A stretch of DNA of 64,000 nucleotides from an uncultured Alphaproteobacteria bacterium (GTDB lineage: Bacteria > Pseudomonadota > Alphaproteobacteria > HIMB59 > GCA-002718135). The position numbers and the translations under genes are program-made. This document shows, one piece after another, positions 1 through 64,000 of this stretch. How positions within the stretch are numbered: the first letter of the stretch is position 1; each line of letters begins with the position of its first letter. The notes below the pieces were generated by a model. That model was not told where the DNA came from. It searched no databases and was given only the letters and a program-made list of their open reading frames with translations. Location: assembly GCA_902610845.1 (NCBI GenBank), contig CACLXJ010000001.1, forward strand, positions 35,721-99,720, given 5' to 3'.

Positions 1-1074
1 AGAAATGAAGAATCAAGAAATTCATGGTTATCAAAAAATAAAGAATTAATTGAAAGTAAAAATTTTAAAGATAGTTTTTATCAAAAAATAGATCATCAAA
101 TTCCAGAAAAACTTAGTGAATTAAAATCTGATCATTTTAATGATAAAACAAATTGTGCTTCAAGAAAATCGAGTGAACTAACGCTAAATTTAATTTCAAA
201 CTATCAAAAAAATCTTATTGGTGGATCTGCTGATCTTACTGGATCAAATAACACTAAGGCAAAAGATATGAATGTAATTACATCTAATAATTTTAATGGA
301 AATTATATTCATTACGGCATCAGAGAACATGGAATGGCTGGAGTAATGAATGGCATTGCTTTGCATAAAGGTTTAATTCCATACGGAGGAACGTTTTTGG
401 TATTTACTGATTATTGCAGACCTTCAATTAGGTTATCAGCTATTATGAATATACCAGTTATTTATGTAATGACGCATGACTCAATAGGATTAGGTGAAGA
501 TGGACCAACCCATCAACCTGTTGAACATCTTGCATCTTTAAGATCTATACCAAATTTAACAGTAATTAGGCCTTGTGATATTATTGAAACTATAGAAGCA
601 TGGGAATGTGCAATCAACAATACTGGACCAACAATCTTAGTTTTAACAAGACAAAATCTACCGATGTTACAAAAAGAAAATCGCAAAGAAAATCTTGTAA
701 ATAAAGGTGCTTATAAAATAAGAGATTTTAAAGAATATGATGCAACAATTTTATCTTCTGGTTCTGAAGTTGAGATTGCTTGCTCTGCATCAAATAAACT
801 TTTTGAAAACAATAATTTAAAGATAAGAGTTGTAAGCATGTCTTCATTTGAATTATTTGAGAAAAATGATGATGGTTATATAAATGAAATTTTAGGAAAT
901 AAACCAATTTTTGCTATTGAGGCTGGAGTAATAAATGGTTGGGAAAGATATATTAAAAATGATAATTTTGTTGGTATGTCAACTTTTGGTGAAAGTGGTC
1001 CATACAAAGATTTATATGAGCACTTTAAGATAACAGATGATTACTTAATTGAAAAAATAATTAAAACTTTATAA
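1..1074 (+). CDS. tkt: Transketolase, C-terminal portion (5' end lies outside the window)
   Basis: Frame 1 is open from nt 1 with no stop before 1074. It contains the transketolase motif 'GGSADLTGSN' plus 'HDSIGLGEDGPTHQPVEHLASLR'. The table ORF at 268 is only an internal Met. Confidence 0.9.
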   Translation, partial: RNEESRNSWLSKNKELIESKNFKDSFYQKIDHQIPEKLSELKSDHFNDKTNCASRKSSELTLNLISNYQKNLIGGSADLTGSNNTKAKDMNVITSNNFNGNYIHYGIREHGMAGVMNGIALHKGLIPYGGTFLVFTDYCRPSIRLSAIMNIPVIYVMTHDSIGLGEDGPTHQPVEHLASLRSIPNLTVIRPCDIIETIEAWECAINNTGPTILVLTRQNLPMLQKENRKENLVNKGAYKIRDFKEYDATILSSGSEVEIACSASNKLFENNNLKIRVVSMSSFELFEKNDDGYINEILGNKPIFAIEAGVINGWERYIKNDNFVGMSTFGESGPYKDLYEHFKITDDYLIEKIIKTL

Positions 1075-1085
1075 AAAGGAGAAAT

Positions 1086-2090
1086 ATGAAAGTTGCAATA
1101 AATGGATTTGGAAGAATTGGTAAACTTGTTTTTAGAGCTTTATTAGAAAAAAATCCTAAAGATATTAATATTGTAGCTATTAATGAACTAGGAAGTGTTG
1201 AGAGCAGTGCTCACTTACTTAAATATGACAGTGTACACGGTATTCTTAAAGATGAGATTAGTTCAATCAAAAATGGATTAAAAATTGGTAAACATAAAAT
1301 TAATTTTTATTCTGAAAGAGATCCAAATAACCTTCCTTGGAAATCACTCAAAGTAGATGTTGTTCTTGAATGTAGTGGTGTTTTTACTTCAAAAGAAAAG
1401 GCAATTTCTCATTTAAATGCAGGAGCAAAAAAAGTTATTATTTCAGCACCAGCTTCAAATGTAGATGCCACAATTGTTCAAGGTGTAAATAATGATACCA
1501 TTAAAAAAAATCATAACGTAATTTCAAACGGATCTTGCACAACTAACTGTCTTGCTCCTTTAGCTATGGTTCTTGATGAAAAATTAGGAATTGAAAGTGG
1601 TTTCATGACAACAATTCATAGTTACACGGGTGATCAAAAAACTGTAGATCAAACCCATTCTGACTTTAGAAGAGCAAGGGCTGCAGCTGAGTCAATGATT
1701 CCAACTTCTACTGGAGCGGCAAAAGCTTTGAGTCTAGTCTTACCAAAATTAAAAGGTAAACTAGATGGAACAGCTATTCGAGTACCTACTCCTAATGTCT
1801 CACTTATAGATCTTACATTTGTAAGTAAGAAAAAAACTAGCCCAGAAAAAATTAATTCTATAGTTATTCAAGCTTCAAAAACTAAAAAATTAAATGGAAT
1901 TCTAACAACAAACTCATTACCTCTAGTTTCAATTGATTTTAATCATAATTCAAGCAGTTCTGTATTTGATATGAGTCAAACACAGGTTGTTAAAGATAAA
2001 TTCTGTAGAGTTTTATCTTGGTATGATAATGAATGGGGATTTTCAAATAGAATGGTAGACACTATGGTTGATCTTAACAAATTTATTTAG
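1086..2090 (+). CDS. gap: Glyceraldehyde-3-phosphate dehydrogenase
   Basis: 334 aa. N-terminal 'INGFGRIGK' Rossmann motif and active-site 'SCTTNCLAP'; C-terminal 'WYDNEWG'. SD 'aaggag' lies upstream. Confidence 0.95.
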   Translation: MKVAINGFGRIGKLVFRALLEKNPKDINIVAINELGSVESSAHLLKYDSVHGILKDEISSIKNGLKIGKHKINFYSERDPNNLPWKSLKVDVVLECSGVFTSKEKAISHLNAGAKKVIISAPASNVDATIVQGVNNDTIKKNHNVISNGSCTTNCLAPLAMVLDEKLGIESGFMTTIHSYTGDQKTVDQTHSDFRRARAAAESMIPTSTGAAKALSLVLPKLKGKLDGTAIRVPTPNVSLIDLTFVSKKKTSPEKINSIVIQASKTKKLNGILTTNSLPLVSIDFNHNSSSSVFDMSQTQVVKDKFCRVLSWYDNEWGFSNRMVDTMVDLNKFI

Positions 2091-2479
2091 TGCCTAAAAA
2101 AATTTGTTTTGCAGTATCGACATTAACACAAATTGAAAGTTTAATAGAATTTCGAAAATCAAAGTTCAAAACTTCGATTATATTTATAAAATATTTTTTA
2201 ATTAAAGGTTTTGGGATAGAGTGGCTTAAAACGTTAATAAACCATATTAAAAATAAATATAAGACACACAACATTAAGTTTTTTGTCGACTCAGGCTATG
2301 ATCAAGGTCTTAGTATATTATTAACTAACGAAAATATTCATTATTTAAAATTAAAAAATAATAAAATCATCTTAAATAAAATTAATCAAATTGCTAAAAA
2401 AAATAAGGTTTTGTTAAATCCAACTTTTCATGTAGTAGATCTTACAAAAATTAAAAATATAAAAAAAAACTTAAGATAA
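2090..2479 (+). CDS. Hypothetical Lys/Ile-rich protein (129 aa)
   Basis: The ORF fills the gap-efp gap exactly. Its GTG start overlaps the gap TAG stop. I recognise no motif. Confidence 0.4.
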   Translation: MPKKICFAVSTLTQIESLIEFRKSKFKTSIIFIKYFLIKGFGIEWLKTLINHIKNKYKTHNIKFFVDSGYDQGLSILLTNENIHYLKLKNNKIILNKINQIAKKNKVLLNPTFHVVDLTKIKNIKKNLR

Positions 2480-2483
2480 AACT

Positions 2484-3053
2484 ATGAAAATAGATGGAAA
2501 TGAAATTAAAGTTGGAAATATTTTAGAGATTAATAACAAACTTTGGAAAGTTTTGAAAACCCAGCATACTCAACCTGGTAAGGGTGGCGCCTACTTACAG
2601 GCTGAACTTAAAGAAATAAGAGAAGGTACTAAAATGAATAGTAGGTTTAGATCATCAGAAACAGTGGAAAGAGCTATCCTTGATGAAAAAGAATTTCAAT
2701 ATCTTTATGATGATAATAATAATTTTATATTCATGGATAAACAAACTTATGAACAAATAGAACTTGGCTCAGACATATTAACTGCAGATCAATCAAAATT
2801 TTTAGTTGAGAATGGTGATGTTATTATTAATTTCTATAATGAAAAACCAGTTGGCATTGATTTACCTGATAATGTTGTATTAACTGTTATAGAAACTGAG
2901 GGTGTTGTAAAAGGTCAAACAGCTGCTTCATCATATAAACCAGCTACTTTAGAAAAGAATATTAAAACATCTGTACCTCAATTTATTGCAATTAATGATA
3001 AAATAGTAATAAGTACAATCGACGGTAGTTATATCGAAAAATCAAAAAATTAA
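2484..3053 (+). CDS. efp: Elongation factor P
   Basis: 189 aa. 'HTQPGKGGAYLQAELK' is the conserved EF-P loop with the modified Lys. Length is typical. Confidence 0.93.
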   Translation: MKIDGNEIKVGNILEINNKLWKVLKTQHTQPGKGGAYLQAELKEIREGTKMNSRFRSSETVERAILDEKEFQYLYDDNNNFIFMDKQTYEQIELGSDILTADQSKFLVENGDVIINFYNEKPVGIDLPDNVVLTVIETEGVVKGQTAASSYKPATLEKNIKTSVPQFIAINDKIVISTIDGSYIEKSKN

Positions 3054-3829
3054 TGCAGCCTGCTGTAATTAATATTTTTGAAAAAGCAGTTAAGAAAGCT
3101 GGTAAAATATTATTAAGAGATTTTGGAGAATTAGAAAATTTACAAATACAATCTAAATCAGTTGGAGATTTTGTAACAAATGCAGATATTAAAGTAGAAA
3201 AAACACTTTTAGAAACTCTAAAATATTATTATCCAGATTATACTTATATAACTGAAGAAACTGGTGAAATAAAAGGTGATGAAAACACAATTATTATTGA
3301 CCCAATTGATGGAACATCAAATTTTATACATGGAATACCTCATGTTGGAATAATCGTTGCTAAAATGACAAATGGTGAAATCACAGACGGTGTGATTTAT
3401 AATCCAATTTTAAACGAATTTTTTTGGAGTTCGAAGGGTAAAGGTTCGTGGAGTAATAATAGCAGACTTCGAGTATCAAACAGGCAAATTTTTTCAGATT
3501 GCTTGATAGGCACTGGTCTTCCTTTTGGAGAGAGAATTTATAAAAACTATTTAAGTGAGGTTGATGAAATCCTAAAATCATCTGCAGGAATAAGAAGACT
3601 AGGTTCTGCAGGTCTTGACCTGGCTTATGTTGCTTCTGGTAAATTAGATGGTTTTTGGGAAAAAGATCTAAATTTATGGGATGTTTCAACAGGTGTTCTA
3701 TTAGTTAAAGAAGCTGGGGGAAAAATTTCTAAAATAGATGGAAATGCATGGGAGGTAAATTCTCATGATTTAGTAGCTTCAAATAATAAAATTCATAATG
3801 AATTAGTTAAAAAACTTACTTTACTTTGA
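3053..3829 (+). CDS. suhB: Inositol monophosphatase family protein (SuhB-like)
   Basis: 258 aa. Has the IMPase motifs 'IIDPIDGTSNF' and 'WDVSTGVLLVKEAGG'. Its ATG overlaps the efp stop. Confidence 0.85.
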   Translation: MQPAVINIFEKAVKKAGKILLRDFGELENLQIQSKSVGDFVTNADIKVEKTLLETLKYYYPDYTYITEETGEIKGDENTIIIDPIDGTSNFIHGIPHVGIIVAKMTNGEITDGVIYNPILNEFFWSSKGKGSWSNNSRLRVSNRQIFSDCLIGTGLPFGERIYKNYLSEVDEILKSSAGIRRLGSAGLDLAYVASGKLDGFWEKDLNLWDVSTGVLLVKEAGGKISKIDGNAWEVNSHDLVASNNKIHNELVKKLTLL

Positions 3830-3853
3830 AATCTATATAAATATAAGACAGTC

Positions 3854-4081
3854 ATGAAAAAAGATATACATCCTAAATATAATGAAATAAACGTTGTTAT
3901 GACTGATGGATCTACTTTTAAAACTAGATCTACTTGGGGTAAAGAAGGTGATACTCTTAAATTAGAAATTGATCCTAAATCTCACCCTGCATGGACTGGT
4001 GGTAAAGCTGGTCTTAATGAGTCTGAAGGACAGGTAGCTAGATTCCAAAAAAGATTTAAGGGTCTAAAAATTAATAAATAA
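3854..4081 (+). CDS. rpmE: 50S ribosomal protein L31
   Basis: 75 aa. Starts 'MKKDIHPKY' and contains 'HPAWTG', which is typical of L31. Confidence 0.9.
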
Positions 4082-4270
4082 TTATTTAAAAAACTTTTCA
4101 GCATTAAGTTTTAAATTTTCCTTTTTTTTTATCTCATCTTGAACTCTTAGTATTTCAGTTTGAAGTTCAGAAATATAGTTTTGTAAATCCTCAACACTGA
4201 AATCATCCAAATTTAATATTTTAACTGTCTTTTGTTTTTCATCAACTTCAAAAAAATCTGTCATAGTCAT
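4082..4270 (-). CDS. Small coiled-coil protein, DUF1192-like
   Basis: 62 aa. 'LDDFSVEDLQNYISELQTEILRVQDEIKKK' matches the alphaproteobacterial DUF1192 pattern as I recall it, so the assignment is from memory. Confidence 0.5.
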   Translation of the reverse strand: MTMTDFFEVDEKQKTVKILNLDDFSVEDLQNYISELQTEILRVQDEIKKKENLKLNAEKFFK

Positions 4271-4314
4271 ATTTTGTTATATATTATTTTTTGATTATAT
4301 TATATGAGCCAGTT

Positions 4315-4857
4315 ATGAAATATCCTTTAATGCCAAAAGCAACAGCGATATGGTTAGTAGAAAATACAGCTTTATCGTTTGATCAAATAGCCGAATTCTG
4401 TGGATTACATGAATTAGAGGTTCAAGGAATAGCTGATGGAGAAGTTGCTGTTGGTATGAGAGGTTATGATCCAATTGATAATAATCAATTAACAAAAGAA
4501 GAAATTGAAAGATGTGAGAAAGATAATGCATCTCGTTTAAACCTCATTAAGTCTGATGTGATTGAGGATTTACCGCCAAGAAAAAAAGATTCTAAATATA
4601 CACCTCTTTCTTTAAGACAAGAAAAGCCATATGCTATTTTGTGGCTTATAAAAAGATATCCAACTGAATTAAGTAGTTCTCAAATTGCAAAACTTACCGG
4701 CTCAACAAAAAATACGGTAGAGGCTGTAAGAAATGGTACGTACAGAGAAGCAATTCTTGAGGCAAAGAGTCCAATGGATGTTGGTTTATGTACTTATAAC
4801 GATCTAGAGAGAACTTTAAATAGAACTAGAACAAAAAAAGTAGATCAAGAAAATTAA
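4315..4857 (+). CDS. DUF1013 family protein (conserved alphaproteobacterial)
   Basis: 'PLMPKATAIWLVENTALSFDQIAEFCGLHELEVQGIADGEVA' is the characteristic DUF1013 N-terminus. I prefer the ATG at 4315 over the table's TTG at 4291. Confidence 0.6.
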   Translation: MKYPLMPKATAIWLVENTALSFDQIAEFCGLHELEVQGIADGEVAVGMRGYDPIDNNQLTKEEIERCEKDNASRLNLIKSDVIEDLPPRKKDSKYTPLSLRQEKPYAILWLIKRYPTELSSSQIAKLTGSTKNTVEAVRNGTYREAILEAKSPMDVGLCTYNDLERTLNRTRTKKVDQEN

Positions 4858-5366
4858 TAATTTTTTATAATGTAATTTAGGTAATAGAACATCAAAATCA
4901 TCCAAAATAATACCATTGAAATAATAAAAATCTGAAAGTTATATATTTTTATAACTCCGATAGGTTCACCAAGATAATAGGTTAAAGGTCCTAAAACTCC
5001 ACTTAAAAAAATTCCTAAAATTTTATAACTTTTAAAAAAAGGAAGAATTTCATCAAAAAGAGTACTAAAACTAAACCACAAAACAATCATCCATAATGGT
5101 AGAGTGCCAAGTTTAGCAATAGTTTCAAAATCGTAAATTTGGAAATAAACTAATAAAGTATCAAAAATATATCCTGGAACTGAAATCAAAAGTGAAATCT
5201 TAATAAATTTTTGTTTATTATGATTAAAATACAAATAAGTTAGTAGGAAAATAATTCCAACCCAAATGCCCAGCATAGGATTAGAAAATTTTGTTTCACC
5301 AAATACACAGGCTAACCAAGTTAGTTGATAGCCAGTTAAGACTAAAAAAACTTTTAGTTTTTGCAT
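4854..5366 (-). CDS. Polytopic membrane protein, DUF2878-like
   Basis: 170 aa and highly hydrophobic with about 5 TM segments. It is the last gene of the photolyase-cfa cluster, where DUF2878 proteins occur in other bacteria. Confidence 0.5.
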   Translation of the reverse strand: MQKLKVFLVLTGYQLTWLACVFGETKFSNPMLGIWVGIIFLLTYLYFNHNKQKFIKISLLISVPGYIFDTLLVYFQIYDFETIAKLGTLPLWMIVLWFSFSTLFDEILPFFKSYKILGIFLSGVLGPLTYYLGEPIGVIKIYNFQIFIISMVLFWMILMFYYLNYIIKNY

Positions 5367-5368
5367 TT

Positions 5369-6562
5369 TTATTTTTGAATTAAAAAATGAGAAACATCAG
5401 TAGAGTTATTTGAGAAACCTGTTTCACAATAAGAGAAATAAAATTCCCACATTCTTTTAAATTTAATATCGAAGCCAAACTTTGATAAATCAGTCCAAGA
5501 TTTTTGAAATTGTTTGTTCCATATTTCTAGTGTTTTTGCGTAAGAACCACCAAAGCTTAAACTTTCAATGCATTTTAATCCCACCTTTTTGGCCGAATAT
5601 TCAAATTGTTTTTTGGTTGGAAGCATGCCGCCAGGAAAAATATATTGTTGAATAAAATCTGGTCTATTTTGATAATCTTTAGCCTTCTTTTCATCAATTG
5701 TTATAACTTGTAGTGCAGCAATCCCATTATTATTGAGCGAATTAAATATTGTATCAAAGTAATTATGCCAATATTTTTTTCCAACTGCTTCAAACATTTC
5801 AATCGAAACAATATTTGAATATTTTTTTTTGATATCCCTATAATCTCTGAATATAACTGATACTTTTTCAGATAAACCTTCATTTTGAATTTTTTCAGAA
5901 GCATATTCGTATTGTTCTTTAGAAATAGTTATAGCATCAACCGAACAATTATAATTTTTCGCTACAAATGATGAAAACCCGCCCCATCCACATCCAATTT
6001 CTAAAGTTTTAGAATTTGAGTCTAATGATAAAGTTTCAGCAATCTTTCTATATTTGTTAAATTGTGCATCCGGTAAACTGGTATTCTTATTATCAAAAAG
6101 AGCAGAAGAATAGGTCATAGTTTTATCTAACCACTTTTCGTAAAAATTATTTCCTAAATCATAATGATATTTAATGTTTTTTTTACTCTGTGATTTTGAA
6201 TTGTTATTTAAAAAATGTTTTAATTTGGCAAAAGTTGCAAAAAAAAGATTAGTATTTATACTTTGTAAAAAATAATACTCATTTTTGTGAGAAAGTAGTA
6301 ATAAATTAGTTAAATCTGGGCTTGAAAAGTAACCATTCATATAGGCTTCTGCAAAACCTACAGAACCTTTTTTAAAAATTAAATTGAGAAAATTATAATT
6401 ATTAATTGTAATGCTTGCAGATATATCCTCCTTTTTTCCGACAAAAACTCTCTCCTCGCCAGTAGGAAATTGAACTGTTAATTTTCCATATCGAATTTTA
6501 GATAAAAAGTTTACTAATAATTTTTCGACAGTTTTATCAAAATTTGTTTTAAAAAAATTCAT
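5369..6562 (-). CDS. cfa: Cyclopropane-fatty-acyl-phospholipid synthase family SAM methyltransferase
   Basis: 397 aa. Contains the SAM-binding motif 'LEIGCGWGGF', plus 'YDLGNNFYEKWLD' and 'FIQQYIFPGGMLP', which are typical of the CFA/mycolic acid synthase family. Confidence 0.85.
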   Translation of the reverse strand: MNFFKTNFDKTVEKLLVNFLSKIRYGKLTVQFPTGEERVFVGKKEDISASITINNYNFLNLIFKKGSVGFAEAYMNGYFSSPDLTNLLLLSHKNEYYFLQSINTNLFFATFAKLKHFLNNNSKSQSKKNIKYHYDLGNNFYEKWLDKTMTYSSALFDNKNTSLPDAQFNKYRKIAETLSLDSNSKTLEIGCGWGGFSSFVAKNYNCSVDAITISKEQYEYASEKIQNEGLSEKVSVIFRDYRDIKKKYSNIVSIEMFEAVGKKYWHNYFDTIFNSLNNNGIAALQVITIDEKKAKDYQNRPDFIQQYIFPGGMLPTKKQFEYSAKKVGLKCIESLSFGGSYAKTLEIWNKQFQKSWTDLSKFGFDIKFKRMWEFYFSYCETGFSNNSTDVSHFLIQK

Positions 6563-7336
6563 TTAAAAATTACCTTCAAAACTCACTGTATCATTTGGCT
6601 TCTTTTTTCGTGCATAATATTTACCACCTTTGTAAATTATCTTTAAAGCCTCATAAAGAATTCCTGCCATTACCTTAAAACCTAAAAGTGGATTATAATA
6701 TAAAAATTTAAGCATATTTTTGGAGTTGAAATCTATAAATTTACCATACTGAGAAGCTGTTAGAACTTTTTTATTATTTATATCATATAGATCAATATTA
6801 ATATTTATTTTATCTTTTTGCATTTGATTAAAAAATTTATAATTAGCTTCCATTTCTATGAATGGAGATACGTAAAACTGTTTAGCACATTCATGAGATA
6901 ATTTAAAATCTTCAAAATTTACGTTTCCTTTAAAAATATAGGTGTGTTGTTCATTGGTCGTATTTTTGACTTCATAAAAAATAGATATTAATTTTTTATC
7001 ATCATAACAATAGATAATTGACAAGGGGTCAAATACATATCCTAAAATTCTTGGAAAACATAATATCATTATATTAAGATGTTTGTATTTAATATTAAAT
7101 TTTGAGAGAGAATCTGTAACGAATGTCTTTATTGACCTTTTGTCTCTATATCCATGATCATTTTCATAAATAGAAAAGAGATTAAAAGAGTTTAATGAAA
7201 AAAGTTTATAGTTTTTACCTAAGTGATCAAGATTATCCAAATTAATGAAAAGACTTGGTACCTCATATTTCAATGTGTGTTTAAATGGAATAAATCTTTT
7301 ATGTATAATACTAGATGATAAAATTTGAGAAATCAT
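6563..7336 (-). CDS. DUF1365 family protein
   Basis: 257 aa. N-terminal 'SSIIHKRFIPFKHTLKYEVPSLFINLDNL' fits the DUF1365 pattern. The gene sits between the FAD oxidoreductase and cfa, as in the known cluster. Confidence 0.7.
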   Translation of the reverse strand: MISQILSSSIIHKRFIPFKHTLKYEVPSLFINLDNLDHLGKNYKLFSLNSFNLFSIYENDHGYRDKRSIKTFVTDSLSKFNIKYKHLNIMILCFPRILGYVFDPLSIIYCYDDKKLISIFYEVKNTTNEQHTYIFKGNVNFEDFKLSHECAKQFYVSPFIEMEANYKFFNQMQKDKININIDLYDINNKKVLTASQYGKFIDFNSKNMLKFLYYNPLLGFKVMAGILYEALKIIYKGGKYYARKKKPNDTVSFEGNF

Positions 7337-8628
7337 TCAAAATTAATTTGTAGTCTATTATAAAAATTTTTCTCTCTCTTCCAAGGTAAATCACAATGTA
7401 ATAATTTACAAATATAAGAAGATGATTGAATACCGTCTTCATGAAAACCATATCCTAGGTAAGCTCCACAGAAAAAAGTATTATTCTTTCCTTGAATTTC
7501 CATGACATTTTTTTGAGCTAAAATAGTATCTGTAGTATATATTGGGTGATCAAAGGTTGTTTCATTAATTATATTTTTAGGCTTTTTATAAGGATTAACA
7601 GTTACAAAATAATCTTGCTTAGTTGGCAATTTTTGCAAGAGATTCATCCAATAGGTTAAAGTAAATTTAGAAGATGAAGATTTATTTAAAAAATTCCAAC
7701 TTGACCAAGCAATTTTTGAATTAGGCATTAAAGATTGATCGGAGTGGAGTATTGCTGAGTTAGTTGAATATTTAAATTGTGAAAATATTTTTACTTCTTC
7801 TTGTGTCGGTTTTTCCAAAATATCTAATACTTGATTTGCATGGGTTGCAAATATTACTTTATGAAATTCTAATATATTATTTTTATCATCTACTATTTTA
7901 ATTTTATTATTTTCTCTAAGAATTTTTTTAATTTTGAAATTTTTTTCATATTCAAAAAAATTTTTATTAATAATTTTTTTTATATATTCATTACTTCCAC
8001 CTTCTACGTATTTCCACTGAGGTCTTTTTTTTAAATTAAATAAAGCATGATTTTTGAAAAAATTTATGAATGATATAAGAGGAAAGTTTTTTACATCACT
8101 TACATTGCTTGACCATATAGATGATATCATAGGTAAAATATGATAATTTATTAGATATGTTGAAAAATTATTAGCTTTTAAAAAATCATTTAACGTTTCA
8201 GTTTGTTCTAAATCACTAACATTCAAGCTGTTACACAATAAATAAAGTTTTCTTATTTCAAATAACATTTTAAAAAAATTAAAAGAAAAGATATTTCTAA
8301 AATTAGCAAAAAGAGAAAAGATATTTTTACCACTATATTCAATTATAGGATCTTGATTTGATACGGCAAAAGACATGTCTGAATTTGTGTATTTCACATC
8401 AAGTAATTTAAAAAAATTTGTTAAATCTGGATAATTATTTTCATTGAATACAATAAACCCTGTATCGACTGGGATTGTCTTTGTTGATTCTTCAACATAG
8501 ATAGTTCTTGTATGTCCACCCAATCTATTATTTTTTTCAAATAAATAAACATCGTATTTAGAGGACAAAAGGTAAGCTGCACTTATTCCTGAAATACCAG
8601 AACCAATAATTGCTATTTTTTCTTTCAC
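7333..8628 (-). CDS. FAD/NAD(P)-binding oxidoreductase (amine-oxidase-like, COG2907 type)
   Basis: 431 aa. Has an N-terminal 'IAIIGSGISGISAAY...E...GGH' dinucleotide-binding fold. Overlaps DUF1365 by 4 nt. Confidence 0.75.
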   Translation of the reverse strand: MKEKIAIIGSGISGISAAYLLSSKYDVYLFEKNNRLGGHTRTIYVEESTKTIPVDTGFIVFNENNYPDLTNFFKLLDVKYTNSDMSFAVSNQDPIIEYSGKNIFSLFANFRNIFSFNFFKMLFEIRKLYLLCNSLNVSDLEQTETLNDFLKANNFSTYLINYHILPMISSIWSSNVSDVKNFPLISFINFFKNHALFNLKKRPQWKYVEGGSNEYIKKIINKNFFEYEKNFKIKKILRENNKIKIVDDKNNILEFHKVIFATHANQVLDILEKPTQEEVKIFSQFKYSTNSAILHSDQSLMPNSKIAWSSWNFLNKSSSSKFTLTYWMNLLQKLPTKQDYFVTVNPYKKPKNIINETTFDHPIYTTDTILAQKNVMEIQGKNNTFFCGAYLGYGFHEDGIQSSSYICKLLHCDLPWKREKNFYNRLQINFE

Positions 8629-8629
8629 A

Positions 8630-10051
8630 TTAACTAATAGTTTTAAATGCTGCTAGTGCTCTATTTCTTGTTTCTTTTAAATCTACAATTGGTGATGGAT
8701 ACGAAGTACCAATCTCAAAATTATATTTCTTTTGATCTTCCTTAGATATCTCCCAGGGATTATGAATATATTTTTTTGGAATATTATTCAACTCAGGAAC
8801 AAATTCTTTGACATAATCACCATCTGGATCGAATTTTTGACCCTGCAAAATTGGATTAAAAATTCTAAAATATGGACTTGCATCAGCACCACAACCTGAT
8901 ATCCATTGCCAACCTGCAGAATTAGAACCAACGTCTGCATCAACTAAAGTATCAGAAAACCACTCTTCTCCATTTTTCCAGTGCAACAATAAATTTTTTG
9001 TTAAAAATGACCCCACAATCATTCTTACCCTATTATGCATCCAGCCTGTTTTATATAGCTGTCTCATTCCAGCATCAACAATTGGAATACCAGTTTTTCC
9101 ATTATGCCATAATGATAAATTTTTATCATTTTTTATCCATGGAAATTTATTAAATTTAGTTTGTATAGGTTTATGGGTCATATCTGGATAATGAAACAGA
9201 AGATTGTAAGAAAAATCTCTCCAGCCAAGTTCAGCAAGAAATTTTTTTTTATTTTCAGGATCAATTTTTTTTTCATTATTTACGGTATCATAAACTTCCA
9301 AAGCAGATATTTCTCCAAAATGAAGATAAGGTGATAATTTTGAAGTTAAATCTTTATCAGGCCTATCTCTTCCGACTGAATAGTTATTTGCTTTTTCTGA
9401 AATATATTTTTTTAATTGTAATCTTGCATTACTTTCACCAGGTATCCAATATTTTTCAATTTTTTTGATCCATTGGTCTTTTTTGTTTGTTAGATTTAAA
9501 TCTTGTATAGTTGTTTCATTTTTAAATTTTGAATTGGTGTAATCTATTTTTGTTTTTTTTAATTTATTTTCTTTTTGTTTTAGTAGTTCATCACAATGTC
9601 GCCAGTAAGGGGTAAATACTTTAAAAAAGGTTCCACTTTTATTTTTAATATTCCAAGGTTCATTTAAAAGATATCCATTGTGCGAGTCACATTCTATTTT
9701 AGATGCAGTAACTATAGATTTAATTATAGTATCTCTTTTAATTGAGTATGGATCATATAGTCTATTCCAAGATACACATTCAACATTTGAATTTTTTAAT
9801 ATTGAAGATATAATTTTCTCTGGATCACCAGCAAATATATTTAGTTTGCCATTATGCTTATGTATTGAATCATACAAACTAATTAAAGATTTTTCTAACC
9901 ACCATTTAGATGTGGATCCAATTCTTTGATTTAAATCAAAAATATAAATTGGAATTATCTGATCAACTTTTTTTGAAAGTGACAATAAAGATGGATTTTC
10001 TTGTAATCGCAAATCTTGTCTAAACCAATGAATTCCATAAGTAGCTACCAT
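8630..10051 (-). CDS. phrB: Deoxyribodipyrimidine photolyase (CPD class I)
   Basis: 473 aa. Carries the photolyase/cryptochrome C-terminal signature 'TGIPIVDAGMRQLYKTGWMHNRVRMIVGSFL' and 'DADVGSNSAGWQW'. Confidence 0.9.
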   Translation of the reverse strand: MVATYGIHWFRQDLRLQENPSLLSLSKKVDQIIPIYIFDLNQRIGSTSKWWLEKSLISLYDSIHKHNGKLNIFAGDPEKIISSILKNSNVECVSWNRLYDPYSIKRDTIIKSIVTASKIECDSHNGYLLNEPWNIKNKSGTFFKVFTPYWRHCDELLKQKENKLKKTKIDYTNSKFKNETTIQDLNLTNKKDQWIKKIEKYWIPGESNARLQLKKYISEKANNYSVGRDRPDKDLTSKLSPYLHFGEISALEVYDTVNNEKKIDPENKKKFLAELGWRDFSYNLLFHYPDMTHKPIQTKFNKFPWIKNDKNLSLWHNGKTGIPIVDAGMRQLYKTGWMHNRVRMIVGSFLTKNLLLHWKNGEEWFSDTLVDADVGSNSAGWQWISGCGADASPYFRIFNPILQGQKFDPDGDYVKEFVPELNNIPKKYIHNPWEISKEDQKKYNFEIGTSYPSPIVDLKETRNRALAAFKTIS

Positions 10052-10097
10052 GAGTTTAAATTATGTTAATTTAGAATAAATTAAAGAGGTAAATCTA

Positions 10098-10292
10098 TTA
10101 TTTACTATGAGGAGGCATTTTTTTTTCTACGAACCAAACGTGTTTTTTTAACACAGGATCATATTTTTTCATTCGAAGTTTTTCAGCAACTTTCAATCCT
10201 TTTGTAGGTTTTCTTACAATATATTTAGTTCCTGTTTTTGGATTTTCTTCAGGTACTAGTTGTTTAAGAGCGAATGAAGTTTTTTTTGCCAT
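10098..10292 (-). CDS. rpmG: 50S ribosomal protein L33
   Basis: 64 aa and basic. 'KLRMKKYDPVLKKHVWFVEKK' matches the L33 C-terminal pattern. Confidence 0.75.
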   Translation of the reverse strand: MAKKTSFALKQLVPEENPKTGTKYIVRKPTKGLKVAEKLRMKKYDPVLKKHVWFVEKKMPPHSK

Positions 10293-10333
10293 GAGGTGTC
10301 TATACAGAATAATTATATGAAATAAAGTATTAT

Positions 10334-11269
10334 TTATTCATAATCAGAAATTGACTGCTTAATAAAACGATTAAAATTTCCTCTTTTTTTATCAAGTTTA
10401 ATTTGTTGATGTCTTTCAAGTAAGTTGTTTTTCTTTTTGTCAGATGTTTTATCAAAACAATTATGACAAGATACACCTGGTTTATAATATTTATTATAAG
10501 TATCTTTATGACTAATCGGTAACCAACAAGCATGGCAAAGTTTGTAGGATCCATCTTTTAATTCATTTTTCAGAGATACTCTTCCATCAAATACGAAACA
10601 TTCACCATTCCACATTGAATCTTTTTTTGGAGTTTTTTCTAAATACTTAAGTATACCTCCATCTAACTGAGCAACATCTTTAAAACCATTCATCATCATA
10701 TAAGATGAAGCCTTTTCACACCTGATACCTCCAGTGCAAAACATCGCAATTTTTTTGTCTTTTGATTTATTTAGTTTTTTTTGAACAAAAGATTTAAAGT
10801 CAGTAAAACTTTTAGTTTTTGGATTAATTGCTCCTTTAAAAGATCCTATTTTAACCTCAAATTCATTTCTTACATCAATCACAATAGTGTCTTTGTCTTT
10901 AATTATTTTATTCCATTGATTGTATTTAACTTTTTTCCCAGAAATTTTTGTAGGATCAGCAAATTTGGTTCTTAATGTGACTATTTCATTTTTATTTCTA
11001 ATTTTAAGTTTTTGAAAAGGCATATATTTATATTTTGATCGTTTAAGATTAAGTTTCTTAAAGCTAAAATTTTCAAGATATAGAATCAAAGAATTTATGT
11101 TTTTCTCTAAACCAGCAATTGTTCCATTAATGCCTTCATCAGCGATCAATATTGTACCTTTTATTTTATTAAATTTGCAAAAATCTTTAAGTTTAGTAAT
11201 GATATTTTTTTTATCTTTAATTATTTTGAATTGATAAAAAGTAATTATAGTAAAGTACTTGTTGTTCAT
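10334..11269 (-). CDS. trhO: Rhodanese-domain protein, UPF0176/TrhO (tRNA U34 hydroxylase) family
   Basis: 311 aa. Has the rhodanese active-site loop 'MFCTGGIRCEKAS' and a C-terminal Cys-rich tail, with an N-terminal 'ISFYKF'-like start ('ITFYQFK'). Confidence 0.8.
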   Translation of the reverse strand: MNNKYFTIITFYQFKIIKDKKNIITKLKDFCKFNKIKGTILIADEGINGTIAGLEKNINSLILYLENFSFKKLNLKRSKYKYMPFQKLKIRNKNEIVTLRTKFADPTKISGKKVKYNQWNKIIKDKDTIVIDVRNEFEVKIGSFKGAINPKTKSFTDFKSFVQKKLNKSKDKKIAMFCTGGIRCEKASSYMMMNGFKDVAQLDGGILKYLEKTPKKDSMWNGECFVFDGRVSLKNELKDGSYKLCHACWLPISHKDTYNKYYKPGVSCHNCFDKTSDKKKNNLLERHQQIKLDKKRGNFNRFIKQSISDYE

Positions 11270-11302
11270 TTATCTAATTAATATAAAAAACTTTATAAAT
11301 TT

Positions 11303-12196
11303 ATGTCTAAAGAAACCATTAATACTGTTAAAAAGTTTCTCAATAGTTATTCTATAGAAACAACTCCAAATGTTTACGAAAAATATGGAAGCTTTACTGA
11401 ATTTCTTGATAAAAATCATGACATTTATATAACTTATTTACCAGATGAAAATTCAAAAAATGTTATCAGAACGGCAAAAAAATTAAAATTAGAAGGTTAT
11501 GAGGTAATACCCCATTTACCTGCGAGAACTATTGTAAATAAAAATGACTTAGAAAAATATATTGGTGAACTTGCAAATGAATCTGGGTGTTCAAAAATGT
11601 TAATTATTGGTGGTGGTGGAAATCAGGCTGGAGAAATCTCTTCTTCAATTGATGTTTTAAAAACAGATTTTCTATCAAAATATAATTATCAATTTGTAGG
11701 TGTGGCTGGGCATCCCGAAGGAAGCCCAGATATTTCAAATGAAAATTTAGATTTAGCAATTAAACAAAAGAATGATTTTGCAAAAAATGTTGATTTTAAA
11801 ATGTATTTAGCAACACAATTTTTTTTTGAAGCTAAATCTTTAATCGAATGGGAAAAACACTTAGTAAAAATTGGAAATACATTACCAATCCATGCTGGGA
11901 TACCCGGCCCTGCTTCTATTAAAACGTTAATAAATTATGCAAGATCTTGCGGTATTGGAAATTCTTTGAGATTTATTACAAAACAGGCTTTTAACTTAAC
12001 TAAGCTTGCGACATTGAACACTCCTGATAAATTAATTTATGATCTTGCCAAACATAGTGAAATAAACAAATACTCTAAACTTGAAAAAATTCACTTCTAC
12101 GCTTTTGGTGGTATGAAAAAAACATCTGAGTGGTTAAATCAATTTAATAACTCAGATTTTTCTTATAATAATAGACAGAAATTCGAGTTAAATTAG
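11303..12196 (+). CDS. metF: Methylenetetrahydrofolate reductase family protein
   Basis: 297 aa. Contains a MetF-like 'GVAGHPEGSPD', and the length is typical. It lies directly upstream of fhs and sox. Confidence 0.7.
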   Translation: MSKETINTVKKFLNSYSIETTPNVYEKYGSFTEFLDKNHDIYITYLPDENSKNVIRTAKKLKLEGYEVIPHLPARTIVNKNDLEKYIGELANESGCSKMLIIGGGGNQAGEISSSIDVLKTDFLSKYNYQFVGVAGHPEGSPDISNENLDLAIKQKNDFAKNVDFKMYLATQFFFEAKSLIEWEKHLVKIGNTLPIHAGIPGPASIKTLINYARSCGIGNSLRFITKQAFNLTKLATLNTPDKLIYDLAKHSEINKYSKLEKIHFYAFGGMKKTSEWLNQFNNSDFSYNNRQKFELN

Positions 12197-12289
12197 CTTC
12201 TTCACAATTTTTTAATCTTTTAATGAAACAAAAGTTGTTTGAAATAAAAGTTAATCTATAGATCAATTATCTTATTATTTAGGAGCCTC

Positions 12290-13963
12290 ATGTCAGATAT
12301 TGAAATAGCAAGACAAGCTAAAATGAAACCTATTAGTGAAATTCTAAAGGGGCTTGATGTACCAGATACACCAGAAGCATTTAGTCCTATGGGTCGTCAC
12401 ATAGCTAAAATAAACTTGGAGTACATAGAGTCACTTAATAAAAATAAAGATGGTAAACTTGTTCTAGTCTCAGCAATAACTCCAACACCAGCAGGAGAAG
12501 GTAAAACAACAACTTCTGTTGGATTAAGTGATGGTCTTAATAAATTAGGAAAAAAATCTATTGTTTGTTTAAGAGAGCCGAGTCTTGGACCATCATTCGG
12601 TATGAAAGGTGGGGCAGCTGGTGGCGGTTATGCTCAAGTAGTTCCAATGGAACAAATTAATCTGCATTTTACTGGAGATTTTCATGCAATTACGTCAGCT
12701 CATAATTTACTTTCTGCATTAATTGATAATCATATCTACTGGGGAAATAAATTGAATATTGATGTTAGAAGAGTTGTTTGGAAGAGAGTAATGGATATGA
12801 ATGATAGGTCACTGAGATCAATTGTTGTTGATTTAGGAGGAGTTGCAAATGGATATCCCAGACAAGATGGTTTTGATATTACTGTTGCATCGGAAATAAT
12901 GGCAATTTTCTGCTTAGCAAAAGACTTAAAAGATCTGGAAAAGAGAATAGGAAATATAACTATTGCTTATACACGAGACAAAAAATCTATCTTTGCAAAA
13001 GATTTAAAGGCACAAGGTCCTATGACAGTATTGTTAAAAGATGCAATTAGACCAAACATAACACAAACGTTAGAAAATAATCCTGCAATAATTCATGGTG
13101 GACCATTTGCAAATATTGCTCATGGTTGTAATTCTGTAATTGCAACTAAAGCTAGTTTAAAATTAAGTGATTATGTTGTAACTGAAGCAGGCTTTGGAGC
13201 TGATTTAGGAGCAGAAAAATTCCTTGATATAAAATGTAGAAAATCAAATTTAAAACCTGATTGTGTTGTTTTGGTAGCTACAATTAGAGCACTAAAAATG
13301 CATGGTGATGTTTCCAAAGAAGATCTAAAAAATGAAAATGTTAATGCTCTTAAAAAAGGTTTAGTAAATCTAGAAAGACATATTAATAATATTAGAAAAT
13401 TTGGGTTACCAGTAACTGTTGCAATTAATAATTTTGTCACTGATTCTAAAGCTGAAGTTGATGCAGTCCTAGATTTTTGTAAAACTCAAGGAGTCAAGGC
13501 TTCTATGTGTACCCACTGGTCTGATGGTGGTGATGGTGCAACAGAATTAGCTAAAAATGTAATAGATATGTGTGAAGAAAGTAAAAGTACATTTAAATTT
13601 TTATATGAAGATGATTTAACTCTATTCAAAAAAATAGAAAAAATTGCACAGGAGATTTATCACGCAAGTGAAGTCGTCGCAGACACAAAAGTACGTCAAC
13701 AATTGAAGGATTTTGAAACTAAAGGATTTGGCAAATTGCCTGTTTGTATTGCAAAAACTCAATATAGTTTTTCAACTGATCCTAATTTAAAAGGTGCCCC
13801 TACTGGCCACGTTTTACCTATTAGAGAAGTAAGATTATCATCGGGAGCAGAATTTATAGTGGTTGTCTGCGGCGATATTATGACCATGCCAGGTCTACCA
13901 AGTGTGCCTGCGGCAAATTCGATAAAGCTAAATGACCATGGAGAAATTGAAGGTCTATTTTAA
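12290..13963 (+). CDS. fhs: Formate--tetrahydrofolate ligase
   Basis: 557 aa. '[17 protein letters not shown]' and '[18 protein letters not shown]' are FTHFS signatures. SD 'aggag' lies upstream. Confidence 0.95.
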
Positions 13964-13983
13964 AACTGCTATAAAGAGTTATA

Positions 13984-15240
13984 ATGTTTAACAATAAATA
14001 TTCATTTCTATCTATTGCTAGAAACGCTTTAAGTCATCATGAGAATTGGCAGAAGACATGGAATAGTCCTGAACCAAAAAAAAATTATGATGCAATAATA
14101 GTCGGTGGTGGTGGACACGGCTTAACTACAGCGTACTATTTAGCAAAAAACCATGGAATTAATAATATTGCTGTAATTGAAAAAGGTTGGATAGGCGGAG
14201 GAAATACAGGAAGAAATACAACTATAATTAGATCGAACTATTTATGGGATCAAAGTGCAGCTTTATACGAGCATGCATTAAAACTTTGGGAGGGTATGTC
14301 TCAAGAATTAAATTACAACGTAATGTTTTCTCAAAGAGGAGTTTTGAATGTTGCTCATAATCTTCATGATGTTAGAGAATTGAAAAGACGTTGGCATGCA
14401 AACAGACTAAATGATATCGATTGTGAATGGCTAGATACAAAAAAAGTCAAAGAATTTTGTCCAATAATTAATACTTCACCAAACATTAGATATCCTGTTT
14501 TAGGGGCAACACTACAAAGAAGAGCAGGAACTGCAAGACATGATGCTGTTGCATGGGGTTATGCAAGAGGAGCTGATGAAATGGGAGTTGATATAATTCA
14601 AAATTGTGAAGTAACTGGTATTAATGTAAAAAATGGAAATGTGACTGGTATTGAAACAACAAAAGGAACCATTAGTTCAAATAAAATTGGAATAGCTGCT
14701 GCAGGTCATACCAGTGTTATTGCCAATATGGCAGGTATCAAATTACCTCTAGAGAGTAAACCATTACAAGCTCTAGTTTCAGAACCAGTAAAACCAGTTA
14801 TTGATACTGTAGTAATGTCAAATACAATTCATGCGTATGTATCTCAATCTGATAAAGGAGAATTAGTTATTGGTGCTGGAACAGATGGATACACTTCATA
14901 TACTCAAAGAGGTGGCTTCAACATTGTTGAAGATACATTAATGGCAATAGTTGAATTGTTTCCAATATTTTCTAGAATGAAAATGCTTCGTCACTGGGGA
15001 GGTATTGTCGATATATGCCCTGATGCAAGCCCCATTATCAGTAAGACTCACATAAACGGATTATATTTTAATTGTGGTTGGGGAACAGGTGGTTTCAAAG
15101 CTACACCGGGTTCCGGCTGGGTATTTGCCCACACTATAGCAAATGATCAAGCACATGAATTAAATGCTCCTTTTACAATAAACAGATTTTCTAGCGGCGA
15201 GTTAGTTGATGAACATGGTGCAGCTGCCGTAGCTCATTAA
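13984..15240 (+). CDS. soxB: Sarcosine oxidase, beta subunit
   Basis: 418 aa. Has the FAD motif '[17 protein letters not shown]'. Gene order is soxB-D-A-G. Confidence 0.9.
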
Positions 15241-15243
15241 ATA

Positions 15244-15600
15244 ATGTTTTTAATAAATTGCCCTTACTGTGGAGAAAGAGATCAAGCTGAATTTACTTGT
15301 GGAGGTGAAGCTCACATTGCAAGACCAAAAAATCCTCCTGAACTCTCTGACGAGCAATGGGCAGAATATTTATTCTTGCGAAAGAACGAAAAAGGTATTC
15401 ATTATGAAAGATGGAACCATGAATATGGATGTAGACAATGGTTTAATTTAGCAAGAAATACCGCAACGGATGAAATTCTCGCAGCATATAAGATGGGAGA
15501 AACTCCTCCTAAATTAAAAGCAAATATTCCAGCTACTCCTTCAGGTGAGCCAAGTATTGGATCAGGGAATTTATCAACGTCGAAAAAAGATAGATTTTAA
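15244..15600 (+). CDS. soxD: Sarcosine oxidase, delta subunit
   Basis: 118 aa. N-terminal 'INCPYCGERDQAEFTCGGEAH' zinc-binding motif is typical of SoxD. Confidence 0.85.
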   Translation: MFLINCPYCGERDQAEFTCGGEAHIARPKNPPELSDEQWAEYLFLRKNEKGIHYERWNHEYGCRQWFNLARNTATDEILAAYKMGETPPKLKANIPATPSGEPSIGSGNLSTSKKDRF

Positions 15601-15608
15601 AAATAAAG

Positions 15609-18599
15609 ATGAGATACAAAAATAATAAAAATCTTGAGAATAATAAGTCTATTAGGTTCTATTTTGATAATAAAGAATATTTTGGATTTGAAGGTGACAC
15701 CCTAGCTTCAGCACTTCTTGCAAATGATGTTCACTTAGTTGGAAGAAGTTTTAAATATCATCGACCGCGGGGTATTTATACAGCAGGCAGTGAAGAACCT
15801 AATGGAATTGTTCAGCTTGAGACTAAAGAATATACCGAACCCAATAGAAGAGTAACTGAGGTTCAGATATATGAAGGTTTAAAAGCTTTTAGTCAAAATA
15901 ATTGGCCGACGGTGAAATTTGATGCTGGTGCTATAAATGATTTACTATCCCCATTTTTTCCCGCAGGATTTTATTATAAGACCTTTATGTGGCCGCCAAA
16001 ATTTTGGAAGGCATATGAATTTTTTATAAGACACGCTGCAGGACTTGGTAAATCTCCAAAAAAAGATGATCCCCACAAATACGAACATTTTCATTATCAT
16101 TGTGATGTTCTGGTTGTTGGAGCGGGAGTAAGTGGATTAGTTTCAGCAGACATTGCAGCAAGTAAAAATTATAAAGTATTACTAGTTGAGCAAGAAGACG
16201 AACTTGGAGGTGAAATCTTATCTACGAAAAATGAAAATGTTAAAATAGATAACTTACCAATTAATGAATGGAAAAATAAAATAATTGATAAACTTTCAAA
16301 AAATCCAAATGTAAAAATAATCAAAAATACAACTTGTTTTGCTTATTTAAATTATAATTTATTATTAGCTGTACAGGAAATTGATCCAGAAAAAGGATTA
16401 AACAAAAAAAATGATATTAAGGAAAGAATTTGGAAAATTAGATCAAAAAAAGTTATTCTTGCAACAGGTGCAATAGAAAGACCAATAATTTTTAATAATA
16501 ATGATAGACCCGGTATTATGCTTTCTAACAGTGCAAAAAAATACCTAAATAAGTATGGAGTTTCACCTGGAAAAAATTTAGTTTTTTTTACAAACAATGA
16601 TAGTGCTTATGAAACTGCAATAGATTTTTTTGAACAGGGTATAAAAGTAGAAGCTATTGTTGATGCTAGAGACCATAGTGATGGTTATTTTCCTAAGAAA
16701 GCCAATAAATTAGGTATTACTATCCTTAAAGGGTATGAAATTAGCGATACTGTTGGAAGATTAAAAATTAGAGAAATAAAATTAAAAAAAATTACAACTA
16801 AAAAAAATAATGAAAAATCTTCTATTAATATTAAATGTGATCTTTTAGCAATTGCTGGTGGTTGGACACCTACTGTCCATTTATTTACTCAATCAAAAGG
16901 AAAACTAAAATTTAGAGATTCAGATGGAAGTTTTATTCCTAGTGAAATATATCAAGATACATTATGTGTTGGCAGTTGCAATGGTGATTATGATTTAAAT
17001 GAAATATTATTAAAAACTCAAGAAGATACATTAATGTATTTAAATGATAACCAGGAAAATAAAATTGGTGAGGTAAATTATAAATCAGATAATCTAAAAT
17101 ATGGTAAACATCAAAATATTTGGATTACTTCTAAAAATAACATCTCGCGAACTAAAATGTTTGTGGACTTTCAAAATGATGTTACAGCAAAAGATATTAA
17201 ATTAGCTTTAAAAGAGGGCTTTCAATCCATTGAACATGTCAAACGATATACAACTACAGGAATGGCAACTGATCAAGGTAAGACTAGTAATGTTAATGCT
17301 CTTGGAATAATTTCAGAGTTAACAAATAATGAAATTTCTGAATTAGGCACGACAACATTTCGTTTACCCTATAAACCTGTAACTTTTGGTGCGCTTGCCG
17401 GACGGCATGTAAAAGAATTTTTTGATTTAGAAAGAACAAGTCCGATGCATCAATGGCATATTGATAATAAAGCTTTATTTGAAGATGTAGGTCAATGGAA
17501 AAGAGCTTGGTATTATCCCAAGAAGAATGAGGGCTTTCAGTTTGCATTAAATAGAGAAGTAAAGGCAACTAGAGATAGTCTAGGAATATTAGATGCATCA
17601 ACTCTTGGTAAAATAGATATTAAAGGAAGAGATGTTAGTGAATTTTTAAATAGAGTTTACACAAACTCTTGGTCAAAATTAGAAATTGGAAAATGTCGAT
17701 ATGGGGTAATGTTGGGTGACGATGGTATGGTCATTGATGATGGTGTAACAACTAGATTAGATGAGTTTCATTATCTTATGTCAACAACAACAGGAAATGC
17801 AGCATCAGTTATGTCAAAATTAGAAGATTGGTTACAAACAGAATGGCCAGAACTAGAAGTATATCTAACATCAGTTACAGAAAACTATGGAACAATAAGC
17901 TTAAATGGTCCAAATTCAAAAAAATTGATGCAAAAATTAGTTCCAGATTTTGATTTTTCTAAAGAAAATTTTCCTCATATGAGTTTTAGAAATATTCATA
18001 TTAATGGAATAAAGTGTAGAGTCATGCGCATAAGCTTTACAGGGGAAATGTGTTATGAAATAAATGTTCCATCTGGCTATGCTAAGAATCTTTGGGAACT
18101 TTGTATAGATAAAGGTAAAGAATTTAATATTACTCCATATGGAACTGAAGCAATGCATGTACTTCGTGCTGAAAAAGGATTTATTATTGTTGGTCAAGAA
18201 ACAGATGGATCAGTGACACCAATAGATCTAGATATGGATTGGATAGTTAGTAAAAAGAAATATGATTTTATTGGTAAAAGGGCATTATATAGAAGTGATA
18301 CTATTAAAAAAGATAGGAAACAATTGGTTGGATTAAAAACTAAAGATCCAAATAAAGTTCTTGAAGAAGGATCACAATTGGTTGAAGAAATAACTGCCCT
18401 ACCTATGAAAATGGTTGGTCACGTGACCTCTAGTTACTATTCACCAAATTTAAAAAGTTCTTTTGCTTTAGCTTTAATAAAAGGTGGTCTTGAAAAAAAA
18501 GGAAGTGTTTTAATTGCTCCAATGAAAAATGAAAATATTGAGGTAGAAATAACTAGTCCAATATTTATTGATCCTGAGAATCAAAGGGTTAATCAATGA
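15609..18599 (+). CDS. soxA: Sarcosine oxidase, alpha subunit
   Basis: 996 aa. An N-terminal 2Fe-2S-like/NAD fold ('VLVVGAGVSGL') is followed by a C-terminal GcvT-like folate-binding domain. Confidence 0.9.
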   Translation: MRYKNNKNLENNKSIRFYFDNKEYFGFEGDTLASALLANDVHLVGRSFKYHRPRGIYTAGSEEPNGIVQLETKEYTEPNRRVTEVQIYEGLKAFSQNNWPTVKFDAGAINDLLSPFFPAGFYYKTFMWPPKFWKAYEFFIRHAAGLGKSPKKDDPHKYEHFHYHCDVLVVGAGVSGLVSADIAASKNYKVLLVEQEDELGGEILSTKNENVKIDNLPINEWKNKIIDKLSKNPNVKIIKNTTCFAYLNYNLLLAVQEIDPEKGLNKKNDIKERIWKIRSKKVILATGAIERPIIFNNNDRPGIMLSNSAKKYLNKYGVSPGKNLVFFTNNDSAYETAIDFFEQGIKVEAIVDARDHSDGYFPKKANKLGITILKGYEISDTVGRLKIREIKLKKITTKKNNEKSSINIKCDLLAIAGGWTPTVHLFTQSKGKLKFRDSDGSFIPSEIYQDTLCVGSCNGDYDLNEILLKTQEDTLMYLNDNQENKIGEVNYKSDNLKYGKHQNIWITSKNNISRTKMFVDFQNDVTAKDIKLALKEGFQSIEHVKRYTTTGMATDQGKTSNVNALGIISELTNNEISELGTTTFRLPYKPVTFGALAGRHVKEFFDLERTSPMHQWHIDNKALFEDVGQWKRAWYYPKKNEGFQFALNREVKATRDSLGILDASTLGKIDIKGRDVSEFLNRVYTNSWSKLEIGKCRYGVMLGDDGMVIDDGVTTRLDEFHYLMSTTTGNAASVMSKLEDWLQTEWPELEVYLTSVTENYGTISLNGPNSKKLMQKLVPDFDFSKENFPHMSFRNIHINGIKCRVMRISFTGEMCYEINVPSGYAKNLWELCIDKGKEFNITPYGTEAMHVLRAEKGFIIVGQETDGSVTPIDLDMDWIVSKKKYDFIGKRALYRSDTIKKDRKQLVGLKTKDPNKVLEEGSQLVEEITALPMKMVGHVTSSYYSPNLKSSFALALIKGGLEKKGSVLIAPMKNENIEVEITSPIFIDPENQRVNQ

Positions 18600-19171
18600 G
18601 TTTAACTTATAGTAATGTGTTGAATATAAATAAAAAAAATTACAATGGAGTAACAATAGAAGAAAGAGCTTTTTCAGGTAAAATAAATATACGAGGTAAA
18701 AGTTCAGATAAAGAATTTATGAAAAATATAGGCTCAGTATTAAACCTGGTTTTACCAATTGAGCCAAATGTAAGAATTTTTAATAATAATATTAGTATTA
18801 TGTGGCTTGGTCCTAATGAGTGGTTAGTTGAAACACCAAAAAATGAGAAAGATGAAATTATTTCTCTTTTAGAATCTAATCTCAATCCAGAAAAAACAGC
18901 AATAACTGATGTTTCATTTAATAAAACTGTTTTACGGCTTGAAGGGGAAAAGGTTTTTATTTTACTTTCTAAATTTCTTGTAGCCAACTTAGAAAAAATT
19001 TTGGAAACTAATTTTTCTGTAGCCCAAACTATATTTATAAAAATTCCAGTACTTTTTATTAGAAATAATAATGATAAAGAAGAGACTTCACTAGATTTAC
19101 ATTTAAACAGATCACATGCAAAATATGTTTATGATTTATTAGTTGATGGTAGTAAAAATCTTAATATTTAA
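18596..19171 (+). CDS. soxG: Sarcosine oxidase, gamma subunit
   Basis: 191 aa. Its start overlaps the soxA stop (ATGA), and its position is the fourth gene of the sox operon. Confidence 0.75.
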   Translation: MSLTYSNVLNINKKNYNGVTIEERAFSGKINIRGKSSDKEFMKNIGSVLNLVLPIEPNVRIFNNNISIMWLGPNEWLVETPKNEKDEIISLLESNLNPEKTAITDVSFNKTVLRLEGEKVFILLSKFLVANLEKILETNFSVAQTIFIKIPVLFIRNNNDKEETSLDLHLNRSHAKYVYDLLVDGSKNLNI

Positions 19172-19625
19172 TTTATTTTTTATCTTAATCTCTTTAAGCA
19201 CAGTATCATCTGGTAAAACTATATTTGGAAAAGCAAAAGTAATTGATGGTGATACTATACATATTAACAAAAATAAAATAAGACTGCATGCTATTGATGC
19301 ACCTGAAACAAATCAAACATGTAATAAAAATAGCAAAGTCTGGAATTGTGGTGTGGAATCAACAAAATTCTTAAAAGAATTAATTGGTAATAATAAAATT
19401 GAATGCATAACACAAGGCAAGGATCAATATAATAGATTTATTGGAGTCTGCTATAAAGATAATTTAGATTTAAATAGTGAAATGGTTCTGAATGGATGGG
19501 CGATAGCTTATCGTTATTATTCAAAAGATTATGTTGAAGAAGAAGAAGAAGCAAAACAAGAAAAAAAAGGTATATGGATTGGGGATTTTGAAGAGCCATA
19601 TTTATTCAGAAAGAAAAATAAATAA
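19146..19625 (+). CDS. Secreted thermonuclease (staphylococcal nuclease, SNase-like)
   Basis: Has an N-terminal signal peptide, then 'VIDGDTIHINKNKIRLHAIDAPE' and 'NSEMVLNGWAIAY', which are typical SNase motifs. The ATG at 19146 overlaps the soxG 3' end. Confidence 0.75.
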   Translation: MVVKILIFNLFFILISLSTVSSGKTIFGKAKVIDGDTIHINKNKIRLHAIDAPETNQTCNKNSKVWNCGVESTKFLKELIGNNKIECITQGKDQYNRFIGVCYKDNLDLNSEMVLNGWAIAYRYYSKDYVEEEEEAKQEKKGIWIGDFEEPYLFRKKNK

Positions 19626-20297
19626 TCAACCATGATGTTGGGAATCTTTTAAATAAATTAAATCTTCTATTTCTTTATCTTTATTTTTAATTATTTTTTT
19701 TAGCTCATTTAATTCATTTTCAAAACTACGATTTTTTTGTTCGATTTGTCTAAGTTCTGATTTTAGTATTGAATTTTCAATATTTACTTCTTTCATATCT
19801 TCAGTTGATACAGAACTTTCTAATTCTATTTGTAATTTTTTAACAAGATCTTCGTATTTTAACAATTGTTGATTTAATTCAGTTATTTTATTTTCAAGTG
19901 TGTTAAGTTTCTCGATACTTTCCGAATTATTTTCAAATGTATTATTTTCTAGATCTGATATGTTGTTTATAGATTGTTCATAATCATTCTTAATTATATC
20001 TAATGATTCATTTAAATTGCTTATTTCTTCACGTAAATTTTTTATTTGATCATCTCTAAATTTTAATCGCTGATCTTTTTGAAATATCTCAAGTTTAAGT
20101 TCTTGTATTTCAGATCGTAAACTTGTTTCATCAACGACACTACTAGGAATGATTTCAATAGGTGGTTCAATTTGATCAGTAGAAAAATCTAAAGAAGGTA
20201 AATAGAAAAAAATACCAAAGATAGCTATAGTTGAAATGACTAGTAAGATTCTGTTTCTTCTTCTTCTTCTTGCTTGTAAACCAACAAAACCTACCAT
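19626..20297 (-). CDS. Membrane-anchored coiled-coil protein (hypothetical)
   Basis: 223 aa. 'RRRRRNR' is followed by one TM helix, then about 170 aa of heptad-like E/K/L/N-rich sequence. Confidence 0.5.
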   Translation of the reverse strand: MVGFVGLQARRRRRNRILLVISTIAIFGIFFYLPSLDFSTDQIEPPIEIIPSSVVDETSLRSEIQELKLEIFQKDQRLKFRDDQIKNLREEISNLNESLDIIKNDYEQSINNISDLENNTFENNSESIEKLNTLENKITELNQQLLKYEDLVKKLQIELESSVSTEDMKEVNIENSILKSELRQIEQKNRSFENELNELKKIIKNKDKEIEDLIYLKDSQHHG

Positions 20298-20335
20298 ACG
20301 AACTCTATAAAACGGTAAGTGTAAAAAATAAATAT

Positions 20336-21163
20336 TTAATTATTAATTTTCGGATCTAAAGAATATGTGGTTAACCTTAAGTACTGAGTAATTTTTTTGA
20401 TATCTCCAATTTTTGCAAGGATTTCGTAAGGTATAAGTGAACCAAAGTACATATGGATATCATCACCTATCTTTCTTTTCAGTTCATACATACATAAAGA
20501 GTATCTAAATGTTTGTCCGATTTTATTAGCAATGTGGTAAAGTTGACTATTCTGACCGTCAAAAAAAATTGGTAACACAGGGCTTTTAGTTTTAAGAACT
20601 AGTTTTGATACCCATTGTTTCCACTCACCATCATCAGCTTTTGTATTTTTTTTTAAGTTATGTTTAGTTGCTATCGTCCCAGAAGGGAAAAGAACTAGAA
20701 CACCTTCATTATGCAAAACTTTTTCAGCTTCTTTACGTGTATTAATGTTAGTTATTAGAGCTTCTCTATTTTCATTAAAATCAATTGGTAATATTTTGTC
20801 TTTTACTGCCTCTGCTTGCCTTAAGACTTTATGTGTAACCATTTTATAATCTTGTCTTACTTTTGAAATTGCTGAACATATAGATACACCATCAGCAACT
20901 CCAAAAGCATGATTTGCTATAACAATTAATTTTCCTTTTTTTGGAATGTAACTACCTTCCTGAAAATTAGTTATTAAAGTAAAATTTAATTTATCTACTG
21001 CATCATCCCAAAAAAGCTCAGGAGGTCTATTTTCAGATAAATATTCATCATATAATTTTTTTAATTTTAATTTTCCTGTAAATAATTCAGTAATCTTAAT
21101 AAATATTTGGCCTATAAAATTTATTTCCGCTGTTGCAAAAGTAAATACAATTTTATTTTTCAT
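20336..21163 (-). CDS. Acyltransferase (PlsC/lysophospholipid acyltransferase superfamily)
   Basis: 275 aa. Contains 'ANHAFGVADG', an HX4-5D-like acyltransferase box, and 'FPSGT', a box-III-like motif. Confidence 0.55.
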   Translation of the reverse strand: MKNKIVFTFATAEINFIGQIFIKITELFTGKLKLKKLYDEYLSENRPPELFWDDAVDKLNFTLITNFQEGSYIPKKGKLIVIANHAFGVADGVSICSAISKVRQDYKMVTHKVLRQAEAVKDKILPIDFNENREALITNINTRKEAEKVLHNEGVLVLFPSGTIATKHNLKKNTKADDGEWKQWVSKLVLKTKSPVLPIFFDGQNSQLYHIANKIGQTFRYSLCMYELKRKIGDDIHMYFGSLIPYEILAKIGDIKKITQYLRLTTYSLDPKINN

Positions 21164-21209
21164 AATGAAAATAAATCAATTTAAATAAAATAAGTATTTT
21201 TCAAATATA

Positions 21210-22838
21210 TTACATATTTGCATAATTTGGCCCCCCACTACCTTCAGGTACAACCCAATTTATGTTTTGTGATGGCTCTTTAATATCGCATGTTTTACAA
21301 TGAATACAGTTTTGTGCATTAATTACAAATTTAGGATTTTGAATATCTGTCTTATCAATCTCATATACACCAGCGGGACAATATCTTTGAGATGGCTCAT
21401 CATAAGCATTTAAAGTAAATTTTATTGGTAATTCCTTATCCTTTAATTGTAAATGTACTGGCTGATCAGCTTCATGGTTAGTTCCAGTCAAATAAACAGA
21501 ACTAGTTTTATCAAAAGTAAATATTCCATCATATTTTGGATAATCTATTTTTTTTGAATCTTTTGCTAATTGTAAAGCTTCATGATCAGCATGTTTGTGT
21601 TTTAGTGTAAAAGGAAGCTTGCCTCTAAATATTATTTGATCAATTCCTGTAAATATTATTGCAGGTATTAGTCCCCAATTAAAACTAGGTTTTACATTCC
21701 TTGCAGCAAACAATTCTTTATAAAGCCATGAACGTTTAAATTTATCTTCATATGCTGCAAGAGGTACAGATTTACTTAAATAATCATTAATTGTTTCAGC
21801 AGCTATAATTCCACTTTTCATTGCAGTATGTGAACCTTTAATCTTTGGCATATTTAAGGTGCCTGCATCGCATCCAACTAGTAATCCACCCGGCATATAC
21901 ATTTTAGGTAAACTTTGAATACCACCTTCAATAAGTGCCCTTGCTCCATAAGCTATACGTTTTCCATTAGTGAGAATTCTCCTAATTGCTGGGTGAGTTT
22001 TAAATTTTTGAAATTCATCATAAGGTGATAAATAAGGATTTTTATAGTCAAGACCGATTACGTATCCTAAAAATATTTGTTTATTTTCAGCATGATAACA
22101 AAAACTTCCACCATAAGTTACATTATCTAATGGCCATCCCGCAGTATGCATGACAAGACCTTCTTCATGCTGACTTTCATCTATTTCCCAAATTTCTTTA
22201 AACCCAATTCCGTATTGTTGTGGTGACTTATCTTTCGATAAGTTATATTTTCTAATTAATTCTTTACCTAAATGACCTCTGCAACCCTCAGCAAATACTG
22301 TTACTTTAGCGTTAATATTTATTCCTGGTTCAAAACTATCTTTTTTGTTACCGTCTTTATCAATACCCATATCACCAGTTTGAACACCAATTACATGATT
22401 TTCATCTGAATATAATATTTTAGATGCCGCAAACCCTGGAAAAATTTCTACCCCTAAACTTTCAGCCTCACTTGCGAGCCATCTACATAAATTTGCAAGA
22501 CTAATGATATAATTATTATGATTTTTTTGAACACTAGGAAGAAGCCATGTAGGCCAATTTAACGAGCCTTTCTTAGATAAGAATAAAAACTTTTCTTTTG
22601 TTACTTTAGTTTTAATTGGTGAGTCTTTACTTCTCCAATCAGGTATTAATTCATCGAGTGCTCTTGTTTCAAAGACATTACCACTTAAAATATGGGCCCC
22701 TACCTCTGATCCCTTTTCCAAAACACAAACATTAATTTCTGGGTTCAGTTGTTTTAGTTTAATTGCAGTTGAAAGGCCTGATGGACCAGCACCCACAACC
22801 ACAACATCATAGTCCATTGACTCGCGTTCTACTTCCAT
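21210..22838 (-). CDS. Electron-transfer flavoprotein:ubiquinone oxidoreductase
   Basis: 542 aa. Has the FAD motif 'VVVVGAGPSGLS' and the C-terminal 4Fe-4S motif 'CIHCKTCDIKEP'. Confidence 0.92.
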   Translation of the reverse strand: MEVERESMDYDVVVVGAGPSGLSTAIKLKQLNPEINVCVLEKGSEVGAHILSGNVFETRALDELIPDWRSKDSPIKTKVTKEKFLFLSKKGSLNWPTWLLPSVQKNHNNYIISLANLCRWLASEAESLGVEIFPGFAASKILYSDENHVIGVQTGDMGIDKDGNKKDSFEPGININAKVTVFAEGCRGHLGKELIRKYNLSKDKSPQQYGIGFKEIWEIDESQHEEGLVMHTAGWPLDNVTYGGSFCYHAENKQIFLGYVIGLDYKNPYLSPYDEFQKFKTHPAIRRILTNGKRIAYGARALIEGGIQSLPKMYMPGGLLVGCDAGTLNMPKIKGSHTAMKSGIIAAETINDYLSKSVPLAAYEDKFKRSWLYKELFAARNVKPSFNWGLIPAIIFTGIDQIIFRGKLPFTLKHKHADHEALQLAKDSKKIDYPKYDGIFTFDKTSSVYLTGTNHEADQPVHLQLKDKELPIKFTLNAYDEPSQRYCPAGVYEIDKTDIQNPKFVINAQNCIHCKTCDIKEPSQNINWVVPEGSGGPNYANM

Positions 22839-22861
22839 TTTATTTATTGTAATAAATTAAT

Positions 22862-23815
22862 TTATTGTTGAATAGTATTTAATTTATCTAGTTCAGAAGA
22901 TAATTGAGGCAATGCTTCAAATAAGTCAGCATTTAATCCATAATCAGCAACGTTAAATATTGGTGCTTCTTCATCTTTATTAATTGCAACAATAACCTTA
23001 CTTTCTTTCATACCAGCTAAGTGCTGTATTGCACCTGAAATACCTACTGCAATATATAAGTCAGGAACTACTACTTTACCAGTTTGCCCTACTTGATAAT
23101 CATTTGAAACGTAACCAGCATCTACAGCAGCCCGAGAAGCACCAACTGCAGCATTAAGCTTATCAGCTATTTCATTTAAAAGTTTAAAATTTTCAGCACT
23201 TTGTAAACCTCTACCACCAGATATTACCACACGAGCAGAGCTTAACTCAGGTCTTTCAGATTGAGATTCTTCTCTATCTATAAATTCAACATTGCCAGTT
23301 TCATTATTAAAAGAAATATTTTCAATTTCTTCTTTTCCACCACTTGTTTCTACAGGATCAAATGATGTTGGTCGTATTGTTACTACTTTAATTTTATCAT
23401 TAGATTTAACTGTAGCAATTGCATTTCCTGCATAAATTGGTCTCATAAATGTATCTGGACCTAATATTTTAATAACATCACTTACTTGAGCAATGTCTAA
23501 TTTAACAGCAATTCTAGGAAAAATATTTTTTCCAAATGTTGTTGCAGGTCCCATAATGTGAGAATAATTACTGGCTAAAGAAACGACTAAAGGTTCAATA
23601 TTTTCAGCAATTGGATTTTTAAGTTTTTCATTATCAACTAAATAAACTTTTGAAACTTTTTCAAATTTAGAAATATATTTAGCCAGGTCTTCGCATTCAT
23701 AACCTGTTACTAGTACGTGAATATCTTGATTAATTTCAGAAGCTGCAGATATTGTATTTAAAGTTGATGATTTTATATCTGTGTTATTGTGTTCTGCTAA
23801 TACTAATATTGTCAT
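22862..23815 (-). CDS. etfA: Electron transfer flavoprotein, alpha subunit
   Basis: 317 aa. '[16 protein letters not shown]' is the ETF-alpha signature. Confidence 0.92.
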
Positions 23816-24561
23816 ATTACTTTTGCCTCATGTTTTAGTTTTTGAACCAATTCAGAAACATCATTTACCATAATTCCTTTTTGTCTAACAGGCGGTTCTT
23901 CTACTTTTAATTGTTCAATTCTTGACTCAATATTAATTCCTAGCTCTGAAGCTTCTTTTGTATCAATTGGCTTCTTCTTTGCTTTCATTATATTTGGCAA
24001 TGAAGCGTACCTAGGTTCATTAAGTCTAAGGTCACATGATGCTACAAATGGTATTGAAACTTTAATTCTCTCTAAACCTTCATCTATTTCTCTAGTAACG
24101 ATAGCAGTTTGCCCATCAATTTCAATTTTAGATGCAAATGTAGCCTGAGGCCAGTTAAGTAAAGCAGAAGTCATTTGACCAGTTTGATTAGAGTCATCAT
24201 CTATTGCTTGTTTTCCCATTAAAATAATTGATGGTTTTTCTTCTTCAACAACTTTAGAAATTATTTTAGAAATAGCTAGAGGCTCTAAATCATTATCTGT
24301 TTTAATATGTATACCTCTATCAGCACCCATTGCTAATGCAGTTCGGATAGTTTCTTGAGCCTTATCATTACCTATAGAAAGAATTATAATCTCGTCTGCT
24401 TTACCAGCTTCTTTAATTCGTAGAGCTTCTTCTACTGCATTTTCATCAGGAGGATTCATGGACATTTTTACATTATCTTTTTCAACCCCAGAACCGTCAG
24501 CTTTAACCCTGATTTGAACATTATAATCTATGACTCTTTTTACTGTGACAAGCAACTTCAT
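23812..24561 (-). CDS. etfB: Electron transfer flavoprotein, beta subunit
   Basis: 249 aa. '[13 protein letters not shown]' and '[18 protein letters not shown]' are typical of ETF-beta. Overlaps etfA by 4 nt. Confidence 0.92.
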
Positions 24562-24562
24562 A

Positions 24563-26998
24563 TTATTGTTTTAATTTTTCATTTTTAGGATCATAAGGAC
24601 TATCCTCTATAACAGTTACATTGTATTTTTTATCTAATATATCCATTTCTAATTTTTGACCAATGTCAGCAAATTTAGGATCTATCATACCAATAGCTAA
24701 TGATTTTTTCACCCTAAAACCATAGTTACCTCCTGTCGCACGGCCAATAACCTTTCCATTATTATAAATAGGATTATTACCCAAAGCATCTGCATCTTCA
24801 ACATCATGAACTTCTAAAGTTACCATCTTGTTTTTAAAACCATTTTGCTGCCATTTAACAAGAGAGTCTCTTCCAATAAAATTACCTTTGTTTAAATGTA
24901 CAAATCTATCTAACCCAGACTCAAAAGCTGCATATTCTATAGACATTTCGGTACCAACCAATTTATATGTTTTTTCAACACGCAAGCTTTCCATCGCTCT
25001 TATTCCAAATGGTTTAAGTCCATAATCTTTTCCTGCTTCCATTAATTGATCAAAAATATGGTTCTGATATTCAATTGGATGATGTAATTCCCATCCAAGT
25101 TCTCCAACAAAATTCATACGCATTGCAATACTAGGAGCTAAACCAACATTGATTTTTTTTGCTGATAACCATGGAAAATTTTCATTAGATAAATTAGTCT
25201 TTGTAATTTTAGAAAGAATATCTCTTGATTTTGGTCCTGCTAAAACAAGCACGCCCATACTATTTGTTAGGTTTTCGTATGTGACTGATCCATCTTCAGG
25301 TATCCATTTATGTATCCAGTCATGATCTAATCGCTGAAATGCACCTGCTGAAACTAAATAAAAAGAATTTTCTTTTTCTTTTGCAATAGTGAATTCTGAA
25401 TGAACTCCCCCAGCTGTGTTTAGCGCATGACAAAGATTAACTCTTCCAATTTTTTTAGGAATTTTATTTGCAACCAAATAATCTAGAAATTCTTCAGCAC
25501 CAGGTCCTGAAATTCTACATTTAGCAAAAGCAGTCATATCTAGAAGACCAGCATTGTCTTTAACATTGATGCATTCGTTGCCAACATGATTAAACCATTT
25601 TGATCTTCTAAAAGACCAATCATCTTTTTGTAATTCCTTTGAAGGGGCAAACCAATTGGCCCGCTCCCAACCAAATTTATGACCGAAAACTGCACCAAGA
25701 TTTTTTAATCTATCATAGCAGGGAGCTTGTCTTAAAGGGCGTCCTTCTTCTCTCTCTTCATCAGGATAGTGTATTGTAAACACATTTGCGTATGCTTCTT
25801 CATTCTTTTTTATTAAATACGCTTCAGTTGCATAATCACCAAATCTTCTTGGATCGACACCTAACATATCAATTGTAGGCTCACCATCTACTATCCACTC
25901 TGCAATTTGCCATCCTGCGCCGCCTGCAGCTGTGATGCCAAAGCTATGGCCTTCGTTTAACCAGAAATTTTTAAGTCCCCAAGCTGGACCAACAATTGGA
26001 CTTCCATCAGGGGTATAACAAATAGCTCCATTATAAACTTTCTTTACACCAACCTCTCCAAAGATAGGAACACGGTGTATAGCGGATTCAATATGAGGTT
26101 CAATACGTTCTAAATCTTCTTGAAATAATTCAAATTCTGATTCTTTATCTGGTCCATCAACGTAGCAAACAGGTGCACCTTTTTCATAAGGTCCAAGAAT
26201 CAATCCTCCTCTTTCTTCACGCATATACCATGAACTATCAGAATCTCTTAAAACTCCCATTTCAGAAAGACCTTGCTCTTTTCTTTTCAAAATTTCCGGG
26301 TGATCATCAGTAACAATATATTGATGTTCTACTGGTATTACAGGAACATCAAGTCCAACCATTTTTCCTGTTTGTCTTGCAAAATTTCCACTGCAGGAAA
26401 CTACATGCTCACATTCAATTGATCCTTTATCAGTTTCTACTTCCCACAGATCATTTTTATTTTTTGTAATACCGATTACAGATGTATTTCTGTAAATTTC
26501 TGCCCCTTTATCTCTAGCGCCTTTGGCAAGTGCTTGTGTCAAATCTGCTGGCTGAATATATCCATCCTCTGGATGTTGTATTGCTCCTACTAATCCATCA
26601 GTATTGCAAAGCGGCCAAATTTCTTTTACTTGTTCTGGAGTCAAGAATTTAACATCAACACCTATAGTTTTAGCTACACCTGAATATTGATAATATTCAT
26701 CCATTCGATCTTGTGTGGTTGCAAGACGAATATTAGAAACAACACTAAAACCAACTTTTTGCCCTGTCTCTTCTTCAAGAGTTTTGTATAGTTTAACTGC
26801 ATATTTGTGTAATTGTCCTACAGAATAACTCATATTGAATAATGGAAGTAATCCTGCAGCATGCCAAGTTGAACCAGAAGTTAACTCTTTTCTTTCAACT
26901 AGAACAACATCCGACCAACCTTTTTTAGCTAAATGATAGAGCGTACTTACACCTACAGCACCTCCACCTATTACAACAACCTTTGACTTTGATTTCAT
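24563..26998 (-). CDS. Dimethylglycine dehydrogenase-type enzyme (FAD DAO domain plus GcvT folate-binding domain)
   Basis: 811 aa. An N-terminal '[19 protein letters not shown]' DAO fold with 'SGSTWHAAG' (the covalent-FAD His context) is followed by a C-terminal aminomethyltransferase domain. Confidence 0.85.
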
Positions 26999-27052
26999 TA
27001 TTACTATTTATTACTGTACTTCATTAATCATAATAAATAGGGTGGGTCAATC

Positions 27053-27673
27053 ATGAGATACTTCAAACATTTATATTTTTTGATAATTATAATTGCGTTA
27101 AGTTGTCTTCCACTCAAAGCAGAGGTAACTGTAAAAGAGCTCTTTTTTGATGAATCAAAACCTTTTCATTTAAAAATAATCGATGTAATTCCTGAACAAG
27201 GTATTCTTCAAATAGGTAATGATGATGCTAAAAATACTATAATTGAATTTATGGACTATTTTTGCGGATACTGCAAAAAAGTACACGTTGAATTACTTCA
27301 AATAGCAAGTGAAAGAAATGATACTAGAATTATATTTTTACAGCATCCAGTTTTAAGTGAATCTTCTAAATTGCTTGCTAACATGGTTGTTGCTGCCAAT
27401 ATGCAAAATAAGGGCATTGAACTTCACAATGCATTATTTGGAGTCGAAGGAAATTTGAATAATGCCAAATTAAAACAAATAATTGAAGAACTTGAAATTA
27501 ATAACGCAAAATTGAATATAGATATGTCAAAAGATGAAGTTAGAAATATTGTTAATCTTAGTTCTTTTTTAGCTAATGGTTCTGGGGCTAGAGGAACACC
27601 TACTTTTTTTGTTAATGAAGAACTTGTTGTTGGATATATCTCTATAGATAGAATGAAAGCTTTATTAGAATAA
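27053..27673 (+). CDS. Periplasmic thiol:disulfide oxidoreductase, DsbA-like
   Basis: 206 aa. Has a signal peptide, the 'CGYC' redox motif, and 'RGTPTFFV', a cis-Pro loop. Confidence 0.7.
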   Translation: MRYFKHLYFLIIIIALSCLPLKAEVTVKELFFDESKPFHLKIIDVIPEQGILQIGNDDAKNTIIEFMDYFCGYCKKVHVELLQIASERNDTRIIFLQHPVLSESSKLLANMVVAANMQNKGIELHNALFGVEGNLNNAKLKQIIEELEINNAKLNIDMSKDEVRNIVNLSSFLANGSGARGTPTFFVNEELVVGYISIDRMKALLE

Positions 27674-27701
27674 AGAAGCTCCATTATTAAATAGAGCTTC
27701 T
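27674..27701. terminator. Hairpin between convergent dsbA-like and GcvT-like genes
   Basis: 'AGAAGCTC-N12-GAGCTTCT' is a perfect 8-bp inverted repeat in a 36-nt spacer. The U-tract is weak. Confidence 0.4.
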
Positions 27702-27709
27702 TATTGAAA

Positions 27710-29041
27710 TTATTTATCTACTACTTCTCTTGTGTTTGCGTTATGTGATTCAGTAAATGGAATTGGAACAACTTCTGCATCTACTGGTACACCAGGTGAA
27801 TCAGAATATTGATCAGGTAGATGAACTTTAAATTTACGACCATAATTTCCCATAGGAAATCCATTTTTATTTAGAGTCCCATCAAAAGGAACATAACCCA
27901 TAGCAATGTTTCTTCCTTGCTCAGGATGATACCAAGGAGATGTAATGAATCCACAAGGTTCTTTGCCATCTTCTGAAACAAGCCAAAAATCAGGAGCATA
28001 TTCTTCGATAGGTTTTCCACCTAAGCTTAATCCAACTAACTGAAGCTTATATGGTTTTTTTCCATCTTTTAAATCTGCCTTCATCTTTTCAAGAACAGTC
28101 TTACCAACATAATCAGAAGTTTTATTCCACTCACCTTTACCAGATAGAGATACTTGATAACCTAAATTACATTGAAAAGGATTATGCTGATTATCCATGT
28201 CTTGACCCCAAGATAGAATTCCTGCTTGGATTCTTCGATGATGAGCCGGAGCTATAACCATAAGATTATGTTTTTTTCCTGCTTCTAAAACAGCATTCCA
28301 CATATCATCAGCATACTTAGTAGAATCATATAAATAAATTTCAAATCCAGCTTCTCCAGAGAAACCTGTTTGAGAAATTATACAATCTCTTCCACCTACT
28401 TTCGCAGCAGCAAGTCCGTAGAATGGCATTTCGTCAACTTTGACTTGGTCGCCTATTAAATCATTCATTAAAGCATGTGCTTTAGGGCCTTGTATTTGAA
28501 CTGGGCTTACATCAATTTCATCAATATTAACATTAAATCTATTATCATGGTTCACACCTTGTAGATAAAGACCAATATCTGAGTCGGATAATGAAAACCA
28601 AAACTCATCTTTTGAAATTCTTAGTAGAATTGGATCATTTAAAACACCGCCATATTGATTACAAAGAATAACATATCTTCCTCTCATTGGAGATATTTTA
28701 GTAGCATCTCTGGTTATGACATAATCAACAAATGCCTCAGCATCTGGACCTTTAACCTGAATTTGTCTTTCGACAGCAACATTCCACATAGTAACATGGT
28801 TTTTAATTGCCTCATACTCAACCATTGCTCCACCATCTTCAGGCTTTACGTAACCTCTTGGATGATAAATTCTATTATAAACTGTTGCTCTCCAACATCC
28901 CGCCTCCATTGACAAATGCCAATAAGGTGATTTTCTCACTCTGGTTGAAATAAGCATTTGGACTGGTGTAGGACCACTTTGTCTTAAATTGTAGGGAACC
29001 TTTCTGTCCGATTGATCCACCGACGTAGAATGTTTAATCAT
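27710..29041 (-). CDS. GcvT-family tetrahydrofolate-dependent aminomethyltransferase/demethylase (DmdA-like paralog)
   Basis: 443 aa. 'WNVAVERQIQVKGPDA', 'LNDPILLRISKDEFWFSLSDSD' and 'DVSPVQIQGPKA' follow the GcvT/DmdA pattern. It is longer than DmdA as I recall it and has a distinct N-terminus. Confidence 0.7.
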   Translation of the reverse strand: MIKHSTSVDQSDRKVPYNLRQSGPTPVQMLISTRVRKSPYWHLSMEAGCWRATVYNRIYHPRGYVKPEDGGAMVEYEAIKNHVTMWNVAVERQIQVKGPDAEAFVDYVITRDATKISPMRGRYVILCNQYGGVLNDPILLRISKDEFWFSLSDSDIGLYLQGVNHDNRFNVNIDEIDVSPVQIQGPKAHALMNDLIGDQVKVDEMPFYGLAAAKVGGRDCIISQTGFSGEAGFEIYLYDSTKYADDMWNAVLEAGKKHNLMVIAPAHHRRIQAGILSWGQDMDNQHNPFQCNLGYQVSLSGKGEWNKTSDYVGKTVLEKMKADLKDGKKPYKLQLVGLSLGGKPIEEYAPDFWLVSEDGKEPCGFITSPWYHPEQGRNIAMGYVPFDGTLNKNGFPMGNYGRKFKVHLPDQYSDSPGVPVDAEVVPIPFTESHNANTREVVDK

Positions 29042-29192
29042 TATAAACTCCTTAAATAAATATGCTATTTCTGTATTTAATCTTTAAATACTCTGCAATG
29101 ATAAAATGTATGTGATGTAAAAAAAATGGTGGACCTTAATTAGGTCAAAATTTCGTCTTAGTTTTGACAGCAAATTTTGATATTTGCACTAT

Positions 29193-30101
29193 ATGAAATT
29201 TAAATTATTACTACCTATTTTCTCTTTACTAATTTTTTTAGGCGGTTGTTCAGCTAGTTATAAACAACTCTCTAAAATGGAAAATATAGAACCAAAAAAC
29301 TTTCAAGAACACTTACTATCCGAATACAAAAAAAGAGCTAGTTTCGAGGCAGAAGAAATGCACGATTGGAATTCTGCGAAATTATATTCTGAAAAAGCTC
29401 TCAAAAGTTTAGAAACTGATGAAATATATCCAGAAGAAATTTCATATTGGAAAATTCCAGAAGAAAATATTAATGAAATAAAAATTGCATATGACAACCT
29501 TATGACAATTTATAAAGATGCTAAAAATATTGATCCTTTTAATTTAGCAAGAGCTATTTCGTCGTTAGATTGCTGGTCAGAGCAACAGGAAGAAAATTGG
29601 CAAACATGGGATATTAATAGTTGCAAGAATGATTTCTTAAAAGCCATGCATAATATTTATGTAAAAATATCTACTCAGGAAAATGAGCAAGAAACTTCAA
29701 GTAACAAAAATAAAAATTTAGAAAATGAAACAAAAGATGAAGTAACAGTTGTGACTAAAAATGAAAATAAAGAATTAATGCAAATAATTTATTTTGACTT
29801 TGATCAATTTAATTTATCTGAAGTTAGTAAAGATAAAATAAAAAAATTTTTAAATAATTATGGAAATATTATTAACGAGTATCTTGTCGTTGGACATACT
29901 GATACCAAAGGAACAAATAAATATAATTTATCATTATCAATCAAAAGAGCAGAGGTTGTAAAAGAAATTTTAATTAATTATGGAATCAATCAACATAGTA
30001 TTAAGATTTTAGGCAAAGGTGAGGAATCTTTAGCTGTAGATACTCCAGATGACACCAAACAACCCGTAAATAGAAGAGTGGAAATAAAAAAAACAAATTA
30101 A
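29193..30101 (+). CDS. OmpA-family lipoprotein (C-terminal peptidoglycan-binding OmpA domain)
   Basis: Lipobox 'LIFLGGCS'. The C-terminal 'GHTDTKGTNKYNLSLSIKRAEVV...NRRVEI' is the OmpA_C motif. I prefer the ATG at 29193 over the TTG at 29184. Confidence 0.8.
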   Translation: MKFKLLLPIFSLLIFLGGCSASYKQLSKMENIEPKNFQEHLLSEYKKRASFEAEEMHDWNSAKLYSEKALKSLETDEIYPEEISYWKIPEENINEIKIAYDNLMTIYKDAKNIDPFNLARAISSLDCWSEQQEENWQTWDINSCKNDFLKAMHNIYVKISTQENEQETSSNKNKNLENETKDEVTVVTKNENKELMQIIYFDFDQFNLSEVSKDKIKKFLNNYGNIINEYLVVGHTDTKGTNKYNLSLSIKRAEVVKEILINYGINQHSIKILGKGEESLAVDTPDDTKQPVNRRVEIKKTN

Positions 30102-30139
30102 CTTTTTTTTATAATTAATTTGGTATATTGACATTTTCA

Positions 30140-30532
30140 ATGTATTCAAAAACTACTAAAAAAATAAATATTACCGTCAAGCCTTATTATCTTGAAGATC
30201 AATCTGAGCCTGAAGACCAGCATTATGTATGGGCGTATAAAGTGACAATTGATAACCAAGGTAATGAAAAAGTACAACTGGTAAACAGACATTGGAAGAT
30301 TATTGATGCTAATGGTGCTCTTCAAGAAGTACGAGGTAAAGGTGTAGTAGGCGAACAGCCTATATTAAATCCGGGTGAGAAGTTTGAATACACCAGTGGA
30401 ACACCACTAGCCACTTCTTCAGGGTTCATGGAAGGAACATATGAAATGCAAAATGATGACGGAAATACTTTTGATGTTCAAATACCTCAGTTTTCATTAG
30501 ATACACCATTTGAAAATAATAAATTAAATTAA
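30140..30532 (+). CDS. apaG: ApaG protein
   Basis: 'YVWAYKVTIDNQGNEKVQLVNRHWKIIDANG...VRGKGVVGEQP' is the ApaG/DUF525 pattern. The ATG at 30140 is the likely start. Confidence 0.85.
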   Translation: MYSKTTKKINITVKPYYLEDQSEPEDQHYVWAYKVTIDNQGNEKVQLVNRHWKIIDANGALQEVRGKGVVGEQPILNPGEKFEYTSGTPLATSSGFMEGTYEMQNDDGNTFDVQIPQFSLDTPFENNKLN

Positions 30533-30544
30533 TTCACAAAAACT

Positions 30545-31993
30545 ATGAGAGACTTTAGGTCAATTCTTAACATAATTGGAATACTAATATGTATTGAAGC
30601 ACTAGCAATGCTTATCCCAATGTTTTTTGATCTTTATTATGGTAATTATGATTGGCTACAATTCTTTTATTCGAGTTTAATCACTTTCTTTATCGGTATA
30701 ATTTTATATTTTTCATTTAGAAAAAAAAATATTAAACTTGAAATCAGACAGGCATTTTTATTAACAATTTCATCTTGGTTAGTAATTTCACTATTTGGAG
30801 CAATACCATTTGTTTATTCTTCTTCTTCGCTAAGTTATACAGATGCTTTTTTTGAGTCTGTTAGTGGTATCACTACAACTGGAGCAACAGTAATTAATAA
30901 CTTAGAAAACTTATCTGAAGGAATATTAATTTGGAGATCTCTTCTTCAATGGTTTGGAGGTATAGGAATTATAGTTCTTGCAATGGCTATATTACCGACG
31001 TTACAAATTGGTGGGATGCAGTTGCTACACATGGAACATGATGATCCTTATGAAAAAACAATTCCTAAGGTTAATCGATTTGTTATAGAATTGTTTGTTT
31101 TGTACATTTTCTTATCAATTATTTGTGCTGTTTTATATTTTGTTAATGGAATGAAAGGTTTTGATTCAATTATTCATGCGATGACTACGATTTCAACTGG
31201 TGGATTTTCTAATTATGATGAATCATTTTCACATTTTAATTCATTTCAAATAGAAGCTATAAGTGTAATTTTTATGTTGGTAGGAAGTTTACCATTTGTC
31301 TTGTATTTACAATTTTTACATAATCAAAAAAAATTAATTTTTAAAGATGATCAAATAAAATTATTCTTTCTAATTTTGTTTTTAATTATTTTGTTAACAT
31401 CTATTTGGCTAACTACTAATAAATCTATAGATGTAATTTCTGCTTTTAGAATTGCTTTATTCAATATTACTTCAATTTTAACTGGGACTGGTTATACTAG
31501 TAGTAACTTTTCCAATTGGGGAAGCTTTGGCATTGTAATAATGATGATTATTATGTTTGTTGGAGGATGTGCAGGATCTACTACTGGTGGAATTAAAATA
31601 TTTCGATTACAAATTTTGTTTAGAGGTGCAATTACACAAGTTAGAAAATTAACTCAGCCTCATGCAGTTTTGGTTATGCGATTTAATGGTAAAACAGTGA
31701 ATGAAAATACTTATAACTCAATAATGGGCTTTTTCTTCATGTATATATTCTTATTTATTTTGTCAGCAGTAAGTTTAAGTTTATTCAATTTAGATTTTCT
31801 TACAGCATTTTCAGCAGCAGCTTCTGCAATATCAAATGTTGGCCCTGGTTTAGGTGAAATAATTGGACCTAATGGAAATTATTTTTCATTAGATAATGGT
31901 GCAAAATGGATATTATCTCTTACAATGATTATTGGAAGACTAGAAATTTTTACAGTATTAGTTTTATTATCAATGAATTTTTGGAGAAGCTAA
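30545..31993 (+). CDS. trkH: Trk-type potassium uptake protein TrkH
   Basis: 482 aa and polytopic. Has repeated selectivity-filter-like motifs 'TTTGAT', 'STGGFS', 'TGTGYT' and 'STTGGIK'. Confidence 0.9.
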   Translation: MRDFRSILNIIGILICIEALAMLIPMFFDLYYGNYDWLQFFYSSLITFFIGIILYFSFRKKNIKLEIRQAFLLTISSWLVISLFGAIPFVYSSSSLSYTDAFFESVSGITTTGATVINNLENLSEGILIWRSLLQWFGGIGIIVLAMAILPTLQIGGMQLLHMEHDDPYEKTIPKVNRFVIELFVLYIFLSIICAVLYFVNGMKGFDSIIHAMTTISTGGFSNYDESFSHFNSFQIEAISVIFMLVGSLPFVLYLQFLHNQKKLIFKDDQIKLFFLILFLIILLTSIWLTTNKSIDVISAFRIALFNITSILTGTGYTSSNFSNWGSFGIVIMMIIMFVGGCAGSTTGGIKIFRLQILFRGAITQVRKLTQPHAVLVMRFNGKTVNENTYNSIMGFFFMYIFLFILSAVSLSLFNLDFLTAFSAAASAISNVGPGLGEIIGPNGNYFSLDNGAKWILSLTMIIGRLEIFTVLVLLSMNFWRS

Positions 31994-32562
31994 ATACTTA
32001 AATAATTTCCCATATAAGTTGATAATTGGTTTTTTGTTTCATAGATATAATCATTCAAGGCTAGAAATAATAAGTCATTAACAATTATTTCAGTTTCATT
32101 TAAAGAAATATATTTTTGAGATGTTGTAGATCTTGAGCTTTCTACAGTTGCATTAGCTTTTAAGAAGCCGCTATTATCATAAAGTTCATACTCAACTAAA
32201 AAAAATAATTCATATTTAAATATTGTTTTTTCTTCATATTTTTTAGCATTTATATTTTCAACTTCATTTTTTATTATAGATGCATCTAAAATATTTATTA
32301 CTAATTTATTTTCATTGCCCAATTTTATAATATTTTCATTATTCCATTTAATCATTAATTCAATTGGTGGATTCTGAATTTGATCCTCAATATTATTTTT
32401 AGTAAAGACTGGATTATACTTTGTATTAATCTCTATTTCTTTTGTATTTATTGAAATTTTTTCAAAATTAGAAATATCAATTTCAATAGGTTTTAATATT
32501 TCAATTGGTTGACAAGATATAACGAAAAATAAAATTACAATTAAACTATTTTTTAAGTACAT
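31990..32562 (-). CDS. Putative lipoprotein (hypothetical)
   Basis: 190 aa. Has a signal peptide with lipobox 'FFVISCQ'. Its 5' end overlaps the 3' end of argF by 17 nt. Confidence 0.45.
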   Translation of the reverse strand: MYLKNSLIVILFFVISCQPIEILKPIEIDISNFEKISINTKEIEINTKYNPVFTKNNIEDQIQNPPIELMIKWNNENIIKLGNENKLVINILDASIIKNEVENINAKKYEEKTIFKYELFFLVEYELYDNSGFLKANATVESSRSTTSQKYISLNETEIIVNDLLFLALNDYIYETKNQLSTYMGNYLSI

Positions 32563-33442
32563 ATATTAATATAGCTTGTTGAATATACATTCTATTTTTT
32601 GCTTGCATTAGTACTACAGAATTTTTACCATCCAAAACATCGGATGTTACTTCTTGTCCTCTTTTAGCAGGTAAACAATGCATAAAAATTACATTTTTTG
32701 AAGCTTTACTTATAATTTTTTCATTCACAGTAAAATTTTTAAAATATTTCTTCTTATTATTACCTTTTTCACCCATAGAAATCCAAACATCAGTCATTAT
32801 GCAATTTGATTTCGTTGTACCTTCAATTGGGTCAGAATAATGTCTCAAATTTTTATTTTCAAACTTTGAAAATTCATTTTTATAATATTTAAATATTTGA
32901 TTGGGTACAACAATATTAAGTTTAAAGTTATAAATATTTTGCAAATGAATTAATGAACGCAAAACATTATTGTAATCACCAACCCAAGCAATACTTACAT
33001 TTTTATACTTATTAAACTTCTCTTGTATAGTTAAAAAATCTCCCAGTATTTGACAGGGATGACTATATTCAGTCAGGCCATTGATTATCGGAAGAATATT
33101 TTCTTTACTTAAATTTACTATTTGTGTGTGATTATTATTTCTTATCATTAGACAATCAATATATTGATTTAATACATTAAGAACATCTTCGGCTTTTTCT
33201 CTTTTATTATCAAAGCCAATATCTTTACTTTGTAGCTCTAAAACGGAACCTCCTAACTTTTGCATTCCTACATTGAAGCTTAATCTAGTTCTAAGTGACT
33301 GCTTTTCAAAAATTAAACCTAGAGTTTTATCCTTACAAGATGAAGAATATTTTTTTGGATTTTTTTTTATTTTTTTTGCAAGTAAAATTATTTCATCAAT
33401 TTCCTTTTTTTTAAAATTATTAATATCAATAAAATGTTTCAT
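32546..33442 (-). CDS. argF: Ornithine carbamoyltransferase
   Basis: 298 aa. 'FEKQSLRTRLSF' (STRT-like carbamoyl-phosphate site), 'HPCQ' and 'FMHCLPA' are OTCase motifs. Confidence 0.88.
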   Translation of the reverse strand: MKHFIDINNFKKKEIDEIILLAKKIKKNPKKYSSSCKDKTLGLIFEKQSLRTRLSFNVGMQKLGGSVLELQSKDIGFDNKREKAEDVLNVLNQYIDCLMIRNNNHTQIVNLSKENILPIINGLTEYSHPCQILGDFLTIQEKFNKYKNVSIAWVGDYNNVLRSLIHLQNIYNFKLNIVVPNQIFKYYKNEFSKFENKNLRHYSDPIEGTTKSNCIMTDVWISMGEKGNNKKKYFKNFTVNEKIISKASKNVIFMHCLPAKRGQEVTSDVLDGKNSVVLMQAKNRMYIQQAILIYVLKK

Positions 33443-34617
33443 TAAGATAGTTCTTTTATACTCTTTTTAATTATTGTAATTGATTTATCAATCTCTTTAT
33501 AAGATACAATAAGTGGTGGAGCTAATCTTACTGTATTATCTGCAGCAGGTACATTAAGTAATTTATTTTTTTTAAGTTGTTCAGAGAAATCTATATTGCT
33601 AATATTTGTTTTAATGCCCAATAAAAGTCCTGCACCTCTAACCTCTGAAATAATATTAGAAGAATTCTCTAATTTTTTTAAATTTTTCCAAAAATATCTA
33701 GCCGTTTTATCAACTTTAGAAAGAAATGTTTTATTTGAGATAATTTTTAAAACTTCTAAACCTACACTCATGGCTAACGGATTACCACCATAGGTTGATC
33801 CATGACTACCTTTAGTCATTGCAACACATGCTTTGGTTGTTGACATACAGGCTCCAAGCGGAAAACCCGACCCAATCCCTTTTGCTACAGACATAATATC
33901 AGGTTTTATTTTAGCCCATTCATGTGAAAATAATTTACCAGATCTGCCAAATCCACACTGAACTTCATCAAAAAAAAGTAAGATGTTATTTTCATCACAA
34001 ATTTTCCTTAATAATTTTAAAAAACTTAGACTCGCAGGGCGAATACCTCCTTCTCCCTGAATTGGTTCTATAATAATACCAGCTGTTTTTTTATTTATTG
34101 AAGATATTAATTTTTTTTTATTATTAAATTCAATTTGTTTAAAGCCTTTAAGCATAGGGCCAAAGCCATTAGAGTATTTTTTGTTTTTTTGTGCTGAAAG
34201 TGCCCCATAAGTTCTTCCATGAAAAGCACCATCAAAAGTAATAATCTCTGTTTTTTTGGTCTTGTGATATGAATGATATCCTCTTATTATTTTAATTCCA
34301 CATTCAATAGATTCAGCTCCTGAATTAGTAAAAAAGACTTTTTCTGCAAAAGAATTTTTACAAAGTAATTTTGCAAATTGTTCTTGTTTTTTAATTCTAT
34401 ATAAGTTTGAAACATGCCAAAGTTGTTTTGATTGCCTATTAAGTGCCTCTATAAGCTTAGGATGACAATGACCAAGAGAATTTACAGCTATTCCACTTGC
34501 AAAATCTAAATATTTTGTATTTTGACTCGAGTATAAATAACATCCTTTGCCTTTTGCAAATTCAAGAGATTTGTTCCCATAAGTTGGCATTACGTTTGAT
34601 AAAAGTTTACTAACCAT
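33442..34617 (-). CDS. argD: Acetylornithine aminotransferase (class III PLP aminotransferase)
   Basis: 391 aa. 'FFDEVQCGFGRSGKLF' and 'DIMSVAKGIGSGFPLGA' (PLP-Lys context) are present. It is adjacent to argF. Confidence 0.88.
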   Translation of the reverse strand: MVSKLLSNVMPTYGNKSLEFAKGKGCYLYSSQNTKYLDFASGIAVNSLGHCHPKLIEALNRQSKQLWHVSNLYRIKKQEQFAKLLCKNSFAEKVFFTNSGAESIECGIKIIRGYHSYHKTKKTEIITFDGAFHGRTYGALSAQKNKKYSNGFGPMLKGFKQIEFNNKKKLISSINKKTAGIIIEPIQGEGGIRPASLSFLKLLRKICDENNILLFFDEVQCGFGRSGKLFSHEWAKIKPDIMSVAKGIGSGFPLGACMSTTKACVAMTKGSHGSTYGGNPLAMSVGLEVLKIISNKTFLSKVDKTARYFWKNLKKLENSSNIISEVRGAGLLLGIKTNISNIDFSEQLKKNKLLNVPAADNTVRLAPPLIVSYKEIDKSITIIKKSIKELS

Positions 34618-34619
34618 AT

Positions 34620-35390
34620 TTAAAATTTAATTTTATATCCTTTGTGAAACATAAAATAGCATAATAAAATTAATATAATATTAATAATTATTAAGAAGAT
34701 TGATCCTTGTATTAATGAGCTATCAGAAATACCCGTAAAAGCATATCTGAAACCATCAATATTATAGAAGAATGGATTGAATGAGGAAACTGTCTGCCAA
34801 AACTCTGGAAGTCTCGAAATTGAATAAAATGTTCCTGACAAAAAAGTAAGAGGTAAAACTATAAAATTAGTTATACCTTGTTGTTGATCCCATTTGTCTG
34901 CCCATATTCCAACAATTGTTCCCAAAGTTCCCATCATTGTACACCCCATTAATGTAAAAAATATTAAAGCAATGTAAGAATGAACGGTTAAAGGAACAAA
35001 CATCATAACCCCCAAAGTAGTAACTATACCGCAAACAATACCTCTACAAACAGAGCCAATAATAAAACCAAATGCTAGTTCAGCATTATTTAGTGGAGCC
35101 ATTAATATGTCTACAATATTTCCTTGAAATTTTGATTGACCAATACTTGATGCGGAATTAGCGAAAGCGTTTTGCAACATAGTCATCATTATTAGACCGG
35201 GTGCAATGAAATAAGGGAGATCAATCCCATTTATAGAATTTACAGATCTACCTAGAGCTAAACTAAAAACTGCTAAAAATAATAAAGAGCTAATAGCTGG
35301 TCCAATCACAGTTTGTATTCCAACTTTTAAGAACCTAAAGACTTCTTTTTTTACTAATGTAAGAAAACAAAGATAATTATAGTAAATCAT
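34620..35390 (-). CDS. ABC-2 type transporter permease
   Basis: 256 aa with 6 predicted TM segments. ABC-2 family look ('FKVGIQTVIGPAISSLLFL...'), similar to YadH/NodJ. Confidence 0.75.
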   Translation of the reverse strand: MIYYNYLCFLTLVKKEVFRFLKVGIQTVIGPAISSLLFLAVFSLALGRSVNSINGIDLPYFIAPGLIMMTMLQNAFANSASSIGQSKFQGNIVDILMAPLNNAELAFGFIIGSVCRGIVCGIVTTLGVMMFVPLTVHSYIALIFFTLMGCTMMGTLGTIVGIWADKWDQQQGITNFIVLPLTFLSGTFYSISRLPEFWQTVSSFNPFFYNIDGFRYAFTGISDSSLIQGSIFLIIINIILILLCYFMFHKGYKIKF

Positions 35391-35423
35391 ATTAGGAGTT
35401 TTCTTTTAATATATTTAAATTAT

Positions 35424-35909
35424 TTGTATATTAATTTAGTGGACGAAAAAAAACTGTTAAAATATGCCGTTGATTACTTAAGCAAATATGATTCCTCAAA
35501 GAATAATTTAGTTAGTGTACTTAAAAGAAAAATTTTAAGATTAAATGTAACAAATTTTGAGAAAAAAAAACTCATTGATATTATTGAGATTATAATTTTA
35601 AAATTAGAAAAAAATAAATTTATTGATGATGATAGATATAGCTCAACAAAAATTCTTTCTTTATCAAATTCTGGAAGATCTAAGAATTATATTTTCAATT
35701 ACTTGATTAAAAAAGGAGTGAGTAAATCTCAAATTCAAAATAATTTAAACTTAATGAAGCAAGATAACGATAATTGGGAATTAGAGTCAGCAAAAATATT
35801 TGCTAAAAAAAAGAAATTGTTGGAAAAAAATGAAAGTTATGAAAAAAAATTAGCAAAAATGGCAAGAGCTGGTTTTAGCTATGACATATGTAAGAAAATA
35901 TTAGGTTAG
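35424..35909 (+). CDS. recX: RecX-family regulatory protein
   Basis: 161 aa and helical-repeat-like. 'AVDYLSKYDSSKNNLVSVLKRK' resembles the RecX N-terminus. The start is uncertain (TTG at 35424 or GTG at 35439). Confidence 0.55.
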   Translation: MYINLVDEKKLLKYAVDYLSKYDSSKNNLVSVLKRKILRLNVTNFEKKKLIDIIEIIILKLEKNKFIDDDRYSSTKILSLSNSGRSKNYIFNYLIKKGVSKSQIQNNLNLMKQDNDNWELESAKIFAKKKKLLEKNESYEKKLAKMARAGFSYDICKKILG

Positions 35910-36910
35910 CTTTCTTTTATATGAATCTTACCTTCTAATAATCTTGCAATTTGTTTGGTTGTTTCAAATCTTTCAAATGAAATTCTAATGATTGCAGTTA
36001 ACGGTGCCGCGAGAAGAACTCCAATAAAGCCCCAAATCATTCCCCAGAATATTAAGGATAAAATAATTGTAATTGGATGTAATCCAAAACTCTCACCAAA
36101 TATTTTAGGTTCTACAAAATTTCCTACTATTTGATGAATAATCGTAGGTAAAATTATAATTAATACAACTAATGTTGGGTCGTTGTATTGAAGGAAAGCA
36201 ATTGGTAATGGAAGTAAAACAGCAATTACAGAACCAATAACTGGAATAAAATTTAAAATAAATGTTAAACTTCCAAAAATGAAAGCTAATTCTAGACCTA
36301 AAAACCAATAAATTAATCCTGCTGCAATGCCAGTAAAAGCTGATGTTAAAAATTTAGTAAATATATATTTTTTTACTAATCTAATAATATCATTCCATTC
36401 ATCTGAAGTATTTTTAGGAGGAGTTCCTAATAATAAAAATAATGTTATAATTATAACTAAGAGAAACTTTGAAATAAAATTTGCACTATTACTTAATATA
36501 GTTGCAGCCCAATTAGTAATGGGTAACTCTGCAATTGTATTTCTAATTGTTTCTCTATCAATATCAATTTCAAATTGTTGCAGTTGTATTATGACTGCCT
36601 CAATTAAAATGATTACTTTTTGATTATAATCATCTGCAGACTCCAAGAATGTTGTAACAGAAGAAACAATAAAAGGAACTATAATTGAGAATAAAAGTAC
36701 AATTAAACAAATACTTATAAAAACTGCTATAAATCTGTGTACACGAAGATTTATAGTCTGAAAATCAATTATTGGATCAATCAATATCCTTAAAAGAAGT
36801 GCTAAAACAAATGGGACCATTATAGGTTGAGAAAAATTTAAAATAAATGCCACAGCAATACTAGCTAATATAAAAAGAGAGCCAGAAATTACACGATTAC
36901 TTTCGTTCAT
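35906..36910 (-). CDS. AI-2E family transporter (PerM/YhhT-like permease)
   Basis: 334 aa and polytopic. Contains the AI-2E motif 'IVGNFVEPKIFGESFGLHPITIILSLIFWGMIWGFIGVLLAAPLT'. Confidence 0.8.
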   Translation of the reverse strand: MNESNRVISGSLFILASIAVAFILNFSQPIMVPFVLALLLRILIDPIIDFQTINLRVHRFIAVFISICLIVLLFSIIVPFIVSSVTTFLESADDYNQKVIILIEAVIIQLQQFEIDIDRETIRNTIAELPITNWAATILSNSANFISKFLLVIIITLFLLLGTPPKNTSDEWNDIIRLVKKYIFTKFLTSAFTGIAAGLIYWFLGLELAFIFGSLTFILNFIPVIGSVIAVLLPLPIAFLQYNDPTLVVLIIILPTIIHQIVGNFVEPKIFGESFGLHPITIILSLIFWGMIWGFIGVLLAAPLTAIIRISFERFETTKQIARLLEGKIHIKES

Positions 36911-38046
36911 TATTTTTTAGTAGATTGAGGATTAAAAATCTCAGTTCTTTCATCAGATAATTTTTCAACATAAAGTGATTGACTCGGAAACGCAAAACCT
37001 GCTTTATTCTTTTCAATAATTTCAATTATTTTGACAGCAAGAGTTTCTTTAATTTTTAAAAATTCAGCCCAATCATTCGTAACTGTAAATGTTTGCACTA
37101 GCATATCAATAGAACTATCAGAAAAACTATCTATACGAACGTAGAAACTTGCGTTTTGATTTTTTGCAAAGTTATCATCTTTTTCAATTAAGTTTTTTAT
37201 CTCATCTCTAATATTTTTTAATTGATCAATACTAGTTCTATATTCTAATCCAATAAGCCATCTTATACGTCTATGATGTCTTCTTGTATAATTAGTAACA
37301 GATTGCTCAGCAAATTTATAATTTGGAACCATTACGGGTGTTGAGTCAAATCTCCTAACAAGTGTTGATCTAAATCCAATTTGTTCTACAACTCCCTCTA
37401 CTTCACCAGAAACTAAAATGACATCACCTACAGTAAACCTTTTTTCCATAAGTATCATGATCCCACTTATTAAATTTTTAAATAAATCTTGTGCTCCTAA
37501 CGCAACTGCTACACCAAATAAACCTAATCCTGCAATTACAGGACCAACTCTTATTCCCCATAATTCTAAAATAGCAACTGAGCCAAGAACTATTACAAGA
37601 ATTTTTAAACCTTTTAATGTCCAATCAACTAATGGCTTAGAAATCTTTGATTCAAAATTTTTAATTACAAATGAAAATGGAATAATTAGTTGATGTAGTA
37701 ACCAAAATATAAAAATTGTTATTAGAGATCTATTAATTAAATCAAGAATATCTTGATTATTATCAGTAACATCTAAATATGATGAAGCTATGAAAAAACC
37801 AATAACGACAGGAAAAAATTTTAATGGTCCGTCAAGTACTTCAATAACAGCATCATCAATCTGATTGGCAGTTCTGGATACTATTCTTGATAATCGATTA
37901 AGAATGAATCTAGCAATCAATCTTCTTAATAAATAAAAAAGTAAGAAAATTATTAAACTAACAATGATATCTGAAGCATTTATGCCAAAAACACCATTAT
38001 TCCATACATCTAAAAAAAGATTGTTAAAGCTATTGAATGATTCCAT
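36910..38046 (-). CDS. Mechanosensitive ion channel (MscS family)
   Basis: 378 aa. 'GVAVALGAQDLFKNLISGIMILMEKRFTVGDVI' is the MscS pore-helix/beta-domain signature. Confidence 0.85.
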   Translation of the reverse strand: MESFNSFNNLFLDVWNNGVFGINASDIIVSLIIFLLFYLLRRLIARFILNRLSRIVSRTANQIDDAVIEVLDGPLKFFPVVIGFFIASSYLDVTDNNQDILDLINRSLITIFIFWLLHQLIIPFSFVIKNFESKISKPLVDWTLKGLKILVIVLGSVAILELWGIRVGPVIAGLGLFGVAVALGAQDLFKNLISGIMILMEKRFTVGDVILVSGEVEGVVEQIGFRSTLVRRFDSTPVMVPNYKFAEQSVTNYTRRHHRRIRWLIGLEYRTSIDQLKNIRDEIKNLIEKDDNFAKNQNASFYVRIDSFSDSSIDMLVQTFTVTNDWAEFLKIKETLAVKIIEIIEKNKAGFAFPSQSLYVEKLSDERTEIFNPQSTKK

Positions 38047-38072
38047 AAGCGATATATTTATTACTCATTAAC

Positions 38073-38609
38073 ATGAAAATTAAATTTTTACTTACTTTTT
38101 TGATTATGTTTAACTTAAAGAATACTTTATTAGCTAATGATACTGTGAATTTATATGACTTTTCATTTGAGGATATAGACGGCAATCAAGTAAATTTAGA
38201 AAAATTTTCTGGTAAACCGATTTTGATTGTTAATACTGCATCAAGATGTGGTTTTACACCTCAATATGAAGATCTTCAAAATTTATTTATTAATTATAGA
38301 AAAAGTGATTTAACAATTATAGCTACTACCAGTAATTCATTCAATCAAGAATACTCAGATAATGAGGATATCAAAAAAATATGTTTAGTAAATTATGGAG
38401 TAGGTTTTGTTACATCTTCCCCAATGAATGTTAAAGGAAGTGATGCTCATCCTATCTTTTCATGGATAGATGAAGAATACAACGTATCACCAAAATGGAA
38501 TTTTTATAAATATTTATTTAATAGAAATGGTGAATTAGTTAAGTCTTGGTCATCTATGACAAAACCTGATAGCTCTAAAATTACCAATCAAATCGATCTT
38601 TTGATTTAA
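38073..38609 (+). CDS. Glutathione peroxidase (Cys-type)
   Basis: 178 aa. 'LIVNTASRCGFTPQY' is the GPx active site with Cys and no in-frame TGA. 'KWNFYKYLFNRNGELV' is also present. Confidence 0.88.
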   Translation: MKIKFLLTFLIMFNLKNTLLANDTVNLYDFSFEDIDGNQVNLEKFSGKPILIVNTASRCGFTPQYEDLQNLFINYRKSDLTIIATTSNSFNQEYSDNEDIKKICLVNYGVGFVTSSPMNVKGSDAHPIFSWIDEEYNVSPKWNFYKYLFNRNGELVKSWSSMTKPDSSKITNQIDLLI

Positions 38610-38620
38610 ATAAAAAAAAA

Positions 38621-38638
38621 GGGCAAATAAATTTGCCC
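38621..38638. terminator. Hairpin terminator between convergent gpx and groEL
   Basis: 'GGGCAAATAAATTTGCCC' is preceded by A9, which reads as a U-run for the minus-strand groEL transcript. Confidence 0.6.
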
Positions 38639-38663
38639 TCTTCTATTAAAATTTAATAATCAA

Positions 38664-40349
<1,686 letters not shown>

Positions 40350-40655
40350 TTATTTTTTTTTCTTAGATGAAGTAATAATACCCATAATGTCAGACTCTTT
40401 CATAATAAGATAATCTGCACCATTCATTTTTACTTCAGTCCCTGACCATTTACCAAATAATATCTTGTCACCTTTTTTAACATCTAAAGGCACCAATTTA
40501 CCCATTTCGTCTCTTGCGCCAGAACCTATTTCAAGTACTTCACCTTCCATTGGTTTTTCCTGAGCAGTATCAGGTATAATTATACCTCCTGCAGTCTTTT
40601 CATCAGAATCTACTCGTTTTACGAGAACTCTGTCATGTAAAGGTTTAAAATTCAT
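40350..40655 (-). CDS. groS: Co-chaperonin GroES
   Basis: 101 aa. Starts '[14 protein letters not shown]' and contains '[13 protein letters not shown]'. Confidence 0.97.
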
Positions 40656-40697
40656 ATTTCCTCTTTTGTTAACTAATTGAAATTTAGTGTTTTTTTA

Positions 40698-40724
40698 TTA
40701 GCACTCCCATTATAAGAGTGCTAA
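40698..40724. promoter_or_regulatory. CIRCE operator (HrcA binding site) upstream of groES
   Basis: Exact 'TTAGCACTC-N9-GAGTGCTAA' inverted repeat, 43-69 nt upstream of the groES start. Confidence 0.85.
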
Positions 40725-40805
40725 TTATTTAAGCATTATTAAAGCCTATTCAAGAAGAATCCAAAAAAAAATTCGAATTAACTAAAGTTATGATATTTTA
40801 AAAAA

Positions 40806-41825
40806 ATGCTGTTTTTTAATGTTTTTTTTAGAACTCTTGGTTTTTTAAGTGCATTAATAATTTTTTTTGTTTTTATTAATATTTTACTTCATTTTTCAAA
40901 TAATATTCAAAAAAATCAATTTGTAATGACTGATGGCATTGAAAGCTCCAATAATATTTTAGCAAAAATTAATTTAAATGGACCTATTTTTAATAATAAT
41001 AATAATTTATTGGGAAATAATTTTTATAATTATATAAACCCTGAACAGGTAAAATCTTATTTAGAAGAATTAAAACAATTCAAAATAAAGGTTTTACTTA
41101 TTAATATAAACTCACCGGGCGGGACTGTTAGTGCTACAGCTGAGTTAGAGAAAATTTTATATGATTTCAAAAAAGAAACAAACACGAAAGTATATTTTTA
41201 TACAAAAGAAATTTTAGCATCCGGAGGATATTGGGTTGCAACTGCAGCTGATAAGATATTTGCCTCTTATGGATCAATTATAGGTAGTATAGGAGTAAGT
41301 GGCCCAAGTTGGTTCTACTATAATACACCATTAAGCCTATCTTCAGGAATCTTTGGCCAGACAATTGAAACTAAGGAAGGAATAGAAGTTTTTAACCAGA
41401 ATGCTGGAGAAGGTAAAGATTTATTTAATCCATTTAGACGACCTAAAACTGATGAAATCAAACACTTACAAAATATCGTTGATGATGTTTATAATGATTT
41501 TGTAACAAAAGTTTCAAAAAGTCGTAAAATTGAAATTTCAAATTTAAAAAATAATATTGGCGCTTTAATTTACAGCAGCAATCAGGCAAAAAATAATTTT
41601 TTGATTGACGATATTTTGAATTACGAAGCACTTATCAAATTAATAATTAAGGAAAATGAATTTGAAGATTACAAAATTTATGAAAATAAAGTTAGCAATT
41701 CTATTTTAACAAATCTATTGGTTAGGTACAAAGATCAAACTAATAAGTTTTCCTTTGAAAACATTTGTAGAAATTTAGAAACTAATATTAGTGTTGTAAT
41801 TCCAATTTATTTAAATGATTGTTAA
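40806..41825 (+). CDS. sppA: Signal peptide peptidase SppA (36K type)
   Basis: 339 aa. Has an N-terminal TM segment, 'INSPGGTVSA' and 'ASGGYWVATAADKIFA', which are ClpP/crotonase-fold S49 peptidase motifs. Confidence 0.8.
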   Translation: MLFFNVFFRTLGFLSALIIFFVFINILLHFSNNIQKNQFVMTDGIESSNNILAKINLNGPIFNNNNNLLGNNFYNYINPEQVKSYLEELKQFKIKVLLININSPGGTVSATAELEKILYDFKKETNTKVYFYTKEILASGGYWVATAADKIFASYGSIIGSIGVSGPSWFYYNTPLSLSSGIFGQTIETKEGIEVFNQNAGEGKDLFNPFRRPKTDEIKHLQNIVDDVYNDFVTKVSKSRKIEISNLKNNIGALIYSSNQAKNNFLIDDILNYEALIKLIIKENEFEDYKIYENKVSNSILTNLLVRYKDQTNKFSFENICRNLETNISVVIPIYLNDC

Positions 41826-41826
41826 T

Positions 41827-42849
41827 TTAAATTATATCACTTAGTTCCTTAATTTTAACAATTAGATTTTTATAGTAATTACTTTGAGACAAAACATTAT
41901 TATGAATATATTTTTTAGCTAAAGTAGAATGATTATCAACATCAACTGTATCAGAAACAATTTTATTATGTTTAAGATTATTAATAAGAGATAAATTTAA
42001 ATATCTGTCTTCAAGAATTTTTTCATTATCTCTAAAAGAAGGTGTAATCTCAAAAATTTCAGTACCAGGTTTGCAAAATATAATATTTGCTAAATTGGAT
42101 CCATGTGGTGCAATAATTTTTTCAGCATTTGAAAAAATTTCAATTTGCTCTTCAATTTCATATAACTGAGGATTGATAACTTTATATCCTTTTTCTCTTA
42201 AAAGACTTATAACATCCCCTTCATTTATAATTTTTCTATAATTTGAATCTTCTCTAGTTACATATATTTTTTTACTTATTTCATTATTAGTTTTTGGATT
42301 TATAAATTTTTTTAATATTGTAATTGAATCATTCATATTTAAAAACTGAGGAAAATCAGAGTCAATAAAATGATAAAAATCATCATCTAAAAACACGAAT
42401 GTAAATTCAATATTTAAAGATTTTAAAATACTTCCAATAAAATTTCTATATTTGTTTGATGAGTTTCTATGAATTGCTAGTTTTAGATTTGTTTTTTTAT
42501 TAAAGAAAATTCTTGGAAGAAATTGTAGTAAATTTGAATAATAATTATTACCCGCATTTGATCCAAGAACAAAAAGTTCTTCAAAATTTTTTAATGAATT
42601 TTTATTGTCAGTAAAATTATCAAAAAATTTTTGCGAGTAAAAATGAGAGGTATTGTTAAGATCTCTTGTAAATAATGATGAGAATGTTTCATCATTCTCA
42701 GTTATTGGAAAATAGTAAAACGAATCAGAAAAAAAATTACCCTTAAGTATGTTGCAATTAATTGATAAATTACTAAAATTTGTATTAACAAACAAATTTA
42801 ATAAACGTTTATCACTTTTTATTTTGTTAGCATTTATATCAGTAATCAT
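41827..42849 (-). CDS. Glycosyltransferase, DUF563/GT61-like
   Basis: 340 aa. C-terminal 'IIAPHGSNLANIIFCKPGTEIFEI' matches the DUF563 (GT61) motif. Confidence 0.6.
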   Translation of the reverse strand: MITDINANKIKSDKRLLNLFVNTNFSNLSINCNILKGNFFSDSFYYFPITENDETFSSLFTRDLNNTSHFYSQKFFDNFTDNKNSLKNFEELFVLGSNAGNNYYSNLLQFLPRIFFNKKTNLKLAIHRNSSNKYRNFIGSILKSLNIEFTFVFLDDDFYHFIDSDFPQFLNMNDSITILKKFINPKTNNEISKKIYVTREDSNYRKIINEGDVISLLREKGYKVINPQLYEIEEQIEIFSNAEKIIAPHGSNLANIIFCKPGTEIFEITPSFRDNEKILEDRYLNLSLINNLKHNKIVSDTVDVDNHSTLAKKYIHNNVLSQSNYYKNLIVKIKELSDII

Positions 42850-42905
42850 TTTATATAGTTAATTAATACAGATTTGAACAAATTTATATAATAACATTTT
42901 AATTT

Positions 42906-42982
42906 TGGCGCGCCTGAGAAGAGTCGAACTCCTAACCTTATGATCCGTAGTCATACGCTCTATCCAATTGAGCTACAGGCGC
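42906..42982 (-). tRNA. tRNA-Arg (anticodon ACG)
   Basis: The reverse complement folds by hand as a 77-nt cloverleaf. Acceptor GCGCCTG/CAGGCGC, anticodon arm TATGA-CTACGGA-TCATA, T-loop TTCGACT, encoded CCA. Confidence 0.9.
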
Positions 42983-43036
42983 TTAAAATATTATACACTT
43001 TATATAAATCGTATGCTACTTTATAAAAAAATTAGT

Positions 43037-43600
43037 ATGCAAATTATAATAGCATTCATTTCAATTATAATTTTTAGCCAAGTAAGTAATGCAGATATTG
43101 GTAAAGAAACTGGTCTAGAAATTCCAAGGTACGTATCTTTAAAATCTAATGATGCAAATATTCGTGTTGGTCCAAGTAAGAATTACCCTATTGAAATTAA
43201 GTACATAAAAAAATATTACCCTTTAAAAGTATTAGAAGAGTATGAAGATTGGAGAAAAGTAGAAGATTTTCAGAAAAATTTTGGATGGATTCATAAAAGT
43301 TTAATTTCCGGTACTAGAACAGGCATTGTTTTATCAAATGATAATAAAACTATTAAATTATTAAATACTTTGAATGGCTATGTTATTGGAGAGATAGGAA
43401 AGGGAAATATTGTTTTTTTAAAAAAATGTAAAATTGATTGGTGTTTACTGTCATCAAAAAATTACAAAGGTTGGATAGATAAAAAATATATTTGGGGTGT
43501 TAAAGAAAAAGAAATAATTAATATTAGCTTTTTCCAAAGATTTGATGATTTATATTGGAAAAGTGTTAACTATCTAAAAAAAATTCAAAGAGGGTTTTAA
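43037..43600 (+). CDS. Secreted bacterial SH3-domain protein (DUF1058/COG3807-like)
   Basis: Signal peptide 'MQIIIAFISIIIFSQVSNA', then 'PRYVSLKSNDANIRVGPSKNYPIEIKY...EDWRKVEDFQKNFGWIHKSL'. The table start at 42968 would overlap the tRNA, so I prefer the ATG at 43037. Confidence 0.7.
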   Translation: MQIIIAFISIIIFSQVSNADIGKETGLEIPRYVSLKSNDANIRVGPSKNYPIEIKYIKKYYPLKVLEEYEDWRKVEDFQKNFGWIHKSLISGTRTGIVLSNDNKTIKLLNTLNGYVIGEIGKGNIVFLKKCKIDWCLLSSKNYKGWIDKKYIWGVKEKEIINISFFQRFDDLYWKSVNYLKKIQRGF

Positions 43601-43603
43601 AAT

Positions 43604-43678
43604 TGGCTGGGGCGGTAGGATTCGAACCTACGAATGCCGACTCCAAAAACCGGTGCCTTACCGCTTGGCGACGCCCCA
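43604..43678 (-). tRNA. tRNA-Gln (anticodon UUG)
   Basis: The 75-nt reverse complement 'TGGGGCGTCGCCAAGCGGTAAGGCACCGGTTTTTGGAGTCGGC...GCCCCAGCCA' is closely collinear with E. coli tRNA-Gln as I recall it. Anticodon loop TTTTGGA. Confidence 0.9.
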
Positions 43679-43840
43679 AAATATGATTACTCTCTAGTAT
43701 TTAGCATAAAATAAGTCAAATTCTTCGAGTGCGACATTACCATAAAAAGGGATAAAAAGCAGAAAAAGTAACAAGTGTTGATTCCAGATTGATTCAAAAC
43801 AAGGGATTTACATTTTTAAAGCTAAACCTATCTAATTTTT

Positions 43841-44530
43841 ATGCAAAAATTACTTTCTATAGTTTTTTTCTTATCAATTTTTTTACCCATTTCTCAGGTT
43901 AATGCCAATAGTGAAAAATTGTATGAGAGACTTGTCACTGATTGGTCTACTATTTTTCCTGATGGGAATAGAAATGCAGCAGGCCCGAGATTCTTTAAAT
44001 ATATTTTAGATCAAAACTTAGAATATAAAGAGTTTATGCAATTTAATAAGTTATACTGTGCTGTTTCGGGTTCTCTGTTACCTCCGGATGCTCAACCAGA
44101 TGAAATCTTTCTTACCAATATAGAAAACAAAGAAAAAATTTGTGGTCAATATTATAAATGCTGTTGGCCTTGTTTATGTGATGTAATGAAATATGCAGAA
44201 ACAAAAAAAATAAATATAAATTTTAAAGATCAATCAAGAGATATTTATACAATTGTTATTGATGATCCTTGTAATAAAGATGATTTTCCCGAACTTGTAA
44301 ATCGAGATTATTTTTGTGAAGGAAATGAATTAAATAAGGAGTATACCTTTTCAGTAGATAATAAACTTGTTATTGGTTTATTACATAATGCAAAAAAATG
44401 TGATGCTTACGATTTAGATTATATAAAAAATGATCAAATAACTGGTCCTATGTGTGAGGCTAGAAATAGCATGCCTCTTGAAGAGCTAAATTTTGGTATG
44501 GGCGACATTTTTATTAGGTTAGCAAATTGA
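43841..44530 (+). CDS. Secreted Cys-rich protein with YHS/TRASH-like motif (hypothetical)
   Basis: 229 aa. Has a signal peptide ('...ISQVNA') and many cysteines. 'YCAVSGS...GQYYKCCWPCLCDVMKY' resembles YHS/TRASH-type Cys modules. Confidence 0.5.
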   Translation: MQKLLSIVFFLSIFLPISQVNANSEKLYERLVTDWSTIFPDGNRNAAGPRFFKYILDQNLEYKEFMQFNKLYCAVSGSLLPPDAQPDEIFLTNIENKEKICGQYYKCCWPCLCDVMKYAETKKININFKDQSRDIYTIVIDDPCNKDDFPELVNRDYFCEGNELNKEYTFSVDNKLVIGLLHNAKKCDAYDLDYIKNDQITGPMCEARNSMPLEELNFGMGDIFIRLAN

Positions 44531-44540
44531 AACACTTGAA

Positions 44541-45959
44541 ATGAGTAAGTTAATTTTTATTTTTATTATATTGATCTCTAGTATGGCTAAAGCAGAATTT
44601 TTTTCTAATATTTCAGATATAATTGAAAATAATAATGATCGATTAAGTTATGGGGTTTCGGTAACTGACTTTGATAAAGATGGAATGTATGAATTTATTG
44701 TTGCAGGTTTTGGTTATTCTAATATCGCTCTAAGTTATAAAAATGGAAAACTAATCAATACGATTCAAAACCCATTATTCATTGATGAAGATAGAAATAC
44801 TATTGGTGTATCGGCTTGTGATATAGATCAAGATGGTTTTGAAGAAATTTACTTCTTAAATACTGATACCTATAGTGGAGAGAAAAAATATTCTGATAGA
44901 TTACTAGATAATAACAAAAATAATATTTTTGATTATTTTGAGTTAGAAAAAAATTTAGAAAATTTAAATTTGACAGCAGGTAGATCAGTTGTTTGTGTAG
45001 ACAGAAATGGATCAGGTAAATATGGTATATACGTTGCTAATTATGGAGGTCCTACAAGATTTTATGAAATTGAAGAAAATGAAGTTAAAGATTTAGCACC
45101 AATTCTTGGAATTGATCAAATAACTGGAGGAAGAGCTGTAATCTCAGGACATATAGTTTCTGATAATATGGATATATTTGCAGCTAATGAGAGAGGTCCA
45201 AATTTTTTATATAAAAATACTAATGGTAATTTTAATGATATTGCGATTGAAAAAAATGTCCAAGATACTTTTCAAAATGGCCGAGGAACAGCATTAACTG
45301 ATTTTTTATATAGAGGAGAACTTGATATAATAACTAGTAATTGGGAAGGTTATCATCGTATTTTTGTAAAACAAAAAGAATCTTATCTAGATATGTCTTC
45401 TTTGGACTTCAGATTACCAAGTAGAATACGAACAGTAATTTCTGCTGATTTTGATAATGATGGTTATGATGAAATTTTTTTAAATAATATAGGTCAGCCA
45501 AATAAACTCTTTCGAATTCTAGATGAAGGAAACTTAGAAGAAATTAAATTAAATGAGGCACTTGAAGCACAAGGTCTAGGAACCGGTGCTGCTGTTGCTG
45601 ATATTGATGGAGATGGAATTTTAGAATTACTTATTTCTCATGGTGAGTCTGGAGCTCAACCACTCAGTCTATTTAAGGCAAATATATCAAATAAAAATTA
45701 TATTAGAATTAAACCTCTCAACACTTTTGGTGCTCCCGCTAGAGGTGCAACTGTTACTTTACATACAAATTTAAGAAAACATGCCAAGACTATTGATGCT
45801 GGATCAGGATATTTATGCCAAATGGAACCAGTAGCTCATTACGGTTTACGTCAAGGTGAAATCATTAAAAAAATAACAATTAAATGGACTAGTGGTACAA
45901 TTGATAGTTATGAAATTAATGATATAAATACTACTTTTGAATTTAAACAAGGAATATAA
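44541..45959 (+). CDS. Secreted FG-GAP/VCBS repeat protein with C-terminal ASPIC/UnbV domain (CRTAC1-like)
   Basis: 472 aa. Signal peptide; repeated Ca-binding FG-GAP loops ('DFDKDGMYE', 'DIDQDGFEE', 'DFDNDGYDE', 'DIDGDGILE'). C-terminal 'GSGYLCQMEPVAHYGL' is the UnbV_ASPIC motif. Confidence 0.75.
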   Translation: MSKLIFIFIILISSMAKAEFFSNISDIIENNNDRLSYGVSVTDFDKDGMYEFIVAGFGYSNIALSYKNGKLINTIQNPLFIDEDRNTIGVSACDIDQDGFEEIYFLNTDTYSGEKKYSDRLLDNNKNNIFDYFELEKNLENLNLTAGRSVVCVDRNGSGKYGIYVANYGGPTRFYEIEENEVKDLAPILGIDQITGGRAVISGHIVSDNMDIFAANERGPNFLYKNTNGNFNDIAIEKNVQDTFQNGRGTALTDFLYRGELDIITSNWEGYHRIFVKQKESYLDMSSLDFRLPSRIRTVISADFDNDGYDEIFLNNIGQPNKLFRILDEGNLEEIKLNEALEAQGLGTGAAVADIDGDGILELLISHGESGAQPLSLFKANISNKNYIRIKPLNTFGAPARGATVTLHTNLRKHAKTIDAGSGYLCQMEPVAHYGLRQGEIIKKITIKWTSGTIDSYEINDINTTFEFKQGI

Positions 45960-45964
45960 TTTTA

Positions 45965-46423
45965 ATGTCTGTTACTGAAACATTGAAAAAACCAACTCCA
46001 CGCTTTCATTGGAAATGTAAACATACATGGAGAAGAAGTGCCAAAAATACACTTTGGTGTTTACTTGGATGCTCAATAGGTGATTTTGGAACTATTTTAT
46101 ATTTTCAATTAAACGCAATTAATTGGCCGACTCTATCAATTATGATTTTGGCAATCATAAACGGACTGATCACAAGTATTATTTTAGAAACAATAATTTT
46201 ATCAAGACAAATGACGATTAAAATAGCTTTTCAAACAGCTTTAACAATGAGTTTTATTTCTATGCTTGCCATGGAAATTGCAATGAACTCTGTTGATTGG
46301 CTAATATTAGGAGAGGCAAAACTGGTATGGTGGATAGTGCCTATAATGCTTTTAGCAGGATTTTTAACACCTTGGCCCTATAATTATTACCGTTTAAAAA
46401 AATATAATATCGCCTGCCATTAA
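45965..46423 (+). CDS. Integral membrane protein, DUF4396-like
   Basis: 152 aa with about 4 TM segments. 'WCLLGCSIGDFGT' resembles the DUF4396 conserved N-terminal helix. Confidence 0.55.
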   Translation: MSVTETLKKPTPRFHWKCKHTWRRSAKNTLWCLLGCSIGDFGTILYFQLNAINWPTLSIMILAIINGLITSIILETIILSRQMTIKIAFQTALTMSFISMLAMEIAMNSVDWLILGEAKLVWWIVPIMLLAGFLTPWPYNYYRLKKYNIACH

Positions 46424-46480
46424 TTAAATTAATTCACAAACGAATATTGAAATTGGTTTAAACTCACATATTTCATTTGG

Positions 46481-46948
46481 ATGATTAGAATATTACTTAC
46501 ATTATTATTTATAAGTTCCACATCATTTGCCGCTAGTACTAGTTCAGATGATAGTGAAACTAAAATTTCAGCTAGTGAACAAGTTACAAAATTATATGAT
46601 AAAGCTTACGAATTAGTTTATTATAAGAAATTTGATAAATCTATTAAATTACTTGAAAAAATTGCTAAGCGTAAAGACCTTGGTGAAAAAAAAGCTGATG
46701 TATATAACCTACTTGGTTTTAGTTACAGAAAGCAAAGTGAGCCAAATCTAGATAAGGCCTTTGAAGCATATAGAACTGCTTTAGAAGCAAATCCTGAACA
46801 TTTAGGCGCTCATGAATATCTTGGAGAACTTTATATCACTCTTGGTAACATGAATAAAGCTAATGAAATGTTATTAAAATTAGAAACTATAGCTGGGACT
46901 AATTCTATGGAATATAGAAAATTAAAAACAGCAATTGATAATTCATAA
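46481..46948 (+). CDS. Secreted TPR-repeat protein
   Basis: 155 aa. Has a signal peptide and TPR-like helices ('YNLLGFSYRKQSEPNLDKAFEAYRTALEANPEHLGAHEYLGELYITLGN'). Confidence 0.65.
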   Translation: MIRILLTLLFISSTSFAASTSSDDSETKISASEQVTKLYDKAYELVYYKKFDKSIKLLEKIAKRKDLGEKKADVYNLLGFSYRKQSEPNLDKAFEAYRTALEANPEHLGAHEYLGELYITLGNMNKANEMLLKLETIAGTNSMEYRKLKTAIDNS

Positions 46949-46955
46949 ACATTAC

Positions 46956-46977
46956 AATTGCTCTTTAAGAAGAGCAA
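46956..46977 (+). terminator. Hairpin terminator after the TPR gene
   Basis: 'AATTGCTCTT-TA-AAGAGCAATT' is a perfect 10-bp inverted repeat followed by TTTT. Confidence 0.55.
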
Positions 46978-46986
46978 TTTTGCCGT

Positions 46987-47415
46987 ATGATAATTTATAC
47001 TCTTAATTTTTTATTAACAATCTTAATTGGCTCTATGATTTTTTTTATGGCTGTTGTCTCACCCTCAGTCTTTGCCACATTAAGTACTAATGCCAGCAGT
47101 AAATTTTTAAGAACAATCTTTCCTCGAATGTTTTTATTTGGCTTTATAATATCTGCTTTATCTTTAATACTTAGTTATCTTTTGAGCAATATTTTAAATT
47201 CAATTTTATTAGTAGTAGTGGCTATAAGTTTTATTATTAATAGAAATTATTTAACACCCAAAATTAACGATTTTAGAGATAAAGAATTAGTAGGCGATAA
47301 AAAAGCATCTTCTAGTTTTAAATATATGCATTTGCTTTCAGTTTTATTATTTATATTGAATTTTATTATTTTAGTTAGCATAGTAATTATTAACTACTTT
47401 AATTATAATTTATAA
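46987..47415 (+). CDS. Membrane protein, DUF4149-like
   Basis: 142 aa with 4 TM segments. N-terminal 'VSPSVFATL...IFPRMF' resembles DUF4149. Confidence 0.45.
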   Translation: MIIYTLNFLLTILIGSMIFFMAVVSPSVFATLSTNASSKFLRTIFPRMFLFGFIISALSLILSYLLSNILNSILLVVVAISFIINRNYLTPKINDFRDKELVGDKKASSSFKYMHLLSVLLFILNFIILVSIVIINYFNYNL

Positions 47416-48056
47416 ACTTTATCCTGCCCTACAGGATAAATACTCAAAGTTTTTTTACCTAATACGTCACTTATTTTTTTAGAATTGATATCCAATCCAC
47501 CCGTTAAAATGCCAAAACTTGGTAAAATGAATATTTTTCCATTATGCACAAAAGATGTTTTAAAAATAGTTTTCCCTCTGTGTGAAATTTTTACTTTTGG
47601 ATGATAGTGACCACAAATTTGAAATAAGGTTGTTTCAATAGGTATGTGTGTAAATAAAAATTTATCAATTTCATAATTTGTATAATTATTAAAACCTTCA
47701 ATTTGTATGTTTTTATCATGATTGCCCTTTATCCATATGAAATCAGTTTTATCCATATATTGATTAAGATTCTTATGATCTTGATCTTTTAAACTTAAAG
47801 TTGAAAAAATATCGTGAAATAAATCTCCAACTATAATTAAATTACTTGGCTGAATCTTATCTAAACTAACAAAAAGTTCTTTTAATATTTCTTTTGTATC
47901 ATACGGAGGTAAGAATTGTTTATTCTTTGCATAACTAATAGATTTTCCAATGTGTAAATCTGATACAATCAATGTATTTAATCTTTTCCAATAAAGAGAT
48001 TTATTTGGGTATGCATAGAATTCTTCATTACCAAAATTAATTAATTGATAATACAT
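47403..48056 (-). CDS. pdeM: Ligase-associated DNA damage response metallophosphoesterase (PdeM/MPE)
   Basis: 217 aa. Has the calcineurin-like motifs 'VSDLHIGK', 'GDLFHD', 'GNHD' and 'GHYHP'. It overlaps the 3' end of the helicase gene. Confidence 0.75.
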   Translation of the reverse strand: MYYQLINFGNEEFYAYPNKSLYWKRLNTLIVSDLHIGKSISYAKNKQFLPPYDTKEILKELFVSLDKIQPSNLIIVGDLFHDIFSTLSLKDQDHKNLNQYMDKTDFIWIKGNHDKNIQIEGFNNYTNYEIDKFLFTHIPIETTLFQICGHYHPKVKISHRGKTIFKTSFVHNGKIFILPSFGILTGGLDINSKKISDVLGKKTLSIYPVGQDKVYKL

Positions 48057-50487
48057 TAGCCTCTTTTAATATTTCATTTTCTAAATCCTCTAAAATATAA
48101 TCATCTGTTTCCTTTTTTGATAAATTTTCTCTATTTATTTCAAGAATAATTGGAACAGCTAATGGTGATATACTTGTGAGTTTCTTTAATATTATTTTTT
48201 TATCAATTTTTTTTAAGATTTTTCTAAGTCTATCATAATCAATCATATTCTTTTTTGCATCTTCATATGATGATTTTAGAAGAATATGATCTGATTCATT
48301 TTTTTTAAGAACTGTATAAATTAGATCAGAACTAAATAAAACCTGCTTTCCAGTTTTTTCCATCCCTGGCAACCTTCTTTCTATTAAACAAGATATAATT
48401 GCATTATCTCTAAATAATCTTTTGACTATTGAAGTTTCTTCAAGATAATTATCTAAATGTTTATCTAACAATCCTAAATTTAGAATTGTTTTAATTTCTT
48501 TAACTTCTTTTAAAGACCATAAAACAATAGCATAATCATTTGCGACAAAACCTAGAGGTTTATAGTTAAATTCCTTGAAGCCTCTAAGCAATAAAAATCC
48601 TAGTGTTTGATTGGCATGCCATCCTGCAAAAGTATAGATAACAGTATAAAAATTTTTTTTTCGAGGGAATTGTTCTACTAGATATTCATCTTTTTTAGGA
48701 ATTTTAGATATATTTTTTTGTCTCTTTAACCATTCAGTAATTTGCTCTGGATATAAATCCCGCATATTACTTTTTGCCAATAAAGCCCTAACTGAGTTAG
48801 CCAAATTTGTTGATAATGGCATTCTGCCTCCAGAGTATGATGGAATTTTTGAAATTAAAGATTTACTTCTTTTAACTTGTACTAGATTATTTTTCATTGA
48901 TTGAAATTCTAGTACTTGACCAGCAAATATGAATGAATCACCTTGAGAAAGATTTTGAATAAAAACTTCTTCTATATTCCCTAACGTTTTCGTTCCAAGT
49001 TTTATTTTTAACATCGGATTTTCAATTATTGTTCCAACATTCATGCGGTATTTTCGTGTTTCTCTTTTATTTACTAGCTTATAAATATTTTTATTTTCTC
49101 TCAGTTGGAAGATTCTCTTAAATTGATCATAATTTTTTAAAACATATCCGCCATCTTGTATGAGATTAATCAATTGTTTAAAATCATTAAGTTTTAATTT
49201 TTTGTATGGATATGCTTTGATAATTTCTTTGTAGAGATCATTAATATCAAATTGCCCCGCACAAGCCGTTGCAAAAATATGTTGAGCTACAACAGCAAAA
49301 CTTCCTTCTTTTAAATCTATTTTATCTAAGTTATTTTTTTTTATTTCTTCAATAGCAGCTTTTGCTTCGATAAATTCAAAACGATTAGTGGGTACTAAAA
49401 TTGCTTTTGAAGGTGTATTTAAATTATGATTTGATCTTCCTACACGCTGTAATAATCTATTAATTCCTTTAGGTGCTCCAACTTGAATAATTTTTTCTAC
49501 ATCTCCATAATCTAATCCGAGTTCTAAAGAAGAGGTCGCAACAACACAGTCAACTAATCCTTTGCTAAGATTATTTTCTACTTTTAAACGTAAGTTTTTT
49601 TCTAATGAACCATGGTGAACAGCAATTTTTATTTTTTTCTTATTAATTAGCCATAAGTTTTTAAACATATATTCGGCTTGCGCCCTCGTATTAACAAAAA
49701 TAATAGTTAATTTTGATTTCATTATTTCTTTATAGATTTCATTAATAGAATACGTAGCCATATGACCAGACCAAGGGATACGTTCTTTTGATTCTAGAAT
49801 TTTAATCTTAGGTAAAACTGAATTTTCATAAGAAATTATTTTTGGTTTTTTGCGGCAAAGCCATTTTTTGGCATCTTGTTTATTCTTGAGAGTTGCTGAC
49901 AAGCCTATTCGTTGTAAATTTGGAGAGAAAGTTTGTAATCTTTCAATATTTAAACTCAGAAGATCAGCTCTCTTATTATCCAAAAAAGTGTGTATCTCAT
50001 CAATAATTATATATTTTAGATTGTGAAAGAATTCTTTCGCATTCTCATACGAATTTAACAATGCAAGTGACTCTGGAGTTGTAATAAGGATATTAGGAGG
50101 TTTTTGTTTTTGTTTTTGTTTTTTATATGGTGTTGTGTCTCCTGTTCTTACTTGAAATGAAATATTTAAATCAAGCTCTTTAATAGGTTTCTCTAAATTT
50201 CTCACAATATCGTTTGCAAGAGATTTTAATGGAGAAATATAGAGAGTATGAAGACCTTTAAATTTTTTTGATTTTATTAAATCATCTATTGGATTAATAA
50301 ACCCTGTTAATGTTTTGCCAGCACCAGTAGGAGCAAATACAACAACATCTGACCCAGTTTGAACATGATGAAACGTTTCAATTTGATGAGGAAACCAGGA
50401 CCATTTTTTTTTCTTCATCCACTTATTTAGGGGGTGTAATAATAAGGGATTCGATTTATTTATATTCATATGGATTTCATTAACCAT
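48037..50487 (-). CDS. Ligase-associated DEXH-box helicase (Lhr-core type)
   Basis: 816 aa. Has the Walker A motif 'APTGAGKT', the 'DEIH' box, and the motif VI-like 'QRVGRSNH'. Alternative start is the ATG at 50469. Confidence 0.85.
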   Translation of the reverse strand: MVNEIHMNINKSNPLLLHPLNKWMKKKKWSWFPHQIETFHHVQTGSDVVVFAPTGAGKTLTGFINPIDDLIKSKKFKGLHTLYISPLKSLANDIVRNLEKPIKELDLNISFQVRTGDTTPYKKQKQKQKPPNILITTPESLALLNSYENAKEFFHNLKYIIIDEIHTFLDNKRADLLSLNIERLQTFSPNLQRIGLSATLKNKQDAKKWLCRKKPKIISYENSVLPKIKILESKERIPWSGHMATYSINEIYKEIMKSKLTIIFVNTRAQAEYMFKNLWLINKKKIKIAVHHGSLEKNLRLKVENNLSKGLVDCVVATSSLELGLDYGDVEKIIQVGAPKGINRLLQRVGRSNHNLNTPSKAILVPTNRFEFIEAKAAIEEIKKNNLDKIDLKEGSFAVVAQHIFATACAGQFDINDLYKEIIKAYPYKKLKLNDFKQLINLIQDGGYVLKNYDQFKRIFQLRENKNIYKLVNKRETRKYRMNVGTIIENPMLKIKLGTKTLGNIEEVFIQNLSQGDSFIFAGQVLEFQSMKNNLVQVKRSKSLISKIPSYSGGRMPLSTNLANSVRALLAKSNMRDLYPEQITEWLKRQKNISKIPKKDEYLVEQFPRKKNFYTVIYTFAGWHANQTLGFLLLRGFKEFNYKPLGFVANDYAIVLWSLKEVKEIKTILNLGLLDKHLDNYLEETSIVKRLFRDNAIISCLIERRLPGMEKTGKQVLFSSDLIYTVLKKNESDHILLKSSYEDAKKNMIDYDRLRKILKKIDKKIILKKLTSISPLAVPIILEINRENLSKKETDDYILEDLENEILKEANVLSIN

Positions 50488-51459
50488 CAGCTATTTATCA
50501 AAGATATAAATGTACATATAGATCCAATATTGCCGAAAAAAACAGCAATTATTACACATGGTCACGCAGATCACGCCCGATTTGGACATGATCATGTTAT
50601 TGCTACTAGGCAGACAATAGACATAATGAAAATTCGCTACGGAGATAAATGTGCGAAGAAATTTACTCCTCTTAGATACGGGCAAAAATACTCGATTAAA
50701 AACTATGATTTTACTCTTTACCCTGCGGGACATATTTTAGGAAGTGCTCAAGTTTTAATTGAAAAAAATAATCACCGTTTGGTCATCACAGGTGATTATA
50801 AAGTAGGAAAAGATGAAACATGTAAAAATTTCAAACTGGTTAAATGTGATACTTTAATTACTGAAGCAACATTTGGATTACCCATATTTCAACATCCAGA
50901 TCCCAAAGATGAAATTCAAAAACTCATACGATCTGTAAAGATAAATAACAATAATTGTCATATTGTTGGTGCGTATGCACTGGGTAAAGCACAAAGAGTA
51001 ATGAACCTTTTACGCCAGCAGAAATATAATGAGACAATTTATATTCATGGCTCTCTAGAAAAGTTATGCCAATATTATTCAAAAGAAAAAATTAATATTG
51101 GAAAGTTTGAAAAAGTTTCTTCAAAGGATAAAAGTTTTTATGAGGGTAAAATAATTATTGCACCGCCTTCAGCATTAAAGGATCGTTGGTCAAGACGATT
51201 TCCTAATCCTATTATTTGCATGGCAAGTGGATGGATGACCGTTAAGCAAAGAGCAAAACAACAAGGTATTGAATTGCCATTAGTTATTAGTGATCATAGC
51301 GATTGGAATGAATTACTAGATACAATTAAAAAATCAAAGGCGAAAAATATTCTTATTACTCATGGTCAGGAAGATGCATTGGTTTATTTTTGTAAGAAAC
51401 AAAATCTTGTTTCAAAGCCCCTTTCCATCCAAGGAAGAAGTGATGAGGAAATAGAATGA
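50470..51459 (+). CDS. Ligase-associated DNA damage response exonuclease (metallo-beta-lactamase/beta-CASP fold)
   Basis: 329 aa. 'AIITHGHADHARFGH' is the MBL HxHxDH motif. It is divergent from the helicase and coupled to the ligase gene. Confidence 0.8.
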   Translation: MDFINHQLFIKDINVHIDPILPKKTAIITHGHADHARFGHDHVIATRQTIDIMKIRYGDKCAKKFTPLRYGQKYSIKNYDFTLYPAGHILGSAQVLIEKNNHRLVITGDYKVGKDETCKNFKLVKCDTLITEATFGLPIFQHPDPKDEIQKLIRSVKINNNNCHIVGAYALGKAQRVMNLLRQQKYNETIYIHGSLEKLCQYYSKEKINIGKFEKVSSKDKSFYEGKIIIAPPSALKDRWSRRFPNPIICMASGWMTVKQRAKQQGIELPLVISDHSDWNELLDTIKKSKAKNILITHGQEDALVYFCKKQNLVSKPLSIQGRSDEEIE

Positions 51460-53024
51460 AAAAATTTTCTTCCTTACTTCACAATTTGATTTTAACACCA
51501 AGTCGAAATACCAAAATTAAATTACTTCAAGATTATTTTAAAATACTTGATATCAACCGCTCATATGCGCTTGCAATTTTATCTGACCAACTTTCATTTC
51601 AATTTATTAAAGCATCTAAACTCAGAGAGCTTGTCTATAAACAAGTAGATCAACATTTATTTGATTACTCATATGATTATGTTGGGGATTTAGCAGAAAC
51701 AATATCATTAATTTGGCCAACAAAAAAAGAGGGTAAATCTCAAAATTTATATACCTTAATAGAAAATATAAAAAAAATTAAAAAGTCTGAAATTAATACA
51801 GAGTTTAGTAAAATTTTGAGCGAAATATCTAATAACGAAAGGTGGACTTTAATTAAAATTTGCACGGGTGGATTGCGAATTGGAGTCTCGGAAAGATTAG
51901 TAAAAACGGCCTTAGCTGATCAGTATAACAAATCTGTGAATGAGATTGAAGAAATTTGGCATGGTTTAGAATTTCCATATGAAAATTTATTTAAATGGTT
52001 AAAAAATGAAACATCAAAACCAAAAATAGATTTTAAAAAATTATTTCATCCTATGATGCTAGCTAACCCTATTGATGAGGAAAAAGATTTTAAAAGATTG
52101 AACGCTAATGAATTTCAAGCAGAATATAAATGGGATGGAATTAGGGTTCAGCTTATGGTTTCATCAAAAAGTGTTTCACTGTACTCAAGAACAGGTGATA
52201 ATATATCATCTGCATTCCCAGAAATAATTGAAAATACTAAAGGTGATGCGGTTATTGACGGAGAATTACTTGTAGGAGAAAATTTTAAACCCTTTGGTTT
52301 TAATGATCTGCAGCAAAGGTTAAATAGAAAAAAAACTTCAAAAGATCTACAAAAAAAATATCCTGTTTTCATACGTGCCTATGATATTCTTTTTTACAAA
52401 GGGAAAGATCTTCGAAAATTATATCTTTTTGAGAGAAGAAAATATTTAGAAAAATTTCAAAAAGAAAATAAAACTAATCAAATTGATTTATCTTCAATCA
52501 TTAATTTTTCAACTTGGAAAGAATTAACTAAATATAAAAATAATTTAAATGACGATTTAAATGAAGGTGTAATGATTAAACTTAAAAAAAGTGAATATTT
52601 ACCAGGAAGAAAAAGGGGGAATTGGTACAAATGGAAAAAAAATCCAAAGCTAGTTGATGCTATTTTAATGTATGCTCAACGAGGACACGGAAAAAGATCA
52701 TCTTACTATTCTGATTTTACTTTTGGTGTATGGAAAGAAAATGAATTAGTGCCAATAGGAAAGGCTTATTCGGGTTATACTGACAAAGAGCTTTTAGTAT
52801 TAGATAAATTTATAAGAAATAATACTATCAATAAATTTGGTCCCGTAAGAGAGGTAAAAAAGGAAATTATATTAGAAGTGGCCTTCGATGATGTATTTCC
52901 AAGCACTAGACATAAATCAGGTGTCGCTATGCGTTTTCCTCGAATTTATAGAATTAGGTGGGACAAGCCAACAAATGAAGTGCTTTCAATTGAAGAATTT
53001 AAGAAAGAATTTAAAATAGGTTAA
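51456..53024 (+). CDS. ATP-dependent DNA ligase
   Basis: 522 aa. Adenylation motif I 'EYKWDGIRVQ' (KxDG), 'DGELLV' (motif III), 'EGVMIK' (motif IV) and 'WYKWKK' (motif V). Its start overlaps the exonuclease stop (ATGA). Confidence 0.88.
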   Translation: MKKFSSLLHNLILTPSRNTKIKLLQDYFKILDINRSYALAILSDQLSFQFIKASKLRELVYKQVDQHLFDYSYDYVGDLAETISLIWPTKKEGKSQNLYTLIENIKKIKKSEINTEFSKILSEISNNERWTLIKICTGGLRIGVSERLVKTALADQYNKSVNEIEEIWHGLEFPYENLFKWLKNETSKPKIDFKKLFHPMMLANPIDEEKDFKRLNANEFQAEYKWDGIRVQLMVSSKSVSLYSRTGDNISSAFPEIIENTKGDAVIDGELLVGENFKPFGFNDLQQRLNRKKTSKDLQKKYPVFIRAYDILFYKGKDLRKLYLFERRKYLEKFQKENKTNQIDLSSIINFSTWKELTKYKNNLNDDLNEGVMIKLKKSEYLPGRKRGNWYKWKKNPKLVDAILMYAQRGHGKRSSYYSDFTFGVWKENELVPIGKAYSGYTDKELLVLDKFIRNNTINKFGPVREVKKEIILEVAFDDVFPSTRHKSGVAMRFPRIYRIRWDKPTNEVLSIEEFKKEFKIG

Positions 53025-53847
53025 CCAAATTATTTTCACTTAGATGTGTCCATAAATTTGAAAAACTTTGTTGAAATTTTTTTTGTGCATTTACAGCATG
53101 CTCTTTTTTTTCAAATACACTATAAATACAAGATCCACTCCCAGTTAGTCTTGAAAATATAACATTGTCAATATCCTCCAAGAAATTTATTATTGATAAA
53201 AATTCGGATTCATTTTTTTTAAGAATTTTTTCAAAATCATTTCCAGAATCTTGATCATTAATTTCTTCTAAATCAAATTCAGTTTTATAATCAAAATCTG
53301 AAGGTTTAAATGAATCATACATTTTTTTTGTAGAACATTTGAAAGACGGTCTAATTAGTAAGAAATAATATTTTGGAAAATGAACATTAGCAATTAAATC
53401 ACCCCTACCTCTAACTAGAGCATCTTTTTGATTCAAAAAAATAGGGATATCAGAGCCGAGATCAACATAATCAAATATATTTTTCTTTTTTATTAACTCT
53501 AGGTTTTCTAAAATTTTTATAACACTCGCAACATTAGATGAAGCAGAACCTAAACCAGCTTCATAAGGAAAATTTTTTGATATAGTAAAAAGAAGTTTAG
53601 GTTTATCTTCATTTATGTAAGTAAATAATTTATCAATAATGCAATCCTCAAATAGATTATTGTTTGGGGCAAAATTACCTGTATAGATTACTTGAAATCT
53701 GTTGTGCGGTTGAACAGTGATCTCATCATAAAGATCAATAAAAGTTATACCCGTACGAATATTATGAAAACCATCATCTCTTCTATTTATAATTTTTAAA
53801 AATAAATTAATTTTAGCAGGTGATTTTTCAGTTATTTTATCCAGCAT
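53011..53847 (-). CDS. ispE: 4-diphosphocytidyl-2-C-methyl-D-erythritol kinase
   Basis: 278 aa. 'PAKINLFLKI' and 'EAGLGSASSNVASV' form the GHMP kinase motif. Confidence 0.85.
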   Translation of the reverse strand: MLDKITEKSPAKINLFLKIINRRDDGFHNIRTGITFIDLYDEITVQPHNRFQVIYTGNFAPNNNLFEDCIIDKLFTYINEDKPKLLFTISKNFPYEAGLGSASSNVASVIKILENLELIKKKNIFDYVDLGSDIPIFLNQKDALVRGRGDLIANVHFPKYYFLLIRPSFKCSTKKMYDSFKPSDFDYKTEFDLEEINDQDSGNDFEKILKKNESEFLSIINFLEDIDNVIFSRLTGSGSCIYSVFEKKEHAVNAQKKFQQSFSNLWTHLSENNLVNLF

Positions 53848-55147
53848 TAATATTATCTAATTTGCTTTGAACATCTTCGGTTATTTCGTCTTCTGGTTCA
53901 GCCAATTCTAGCGCTTGTTGCCAAAAATGAATTGCTTCTCTTTTTCTATTCATAGCATAATAAATATCACCAAGATGGTCTAGAGATATTGCTTCCCCAG
54001 GGGCAATATCTATTACCTTTTCCATTAATCTAGCTGCTTCTGTGAGATTATTTTTTTTAAAATGAGCCCAAGCTAAACTGTCTATGATATAAAAGCTATC
54101 TGGATTAGCTTTGTAAGCATCTTCTAACATTTTAAGAGAACGATCTAATTGTATTTCTCTTTCAACCCAGCCATAGGCAAGATAATTTAAAACGTTAGGT
54201 GTATCAGGCTTGATCTTCAGTGATTTTAAAAAATCTTTTTCGGCTAAATCCCAGTCCCCTCTTTGTTCATAACAAATACCTCTCATGTAATATATATTCC
54301 ACACATCATCGCGACTCTCTTCAATCATACTGTCATATATTGGTAATGCTAAATCATATTTTTTATTATAACGATAAAAATCACCAAGAATTTTTTTCAA
54401 TGCATAATTATTTTTCGTGTTTTCAACTATTGATAAAATTTTAGTCTCAGCATCTTCGTACGAACTATTATATAAGTAATTAATAGCTAAACTACTTTGT
54501 GCATCTATATAGAAAGGACTATCTTGCTTAATTTTTTCAAAAATATCTCTTGCCACTTGATATTGGCCCACTTGATCAAATAATTCAGCCTTAATAATAA
54601 TTGCCCGTTCATTGCTTGGATCTATTAATTGAGCTAGTGAAGTATAAAATAGTAAAAAATTATAATTTAAACGTCGTTGTTCATTATTAGAAAAGGATGA
54701 AGATACTATTTCAACTAATGACCGGCTAATTGTGATGTTATCTTTAAATCTATTATTGGTAAAAAAAATAAACTCAAGTAAATCATTTGGTTGCTCTAAA
54801 CCATCACGTAATTTTTTTATCTGATTATATTTTTTATCTAAATAGAGGGTTGAAATTTTAATAATATAAGCCTCTTGGTTATCAATATTATTTTCTAAAA
54901 TTCTATCAGCAATATCTGCTGCTAAATTAATATCTTCTGTAATTACAGCGGCAATTGCTTTATCCAAAAGTGCATCTTGTGATAACTTTATTTTATCTGC
55001 ATCAAGGTTAAATAATGTTGAAGAATAATCATAATTTTTATAGGCTGATTGTGAAATTAAAAAAGATGAACTGCTTATTGCTAAAACACTGGTATTGAAT
55101 AAAAAAATTAGACAAACAAAAAATAGTTTTTTAATAAAATTAATCAT
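53837..55147 (-). CDS. Periplasmic TPR-repeat protein
   Basis: 436 aa. Has a signal peptide and multiple TPR units in the C-terminal half ('YMRGICYEQRGDWDLAEKDFLKSLKIKPDTPNVLNYLAY'). Confidence 0.65.
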   Translation of the reverse strand: MINFIKKLFFVCLIFLFNTSVLAISSSSFLISQSAYKNYDYSSTLFNLDADKIKLSQDALLDKAIAAVITEDINLAADIADRILENNIDNQEAYIIKISTLYLDKKYNQIKKLRDGLEQPNDLLEFIFFTNNRFKDNITISRSLVEIVSSSFSNNEQRRLNYNFLLFYTSLAQLIDPSNERAIIIKAELFDQVGQYQVARDIFEKIKQDSPFYIDAQSSLAINYLYNSSYEDAETKILSIVENTKNNYALKKILGDFYRYNKKYDLALPIYDSMIEESRDDVWNIYYMRGICYEQRGDWDLAEKDFLKSLKIKPDTPNVLNYLAYGWVEREIQLDRSLKMLEDAYKANPDSFYIIDSLAWAHFKKNNLTEAARLMEKVIDIAPGEAISLDHLGDIYYAMNRKREAIHFWQQALELAEPEDEITEDVQSKLDNINAG

Positions 55148-55194
55148 TTCAAATATATTAGAGTTGCACTATGAATAGATAATTGTAATTTTGC

Positions 55195-55905
55195 ATGAAT
55201 CAATCAAATAAGAAAAATTTAGAATTCATAGTTAATTCTGGAGTAAACTATTTTCTTCAGGATTCTCCAAGAAACTGGTTTGAAAGTGAGAAAAAAGCGG
55301 AATTGCCTCATTCAAATATCGAAACTGATGATAAAAAATCACAAATCGAACTTATTATTAAAGACCTTAAAGTTCATCAATCATCTCTTCAGAAAACTGC
55401 AAAAAATTTAGTTGTTTATGATGGAAACTTAAATTCAAAAGTGATGTTAATTGGTGAAGCGCCAGGAAGAGATGAGGATGAACAAGGAATACCATTTGTT
55501 GGAAGAGCTGGACAACTTTTAAATAAGATGCTTTTAGCCATTAAACTCCAAAGAGGAGATGTCTACATTACCAATGTTGTAAATTGGCGACCTCCAGATA
55601 ATAGAACGCCTACTGATGATGAAATATTAGAATATTTACCTTTTTTACAAAGACAAATTGATATTGTTAAGCCTAAATTTATTTTTCTTCTAGGAGGTGT
55701 TGCGGCAAAAGCTATTTTATCAACTCCTCTAGCGCTTGGAAAACTTAGAGGTAGATGGCATGAATACAAATCACTTAACTTGGAAGAATCTATTCTTACA
55801 ATTGCATCTTATCATCCTGCGTTTTTACTTCGTTCTCCCCAATATAAAAAACAATCATGGGAAGATTTACAAATGTTACAAGAAAAATTAAAAAATGAAT
55901 CTTAA
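55195..55905 (+). CDS. Uracil-DNA glycosylase, family 4
   Basis: 236 aa. 'VMLIGEAPGRDEDEQGIPFVGRAGQLL' and 'HPAFLLR' are family-4 UDG motifs. Confidence 0.85.
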   Translation: MNQSNKKNLEFIVNSGVNYFLQDSPRNWFESEKKAELPHSNIETDDKKSQIELIIKDLKVHQSSLQKTAKNLVVYDGNLNSKVMLIGEAPGRDEDEQGIPFVGRAGQLLNKMLLAIKLQRGDVYITNVVNWRPPDNRTPTDDEILEYLPFLQRQIDIVKPKFIFLLGGVAAKAILSTPLALGKLRGRWHEYKSLNLEESILTIASYHPAFLLRSPQYKKQSWEDLQMLQEKLKNES

Positions 55906-57640
55906 AAAGTTTTTAATTTTTAATTTTTTTATTTTTTTAGTCATCTTTTCAAAACAGCTTTATGCATACCAACAAGATATTGTTTTAAAGTACGATAACA
56001 TATTTTCATCAAAAGTTTTGAGTGATGAAGATGTCTTCAATTATCAACAGGCGTACAAGTTTCAAGAAAAGTGTAAATGGAAAAGTGCAAATAATTTCAT
56101 TTTAAAAATAAAAAATAAATCACTACTCGGACATATTTATGCTCAAAAATTTTTACATCCAAATTGTTATAAATCAAAGTATTTGGAGTTATATTATTGG
56201 CTGAAAAAATATAATGACCTTCCACAAGCTAAACAAATATATAAATTGGCTATTCGAAGAATGCCGTCTGGTTATAAAAGTCCTTCAAAACCTACCACTC
56301 CGATTGGAATTGAAGCTGAACAAGTAAATAGTAAAAAATCAAGTACCTATAAAAGTACAAAAAAACTTTCAAGTAATGAAAGAGCAGAAAAAAGAAAACT
56401 AATTAATGCTATTAAATCAAGAGTTAATAAAGGCTGGCCAACAGGAGCTGTACAATTACTAAATCAGCGAGATGTTAATTTGCTTTTAGATCAAGTAGAA
56501 ATTGATGAGCAAAAAGAATTAATTGCCAAAGGGTACTTCTTAGCAAATAAAAATGATTTAGCTATCCAATATGCATCAGAGGCTCTTGTCAATTCAGCAA
56601 AATACGTTCCCTATGCTGCTTGGACAGCTGGTTTATCATCTTGGCGATTAGAAAAATTTAAAGATGCCGCAAAATATTTTTCTCTCTTCTCTATAAGTTT
56701 AAAAGATGATGCATGGCATCAAACTTCAGGTAGTTTTTGGACAGCTAGATCATATGCTAAACTTGGACAATATGATGATATTAATTTCTGGTTAAAAAGA
56801 GCTTCCAACAATCCTAATAGTTTTTATGGAATGCTTGCTTTAGAAATATTAGGTGTTGATGAAAAAATTGAATGGGTTGAACATACTAATCTTAATAATA
56901 ATAATAGTATGATTTTAAATATTCCAGCTGGAAAAAGAATACAGACACTTATTCAAGTTGGATTTGCAGATGAATTAGAAAAAGAAATTGTTCATATTAA
57001 TTCAATTCTTAATCGTGAAGTTGCAAAGGAATCCATACAGATTGCTGAAAATTTTGACTTAGCCTACACGCAGTTAAAAATTGTCAATAAGCTAGAACAG
57101 TTTGGCATGGATGTTCCAACCTATCTTTATTATCCAACAAGTGTTTGGAAACCCCGTGATGGTTATAAATTAGAAAAAGAATTACTACATGCCTTTATGC
57201 ATCAAGAATCCATGTTCAATATTACAGCAAAAAGTAAAGATGGTGCGATTGGGTTGATGCAGGTATTACCTTCAACAGCAAAGTTTATTACGTCTAGTAA
57301 AGATGTCAAAAGAAGTAACAGTAATATTCTTAAAAATCCTGAAATTAATTTAGAAGTTGGTCAGGAATATTTAACCTACCTTCTTGATCTTGAACAAGTA
57401 TCAAGAAATCTTATTTTTCTTGCAACAGCGTATAATGGTGGTCCAGGAAATTTACAAAAATGGAAGAATGAAACAAACTATATGGATGATTCATTATTTT
57501 TTATGGAAAGTATTCCTTCAAGAGAAACAAGGTGGTTTATTGAAAAGATTCTAACCAAATATTGGATTTACCAAAATAAAAATAATAAAGAAATGCGCTC
57601 TTTAAAAATGCTAGCAAATGGGAATGATCCACTTTATTAA
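55895..57640 (+). CDS. slt: Soluble lytic murein transglycosylase (Slt70-like)
   Basis: 581 aa. Has a signal peptide, a superhelical N-domain, and a C-terminal SLT domain with catalytic 'MHQESMFN' and 'AYNGGPGN'. Confidence 0.8.
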   Translation: MNLKKFLIFNFFIFLVIFSKQLYAYQQDIVLKYDNIFSSKVLSDEDVFNYQQAYKFQEKCKWKSANNFILKIKNKSLLGHIYAQKFLHPNCYKSKYLELYYWLKKYNDLPQAKQIYKLAIRRMPSGYKSPSKPTTPIGIEAEQVNSKKSSTYKSTKKLSSNERAEKRKLINAIKSRVNKGWPTGAVQLLNQRDVNLLLDQVEIDEQKELIAKGYFLANKNDLAIQYASEALVNSAKYVPYAAWTAGLSSWRLEKFKDAAKYFSLFSISLKDDAWHQTSGSFWTARSYAKLGQYDDINFWLKRASNNPNSFYGMLALEILGVDEKIEWVEHTNLNNNNSMILNIPAGKRIQTLIQVGFADELEKEIVHINSILNREVAKESIQIAENFDLAYTQLKIVNKLEQFGMDVPTYLYYPTSVWKPRDGYKLEKELLHAFMHQESMFNITAKSKDGAIGLMQVLPSTAKFITSSKDVKRSNSNILKNPEINLEVGQEYLTYLLDLEQVSRNLIFLATAYNGGPGNLQKWKNETNYMDDSLFFMESIPSRETRWFIEKILTKYWIYQNKNNKEMRSLKMLANGNDPLY

Positions 57641-57646
57641 TAGACT

Positions 57647-58174
57647 ATGCCTATTGATACTTCTCTAGAATTTGTTCCAATTAATATTGCTGTTATTACA
57701 ATCTCGGATTCGAGAACAAAAGAAAATGATACATCTGGAGACACTTTAGAAAAACGTATCATAGATGCAGGTCATCAAATGATTAAACGAACAATCATTC
57801 CTGATGATGTATCGAAAATAAAAGATACTTTAAATGCAATGTCGAGGGAAAAAGATATAGATTGTATCATAACAACTGGTGGTACAGGCTTAACAGGAAG
57901 AGATACCACCCCAGAAGCTGTGAAAGAAATTGCGAATAAACATATTGATGGATTTGGCGAGTTATTCAGACAAGTAAGTTTTGAAAAAATTGGTACATCA
58001 GCAATTCAATCACGAGCTGTTGCCGCATTAATAAATAGTACGTATGTTTTTTGCTTACCTGGGTCCACAGGGGCATGTAAAGATGGATGGGATGAAATAT
58101 TGCAATATCAATTAGATATTAGACATAAGCCCTGCAATTTTGTTGAAATCATGCCAAGACTAATTGAAAAATAG
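57647..58174 (+). CDS. moaB: Molybdenum cofactor biosynthesis protein B (MoaB/MogA family)
   Basis: 175 aa. 'IITTGGTGLTGRDTTPEA' is the MoCF_biosynth motif. Confidence 0.8.
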   Translation: MPIDTSLEFVPINIAVITISDSRTKENDTSGDTLEKRIIDAGHQMIKRTIIPDDVSKIKDTLNAMSREKDIDCIITTGGTGLTGRDTTPEAVKEIANKHIDGFGELFRQVSFEKIGTSAIQSRAVAALINSTYVFCLPGSTGACKDGWDEILQYQLDIRHKPCNFVEIMPRLIEK

Positions 58175-58788
58175 TGGCTGACTTTTCAATTGAAAAATCA
58201 ATTGATGGACCAGTTATTGGTTTAGACGAAGTAGGACGTGGACCATTAGCAGGACCAGTTGTTAGTTGTGGTTGTCATTATCTACATTATGATGATTTAG
58301 AATCAGAAATTCCCATAACTGATTCAAAAAAACATACACCAAAACAAAGAGAGAAATTATTTTTATTTTTTAAAAGATTACAAAAAGAGAATAAGCTTCA
58401 ATATAATTTGGGTTACGCAAGTGTAGAAGAAATAGATAAAATTAATATTTTGGAAGCAACAAAATTATCAATGAAAAGAGTGATAAATAAATTTAGTATT
58501 GATAATCCTAATCTTATTATTGATGGAAATTTTTCATTAAATTATAAAAATGAAAAATCAGTCATTGGAGGAGATAAAAAATCATTATCAATCGCAACTG
58601 CTTCTATTATAGCAAAAGTTCACCGCGATAGACTAATGAATATTCTTGATAATAAGTTTAATTATTATCATTGGAAAAGTAATGCTGGTTATGGAACAAA
58701 AAAACACATTGAAGCAATTCATAAACATGGAATAACTATCTTCCATCGTAAATCTTTTGAGCCTATTAAATCGTTATTAAATAAATAA
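58174..58788 (+). CDS. rnhB: Ribonuclease HII
   Basis: 204 aa. 'IGLDEVGRGPLAGPVV' is the catalytic DE motif, and 'DSKK' is also present. Its GTG start overlaps the moaB stop. Confidence 0.9.
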   Translation: MADFSIEKSIDGPVIGLDEVGRGPLAGPVVSCGCHYLHYDDLESEIPITDSKKHTPKQREKLFLFFKRLQKENKLQYNLGYASVEEIDKINILEATKLSMKRVINKFSIDNPNLIIDGNFSLNYKNEKSVIGGDKKSLSIATASIIAKVHRDRLMNILDNKFNYYHWKSNAGYGTKKHIEAIHKHGITIFHRKSFEPIKSLLNK

Positions 58789-58879
58789 TTTATTATTCTA
58801 GCCATGCAAGTAATGCATAACAATTATTATTTTATTATGCTTCAAAAAGATGCGACAAATATTATATGTTTATTATGTT

Positions 58880-58933
58880 TCATCATTCCTCCCATTTGAT
58901 GAGCTATTTTAGGGGTCTTCGGACCCCTTTTTT
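58880..58933 (+). ncRNA. Candidate small RNA 3' module: C-rich-loop hairpin plus intrinsic terminator
   Basis: Hairpin TCATCA-[TTCCTCCCATT]-TGATGA spans 58880-58902. It is followed by GGGGTC-TTCG-GACCCC plus T6 at 58912-58933. The module lies in a 249-nt spacer, the longest in the window. No transcript evidence is available. Confidence 0.3.
58912..58933 (+). terminator. Rho-independent terminator (UUCG tetraloop hairpin plus T6)
   Basis: 'GGGGTCTTCGGACCCC' is followed immediately by TTTTTT. Confidence 0.75.
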
Positions 58934-59037
58934 ATGTTTTAAGCCAATTCTTAAGGTTATCCCTACCTAAAGATTCTCTCTGTTGATAACTCAATTGACC
59001 TGATTATATATCTGCTTAAAGATTCCTTTTATCAATT

Positions 59038-60108
59038 ATGAAGAAAAATCAGATCATTTTAGGTGACTCGATCAAGGAAATGAAAAAAATAAAGGATCAT
59101 TCTGTTGATCTTATTTTTGCTGACCCACCCTACAACCTCCAATTAAAAGATACGCTATACAGGCCAGATCAAACAACAGTAGAAGCTGTTACACAGGATT
59201 GGGACAAGTTTAATACGTATAAAGAATATGATCAATTTACTAATGCTTGGCTTAGTGAATGTAAAAGAATATTAAAAAAAGGTGGCGCTCTTTGGGTCAT
59301 AGGAAGTTATCATAATATTTTACGTGTAGGTTCTACGATACAAGATGAAGGTCTGTGGATTTTAAATGATATTATATGGCATAAAACAAATCCTATGCCA
59401 AATTTTCGAGGGACGCGTTTTACAAATGCCCATGAAACTTTACTTTGGTGTACAACGTCACGTGATGCAAAATATACTTTTAATTATCAAAACTTAAAAG
59501 AGCTTAATGAAGGCAAACAAATGCGAAGTGATTGGTATATTCCTATTTGTTCTGGAAAAGAACGATTACGAGAAGACAATAATCAACGATCACATCCCAC
59601 ACAAAAACCGGAAGCATTACTGTATAGAATTCTTTTAGCATCAACTAATAAAGGTGATGTCGTTCTTGATCCATTTTCAGGAAGTGGAACAACAGCCGTT
59701 GTTGCTAAAAAATTACAACGAAATTTTATTAGTATTGAGAAAGATAAAGACTACGTAGAGCTGTCTAAAAAAAGATTAGGAGCAACAAAGGTCTTAAAAG
59801 AAGATGTAATTGAACTTACTAAAAGTAGACGTGATTTACCTAAAGTACCTTTTGGTGAATTAGTTGAACAAGGTATTATTCCACCGGGTGCTGTATTAAC
59901 AGATAAAAAAGAGCGCTTTAAAGCAACGGTCAGTATTGATGGTACATTAAAAATAAAAGATTTATCAGGCTCCATTCACCAAATGGGTGCAAAAATGCAA
60001 GGACTGCCTAGTTGTAATGGATGGGATTTTTGGCATGTAAAAGATAGATCAAAATCTATTCTTCTTGATGACATACGATCTGATTATAGAAACAAAAAAT
60101 TAAATTAA
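59038..60108 (+). CDS. ccrM: Cell-cycle-regulated N6-adenine DNA methyltransferase CcrM (GANTC-specific family)
   Basis: 356 aa. 'VDLIFADPPYNL', 'WVIGSYHNI', 'NPMPNFRGTRFTNAHETL' and 'HPTQKPEALL' are present. The CcrM-specific C-terminal domain 'LSGSIHQMGAKMQGLPSCNGWDFWH' is present too. The protein is collinear with Caulobacter CcrM as I recall it, and rnhB is adjacent. Confidence 0.88.
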   Translation: MKKNQIILGDSIKEMKKIKDHSVDLIFADPPYNLQLKDTLYRPDQTTVEAVTQDWDKFNTYKEYDQFTNAWLSECKRILKKGGALWVIGSYHNILRVGSTIQDEGLWILNDIIWHKTNPMPNFRGTRFTNAHETLLWCTTSRDAKYTFNYQNLKELNEGKQMRSDWYIPICSGKERLREDNNQRSHPTQKPEALLYRILLASTNKGDVVLDPFSGSGTTAVVAKKLQRNFISIEKDKDYVELSKKRLGATKVLKEDVIELTKSRRDLPKVPFGELVEQGIIPPGAVLTDKKERFKATVSIDGTLKIKDLSGSIHQMGAKMQGLPSCNGWDFWHVKDRSKSILLDDIRSDYRNKKLN

Positions 60109-60129
60109 TTTAGATAAACGGTAAAAAAA

Positions 60130-60148
60130 AAGGGGCTTAAAGCCCCTT
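60130..60148. terminator. Bidirectional hairpin terminator between ccrM and the exonuclease gene
   Basis: 'AAGGGGCTT-A-AAGCCCCTT' is flanked by A8 on the left. It separates convergent genes. Confidence 0.6.
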
Positions 60149-60151
60149 AAA

Positions 60152-61501
60152 TTAAATTGCTTTAAGAAATTGTTCGTACTGCGTGAGAGGGGTACTATCA
60201 ACCCCTGGATTTTTCTCTTTGAAAGTCTCAAAGTCGACAATTGCTTGATGAAGAGATCTAGGTTGATTATCATTAACGTGAAGTTTGTTATGAATATCTT
60301 TCTCTACTTGATTAATTACATTAGCACTCAACAAAGATCGATTTTCTTCAAAGATTAACCTATTTGCAAGCTCAGTAAATCGAGGATCCTCAAATTGAGA
60401 AGCTATTATAGCTCTCTCATTCCAATCAGAATTATGAAAAACTTTCATAAGATTTTGATCAAACTGTTCAGGAAAACCACCACTAAAGATCTTTTCTTCT
60501 ACTGTGGTGCCTTCAGGCCAATCTTTTTCAGTTAAATCTGCTGCTAATTGAAGAGCATCTTTAAAAGATTTGTTAGCTCTAATTTTCCTGGCTCTCTCGA
60601 ACAACACTTCTTCAGAAATATCATATTGGATAAATTTGATATAACTAAGGTCAAGTAGGATTGGCATTTTATTATTTTTGATAAAATAAAATGGCGATGA
60701 TTTTTTCCTTACAATTTTAGTTAACTCTTTCGCTGATAGATCTAAATAATCATCTGGATCAAATTTTAAGTCAAAGGTAAAATAACCAGATCCATACTTT
60801 AAACAATTTGTTAAAAGTAACTTTTGATCATAAAAAGGTGAATGACAAAAAACTAAATTTTGATTTATAAATTGTTCAATTCCTTTCTTAGATGTCATTT
60901 GCAAACAATTTTCAAAAAATTTTGGATCATTTTTTTTTATTTTATGTAATAATCCTACACATGCTAGCACATCGCTTTCTGCTTCATGAGCGTTCGTATG
61001 ATCTAATTGATTTGCTGAAGATAGACTTTCAAGTCGAAAATCAGGTTTACCTTTATCGTTCATATTAACTTTAATCGAAGTAGGACTAAATGTGTATGAA
61101 GATCGAGCTACATTAAGTGTATCAGCTTCTTGATTCCCCATGGTTTGGCAAATATAAACTGGCAACAAACATTGGTAAAATTGGCTTCTCAGAATTTCAC
61201 GATCAAATGTTAAAGAATTATGACCTACGATATAACTCGGAGTATGCTTCATTAAATAATTATGAATTTCTCTAGTCATTTCAAAATAAGACATATTAGA
61301 ATTCCTTAAATCAGTGATTTTTAGCTTGTTAGTCGCTAAAGCAAAAATGCTTGGAATCAATCCGGGTTTTAACCCGGTTTGAAGATTAATTTCGTCAATC
61401 AATGTAAAAGATTGATCATAAGTTTTAGCTGAAAATGTTAGAGCATAATCAAACCTTGTCTGCAGACCGGTTGTTTCGGTATCAAAAAAAGTAAATTTCA
61501 T
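60152..61501 (-). CDS. Exodeoxyribonuclease I (SbcB)-like DEDDh 3'-5' exonuclease
   Basis: 449 aa. 'FFDTETTGL' (Exo I motif), 'GHNSLTFD' (Exo II) and 'GKPDFRLESLSSANQLDHTNAHEAESDV' (Exo III, HxxxxD) are collinear with E. coli ExoI, as is the ExoI-like C-terminal region ('IKNNKMPILL', 'FSGGFPEQFDQ'). SD 'gaggagg' lies upstream. Confidence 0.8.
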   Translation of the reverse strand: MKFTFFDTETTGLQTRFDYALTFSAKTYDQSFTLIDEINLQTGLKPGLIPSIFALATNKLKITDLRNSNMSYFEMTREIHNYLMKHTPSYIVGHNSLTFDREILRSQFYQCLLPVYICQTMGNQEADTLNVARSSYTFSPTSIKVNMNDKGKPDFRLESLSSANQLDHTNAHEAESDVLACVGLLHKIKKNDPKFFENCLQMTSKKGIEQFINQNLVFCHSPFYDQKLLLTNCLKYGSGYFTFDLKFDPDDYLDLSAKELTKIVRKKSSPFYFIKNNKMPILLDLSYIKFIQYDISEEVLFERARKIRANKSFKDALQLAADLTEKDWPEGTTVEEKIFSGGFPEQFDQNLMKVFHNSDWNERAIIASQFEDPRFTELANRLIFEENRSLLSANVINQVEKDIHNKLHVNDNQPRSLHQAIVDFETFKEKNPGVDSTPLTQYEQFLKAI

Positions 61502-62190
61502 GCTGCCTCCTCAAACTTATTTGATCCAGAAATTAAGTTGTATCGTGGCAGAACGCCATTTTGAGATTTATATTTTTCCAGAAAATGATTTTCCCAATAT
61601 ACTCTCTTATCTTCAAAAGGTATGAAAGTATATTTTATACAATCAAATACCCAGCTCTTACGTTGGTCTTCTTTTGCACGATCATATATTGAAGCTCCTC
61701 GTCCATAGTACACAGTTTCTGAACCTTGAAGATATTGATAAATACCAGGTGCTTTAGGTAGGTCCTTAGGATCATGCTTAAAATGCTCAAACTGAGGTAC
61801 TATTGGAATTACAATCTCTTTAGTTTCTCGATTATAGCTAACTGGAATTCTTGCAAGTTCCCTTTTTCCTTCAGCTAATTTTCGTAAACAAGAAAATTGA
61901 CTTACTAATCTTTTACAAGATAGATACATAGGCCCAAAACCTTTTCGTCTACGATGATCAGATGAAAAAGCTAAATTTTCACAAGATGCTTCTTCATGAG
62001 AACCTTTTATGAAAAGTTGAGAAGACCAATTGTAATCTTGATGATCTCTTTTGCATGTTATAGTTTTAAAATTATGAAGACCGGCTAGCTGAGTAATGCT
62101 TGAATTGAAATAAATTCCATTTTTTCGTACACTAACTGAAGCAGCTTTAGGATCAAAATAAGTATCTAATCGACATATAAATTTATCCAT
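61498..62190 (-). CDS. Two-domain protein: unrecognised N-terminal domain plus C-terminal UvrC/Cho-like GIY-YIG nuclease domain
   Basis: 230 aa. 'PGIYQYLQGSETVYYGRGASIYDRAKE...YWENHFLEKYKSQNGVLPRYN' matches GIY-x9-Y(I/Y)G-x-A-x2-(L/I)-x2-R ... E-N-x-(L/F)-(I/L)-x2-Y...P-R-Y-N of the UvrC N-domain. A strong SD 'aaggaggt' lies 7 nt upstream, and the gene overlaps the exonuclease start (ATGA). Confidence 0.7.
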   Translation of the reverse strand: MDKFICRLDTYFDPKAASVSVRKNGIYFNSSITQLAGLHNFKTITCKRDHQDYNWSSQLFIKGSHEEASCENLAFSSDHRRRKGFGPMYLSCKRLVSQFSCLRKLAEGKRELARIPVSYNRETKEIVIPIVPQFEHFKHDPKDLPKAPGIYQYLQGSETVYYGRGASIYDRAKEDQRKSWVFDCIKYTFIPFEDKRVYWENHFLEKYKSQNGVLPRYNLISGSNKFEEAA

Positions 62191-62415
62191 TTAATTTACC
62201 TCCTTACTTTCATCATTTACTTTTTCAAAAAGTATAAATCTTTGATCTGGGTTATTAAAATTGAAAATAATTTCAAAATCTTCAATTGATATTGGTGAAA
62301 TATAAAAATTTTCATCTAAATTTTCTTCTATTTCTCTCACCATTTGTGTTTCGCCCATTTTATAAATTATTCTGGTTGAGCGAATTCCAGAAATTATTTT
62401 AACTTCATCAGTCAT
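62191..62415 (-). CDS. Small acidic protein (hypothetical, 74 aa), first gene of the nuclease operon
   Basis: SD 'aaggag' lies upstream. Its stop codon abuts the GIY-YIG start codon. The protein is rich in E and D, and I recognise no motif. Confidence 0.45.
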   Translation of the reverse strand: MTDEVKIISGIRSTRIIYKMGETQMVREIEENLDENFYISPISIEDFEIIFNFNNPDQRFILFEKVNDESKEVN

Positions 62416-62485
62416 TTTCTGACTCCTTTGTTAATTATTATTTTTTGTTAGACATCATTGTCATAAAAGCGTATTACCTTTAAAT

Positions 62486-62517
62486 ATGTAATGGTTAAAC
62501 ATTACATACCATTACAT
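62486..62517. promoter_or_regulatory. Operator-like inverted repeat in the divergent promoter region
   Basis: 'ATGTAATGG-N14-CCATTACAT' is a perfect 9-bp inverted repeat. A third 'CATTACAT' copy sits inside the spacer at 62500-62507. The site lies 10 nt upstream of the 485-aa ORF start. Confidence 0.4.
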
Positions 62518-62526
62518 TTTTAAACT

Positions 62527-63984
62527 ATGAGTGAGAGACTTTTTAAAACTAACTGGGTAAAATTTTCAGATTATGAGATTAGTTATGGGAGAATTAAGCC
62601 AAAAAAAGGATCAAAAATGATTCATTATGATCCAATAGCTGAAAGTGAAAAATTTAAAAAAAGCTCAAACACGGTTTATGACCAAATATATAAAATTAAA
62701 GAAAATAATCAGACAGATTTAAAAGAGTGGTTACGATTTGCAAAAAAATGGGGACTGCCTTGCACGCTTTTACACAACGTTGATGAAATAATTCTAGCTC
62801 CAAGATATCTCGCTTTTCAAAATAGCCAGATTTCTGAAACTGTCAGAGATCATTTAACAAACAAAATGGATAAGGTAAATTTTATTGTTCATAATTTTGA
62901 ATATGAAGTAACTAAATTAAATTCAAAAATTCAATGGGTAAGTGAGAAAAATAAAAAATTACTAAATAAATATAGAGTACAAAAAGTTAATTATTTTGAA
63001 TCTGATTTAAACCCTAATGATCCAACAGATTTAAACTGGCCTTATTCAAATGTAGTACATCTATGCCCACAACAACTTATATATAAGTATTTTAATGGAA
63101 AATGGGAAATTAGAACTAATTTTTTGACAGTTAAAAAACTAAATAAGAAAGCTAAACCAGGAGATATAATTGATAAAAAAAATGTAGTCGAGGGATACCT
63201 AACTCCAGGTTATTTTAAAATAACAGATTCAATAAATGAAGATAATGATGAAATTGAAACTCTAAGTGTAAGTATATCTTCGACAGGAAAAAGAAAATTT
63301 AATCCATTTTATTTAGGAAAACATTTTATCTCTAATTACAGAAATAAAAAAATTGAAACCGTCTATGATTATCCTCATGAGTTTACTAAATATTTTCCTG
63401 GTATGTTACAAGATGAGACATCAGAGGAAAAACATGCCAGAAATATTGAAGAGTTTTTTTGGCCATTTCCAGTTAGTGAAAAATTTCATAGAAATTATGC
63501 AGAAGAAGGCTACGAGCTTGGAGTGTTAGCCATAAACATTAAAATGTTTTTTATAAGACTAAAAGAAGCAAATAAACATATAAGATTGTTAAAAAATAAA
63601 AATGAAAAAAACTATCCAAATCGATATAATATAATTTATCGCGATTTGGAAAAATCGCTAATTAAATTTACATCAAGATTATTACTTACTTTTTCAAAAG
63701 ATAAAGACCGCAAATATAGTATATATTCACCTTCATTAATTGGTTATATAGGTCATATAATCCTCCAAGATATTACAAGTAAATATTCTCCAAGATTTTG
63801 TATAGAATGTGAAAGACTGATTTCTAACCCTGCAAAACCTGATAGCCCATATTGTGATGATTCAACATGTGGCAACAGACATAGAGTAAGGAGAACAAGA
63901 AAAAAAGCAAAGCTCAAAAAATTGTTAGATAAAAAAGAGATATCTAAAAAAGTTTATATTAATAAACTTAGAGAAATAGATTAA
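62527..63984 (+). CDS. Large orphan protein with C-terminal CGNR-type zinc finger and basic tail
   Basis: 485 aa. The C-terminus 'CIECERLISNPAKPDSPYCDDSTCGNRHRVRRTRKKAK' fits the C-x2-C...C-x4-CGNR-x-(R/K)-rich pattern of zf-CGNR. I recognise no family for the first ~430 aa, and no obvious SD is present. Confidence 0.55.
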   Translation: MSERLFKTNWVKFSDYEISYGRIKPKKGSKMIHYDPIAESEKFKKSSNTVYDQIYKIKENNQTDLKEWLRFAKKWGLPCTLLHNVDEIILAPRYLAFQNSQISETVRDHLTNKMDKVNFIVHNFEYEVTKLNSKIQWVSEKNKKLLNKYRVQKVNYFESDLNPNDPTDLNWPYSNVVHLCPQQLIYKYFNGKWEIRTNFLTVKKLNKKAKPGDIIDKKNVVEGYLTPGYFKITDSINEDNDEIETLSVSISSTGKRKFNPFYLGKHFISNYRNKKIETVYDYPHEFTKYFPGMLQDETSEEKHARNIEEFFWPFPVSEKFHRNYAEEGYELGVLAINIKMFFIRLKEANKHIRLLKNKNEKNYPNRYNIIYRDLEKSLIKFTSRLLLTFSKDKDRKYSIYSPSLIGYIGHIILQDITSKYSPRFCIECERLISNPAKPDSPYCDDSTCGNRHRVRRTRKKAKLKKLLDKKEISKKVYINKLREID

Positions 63985-64000
63985 ATGTAATAGATTTATT

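Follow-up and report, generated by a model that had tools for sequence, protein, structure and literature searches.

The four genes described here are best explained, with a probability of about one in two, as an accessory, horizontally exchanged cassette in which a mobile-element-type switch controls a nick-and-resect pair of nucleases in genetic conflict or defence. Genetic conflict is the most probable role, either as anti-phage or anti-plasmid defence or as exclusion by the remnant of a mobile element. If this is true, a rare transferable cassette in tiny ocean bacteria would be a conflict device rather than a part of housekeeping repair.

The cassette lies in the window, a stretch of 64,000 nucleotides. 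According to the ORF list, the minus strand encodes a small protein of 74 aa (62191-62415), a GIY-YIG protein of 230 aa (61498-62190) and an ExoI-like exonuclease of 449 aa (60152-61501), and a putative regulator of 485 aa is encoded on the plus strand (62527-63984). The ORFs, gene coupling, Shine-Dalgarno sequences, hairpin and spacer repeat reported in the first-pass annotation were re-read from the sequence and confirmed. The stop codon of the 74-aa gene directly abuts the ATG of the 230-aa gene (62191/62190), and an ATGA overlap (tcat on the plus strand, 61498-61501) joins the 230-aa and 449-aa genes. The 4-nt overlap between the GIY-YIG and exonuclease gene calls was seen again in every lineage. 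With the Shine-Dalgarno sequences AAGGAG, AAGGAGGT and GAGGAGG, the three genes form one translationally coupled operon. An intrinsic terminator, a GC hairpin followed by a T-run, was located at 60130-60148 (minus strand) by terminator scan and sequence reading; it sits 21 nt past the stop codon of the convergent ccrM gene.

The 449-aa protein consists of an exonuclease domain and the ExoI-specific C-terminal domain, both of which were over the Pfam cut-off (RNase_T, 31.6 bits; Exonuc_X-T_C, 45.5 bits). Its best PDB match was E. coli ExoI (E 1.4e-20). The NCBIfam ExoI equivalog model gave 148 bits against a cut-off of 260, while canonical ExoI scores 524. Residues D7/E9, D100 and H172/D177 align with the HDYET, RFDDE and NAHDAMAD stretches of E. 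coli ExoI, which we take to hold the catalytic residues D15/E17, D108 and H181/D186. The DEDDh residues were invariant in 10 relatives. Judged from its sequence, the protein is a predicted DEDDh 3'-5' exonuclease of the ExoI/SbcB family, divergent and not the housekeeping ortholog. That the gene is not core was also indicated by the score below the equivalog cut-off and by the small number of clusters, 10 in 5.8 billion proteins. An A9 homopolymer is located inside the gene (60930-60938, minus strand); in two independent assemblies it is replaced by A10, and the gene is consequently frameshifted.

In the 230-aa protein, profile, fold and invariant residues placed a UvrC/Cho-type GIY-YIG nuclease domain at the C-terminus (aa 136-230; 61498-61785, minus strand). 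It includes Y151, Y161, G163, R171, E200 and N218 as well as an LPRYN tail. Pfam gave no GIY-YIG match for the window protein itself, and the family member of lineage L007 exceeded the cut-off of 22.6 with 22.8 bits. When the family profile was compared with the PDB, the matches were UvrC N-terminal domains only (E 0.017). The best Foldseek match was 1ycz, UvrC of T. maritima (probability 0.99, TM 0.61), and Hpy188I was among the weak ones (probability 0.12). In NCBIfam, UvrC and PRK07883, the "DEDD exonuclease domain-containing protein", matched weakly. The catalytic set was invariant across homologs, as the first-pass annotation had expected, except in L111, where N replaces the YIG tyrosine. 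This family-level evidence supports the assignment as a UvrC/Cho-type GIY-YIG nuclease. The N-terminal domain of about 135 aa (61786-62190, minus strand) is family-specific and showed no recognised fold in profile searches and AlphaFold modelling: nothing was found in Pfam, PHROG, PADLOC or PDB sequences, and the model was too poor for use (pLDDT mostly <60). It is kept across the family, with G25 and N29 invariant, and is presumed to serve target recognition or partner binding. Domain searches found nothing else in the protein.

A small protein of 65-81 aa is encoded by the first gene in all operons whose upstream end lies on the contig. Its conservation is weak and confined to an N-terminal K-I-[IF]..R.T.[IV]I motif, and profile searches, Pfam, PADLOC and NCBIfam among them, gave no family match. 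The window protein is acidic (pI 4.34). Acidity is not conserved in the family (pI 4.3, 9.0, 9.6 and 5.4), so comparison lends no support to the idea of an acidic inhibitor or DNA mimic.

The 485-aa protein begins with a conserved domain (W10..Y16..YDP..WGLP), continues with a lineage-specific insert of about 200 aa and ends in a helical region, a four-Cys CGNR-type zinc ribbon and a basic tail. The ribbon cysteines C425, C428, C443 and C448 (nt 63799-63906) were invariant among the relatives. For the window protein the zf-CGNR match was weak (20.5 bits, the cut-off being 24) and Pfam ABATE did not match; among 43 relatives, 11 had zf-CGNR and three had DUF6076. The structure model was too poor for use. 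The family profile matched PDB 3h0n (E 0.0044), which combines ABATE and CGNR and corresponds to Jann_2411, a putative ABATE/CGNR zinc-finger transcription regulator (PMC2954205). The protein had been called an orphan, a description that no longer holds: a search of 1.84 billion representative proteins gave 99 relatives at E <= 1e-3; the family comprises about 100 clusters and is tied to integrative elements. Distant members, from remote bacteria, lie immediately upstream of tyrosine integrases, opposite operons of the type HTH_17(AlpA/Xis)-x-DUF3631 or 67aa-AAA_25. Elsewhere, this unstudied family occupies the position that controls integrating mobile elements.

Sequence, repeat and promoter scans were applied to the 111-nt divergent control region (62416-62526). 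It contains an inverted repeat with perfect 10-nt arms, ATGTAATGGT/ACCATTACAT, which can alternatively be read as 17-nt arms with 94% complementarity. The 9-mer ATGTAATGG has two exact matches within the 64-kb window, both inside this spacer. Three operator-like half-sites span 62486-62517, namely ATGTAATGG (62486-62494, plus strand), ATGTAATGT (62499-62507, minus strand) and ATGTAATGG (62509-62517, minus strand), and the array stops 10 nt short of the regulator ATG. The core GTAATG(G) was clustered in the spacers of five lineages (shuffling, P <= 0.002 each), in L111 with a layout and spacing identical to those of the window. A GTAATGG array beside the regulator gene is kept across regulator homologs of only 21-49% identity. 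For the nuclease operon, the sigma-70-like promoter scan scored ATGACA-16-AATAAT best (62437-62464, minus strand; 10/12); it matches by consensus alone, and such matches were no more numerous in the region than expected by chance. Since the candidate operator sites lie upstream of this match, activation is as plausible as repression.

The trio of small, GIY-YIG and exonuclease genes was found in seven lineages, down to 25% identity. GIY-YIG protein identity to the window was 74% in L008, 62% in L101, 60% in L102, 38% in L007, L103, L104 and L106, 28% in L017 and 26% in L111. A divergent regulator homolog accompanies the trio in the window type (including L008), L102, L007/L104, L106 and L111; in L017 the trio is present and the CGNR-family neighbour is absent. 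The presence of the trio in seven lineages and of the divergent regulator in five confirmed that the genes are a co-inherited unit. The families are extremely rare: 5.8 billion proteins contained 7, 10 (the ExoI-like one) and 2 clusters. None of the four genes was found in 80 species-representative HIMB59-type genomes with CcrM 77-97% identical. The gap between ccrM and MatE ranges from 9 bp to >10 kb and holds alternative cargo, which makes it a hypervariable hotspot; the other cargo consists of surface or secreted proteins and not of defence systems. In L111-L114 the cassette is found in another context, adjoining dapB. Absence from the 80 relatives and the variable gap bear out an accessory cassette at a strain-variable site. 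The SAR11 label of the first-pass annotation had to be replaced: the genomes nearest to the window come from HIMB59-type "uncultured Alphaproteobacteria" SAGs and not from SAR11 in the strict sense.

All four genes are under purifying selection (dN/dS 0.11-0.54). Between L007 and L106 the operon is near-identical, and the regulator and spacer are replaced exactly at the small-gene ATG. The GIY-YIG gene showed 67-76% nucleotide identity against 91-99% in its flanks, and a dS of 1.23 against 0.17. These comparisons showed cassette-wise exchange of the regulator together with its spacer, and a separate exchange of the GIY-YIG gene by allelic replacement. The proposal of a dedicated regulator was retained insofar as it is divergent in five trio lineages, and corrected to an exchangeable regulator/operator cassette. 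Overall, the first-pass interpretation was partly supported: co-inheritance and accessory status stood, the small acidic inhibitor and the orphan status did not, and nothing that it had listed as contrary evidence was found.

In the proposed mechanism, the 485-aa zinc-ribbon protein would bind the GTAATGG sites, regulate its own gene and set the expression of the divergent operon, repressing or activating it. By analogy with the position of its family beside integrases, the switch may be flipped by DNA damage or by a protein from a phage or mobile element. The GIY-YIG enzyme, steered by its N-terminal domain, would nick or cut the target DNA, and the ExoI-like enzyme would load at the 3' end and degrade the strand. 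A defence function, as suggested earlier, is what we infer: no known defence genes were found in the cassette flanks, and the RTasSbcB match considered below is unspecific.

The main rival, considered rather unlikely, is an accessory DNA-repair module, a split DnaQ-exonuclease/GIY-YIG fusion under a damage-responsive regulator, in which Cho-like incision near lesions or stalled structures would be followed by ExoI-like strand removal. It fits the exclusive match of the nuclease domain to UvrC N-terminal domains in sequence and fold, the weak UvrC and PRK07883 matches, the UvrC/Cho-like tail, the function of ExoI in repair and recombination, and the presence of UDG, RNase HII and an ATP-dependent ligase among the surrounding core genes. 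The extreme rarity and strain variability of the cassette speak against it, as do the small size of the 230-aa protein, in which no further domain was seen, and the link of the 485-aa family to integrases and not to SOS genes; whole-gene nuclease replacement and exchangeable regulator cassettes typify conflict or mobile genes, not repair genes. An sbcB housekeeping gene with unrelated neighbours is hardly credible. ExoI is a common housekeeping enzyme whose domain set the 449-aa protein has, but its sub-threshold score, its 10 clusters, its absence from the ccrM-MatE locus of the 80 related genomes and the recurrent 4-nt overlap argue against chance adjacency, and co-conservation of the trio across lineages refuted it.

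Quite unlikely, too, is a mobile element, decayed or miniature, that uses the nucleases for its own benefit, for example through homing-like spread or post-segregational addiction, and not to protect the host. In the homing variant, cleavage of the empty site would be followed by resection and recombinational copying. The 485-aa family holds the master-switch position of integrase-bearing elements, opposite the Xis/AlpA and replication operon; the cassette occupies two or more unrelated chromosomal sites and is mosaic by recombination, and free-standing GIY-YIG homing endonucleases exist. Nevertheless, no integrase, transposase, terminal repeat, target-site duplication or tRNA was found at the insertion, and a regulated three-gene operon is unlike homing endonuclease genes, which are normally single ORFs. 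Very low prevalence in a highly recombining population argues against efficient drive. Cassette relatives were absent from phage records, viral contigs and plasmids, so the mobile-element link comes from the distant regulator homologs only. A restriction-like system, in which GANTC methylation by the orphan CcrM of the host would mark self DNA, the GIY-YIG enzyme would cut unmethylated incoming DNA and the exonuclease would degrade it, is improbable. The window-type cassette is directly beside ccrM, CcrM occurs in all hosts seen, and GIY-YIG type II enzymes exist, Hpy188I being one of the weak fold matches. But that match had a probability of only 0.12, ccrM is present in all 80 cassette-free relatives, and a dedicated large switch protein is not normal for restriction enzymes. 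As the cassette elsewhere adjoins dapB or other genes, its place beside ccrM is due to the hotspot and not to a functional pairing.

PADLOC recognised only the exonuclease of the cassette and detected no complete known system at the locus, and the literature search found no named system with this gene composition, in agreement with the first-pass annotation. The 230-aa protein has the same catalytic residues as UvrC/Cho (GIY, YIG, Arg, Glu and Asn) and likewise the LPRYN end of an E-x-FLEKYK...LPRYN tail that we take to be typical of these enzymes. UvrC also has UvrB-binding, RNase-H-like and HhH parts; these were not seen in the 230-aa protein, which has its unique N-terminal domain instead. 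The enzyme pairing is the same as in fusions of a DnaQ-like exonuclease with GIY-YIG, such as the PRK07883 type, which carries a GIY-YIG domain, but here it is divided over two coupled genes, and instead of an ε/DnaQ-type exonuclease there is a three-domain one of the ExoI type. In contrast to both groups, the cassette is rare, strain-variable and equipped with its own regulator. E. coli SbcB/ExoI has the DEDDh residues, the exonuclease and C-terminal domains and a similar length in common with the 449-aa protein, which is about 23-30% identical to it, accessory and encoded in an operon with a nuclease. The 449-aa protein matched the PADLOC RTasSbcB model (DRT reverse-transcriptase defence) over its full length with 221.7 bits; canonical ExoI also matches it (193 bits), so this gives no placement in a defence clade, and the cassette has no reverse transcriptase nearby. 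A true close relative of the RTasSbcB model, P0016 (313.7 bits), was observed beside CBASS in L015.

In phage T4 host-DNA breakdown, nicks made by the GIY-YIG enzyme EndoII (DenA) give entry sites for exonucleases such as DexA; the cassette nucleases would share this logic only, with no specific homology detectable. With ABATE/CGNR regulators (Jann_2411, 3h0n; PF07336 + PF11706) and DUF6076, the 485-aa protein has in common C-terminal helices, a four-Cys treble-clef ribbon and a basic tail, but it is two to three times larger than ABATE/CGNR regulators and has another N-terminal domain and the insert. In the master switches of integrative elements and phage-inducible islands, with their SaPI Stl-type layout, int and the repressor lie on one side and xis/alpA and replication genes on the other, and distant 485-aa relatives hold the same position, upstream of int with divergent HTH_17-x-DUF3631 or AAA_25. 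While the window cassette has no integrase, xis or replication gene and its operon encodes two nucleases, it appears to share with such integrative-element switches the spacer repeat array and the exchange of regulator and operator as a unit.

The cassette comprises three minus-strand genes, encoding proteins of 74 aa (62191-62415), 230 aa (61498-62190) and 449 aa (60152-61501), and a plus-strand gene for a 485-aa protein (62527-63984), which is divergent from the operon across a 111-nt spacer. The tight coupling of the three genes described in the first-pass annotation was confirmed by the ORF listing and by reading of the sequence. The stop codon of the 74-aa gene abuts the start of the 230-aa gene, an ATGA overlap joins the 230-aa and 449-aa genes, and ribosome-binding sites (AAGGAG, AAGGAGGT and GAGGAGG) lie upstream of the three genes. 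The GC hairpin noted between the operon and ccrM was recovered, together with a T-run, by a terminator scan as a minus-strand terminator at 60130-60148, just beyond the stop of the convergent ccrM. The perfect inverted repeat reported for the spacer facing the 485-aa ORF was found as well, with arms of 10 nt (ATGTAATGGT/ACCATTACAT). Within the 64-kb window the exact 9-mer ATGTAATGG has only two copies, and both are in this spacer.

The domains and aligned residues of the 449-aa protein mark it as a DEDDh exonuclease of the ExoI family, which upholds the earlier assignment. Both Pfam RNase_T and the ExoI-specific C-terminal domain (PF08411, 45.5 bits against a cut-off of 27) exceeded their cut-offs. 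The best solved relative was E. coli ExoI, with D7/E9, D100 and H172/D177 aligned with the catalytic stretches; all five residues are invariant across ten relatives. On the NCBIfam ExoI equivalog model NF008746 (cut-off 260 bits) the protein scored 148.2 bits and the cassette relatives 108-159 bits, against 523.7 bits for a canonical ExoI (P0017). Since its score falls below the equivalog cut-off that the canonical enzyme clears, the protein is judged not to be the housekeeping SbcB ortholog. The PADLOC model 'RTasSbcB' matched it over the full length. This match is non-diagnostic and was rejected as evidence for defence, because canonical ExoI also reaches 193 bits on the model. In the DRT10 and UG17 papers the sbcB in question is that of the host and is not encoded by the system. 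Among the ORFs and Pfam calls near the cassette, no reverse transcriptase was found either in the window or in the related contigs L001-L013. A DRT system with an RT-associated SbcB was ruled out, as no UG/Abi RT is adjacent and the HMM match is non-specific.

The exonuclease gene carries an A9 tract at window positions 60930-60938 (T9 on the plus strand). In two independent metagenome assemblies (L009:2453-3803 and L012:982-2332) the tract is A10, giving ORFs of 191 and 248 aa beside an intact GIY-YIG gene; the difference could reflect slipped-strand phase variation, decay or a homopolymer assembly error. The GIY-YIG operon is absent beside two exonuclease homologs of 51-52% identity (L014:7995-9425 and L016:2011-3360). 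The divergent 267-aa neighbour of these solo exonucleases (L014:7163-7966 and L016:1093-1923, both on the minus strand) holds 'PGIYFITEKKNNTLLYIGV', a GIY..YIG-like string, and was rejected as a GIY-YIG nuclease since neither Pfam nor hhalign was significant. The highest RTasSbcB score, 313.7 bits, was obtained for a 30%-identical exonuclease, P0016, located behind an HTH_3 and Peptidase_M78 (ImmR/ImmA-like) pair and beside a CBASS operon with SMODS, E2 and SAVED (L015:6551-8947 and 3390-6215).

For the 230-aa protein, the family evidence is consistent with a GIY-YIG nuclease domain of the UvrC/Cho branch. The residues evaluated were the Tyr of GIY, the Tyr and Gly of YIG, an Arg about 8-10 residues further on, a distal Glu and an Asn. 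Y151, G163, R171, E200 and N218 are invariant in eight sequences, down to 25% identity, and Y161 is kept in seven of them (N in the distant copy L111); the catalytic conservation on which the first-pass annotation had made its proposal depend was therefore observed at every position save this one. The family profile matched only UvrC GIY-YIG domains in the PDB, with chain residues 5-88 aligned. The best Foldseek match of the structure model was 1ycz (UvrC GIY-YIG; probability 0.99, target-normalised TM 0.61, E 0.054), over a region where pLDDT reached only about 70-85. With Pfam GIY-YIG (PF01541, cut-off 22.6 bits) the relatives in L007 and L017 scored 22.8 and 20.1 bits, respectively, and the window protein gave no match; the assignment thus draws on family-level evidence and not on a Pfam match of the window protein itself. 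The first ~135 residues are, as far as the comparison goes, a family-specific domain, with no detectable relatives in the family-profile search of the PDB. In the structure model only the GIY-YIG part is moderately confident, and the N-terminal domain (pLDDT < 60) is so unreliable that its fold matches are meaningless.

Relatives of the 74-aa protein are confined to the cassette. The role of small acidic inhibitor, or DNA mimic, once suggested for it was rejected, as the acidity is not conserved across relatives. A basic ORF of 70-82 aa was observed 3' of the exonuclease gene in three lineages (L017:3892-4104, L102:3271-3519 and L111:452-688), the L111 copy being 48% identical to that of L017 and 40% to that of L102. 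The window type lacks it, and there the exonuclease gene is directly followed by the terminator and ccrM. This ORF may be a fifth cassette gene.

The neighbourhood check showed that the genes co-occur. The trio of 74-aa, 230-aa and 449-aa genes is present in seven lineages, with GIY-YIG proteins from 99% down to 25-26% identical to that of the window, and five of the seven also carry, divergently from the trio, a homolog of the 485-aa protein. The three protein families are extremely rare, forming only 7, 10 and 2 clusters in a search space of 5.8 billion proteins. Purifying selection acts on each of the four genes (dN/dS 0.11-0.54). When the window was compared with the related contig L008, the flanking genes displayed 91-99% DNA identity and the entire GIY-YIG gene 67-76%, with sharp edges, and the dS of this gene was 1.23 against ~0.17 for its neighbours. 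Positive selection on the gene was rejected; a dN/dS of 0.17 together with this dS argues that the difference is an old allele swapped by recombination. L007 and L106 share a near-identical nuclease operon and carry regulators that are 24% identical, the regulator and the whole spacer having been replaced exactly at the start codon of the small gene. In L017 the trio has no CGNR-family neighbour. These two cases indicate that the trio is the core of the cassette and that the regulator, with its operator, is an exchangeable control cassette.

The description of the 485-aa protein as an orphan was not borne out, since an exhaustive profile search returned 99 relatives, most of them 330-460 aa long. 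Common to them are an N-terminal domain (WWRF..YE..YDPW..GLLG) and, at the C-terminus, a region ending in a four-Cys ribbon. The CGNR zinc finger proposed for the protein held in its residues and fell short in its score: C425, C428, C443 and C448 show little or no variation across 43 relatives and the string 'CGNRHRVRR' is present, but zf-CGNR scored 20.5 bits, below the 24-bit cut-off. The family displays the four Cys, the CGNR-like motif and the basic tail of a CGNR treble clef; zf-CGNR was detected in 11 of the 43 relatives (best E 1.3e-5) and DUF6076, on which no literature was found, in three. The family profile aligned to residues 59-187 of the ABATE/CGNR protein Jann_2411 (PDB 3h0n; E 0.0044), reaching upstream of the zinc finger, and there was no Pfam match to ABATE (PF07336) in the 485-aa protein. 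A DNA-binding transcription regulator was proposed by the authors of that structure (PMC2954205). The structure model of the regulator, built from three sequences, was unusable (pLDDT 39.6, pTM 0.26).

Strong comparative evidence for a sequence-specific DNA-binding regulator, at least an autoregulating one, came from the spacers. A GTAATG(G) core occurs two to three times in those of the window type, L102, L007/L104, L111 and the GC-rich L109, whose regulators are 21-49% identical. The P value per spacer was ≤ 0.002 against shuffles, with a 7-mer background of 0.18 per kb; the motif was picked from the window, and the independent tests are therefore the four other lineages. The sites always adjoin the start codon of the regulator, and their layout is identical in the window and L111: a plus-strand site, 12 nt, a minus-strand site, 10 nt and a second minus-strand site. 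L106, which carries a different regulator allele, has no GTAATG(G) sites. Since the sites lie upstream of the best promoter match for the operon, the regulator could either repress or activate.

Three distant regulator relatives could be placed in their genomic context (L105:5592-10392, L107:631-3091 and L109:962-3908). Two of them, in L105 and L107, have a tyrosine integrase immediately downstream and a small HTH_17 (AlpA/Xis-type) gene facing them; a DUF3631 protein comes next in the HTH_17 operon of L105, and the L107 contig ends first. The third, in L109, is divergent from a 67-aa gene, after which comes an AAA_25 ATPase. In SaPI-type layouts such a position is that of the master switch of integrative elements and phage-inducible islands. 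Distant CGNR-family proteins thus mark small integrative-element-like modules, an association with the family that appears undescribed.

None of the four cassette genes was found in any of 80 species-representative HIMB59-type genomes (CcrM identity 77-97%). The suggestion that the locus varies between strains was confirmed at the convergent ccrM-MatE junction, the site of the cassette in the window, where the distance between the two genes ranges from 9 bp to >10 kb across relatives. Alternative cargo includes an autotransporter, a two-partner-secretion (TPS/FG-GAP) giant protein with a ShlB transporter and a periplasmic binding protein, and smaller inserts such as a histidine phosphatase, a rhodanese and genes without assigned function. 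Therefore, the cassette is a rare insert in a flexible-island hotspot, a location that fits the recombination-driven island biology of HIMB59 (PMC10734472). In seven of the related genomes L019-L079 the junction, at the equivalent of window 60109 onwards, holds essentially nothing (gap of 9-19 bp). In L111-L114 the cassette adjoins dapB instead of ccrM. No integrase, tRNA, Rfam family or GC anomaly was detected at the window-type cassette and its flanks, and no direct repeats or target duplication were found at the cassette ends. Elsewhere in the window, a 522-aa ORF at 51456-53024 (plus strand) was identified, by synteny with L001, as an ATP-dependent DNA ligase (DNA_ligase_A_N/M/C); UDG, an SLT transglycosylase, RNase HII and CcrM are encoded in the same core region.

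Taken together, the cassette can be described as a regulated nuclease cassette of the flexible genome, in which a switch of mobile-element type would control a nick-and-resect nuclease pair. The regulator would sense a signal, the GIY-YIG enzyme, directed by its N-terminal domain, would nick or cut DNA, and the coupled ExoI-type enzyme would degrade it from the 3' end. The most likely role is one in conflict, that is defence or exclusion, because the cassette is rare and lies in a hotspot, because its nuclease and regulator alleles are exchanged as cassettes and because the regulator family is linked to integrases. Counting against this role, no copies were found in phages, viral contigs or plasmids. 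In phage records the only matches were E. coli sbcB fragments at the ends of Stx prophages. The GIY-YIG family profile found no match in viral contigs, where the exonuclease family profile found only remote partial ones, and a regulator relative used as query found none in plasmids. No defence genes lie near the cassette and none of its proteins has a specific match to a defence model. As the main rival reading, an accessory repair module similar to Cho has in its favour the UvrC type of the nuclease and the known exonuclease/GIY-YIG fusion proteins. A restriction role keyed to CcrM is less likely, since ccrM, the neighbour of the cassette in the window, is present in 80 of 80 relatives without the cassette, and in L111 the cassette is not next to ccrM. 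Also less likely is a selfish role of a homing-like or addiction kind.

Within the conflict role, a bolder version can be considered, which at present seems unlikely: the CGNR-ribbon/DUF6076-like proteins would form a new class of integrative-element master switch with a GTAATGG operator, functionally analogous to Stl or CI and here co-opted as an anti-phage infection sensor. The GTAATGG array would then be conserved from GC-rich bacteria to AT-rich marine Alphaproteobacteria, and the infection-sensing switch would unleash the GIY-YIG nickase and its dedicated ExoI-type exonuclease. If true, this would be a new nick-and-resect anti-phage system in defence-poor, streamlined ocean plankton.

Few defence systems are known in HIMB59-type bacteria; in a study of their islands a BREX-like system, found in two metagenomic islands, was the only inferable defence function (PMC10734472). 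A rare, recombination-exchanged, switch-bearing nuclease cassette is a concrete candidate for the way in which populations of such cells carry conflict functions. Of the by-products, the regulator family, with its operator and its link to integrative elements, is the most useful: an unstudied family of ~100 clusters gains a likely DNA motif, GTAATGG, and a likely role as control point between int and a xis/replication operon.

Compared with known systems, the components belong, by sequence, to known superfamilies (GIY-YIG, ExoI and CGNR-type zinc ribbon). In PADLOC-DB v2.0.0 the exonuclease alone matched a model; the 230-aa, 74-aa and 485-aa proteins had no match and the regulator relatives gave nothing significant. 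The earlier statement that no named system has this gene composition agrees with PADLOC 2.0.0 and the searched literature. UvrC proper has a UvrB-interacting region, a C-terminal RNase-H-like endonuclease and (HhH)2 domains. The 230-aa protein, in contrast to the ~600 aa of UvrC, has a match to the UvrC model that ends after the first ~40 positions (E 0.011), and it was ruled out as UvrC proper as none of these further domains was detected in it. Integrase, excisionase and replication genes, which would be expected of an integrative element or phage-inducible island, occur only around the distant regulator homologs; the cassette and its flanks hold no integrase, xis, replication genes or att/target duplication, and the cassette was rejected as an integrative element. 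A type II restriction-modification pair, with a GIY-YIG restriction enzyme such as Eco29kI or Hpy188I, was also rejected, since the adjacent ccrM is not co-inherited with the nuclease. The cassette is thus placed apart from UvrC, orthologous SbcB, DRT components, integrative elements and type II restriction-modification pairs. If the nuclease pair works as proposed, it would be a split, regulated counterpart of the Cho-type exonuclease/GIY-YIG fusions.

Follow-up and report, generated by a model that had tools for sequence, protein, structure and literature searches.

The GIY-YIG gene analyzed here, from a marine bacterium of SAR11 type, encodes a predicted two-domain endonuclease. The earlier note handled it as a lone gene; it is in fact the middle gene of a conserved operon in which an ExoI-like exonuclease is encoded as well, and its family comprises several hundred sequence clusters. 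The operon and one divergent gene make up a small island that has been passed between lineages. Based on the identity of the domains, the conservation of the catalytic residues, the structure of operon and island, the mobility signals and the operator footprint that we observed, we tentatively favor a mobile nuclease module which would first cut and then degrade DNA in genetic conflicts, i.e. in defence against phage or other incoming DNA. We regard this as a serious possibility. The genes would represent a candidate new DNA-degrading, possibly anti-virus module, as opposed to one of the known types of repair or restriction enzyme. All positions refer to the window, that is the whole stretch of 64,000 nucleotides which was analyzed (Table 1).

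Table 1. Features of the island and its GIY-YIG gene in the window
Feature	Position	Strand	Details
Terminator-like hairpin	60130..60148	minus	immediately past the stop of the exonuclease gene, within the 43 bp that separate it from the convergent ccrM-like gene; marks the island's right edge
ExoI/SbcB-like DEDDh 3'-5' exonuclease	60152..61501	minus	449 aa; 4-nt overlap of its start with the GIY-YIG stop
Two-domain GIY-YIG protein	61498..62190	minus	230 aa; ATG at 62190, stop codon ends at 61498; strong Shine-Dalgarno site
C-terminal GIY-YIG nuclease domain (predicted)	61498..61797	minus	residues 132-230; catalytic set Y151, Y161, G163, R171, E200, N218
N-terminal domain	61798..62190	minus	residues 1-131; basic; largely beta, plus three short helices; family unassigned
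74-aa protein, first gene of the operon	62191..62415	minus	stop codon abuts the GIY-YIG start codon
Sigma-70-like promoter candidate of the operon	62437..62464	minus	ATGACA-16-AATAAT, 10 of 12 consensus matches; consensus match only
Operator-like repeats in the divergent promoter region	62485..62518		ATGTAATGG at 62486, CATTACAT at 62500 and 62510
485-aa protein, divergent	62527..63984	plus	C-terminal CGNR-type zinc-finger motif (CxxC...CxxxCGNR)

Domains of the GIY-YIG protein

The ORF and the motifs quoted for it in the earlier note were recovered at exactly these coordinates on the minus strand. The Shine-Dalgarno sequence AAGGAGGT is located 7 nt 5' of the start codon. The nuclease domain opens with a nearly invariant linker motif (P132-x-F134-E135), followed by the motifs GIY (residues 149-151), YYG (161-163), IYDR (168-171), WENH (199-202) and PRYN (215-218). 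A second 'GIY' at residues 25-27 is a coincidence.

Conservation of the catalytic residues was determined among 98 relatives. Y151 of the GIY motif, which aligned with GVY of UvrC, was kept in all of them. In the YIG motif (Y161-Y162-G163, about ten residues past GIY; family consensus VYIG) Y161 was kept in 90 relatives and G163 in 98. The catalytic arginine R171, which by profile alignment we take to be the counterpart of UvrC Arg39, was present in 96/98, and the metal-binding E200, aligned with the conserved glutamate of UvrC, in 97/98. The distal asparagine N218 was invariant (98/98); it lies in PRYN as compared to PKYN of UvrC, with a spacer six residues longer, and the local HMMER alignment stops short of it.

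The window protein taken alone had no match in Pfam, PHROGs, PADLOC or PDB (phmmer), and NCBIfam UvrC was matched weakly (E=0.011, 14.1 bits against a cut-off of 544). A profile of eight close homologues matched the N-terminal domain of UvrC (1yd5/1ycz) in register (E=0.02). With the 98-sequence profile the matches were UvrC (E=0.005), T4 EndoII (0.011) and GrxS16 (0.018), and nine of the 98 family members matched Pfam PF01541 directly, with a best E-value of 1e-6. The AlphaFold model from the 98-sequence run reached a pLDDT of 93.9 for the 230-aa protein and superseded a run on eight sequences, in which the N-terminal domain was poor (pLDDT 50-74). Foldseek placed the model on UvrC 1ycz with a probability of 1.00, a target-normalised TM of 0.70 and an rmsd of 2.3 A over 87 columns. 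The motif-by-motif alignment to the UvrC nuclease proposed in the earlier note was thus borne out by profiles, structure and residue conservation; since single-sequence scans were nearly empty, this reading, although correct, can be demonstrated by profiles or structure only. On sequence and model, the C-terminal half contains all parts of a GIY-YIG nuclease domain, including the catalytic Arg and Glu, and the protein is a predicted, apparently active endonuclease with an intact active site.

For the N-terminal 131 aa, sequence, profile and Foldseek searches of Pfam, NCBIfam, PHROGs, PADLOC and PDB gave no match, in keeping with the earlier note, which had recognised no relative of this part. 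This applies to 60 N-domain sequences searched against Pfam (no match, including KilA-N and Bro-N), to the N-domain profile, which gave nothing consistent in PDB and PHROGs, and to Foldseek of the 98-sequence model against PDB. A word-indexed homologue search returned known family members only. In BFVD, Foldseek found several uncharacterised phage proteins of 117-143 aa (134-146 columns, probability ~1, TM 0.5-0.6), for which the output does not specify the matched domain. Pfam DUF7508, which is unmentioned in the literature searched, matched eight of the 98 full-length members and none of the 60 N-domains, and is therefore probably located in the GIY-YIG half.

Two further assignments were considered and dropped. 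A strand-strand-helix-strand-strand pattern had suggested a swapped hairpin as in AbrB, MazE or MraZ. By hhalign, the two halves of the domain aligned as an internal two-fold repeat with a probability of 0.1%, and the domain itself with MraZ at 0.1% and with AbrB at 2.2% over 22 columns, the latter comparisons being a weak test. An analogy to KilA-N/Bro-N with T5orf172 had little support as well (MUG113 match in one of 98 members, BFVD 'BRO-F' with a probability of 0.51).

The earlier note regarded the N-terminal domain as the likely determinant of what the nuclease cuts. This is plausible and is indirectly strengthened by three properties. The domain has a net charge of +9 in the window protein and of +7.2 +/- 2.5 across the family, being basic in 98/98 relatives. 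It precedes the same nuclease domain mostly as a single copy (N-C) and in a few members as two or three tandem copies (N-N-C, N-N-N-C), which indicates a self-contained module. Furthermore, it co-varies with the nuclease domain as one unit. Most likely, it would bind nucleic acid and select the substrate. The description of the domain as cysteine-containing carries no functional weight, as none of the six cysteines of the window protein is conserved across the family and a metal site is thus absent. GIY-YIG nucleases obtain their biological role from the attached domain. The present one is confidently modelled and common to several hundred sequence clusters from bacteria that abound in aquatic habitats (SAR11, acI Actinobacteria, Verrucomicrobia and members of candidate phyla), and we consider it a candidate new DNA-recognition module that can be stacked in tandem and possibly used as a tool.

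The operon, the island and the wider family

The operon runs from the gene of the 74-aa protein via the GIY-YIG gene to the exonuclease gene. Stop and start codons are adjacent or overlapping and Shine-Dalgarno sites are present; judged by these junctions, the operon is translationally coupled. Homologues of the 74-aa protein were located at the same position in the loci L034, L035, L036 and L007 (91, 47, 35 and 32% amino acid identity, respectively), and no family match was obtained for it in Pfam, PHROGs, PADLOC and NCBIfam. The start of the GIY-YIG gene is adjoined or overlapped by a small ORF both in the window and in L007, L035, L036, L027, L028 and L040; these upstream ORFs are homologous within the SAR11-type cassettes only.

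The exonuclease carries the Pfam domains RNase_T and Exonuc_X-T_C and matched E. coli ExoI (1fxx, E=1e-20) and phrog_19080 (2.5e-51). Its best score was obtained with the PADLOC model RTasSbcB (4e-66), which was covered end to end, whereas the NCBIfam ExoI model gave 148 bits, below its cut-off of 260. From these scores it is a member of the ExoI family, but probably not the housekeeping orthologue. In every cassette copy of sufficient length the exonuclease gene lies directly 3' of the GIY-YIG gene. The pairing of GIY-YIG and DEDD exonuclease was kept from 99% down to 28% GIY-YIG identity (L001-L007, L034-L038 and L028, where the downstream fragment matched Pfam RNase_T at 1.7e-6). The downstream fragment of L027 had no Pfam match, and a reading of it as Cas4/PD-(D/E)XK-like was dropped.

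For the divergent 485-aa protein, the only match was Pfam zf-CGNR (E=4e-4, 20.5 bits), which falls short of the cut-off of 24. L034 (91%), L036 (49%) and L007 (30%, E=5e-23) each have a homologue of it at this position, and in the diverged copy L007 all four cassette genes have homologues. The operator-like 8-mer occurs just three more times in the window. Its repeated motif CCATTACAT was also present in the spacer that L034, L036 and L007 have at this place, despite a divergence of the proteins to 30-60% identity. Besides the exonuclease no cassette protein matched any PADLOC model, and an Rfam scan of 58500..64000 gave no RNA family.

Compared to L001, the cassette genes in the window share 93-100% nucleotide identity, whereas the adjacent core genes mogA, rnhB and ccrM share about 85%. 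The far flank of the island differs between genomes. For Pelagibacter genomes, small islands with a mean of 4.4 genes, whose cargo includes defence among other functions, have been reported as typical (bioRxiv 10.64898/2026.04.03.716430).

A comparison with L034 indicated that the GIY-YIG gene alone has been replaced by a deeply diverged allele. For this gene dS was 1.23 at 74% amino acid identity, with a dN/dS of 0.17 that points to sustained purifying selection; its three neighbours showed a dS of 0.09-0.17 and 90-96% identity, and the drop in nucleotide identity spans about 62260..61500. Such a swap, with a diverged GIY-YIG gene among nearly identical neighbours, would fit a specificity gene that is kept polymorphic. 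It is a single observed case, smaller patches of low identity are also found in the 485-aa gene, and the clade is known for very frequent recombination.

In total, the profile search yielded 442 cluster representatives, nearly all of about 225 aa with the same N-C layout. They are scattered over Actinobacteria, Verrucomicrobia, Bacteroidetes, Paceibacterota and Alphaproteobacteria. Most are solitary genes in ordinary chromosomal contexts without an exonuclease, so that the logic of the operon is limited to the SAR11-type subfamily. The island around one member also encodes two integrases as well as HNH and SNase proteins. Beside the family member of L018 there is a partial duplicate of the 3' half of fabI (91% nucleotide identity); L019 has the same order fabI-GIY-pnp without the duplicate, and no 'empty' fabI-pnp site was found among the sequences examined. 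The family appears to be rare in viral contigs: IMG/VR gave no match for the close set and four partial matches for the 225-aa set, and phage GenBank records gave weak matches to the C-terminal domain only. A scan of the genome collection with the close alignment returned nothing. In the literature on GIY-YIG with SbcB, DEDDh, SAR11 or defence, we found no description of the family or the cassette.

Possible function of the module

In the favored mechanism the N-terminal domain would recognise the target and the GIY-YIG domain would nick or cut it. The ExoI-like enzyme would then degrade the DNA from the new 3' ends, and the 74-aa protein and the zinc-finger protein may control or restrain the nuclease. 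DNA binding by the N-terminal domain, this order of action and the role in defence are what we infer. The mechanism is supported by the exonuclease, which scored best with a defence-associated SbcB model and below the housekeeping cut-off. However, a simple double-strand cut would not feed the exonuclease directly, since ExoI-type enzymes need single-stranded 3' ends. The role in defence is weakened by the lack of PADLOC matches for the other cassette proteins and for the neighbours of distant family members.

A selfish, homing-endonuclease-like gene, in which one or more N-domains recognise a long DNA site for cleavage by the GIY-YIG domain and the gene is copied into new genomes during repair, with the operon partners being incidental or co-opted, seems unlikely to us. 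GIY-YIG is a classic fold of homing endonucleases, most family members are solitary and wedged between unrelated housekeeping genes in many phyla, and the tandem N modules resemble the modular DNA-binding arrays of homing enzymes. The gene-sized replacement in L034 and the fabI duplicate beside the L018 member point in the same direction. However, the domain order is the reverse of the I-TevI type, no NUMOD or IENR module was found with Pfam, an intron or intein context is missing and the family is sparse in viral data. Moreover, the gene of the SAR11-type subfamily keeps its slot in the operon, where the partner genes have diverged in step with it over a range of 99% to 39% identity, which argues for a joint function rather than independent mobility, and the low dN/dS argues likewise. 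An improbable alternative of similar weight is a repair nuclease that would nick lesions or structures as UvrC or Cho do, followed by ExoI-like resection, and so provide a streamlined genome with another route of excision. Among solved structures, the N-terminal domains of UvrC are indeed closest to the nuclease domain, and ExoI is an enzyme of repair and recombination. There was also a weak NCBIfam match (E=0.078) to positions 219-256 of PRK07883, a DEDD-exonuclease-domain protein, which we take to be its GIY-YIG domain; DnaQ-Cho fusions pair DEDD exonuclease and GIY-YIG endonuclease activities. A UDG-family gene and an ATP-dependent ligase gene lie in synteny in the window, and recX-recA adjoin one distant member. 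These nearby repair genes are core genes, though, and unlinked to the cassette in other genomes. The sporadic distribution, the horizontal transfer of the cassette, its own divergent regulator and operator, the allele replacement and the absence of the further UvrC parts from a 230-aa protein speak against a repair enzyme as well.

Small upstream ORFs at the GIY-YIG start in the window and six other loci, and three JGI records naming family members 'plasmid maintenance system killer protein', would fit a toxin-antitoxin-like addiction module with the nuclease as toxin and the coupled small protein as inhibitor. We consider this quite improbable: the small ORFs are homologous just within the SAR11-type cassettes, most family members have no small partner and the JGI name is an unverified automatic label. 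The idea also overlaps with a defence role rather than excluding it. Least credible is a type II restriction-modification pair, in which the protein would be the restriction enzyme and the neighbouring CcrM-like GANTC methyltransferase (59038..60108) its partner; this is largely refuted by the context. The methylase gene is only 43 bp away from the end of the operon, and GIY-YIG restriction enzymes of similar size exist, e.g. Eco29kI and Hpy188I. However, the methylase has the CcrM layout (N6_N4_Mtase and RAMA) and belongs to the core block mogA-rnhB-ccrM, which is less conserved than the cassettes. By tblastn no methylase match was obtained in the sequence around the cassettes L007, L036, L037 and L038, of which some contigs run for no more than a few hundred bases beyond the exonuclease gene. 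No methylase gene adjoins the solitary family members, and the Foldseek match to Hpy188I was insignificant (probability 0.14). The link to GANTC methylation suggested in the earlier note came solely from this neighbouring gene and is not supported.

We thus return to a module that cuts and then degrades DNA. In its most far-reaching form, the N-terminal domain would be an undescribed nucleic-acid-recognition fold that programs the nuclease, and the island a new anti-phage or anti-plasmid system of SAR11 whose specificity gene is kept polymorphic by allele exchange; we regard this combination as possible but doubtful. SAR11 is the most abundant marine bacterium and, to our knowledge, few defence systems have been described in it. 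If true, this mobile island, which combines an endonuclease and an exonuclease with a regulator of their own, would be a testable piece of how SAR11 handles phage and foreign DNA. If the genes are a repair system or a selfish element instead, they would still represent an uncharacterised nuclease family.

Comparison with known systems

The GIY-YIG domain shares its fold with UvrC and Cho (PDB 1ycz, 1yd6), and its catalytic residues (Tyr, Tyr, Arg, Glu and Asn) line up with theirs. In contrast to UvrC, where it is N-terminal, it is C-terminal in the window protein, which ends at residue 230 and lacks the UvrB-binding region, the second (C-terminal) nuclease domain and the HhH. With the DnaQ-Cho fusions (PRK07883) the cassette shares the combination of a DEDD 3'-5' exonuclease and a GIY-YIG endonuclease. 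However, here the activities reside in two proteins encoded by one operon, the exonuclease belongs to the ExoI type, an additional N-terminal domain is present and the match is weak.

The exonuclease resembles E. coli ExoI (SbcB) and the PADLOC RTasSbcB proteins in its DEDDh domain and its ExoI C-terminal domain. None of the four cassette proteins matched a reverse transcriptase family (Pfam, PADLOC, NCBIfam), and the cassette is therefore not a DRT system. Unlike the type II enzymes Eco29kI and Hpy188I, the window protein has no cognate methylase gene conserved beside it, since the neighbouring ccrM-like gene belongs to the core and is not carried along with the cassette.

I-TevI-type homing endonucleases share the modular design of nuclease and DNA-binding parts, the sporadic distribution and the free-standing genes. 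They differ in the order of the domains and in their NUMOD, zinc-finger or HTH modules, none of which was found in the window protein, whose gene is chromosomal and part of an operon. A precedent for the layout is given by the wH-GIY-YIG type IV enzymes Ahi29725I and Apa233I, in which an N-terminal reader and a C-terminal GIY-YIG domain form a single chain, usually without a partner methylase (PMC11037411). The window protein has the same order of putative reader and nuclease in one chain. Readers of the type IV classes (wH, SRA, EVE, YTH and ASCH) were found neither by Pfam in 60 N-domains nor among the Foldseek-PDB matches listed. In contrast to Ahi29725I and Apa233I, the N-terminal domain of the window protein is mostly beta without a winged-helix or other Pfam match, and in the SAR11-type subfamily the nuclease is coupled to an exonuclease.

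The nuclease domain and the N-terminal domain of the GIY-YIG protein

The GIY-YIG gene carries AAGGAGGT 7 nt ahead of its ATG, and all motifs quoted in the earlier note were located in the encoded protein, namely GIY (residues 149-151), YYG (161-163), IYDR (168-171), WENH (199-202) and PRYN (215-218). The single sequence gave zero matches against Pfam, PADLOC and PDB, and against NCBIfam only UvrC was weakly matched (residues 138-173, E=0.011). A profile of 8 close homologues matched structures of the UvrC N-terminal domain in register (E ~0.02). A full scan of 1.8 billion cluster representatives yielded 442 relatives with E<=1e-3, of which 214 reached E<=1e-10. The profile of a family alignment of 98 sequences drawn from the 442 matched UvrC (E=0.005), T4 EndoII (0.011) and the GIY-YIG domain of GrxS16 (0.018), and nine of the 98 members matched Pfam PF01541 directly (best E 1e-6). 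Within this alignment Y151, G163 and N218 were invariant, while R171, E200 and Y161 were present in 96, 97 and 90 sequences, respectively. The AlphaFold model built with it reached a pLDDT of 93.9 and a pTM of 0.86, and Foldseek placed model residues ~135-225 onto UvrC 1ycz (probability 1.00, TM 0.70, rmsd 2.3 A). Based on the profiles, the conserved catalytic residues and the fold match we regard the C-terminal GIY-YIG nuclease domain as genuine, as initially proposed, and it looks active. The tests covered every defining feature of the GIY-YIG superfamily and found each of them present.

The N-terminal 131 residues were confidently modelled as about nine strands and three helices, all of them short. 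The earlier note had recognised nothing in this part, and our searches agree: Foldseek of the whole model against PDB returned nuclease-domain matches and noise only, and 60 aligned N-domains alone gave nothing consistent in Pfam or PHROGs and no profile match in PDB. An AbrB/MraZ-like swapped hairpin, an idea taken from the strand-strand-helix-strand-strand pattern, failed the similarity tests, in which the comparators were approximate.

By domain-HMM layout, 254 of 264 collected family proteins were N-C. Tandem N-domains ahead of a single GIY-YIG domain were found in the relatives P0133 (369 aa) and P0147 (340 aa), both N-N-C, and P0119 (461 aa), N-N-N-C (loci L042 and L043); none of the three proteins matched Pfam. 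Since all three layouts occur, the N-domain is an independent, stackable module. It was basic in all 98 relatives (net charge +7.2 +/- 2.5, median pI 9.6), with basic residues best kept at positions 22, 34, 58, 103 and 113-114, and the nuclease domain was near neutral. Residues ~76-88, read by eye, are Gly- and Arg/Lys-rich in typical family sequences, and the model pLDDT drops to 87-88 across residues 71-90. A near-invariant P132-x-F134-E135 marks the domain junction. The emphasis first placed on cysteines had to be dropped, as none of the six is conserved across the family. Overall, the N-domain fits a nucleic-acid-binding targeting module.

The four-gene cassette and its divergent promoter region

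The GIY-YIG gene is the middle one of three tightly packed minus-strand genes in a region of ~30% G+C, and its close relatives were found on Pelagibacteraceae-type marine contigs. The ATG of the exonuclease gene overlaps the GIY-YIG stop codon (ATGA), and GAGGAGG stands ahead of this ATG. The exonuclease carries the Pfam domains RNase_T and ExoI C-terminal. It matched E. coli ExoI (E=1e-20), scored under the cut-off of the NCBIfam ExoI model, aligned with the PADLOC RT-associated SbcB model over its full length (4e-66) and matched phrog_19080 (2.5e-51). The zinc finger is the sole recognisable feature of the divergent 485-aa protein. At its end the operon shares a hairpin with the convergent ccrM-like methylase gene.

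Features of the island and its surroundings (window positions unless a contig is named), with divergence from the cassette on contig L034
Feature	Position	Strand	Description	Amino acid identity to L034	dS to L034
74-aa protein	62191..62415	minus	first operon gene; stop codon directly adjoins the GIY-YIG ATG	91%	0.09
GIY-YIG protein	61498..62190	minus	230 aa; from the ORF listing	74%	1.23
ExoI/SbcB-like exonuclease	60152..61501	minus	449 aa; directly downstream of the GIY-YIG gene	96%	0.17
485-aa protein	62527..63984	plus, divergent	C-terminal CGNR-type zinc finger, weak Pfam score	91%	0.17
CCATTACAT/ATGTAATGG repeats	62485..62518; L034 1424-1455; L036 859-889; L007 ~1165-1215		divergent promoter region
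Mosaic block	61500..62260 (L034 1690..2450)		gene-sized
Ligase-like ORF	51456..53024		522 aa
UDG-like ORF	55195..55905		236 aa

The 111-bp spacer between the operon and the 485-aa gene contains a promoter-like site for the operon and three copies of the repeat inside 34 bp; its 8-mer has just 3 further occurrences across the 64-kb window. Despite the diverged proteins, the matching spacers of L034, L036 and L007 also hold repeats of CCATTACA, with 2-3 copies per spacer in every cassette version examined (cassette proteins 30-60% identical). The repeated motif is a phylogenetic footprint of a putative operator, probably one for a DNA-binding protein encoded in the cassette.

In six other contigs, identical or near-identical GIY-YIG copies stand within this four-gene set, its order unchanged. 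Wherever the contig was long enough, this order was also seen in diverged copies, with GIY-YIG identities of 74% (L034), 62% (L035), 60% (L036) and 39% (L007, L037 and L038). Identity between L007 and the window was 54% for the exonuclease, 32% for the 74-aa protein and 30% (E=5e-23) for the 485-aa protein. This most diverged version, in all three contigs, has two additional small genes past the exonuclease (L007 3572..4142) that matched no family, one of them Cys-rich (CKKC...CNKHKCNVCH). In L028 the start of a DEDD exonuclease (Pfam RNase_T, 1.7e-6) directly follows the relative P0010 (28% identity). The ORF that follows P0008 in L027 (30% identity; ORF 1116..1448) is not ExoI-like and had no Pfam match; it begins with MSELFKLSPSDFGFLYDECKRCFYL, which resembles a Cas4/RecB-type nuclease N-terminus. 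Short pieces of the GIY-YIG protein and exonuclease, P0269 (76 aa), P0272 (60 aa) and P0285 (149 aa), have a longest contig of 3499 bp each, probably the same one, in which case they may represent a decayed cassette copy.

Mobility, allele exchange and the wider family

Nucleotide identity between window 57647..63984 and contig L001 was ~85% for mogA, rnhB and ccrM and 93-100% for the four cassette genes. The far flank of the island varies by genome, with MatE in some and an autotransporter in another. Since the cassette is more similar than the core and its far flank differs, the island has moved between diverged lineages. A few kb away, in the conserved backbone, lie two ORFs that by equal length and gene order are the counterparts of L001/L002 genes annotated as ATP-dependent DNA ligase (the N, M and C domains of DNA_ligase_A) and as UDG-family.

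Compared with L034, nucleotide identity fell from 95-100% to 60-80% over ~62260..61500 and recovered on both sides. The GIY-YIG gene had a dN/dS of 0.17, with equal divergence in both domains. This profile of dS and identity shows that a functional, anciently diverged allele of the GIY-YIG gene alone recombined into a cassette that is conserved elsewhere. Smaller low-identity patches were seen in the 485-aa gene at ~63521-63580 and 62801-62860. Recombination is very frequent in SAR11. As a single case, the allele exchange is suggestive of selection on a specificity gene.

Family members of ~225 aa and ~25% identity occur as solitary genes, with unrelated housekeeping genes on either side, in Candidatus Planktophila, Verrucomicrobia, Bacteroidetes, Paceibacterota, other Pelagibacteraceae and other Alphaproteobacteria. 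One member is preceded by another set of two partner genes, and the family is scarce in viral collections. P0011 (L039 1..12693) is surrounded by two integrase genes and genes for an excisionase-like HTH_17 protein, an AAA_25 ATPase, an HNH and an SNase protein, which is likely an integrative island. In L018 (Pelagibacteraceae, 3295..4892) a solitary member lies between fabI and pnp, preceded by a small reverse ORF and a fabI 3'-half remnant of 300 nt, 91% identical to the intact fabI, which lies 812 bp upstream; a sister genome (L019 4107..4892) has the order fabI-GIY-pnp without the duplication. We read the duplicate as the trace that recombination or insertion left next to the nuclease gene. 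The source annotations call family proteins 'hypothetical'; the JGI name 'plasmid maintenance system killer protein' on three solitary members (P0189, P0213, P0233) found no support in any analysis result.

Proposed function and comparison with known systems

Mobility, sporadic distribution, allele exchange, a private regulator and a defence-type exonuclease argue for defence rather than housekeeping, and we tentatively favour a cut-then-degrade nuclease module acting in genetic conflict. The basic N-domain would pick the substrate, the GIY-YIG domain would nick or cleave it, and the ExoI-like enzyme, needing free single-stranded 3' ends, would complete degradation. At the operator, the 74-aa protein and the zinc-finger protein would restrain or regulate expression. 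ExoI-type enzymes have single strands as their substrate, and one attractive version of this model therefore has a target that is, or becomes, single-stranded; candidates include phage or plasmid DNA in circular single-stranded form, transfer strands and intermediates of replication.

A homing-endonuclease-like selfish gene would suit the solitary relatives but fits the window operon less well, and we consider it unlikely. Similarly doubtful is a repair pathway that nicks and then resects, for which the UvrC-like domain and the known DnaQ-Cho fusion logic speak. A toxin-antitoxin-like arrangement, itself compatible with defence, seems improbable. The earlier note had hinted at a link to GANTC methylation; the ccrM-like gene is part of the mogA-rnhB-ccrM core block and not of the cassette, and with this genomic context against it a restriction partnership with the adjacent methylase is hardly credible.

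The protein is not UvrC or Cho, lacking the other UvrC domains and scoring far under the cut-off, and it differs from I-TevI-type homing enzymes in domain order and modules. Eco29kI/Hpy188I-type restriction enzymes were rejected as no cognate methylase travels with the gene, and a DRT system as the cassette lacks a reverse transcriptase. Our literature search found no description of the family or the four-gene cassette. Family, operon, operator and mobility data enlarge the initial finding: the GIY-YIG nuclease, whose function we infer, combines a new putative targeting module, possibly a new DNA-recognition domain, with a new partner set. Nearest in layout are the wH-GIY-YIG reader-nuclease type IV enzymes Ahi29725I and Apa233I (PMC11037411), from which it differs in reader class. 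The setting of the four-gene island agrees with a recent preprint on the Pelagibacter pangenome, which reports small islands (mean 4.4 genes) that hold defence genes among other cargo on a conserved backbone (bioRxiv 10.64898/2026.04.03.716430).

What the first reader, a model, noticed from the sequence alone, without database searches (positions are those of the whole stretch)
62527..63984. 485-aa orphan protein ending in a CGNR-type zinc finger
The last ~40 aa (C-I-E-C ... Y-C-D-D-S-T-C-G-N-R-H-R-V-R-R-T-R-K-K) fit the zf-CGNR pattern. As I recall it, that finger normally terminates ~200-aa ABATE-domain putative regulators. Here it caps a ~430-aa region with no motif I can name, no obvious SD, and an extremely Lys/Asn-rich composition. 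The gene's position, divergent from the nuclease operon, suggests a regulator or sensor role. The motif 'ATGTAAT' recurs just after its stop at 63985-63991, right at the window edge.
Basis: partly seen in the sequence, partly recalled or inferred. Interest (0 to 1): 0.6.

Follow-up and report, generated by a model that had tools for sequence, protein, structure and literature searches.

The report
Zinc-finger regulator of a nuclease cassette
The 485-aa gene is real and belongs to a rare, uncharacterised protein family found beside integrases in mobile DNA islands, and its zinc finger most likely binds a three-part DNA site in front of its own gene to control the neighbouring nuclease genes.

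Summary
The ORF 62527-63984 (+) is real. It ends in a four-cysteine finger with a C-G-N-R helix start, but the Pfam zf-CGNR match is below threshold (20.5 vs 24 bits) and there is no ABATE domain. It is not an orphan: exhaustive HMMER finds 35 cluster representatives. Marine AT-rich relatives (28-91% identity) always sit in the same four-gene cassette, made of an ExoI-like exonuclease, a GIY-YIG nuclease and a 65-81-aa protein, divergent from the large protein. The cassette is found at four different chromosomal sites. Distant GC-rich relatives sit between a divergent small HTH gene with replication genes on one side and a tyrosine integrase plus tRNA on the other. That is the slot of an element's master repressor.

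The key result concerns the DNA site before the gene. Every locus whose finger helix starts CGN(R/A) carries TGTAATG(G)-N-(C)ATTACA-N3-CCATTACA 10-35 nt before the start codon. Loci with other helices lack it, and many carry a site of the same architecture built on AGACA half-sites. The divergent neighbour changes between loci, so the family protein is the only constant partner of the site.

Best reading: a new family of zinc-finger, operator-binding regulators, here controlling a nuclease operon. The sign of regulation, the signal and the cassette's role (defence or mobility) are inferred only.

The parts
62527..63984 (+). Gene for the 485-aa family protein (large N-terminal region of unknown fold plus C-terminal zinc finger)
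   Evidence: ORF. Homologues at 91%, 48%, 46% and 35% identity with the same start. AF2 model with pLDDT 80.7 and pTM 0.79. No Foldseek match in PDB or BFVD.
63799..63930 (+). Cys4 treble-clef-like finger and basic helix (residues 425-468: C-I-E-C ... Y-C-D-D-S-T-C-G-N-R-H-R-V-R-R-T-R-K-K)
   Evidence: zf-CGNR at 20.5 bits, below the cut-off of 24. Cys columns are invariant or nearly so. Cys443/448 sit at the start of helix 448-468 in the model, as described for Jann_2411. Profile hit to 3H0N at E=0.0045.
62486..62517 (.). Predicted tripartite operator: ATGTAATGG (62486-62494), ACATTACAT (62499-62507, reverse orientation) and CCATTACAT (62509-62517, reverse orientation). It ends 10 nt before the ATG.
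   Evidence: Unique in the window. Conserved in L001, L002, L003 and L004 and in the distant loci L019 and L065. Its presence tracks the CGN(R/A) finger helix.
62448..62477 (+). Putative promoter of the 485-aa gene (-35 TTAGAC 62448-62453, 18-nt spacer, -10 TATTAC 62472-62477). Inferred by eye.
   Evidence: Read from the sequence. TTGACA with a 17-nt spacer is conserved at the same place in L001 and L003. It was not reported by the consensus scan, so it is weak.
62437..62464 (-). Promoter-like site for the divergent nuclease operon (-35 ATGACA, -10 AATAAT). Its -35 lies inside the palindrome GACATCATTGTC (62451-62462), which also overlaps the + strand -35.
   Evidence: Consensus scan, 10 of 12 matches. 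The palindrome GACAnnnnTGTC is conserved in L001 and L003.
62191..62415 (-). First gene of the divergent operon: a 74-aa protein with no known domain
   Evidence: ORF. Homologues lie at the same position in every marine locus. No Pfam, PHROG or PADLOC hit. Not related to the HTH_17 neighbours of distant family members (hhalign).
61498..62190 (-). 230-aa protein with a C-terminal GIY-YIG nuclease domain and an unknown N-terminal ~130 aa
   Evidence: GIY...YYG...R...E...N motifs are visible in the alignment. Homologues from L004, L011 and L012 pass the Pfam GIY-YIG cut-off (23.3, 23.0 and 22.9 bits against 22.6). The window copy gives only a weak match to the UvrC N-terminus.
60152..61501 (-). 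449-aa DEDDh exonuclease of the ExoI/SbcB type. Its start overlaps the stop of the GIY-YIG gene.
   Evidence: RNase_T plus Exonuc_X-T_C. PADLOC RTasSbcB at 4.2e-66 over the full length. NCBIfam ExoI at 148 bits, below the cut-off of 260. phrog_19080 at 2.5e-51.

Best explanation
The 485-aa protein belongs to an undescribed family of sequence-specific nucleic-acid-binding regulators. A C-terminal Cys4 (CGNR-like, treble-clef-type) zinc finger with a basic helix recognises a tripartite site: one inverted half-site plus two direct half-sites about one helical turn apart. The site lies between the protein's own promoter and start codon, inside a divergent promoter region. From there the protein most likely autoregulates and controls the divergently transcribed operon.

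In distant relatives that operon holds the excision and replication genes of tRNA-integrated islands, so the family sits where a CI/Stl/ImmR-type master repressor sits. In this window and its marine relatives the controlled operon encodes a small protein, a GIY-YIG nuclease and an ExoI-like exonuclease. The large conserved N-terminal region has almost no conserved charged residues and so is probably not an enzyme. It is inferred to be the oligomerisation or signal-sensing part.

Shown here: the gene, the family, the synteny, and the covariation of finger and site. Inferred: zinc binding, binding to DNA rather than RNA, repression rather than activation, the signal, and the biological role of the nuclease operon.
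For: 1. Finger. The four Cys are conserved across 31 aligned members. An aromatic residue precedes Cys3, and a basic helix follows. There is a marginal zf-CGNR hit and a 3H0N profile hit. The geometry in the model matches the published description.

2. Site. GTAATGG-N14-CCATTAC is unique in the window. It is conserved at 48%, 46% and 35% protein identity.

3. Covariation.
- 7 of 7 loci with a CGN(R/A) helix carry the TGTAATG/CATTAC site. These include L019 and L065, whose proteins are ~20% identical overall but share the helix CGNRHRVR.
- 0 of ~40 loci with other helices carry it.
- The 'CR.T.QKRR' group instead has TGTC-N-GACA-N-GACA in 7 of 27 loci against 0.26 expected. AGACAT occurs in 13 of 27 against 2.3 expected.
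- The marine basal members P0006 and P0008 lack both CGN and the site.
- In a tree built without the finger, the two CGN clades are not sisters.

4. Neighbours. The divergent neighbour differs between loci: the marine 74-aa type, an RHH-like protein, HTH_17, XRE, or none. The family protein is the only constant partner of the site.

5. Position. The order family gene, tyrosine integrase, tRNA is seen in L021, L038, L044, L049, L050 and L060. A tRNA follows directly in L056, L057 and L003. Upstream lie HTH_17/AlpA-like genes and Rep, Prim-Pol, AAA_25 or DUF3987 genes.

6. No catalytic signature. The conserved residues are W, Y, P, G, F, L and C plus one Glu.
Against: - No experiment supports binding. 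The finger's similarity to zf-CGNR is below Pfam's threshold, and Foldseek finds no structural neighbour for the whole protein or for the C-terminal domain.
- The site would be transcribed if the inferred promoter is right, and it can form an RNA hairpin (window: -14.1 kcal/mol, z = -4.4). RNA binding is therefore not excluded.
- With respect to the nuclease-operon promoter the site lies upstream of the -35. That position fits activation as well as repression.
- The covariation rests on about five independent lineages. Joint inheritance of the finger and the site as one module is an alternative to functional coupling, though it still implies linkage.
- No integrase was seen in the marine cassettes, so the analogy to an island repressor is by homology only.
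Confidence: 0.6

Rival explanations
1. The four genes form an anti-phage defence system. The 485-aa protein is primarily the sensor or adaptor: it recognises foreign DNA or a phage protein and licenses the GIY-YIG and ExoI-like nucleases. Binding to its own promoter is secondary or absent.
For: The four-gene cassette is strictly conserved at 28-91% identity and inserted at four different chromosomal sites. The exonuclease is closest to a defence-associated PADLOC model (RTasSbcB, 4.2e-66). Distant family members sit in islands next to BrxL (L016) or next to a SIR2_2 protein and a MazG-like protein (L065).
Against: The 485-aa, 230-aa and 74-aa proteins give no PADLOC hit. No phage challenge data exist. 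The finger/site covariation points to a specific site at the protein's own gene rather than to foreign DNA. This rival is compatible with the best explanation if the regulator is also the sensor.
Confidence: 0.2
2. The protein is an RNA-binding translational autoregulator. The finger binds the hairpin formed by the repeat in the 5' UTR of its own mRNA.
For: The site lies between the inferred -10 and the ATG. It folds into a hairpin with z = -4.4 in the window. The family consensus YCS..C resembles FCS fingers (2L8E, E = 0.5). From my own knowledge, not checked here, FCS fingers can bind RNA. The two arms change together between the TTACA and AGACA groups.
Against: - The hairpins in the other loci are weak: z = -0.2 to -2.6 in the seven other loci folded (L001, L003, L004, L019, L065, L023, L029).
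- Arm mismatches are not compensated (L003 G/G, L065 C/A).
- A hairpin does not explain the third, directly repeated half-site with 10-11-nt spacing.
- The left arm can pair with either right-hand copy (L004).
Confidence: 0.1
3. The protein is a replication-origin or iteron-binding initiator, or an accessory factor for integration and excision, and not a transcription regulator.
For: Repeated half-sites one helical turn apart resemble iterons. The gene lies directly upstream of, and co-oriented with, the integrase in many distant loci.
Against: The distant islands already encode separate Rep, Prim-Pol or helicase proteins. The marine cassettes have neither an integrase nor replication genes within the contigs seen. 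The site is 1-2.5 kb from the tRNA/att end, too far to be an integrase arm site. It sits in a promoter region.
Confidence: 0.07

Closest known systems
ABATE + zf-CGNR proteins (Jann_2411, PDB 3H0N; Pfam PF07336 + PF11706)
   Same: Both have a C-terminal Cys4 finger with two Cys in a knuckle, an aromatic residue before Cys3, Cys3 and Cys4 at the start of a helix, C-G-N-R in the window protein, and a basic tail. 3H0N is the best PDB sequence hit of the family profile (E = 0.0045). Both are proposed to be signal-dependent DNA-binding regulators.
   Different: - No ABATE domain by Pfam or by Foldseek on the C-terminal model.
- The knuckle is C-x2-C here, against C-x4-C in Jann_2411.
- The Pfam score is below the cut-off.
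- GNR is not conserved across the family.
- A ~430-aa unrelated N-terminal region replaces ~140 aa.
- The context is a mobile island.
Master repressors of integrative elements and temperate phages (lambda CI, SaPI Stl, ICEBs1 ImmR). Comparison from general knowledge.
   Same: The gene position in distant relatives is the same: next to and co-oriented with the integrase at the att/tRNA end, and divergent from a small Xis/AlpA/Cro-like gene followed by replication genes. A repeated operator lies in the divergent region.
   Different: A zinc finger replaces the HTH. There is no sequence or fold similarity. The window cassette shows no integrase, and its controlled operon encodes nucleases. Repression has not been tested.
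Pfam DUF6076 (PF19553)
   Same: 5 of 31 family members match it weakly over the 'PSL...M.LQD' segment plus the first half of the finger (best 26.6 bits against a cut-off of 23.5).
   Different: The matches cover only ~55-60 of 168 model positions. The window protein does not match. The family has no literature.
SbcB-like exonucleases associated with defence reverse transcriptases (PADLOC model RTasSbcB). This concerns the neighbouring gene.
   Same: The window exonuclease matches this model over its full length at 4.2e-66. That is stronger than its match to housekeeping ExoI (148 bits against a cut-off of 260).
   Different: There is no reverse transcriptase in the cassette or in any marine locus whose flanks are visible. 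In the published DRT10 work the relevant SbcB is the host's enzyme.

Membership tests
zf-CGNR (Pfam PF11706) | Score at or above Pfam's gathering cut-off | tested here: not met
   20.5 bits against a cut-off of 24, covering model positions 24-43 of 44 only. 8 of 31 family members match at E<0.01, none above the cut-off in the tables shown.
zf-CGNR (Pfam PF11706) | Four zinc-ligand Cys: two in a knuckle, two at the N-terminus of the following helix | tested here: met
   C425, C428 and C443 are invariant and C448 is present in >=90% of 31 sequences. Helix 448-468 begins at Cys448 in the AF2 model. The arrangement is as described for Jann_2411, although the knuckle spacing is x2 rather than x4.
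zf-CGNR (Pfam PF11706) | C-G-N-R motif at the helix start (Arg175 strictly conserved in the ABATE family) and an aromatic residue before Cys3 | tested here: inconclusive
   The window has Y442-C...C448-G-N-R451. P0002 and L003 have CGNA, and most distant members have CR(N/W/H).T. The aromatic residue before Cys3 is conserved (Y/W/F; H or N in a few members).
ABATE-domain regulators (Pfam PF07336, fold of 3H0N) | [quoted passage not shown] | tested here: not met
Mobile-element master repressor (functional class, CI/Stl/ImmR-like) | Gene adjacent to the integrase or att end and divergent from the excision/replication module | tested here: inconclusive
   Met in distant relatives. In the window and the marine loci no integrase is visible. 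L003 has a tRNA-Met directly downstream. The window ends 16 nt after the stop.
Mobile-element master repressor (functional class, CI/Stl/ImmR-like) | Binds operators in the divergent promoter region and represses the divergent operon | not testable with these tools
   Only indirect support: a conserved tripartite site that covaries with the finger helix.
Known anti-phage defence systems (PADLOC-DB v2.0.0) | Component proteins match the models of a described system | tested here: not met
   Only the exonuclease matches (RTasSbcB, DEDDh). The 485-aa, 230-aa and 74-aa proteins have no hit, and no RT is present.
GIY-YIG nucleases (Pfam PF01541), for the 230-aa neighbour | GIY-YIG catalytic domain above the Pfam cut-off | tested here: inconclusive
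   The window copy has no Pfam hit. Its homologues in L004, L011 and L012 score 23.3, 23.0 and 22.9 bits against a cut-off of 22.6. The GIY, YYG, R, E and N motifs align in the window copy.

The most novel reading that the evidence does not exclude
The four-gene cassette is a new, compact mobile module of streamlined marine bacteria that lacks an integrase. Its large zinc-finger protein would be both repressor and sensor. On detecting an invader or DNA damage it would release its operator and unleash a GIY-YIG endonuclease plus an ExoI-like exonuclease, acting either as a defence system or as a homing device. On this reading the family as a whole defines a previously unrecognised, non-HTH class of master switch for tRNA-integrated islands, with a readable finger-to-half-site code (CGNRHR to TTACA, CR.T.QK to AGACA).
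Probability: 0.25. Interest if true: 0.75.

Novelty: new variant of a known kind. Interest (0 to 1): 0.55.

Why it matters
If correct, this names a function and a DNA target for a protein family that has no annotation, no solved structure and no literature. It also adds a zinc-finger type to the HTH-dominated set of switches that control integrative islands. The predicted correspondence between finger helix and half-site can be tested directly by swapping either one. The nuclease cassette is one of the few candidate defence or mobility modules seen in very streamlined AT-rich marine genomes, where such systems are poorly known. That last point is my own background assessment, not a tool result.

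Tried and rejected
- DRT or reverse-transcriptase system. This was suggested by the PADLOC RTasSbcB hit. No RT is present in any locus, including those with both flanks visible, and the literature describes host SbcB acting on DRT10.
- ABATE fold. No Pfam or Foldseek support.
- The 74-aa protein as a diverged HTH_17/AlpA. hhalign probability 0.1%.
- ncRNA or tRNA next to the gene. Rfam and ARAGORN found nothing in window 55000-64000 or in L001 and L002. Only L003 has a tRNA-Met.
- Phage or plasmid origin. tblastn gave no match in GenBank phages or PLSDB plasmids for the window protein, P0017, P0020 or P0012. IMG/VR holds no relatives of the window's three proteins and one distant family member, L066, in a contig with ParB-methylases and a sigma factor.
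- The repeat as integrase arm sites. It lies too far from the att/tRNA end.
- ATGTAAT after the stop as a functional copy. Its frequency is at chance level and it is not conserved.
- The palindrome GACAnnnnTGTC as an operator. It may simply be two overlapping divergent -35 boxes. Left open.
Full report
**1. The observation**

The ORF is as described. It starts at ATG 62527 and stops at 63982-63984, giving 485 aa. The C-terminus reads C425-I-E-C428 ... Y442-C443-D-D-S-T-C448-G-N-R-H-R-V-R-R-T-R-K-K.

Pfam gives only a sub-threshold zf-CGNR match: 20.5 bits against a cut-off of 24, residues 441-460, model positions 24-43 of 44. PHROGs, PADLOC and NCBIfam give nothing. Lys is 13.2% and Asn 7.8%. 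That is normal for DNA of 26-33% GC.

The upstream repeat 62486-62517 is real and unique in the window: GTAATGG-N14-CCATTAC gives 1 match against 0 expected. The ATGTAAT after the stop exists but is at chance frequency (24 against 21.4 expected). It reads ATTTAAT in the 91%-identical locus L002.

**2. Not an orphan**

- The word-indexed search finds P0001 (91% identity) and P0002 (48%).
- The exhaustive HMMER search finds 35 representatives at E<=1e-3, of 340-545 aa, matching both the N-terminal ~100 aa and the C-terminal ~160 aa.
- A 31-sequence alignment shows the conserved blocks W..F..YE...G.I.P..G..L..YDP, GLLG, FFP....YP.P.SE.FW..YAEP, and PSL......M.LQD. These are followed by C-x2-C-x13-15-(Y/W)C-x2-4-C and a basic helix.
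- The invariant or nearly invariant residues are W, Y, P, G, F, L, S and C plus one Glu. This does not look like a catalytic signature.
- Five members touch Pfam DUF6076, but only over the PSL..LQD-plus-finger segment. DUF6076 has no literature.

**3. Structure**

AlphaFold2 with this alignment gives a confident model (pLDDT 80.7, pTM 0.79). Its parts are:
- an alpha/beta N-terminal domain (residues 1-100);
- a low-confidence insertion at ~100-175. In the 31-sequence alignment most of the GC-rich members are gapped there, so it looks specific to the marine clade;
- a beta region (176-281);
- a helical hairpin (300-382);
- a beta-hairpin (386-400) and a helix (404-416);
- the Cys knuckle, then a long helix starting at Cys448.

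By sequence, the family profile's best PDB hit is 3H0N (Jann_2411, ABATE + zf-CGNR), with E = 0.0045 for A1 and 0.023 for A4. Almost all of the confident alignment lies in the finger. The published description of that finger matches the arrangement here: two knuckle Cys, two Cys at the helix N-terminus, an aromatic residue before Cys3, a conserved Arg of CGNR and basic residues. The exceptions are the x2 knuckle spacing and the family-wide loss of G-N-R.

Verdict: a CGNR-like treble-clef-type finger is plausible. The protein is not an ABATE protein.

**4. Context of close (marine, AT-rich) relatives**

Every locus recovered has the same cassette. An ExoI-like exonuclease (~445-450 aa), a ~230-264-aa protein and a 65-81-aa protein lie on one strand. 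The ~500-aa family protein is transcribed divergently. The loci are:
- the window;
- L001;
- L003;
- L004-L009 for P0005 at 35% identity;
- L011 for P0008;
- L012-L014 for P0006.

The middle protein carries GIY...YYG...R...E...N motifs. Three of its homologues pass the Pfam GIY-YIG cut-off. The exonuclease keeps the DEDDh motifs (sequence). It matches RNase_T plus the ExoI C-terminal domain. Its strongest match is the PADLOC model RTasSbcB (4.2e-66).

The cassette lies at different chromosomal sites:
- after a CcrM-like methylase in the window;
- next to tRNA-Met and suf-like genes in L003. The tRNA is from ARAGORN and Rfam. The suf assignment is my reading of the ORF translations and was not scanned against a family library;
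- abutting dapB in L005;
- near a 2-hydroxyacid dehydrogenase, with three extra small genes, in L012.

No reverse transcriptase or integrase is present where the flanks are visible.

**5. Context of distant (GC-rich) relatives**

Look-ups and a metagenome scan gave 44 further loci.

- The gene immediately downstream and co-oriented is often a ~380-aa tyrosine integrase followed within ~100 nt by a tRNA. This is seen in L021, L038, L044, L049, L050 and L060. L015 has the integrase. L056 and L057 have the tRNA directly.
- The immediately upstream neighbour is a small HTH protein. HTH_17/AlpA-like occurs in 9 of 31 loci, and XRE, HTH_36 and others also occur. In L019 and L065 I read it as RHH-like by eye.
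- Further upstream lie Rep_1, AAA_25, DUF3854, DUF3987, Prim-Pol, DUF3631 and serine recombinases.
- Some islands carry likely defence cargo: BrxL in L016, and SIR2_2 and MazG-like genes in L065.

This is the layout of small tRNA-integrating islands, with the family protein in the slot of the master repressor. That last comparison comes from general knowledge.

**6. The decisive evidence: the finger helix and the upstream site covary**

In the window the site is ATGTAATGG-ttaa-ACATTACAT-a-CCATTACAT, ending 10 nt before the ATG. The same arrangement of one left arm and two reverse-oriented right copies ~10 nt apart is present in L002, L003 and L004. L001 keeps the outer inverted arms but its internal copy is degenerate.

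Two GC-rich proteins that are only ~20% identical overall (P0012 and P0023) have almost the same finger helix, CGNRHRVR(R/K)H. Their loci carry GTGTAATG-N9-CATTAA-tc-CATTACAT and GTGTAACG-N8-GTTACA-aata-CATTACA 30-40 nt before the ATG. P0023 was looked up as a prediction after the site had been seen in L019, and the prediction held.

Across all loci, 7 of 7 with a CGN(R/A) helix have the site, and 0 of ~40 with other helices do. The marine basal members P0006 and P0008 lack both.

The 'CR.T.QKRR' group has a site of the same architecture but with a different half-site:
- TGTCTT-N10-12-(A/T)(A/G)GACAT-N4-(A/T)(A/G)GACA;
- tripartite pattern in 7 of 27 loci against 0.26 expected;
- AGACAT in 13 of 27 against 2.3 expected.

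A neighbour-joining tree built without the finger columns puts the two CGN clades apart. The small divergent neighbour differs among loci that share a site, and is similar among marine loci that do not. L011 and L012 are closer to the window's 74-aa protein than L004 is. The family protein is therefore the only constant partner of the site.

**7. Mechanism**

I infer that the protein binds this site through the finger helix, probably as an oligomer given one inverted and two direct half-sites a helical turn apart.

In the window, a weak + strand promoter read by eye (TTAGAC-18-TATTAC, 62448-62477) would start transcription at about the left arm. A bound protein would then block its own expression. 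The - strand promoter for the nuclease operon (ATGACA-16-AATAAT) has its -35 box 22 nt from the site, and the two -35 boxes overlap a palindrome (62451-62462). Whether the operon is repressed, activated or switched by promoter competition cannot be decided here.

The site can also fold as an RNA hairpin in the 5' UTR (window z = -4.4, weaker elsewhere). Uncompensated arm mismatches and the third half-site argue for DNA, but RNA binding remains a rival.

**8. What the cassette does**

This is unknown. The options are:
- a regulated defence nuclease pair;
- a recombination or homing module of a mobile cassette;
- a remnant of a larger island.

Supporting mobility or defence: there are four insertion sites, a tRNA flank in L003, a defence-associated exonuclease clade, and defence cargo in related islands. 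Against: there are no PADLOC hits for three of the four proteins and no relatives in phage, plasmid or (for the marine type) IMG/VR collections.

**9. Novelty and verdict**

The finding is real and more interesting than 'orphan with a finger'. It is an uncharacterised, structurally unmatched family with a predicted DNA target and a predicted role as the switch of integrative islands. Here it is attached to a nuclease operon in an AT-rich marine genome.

It is a new variant of a known kind: a mobile-element transcription regulator with a treble-clef zinc finger. It is not a new principle. Confidence that it is a site-specific nucleic-acid-binding regulator is about 0.6. Interest is 0.55.

Noticed in passing
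window 59038-60108 (+): A 356-aa N6/N4 DNA methylase with a C-terminal RAMA domain (CcrM-like). It ends 44 nt from the convergent stop of the cassette's exonuclease. RNase HII (58174-58788) and a MoaB-like gene (57647-58174) lie upstream.
   Followed up: partly
window 62451-62462: The palindrome GACATCATTGTC overlaps the -35 boxes of both divergent promoters. GACATTATTGTC is conserved in L001 and L003, and GACTTCCAGTC occurs in L012. It could be a second operator for the small protein, or simply two back-to-back TTGACA boxes.
   Followed up: partly
L003 571-2067: The homologue in the 'uncultured Gammaproteobacteria' MAG is split into 258-aa and 183-aa ORFs, by a frameshift or an assembly error. 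It is followed directly by tRNA-Met (2168-2244, -) and then by genes I read as suf-like from their translations.
   Followed up: partly
L065 5235-10227; L016 1-1961: Islands that carry distant family members also carry likely defence cargo. L065 has a MazG-like gene and a 1175-aa SIR2_2 protein. L016 has a BrxL-kinase fusion nearby and a ParB-methylase divergent from the family gene.
   Followed up: no
L001 2166-2472 and L002 1672-1765: The DNA downstream of the family gene is noticeably richer in G+C than the gene and has no long ORF in L001. No tRNA or Rfam family was found. In L002 it may be the 3' end of a convergent gene.
   Followed up: partly
L012 1152-2303 (also L013): This cassette variant has three extra small genes (90, 94 and 164 aa) beyond the exonuclease, with no Pfam match. 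L004 has a 78-aa gene at the same position.
   Followed up: no
window 61498-61501 and 62190-62191: The three genes of the minus-strand operon are tightly packed. The exonuclease start overlaps the GIY-YIG stop by 4 nt, and the GIY-YIG start abuts the stop of the 74-aa gene. This suggests translational coupling.
   Followed up: no
L066 (IMG/VR UViG, 14.6 kb): This is the only viral-collection hit for the family. It has the same gene order as L035 (440, 216 and 153 aa divergent), with a sigma-70 region-2 protein and two ParB-methylases. None of the ten ORFs scanned matched a phage structural family.
   Followed up: partly
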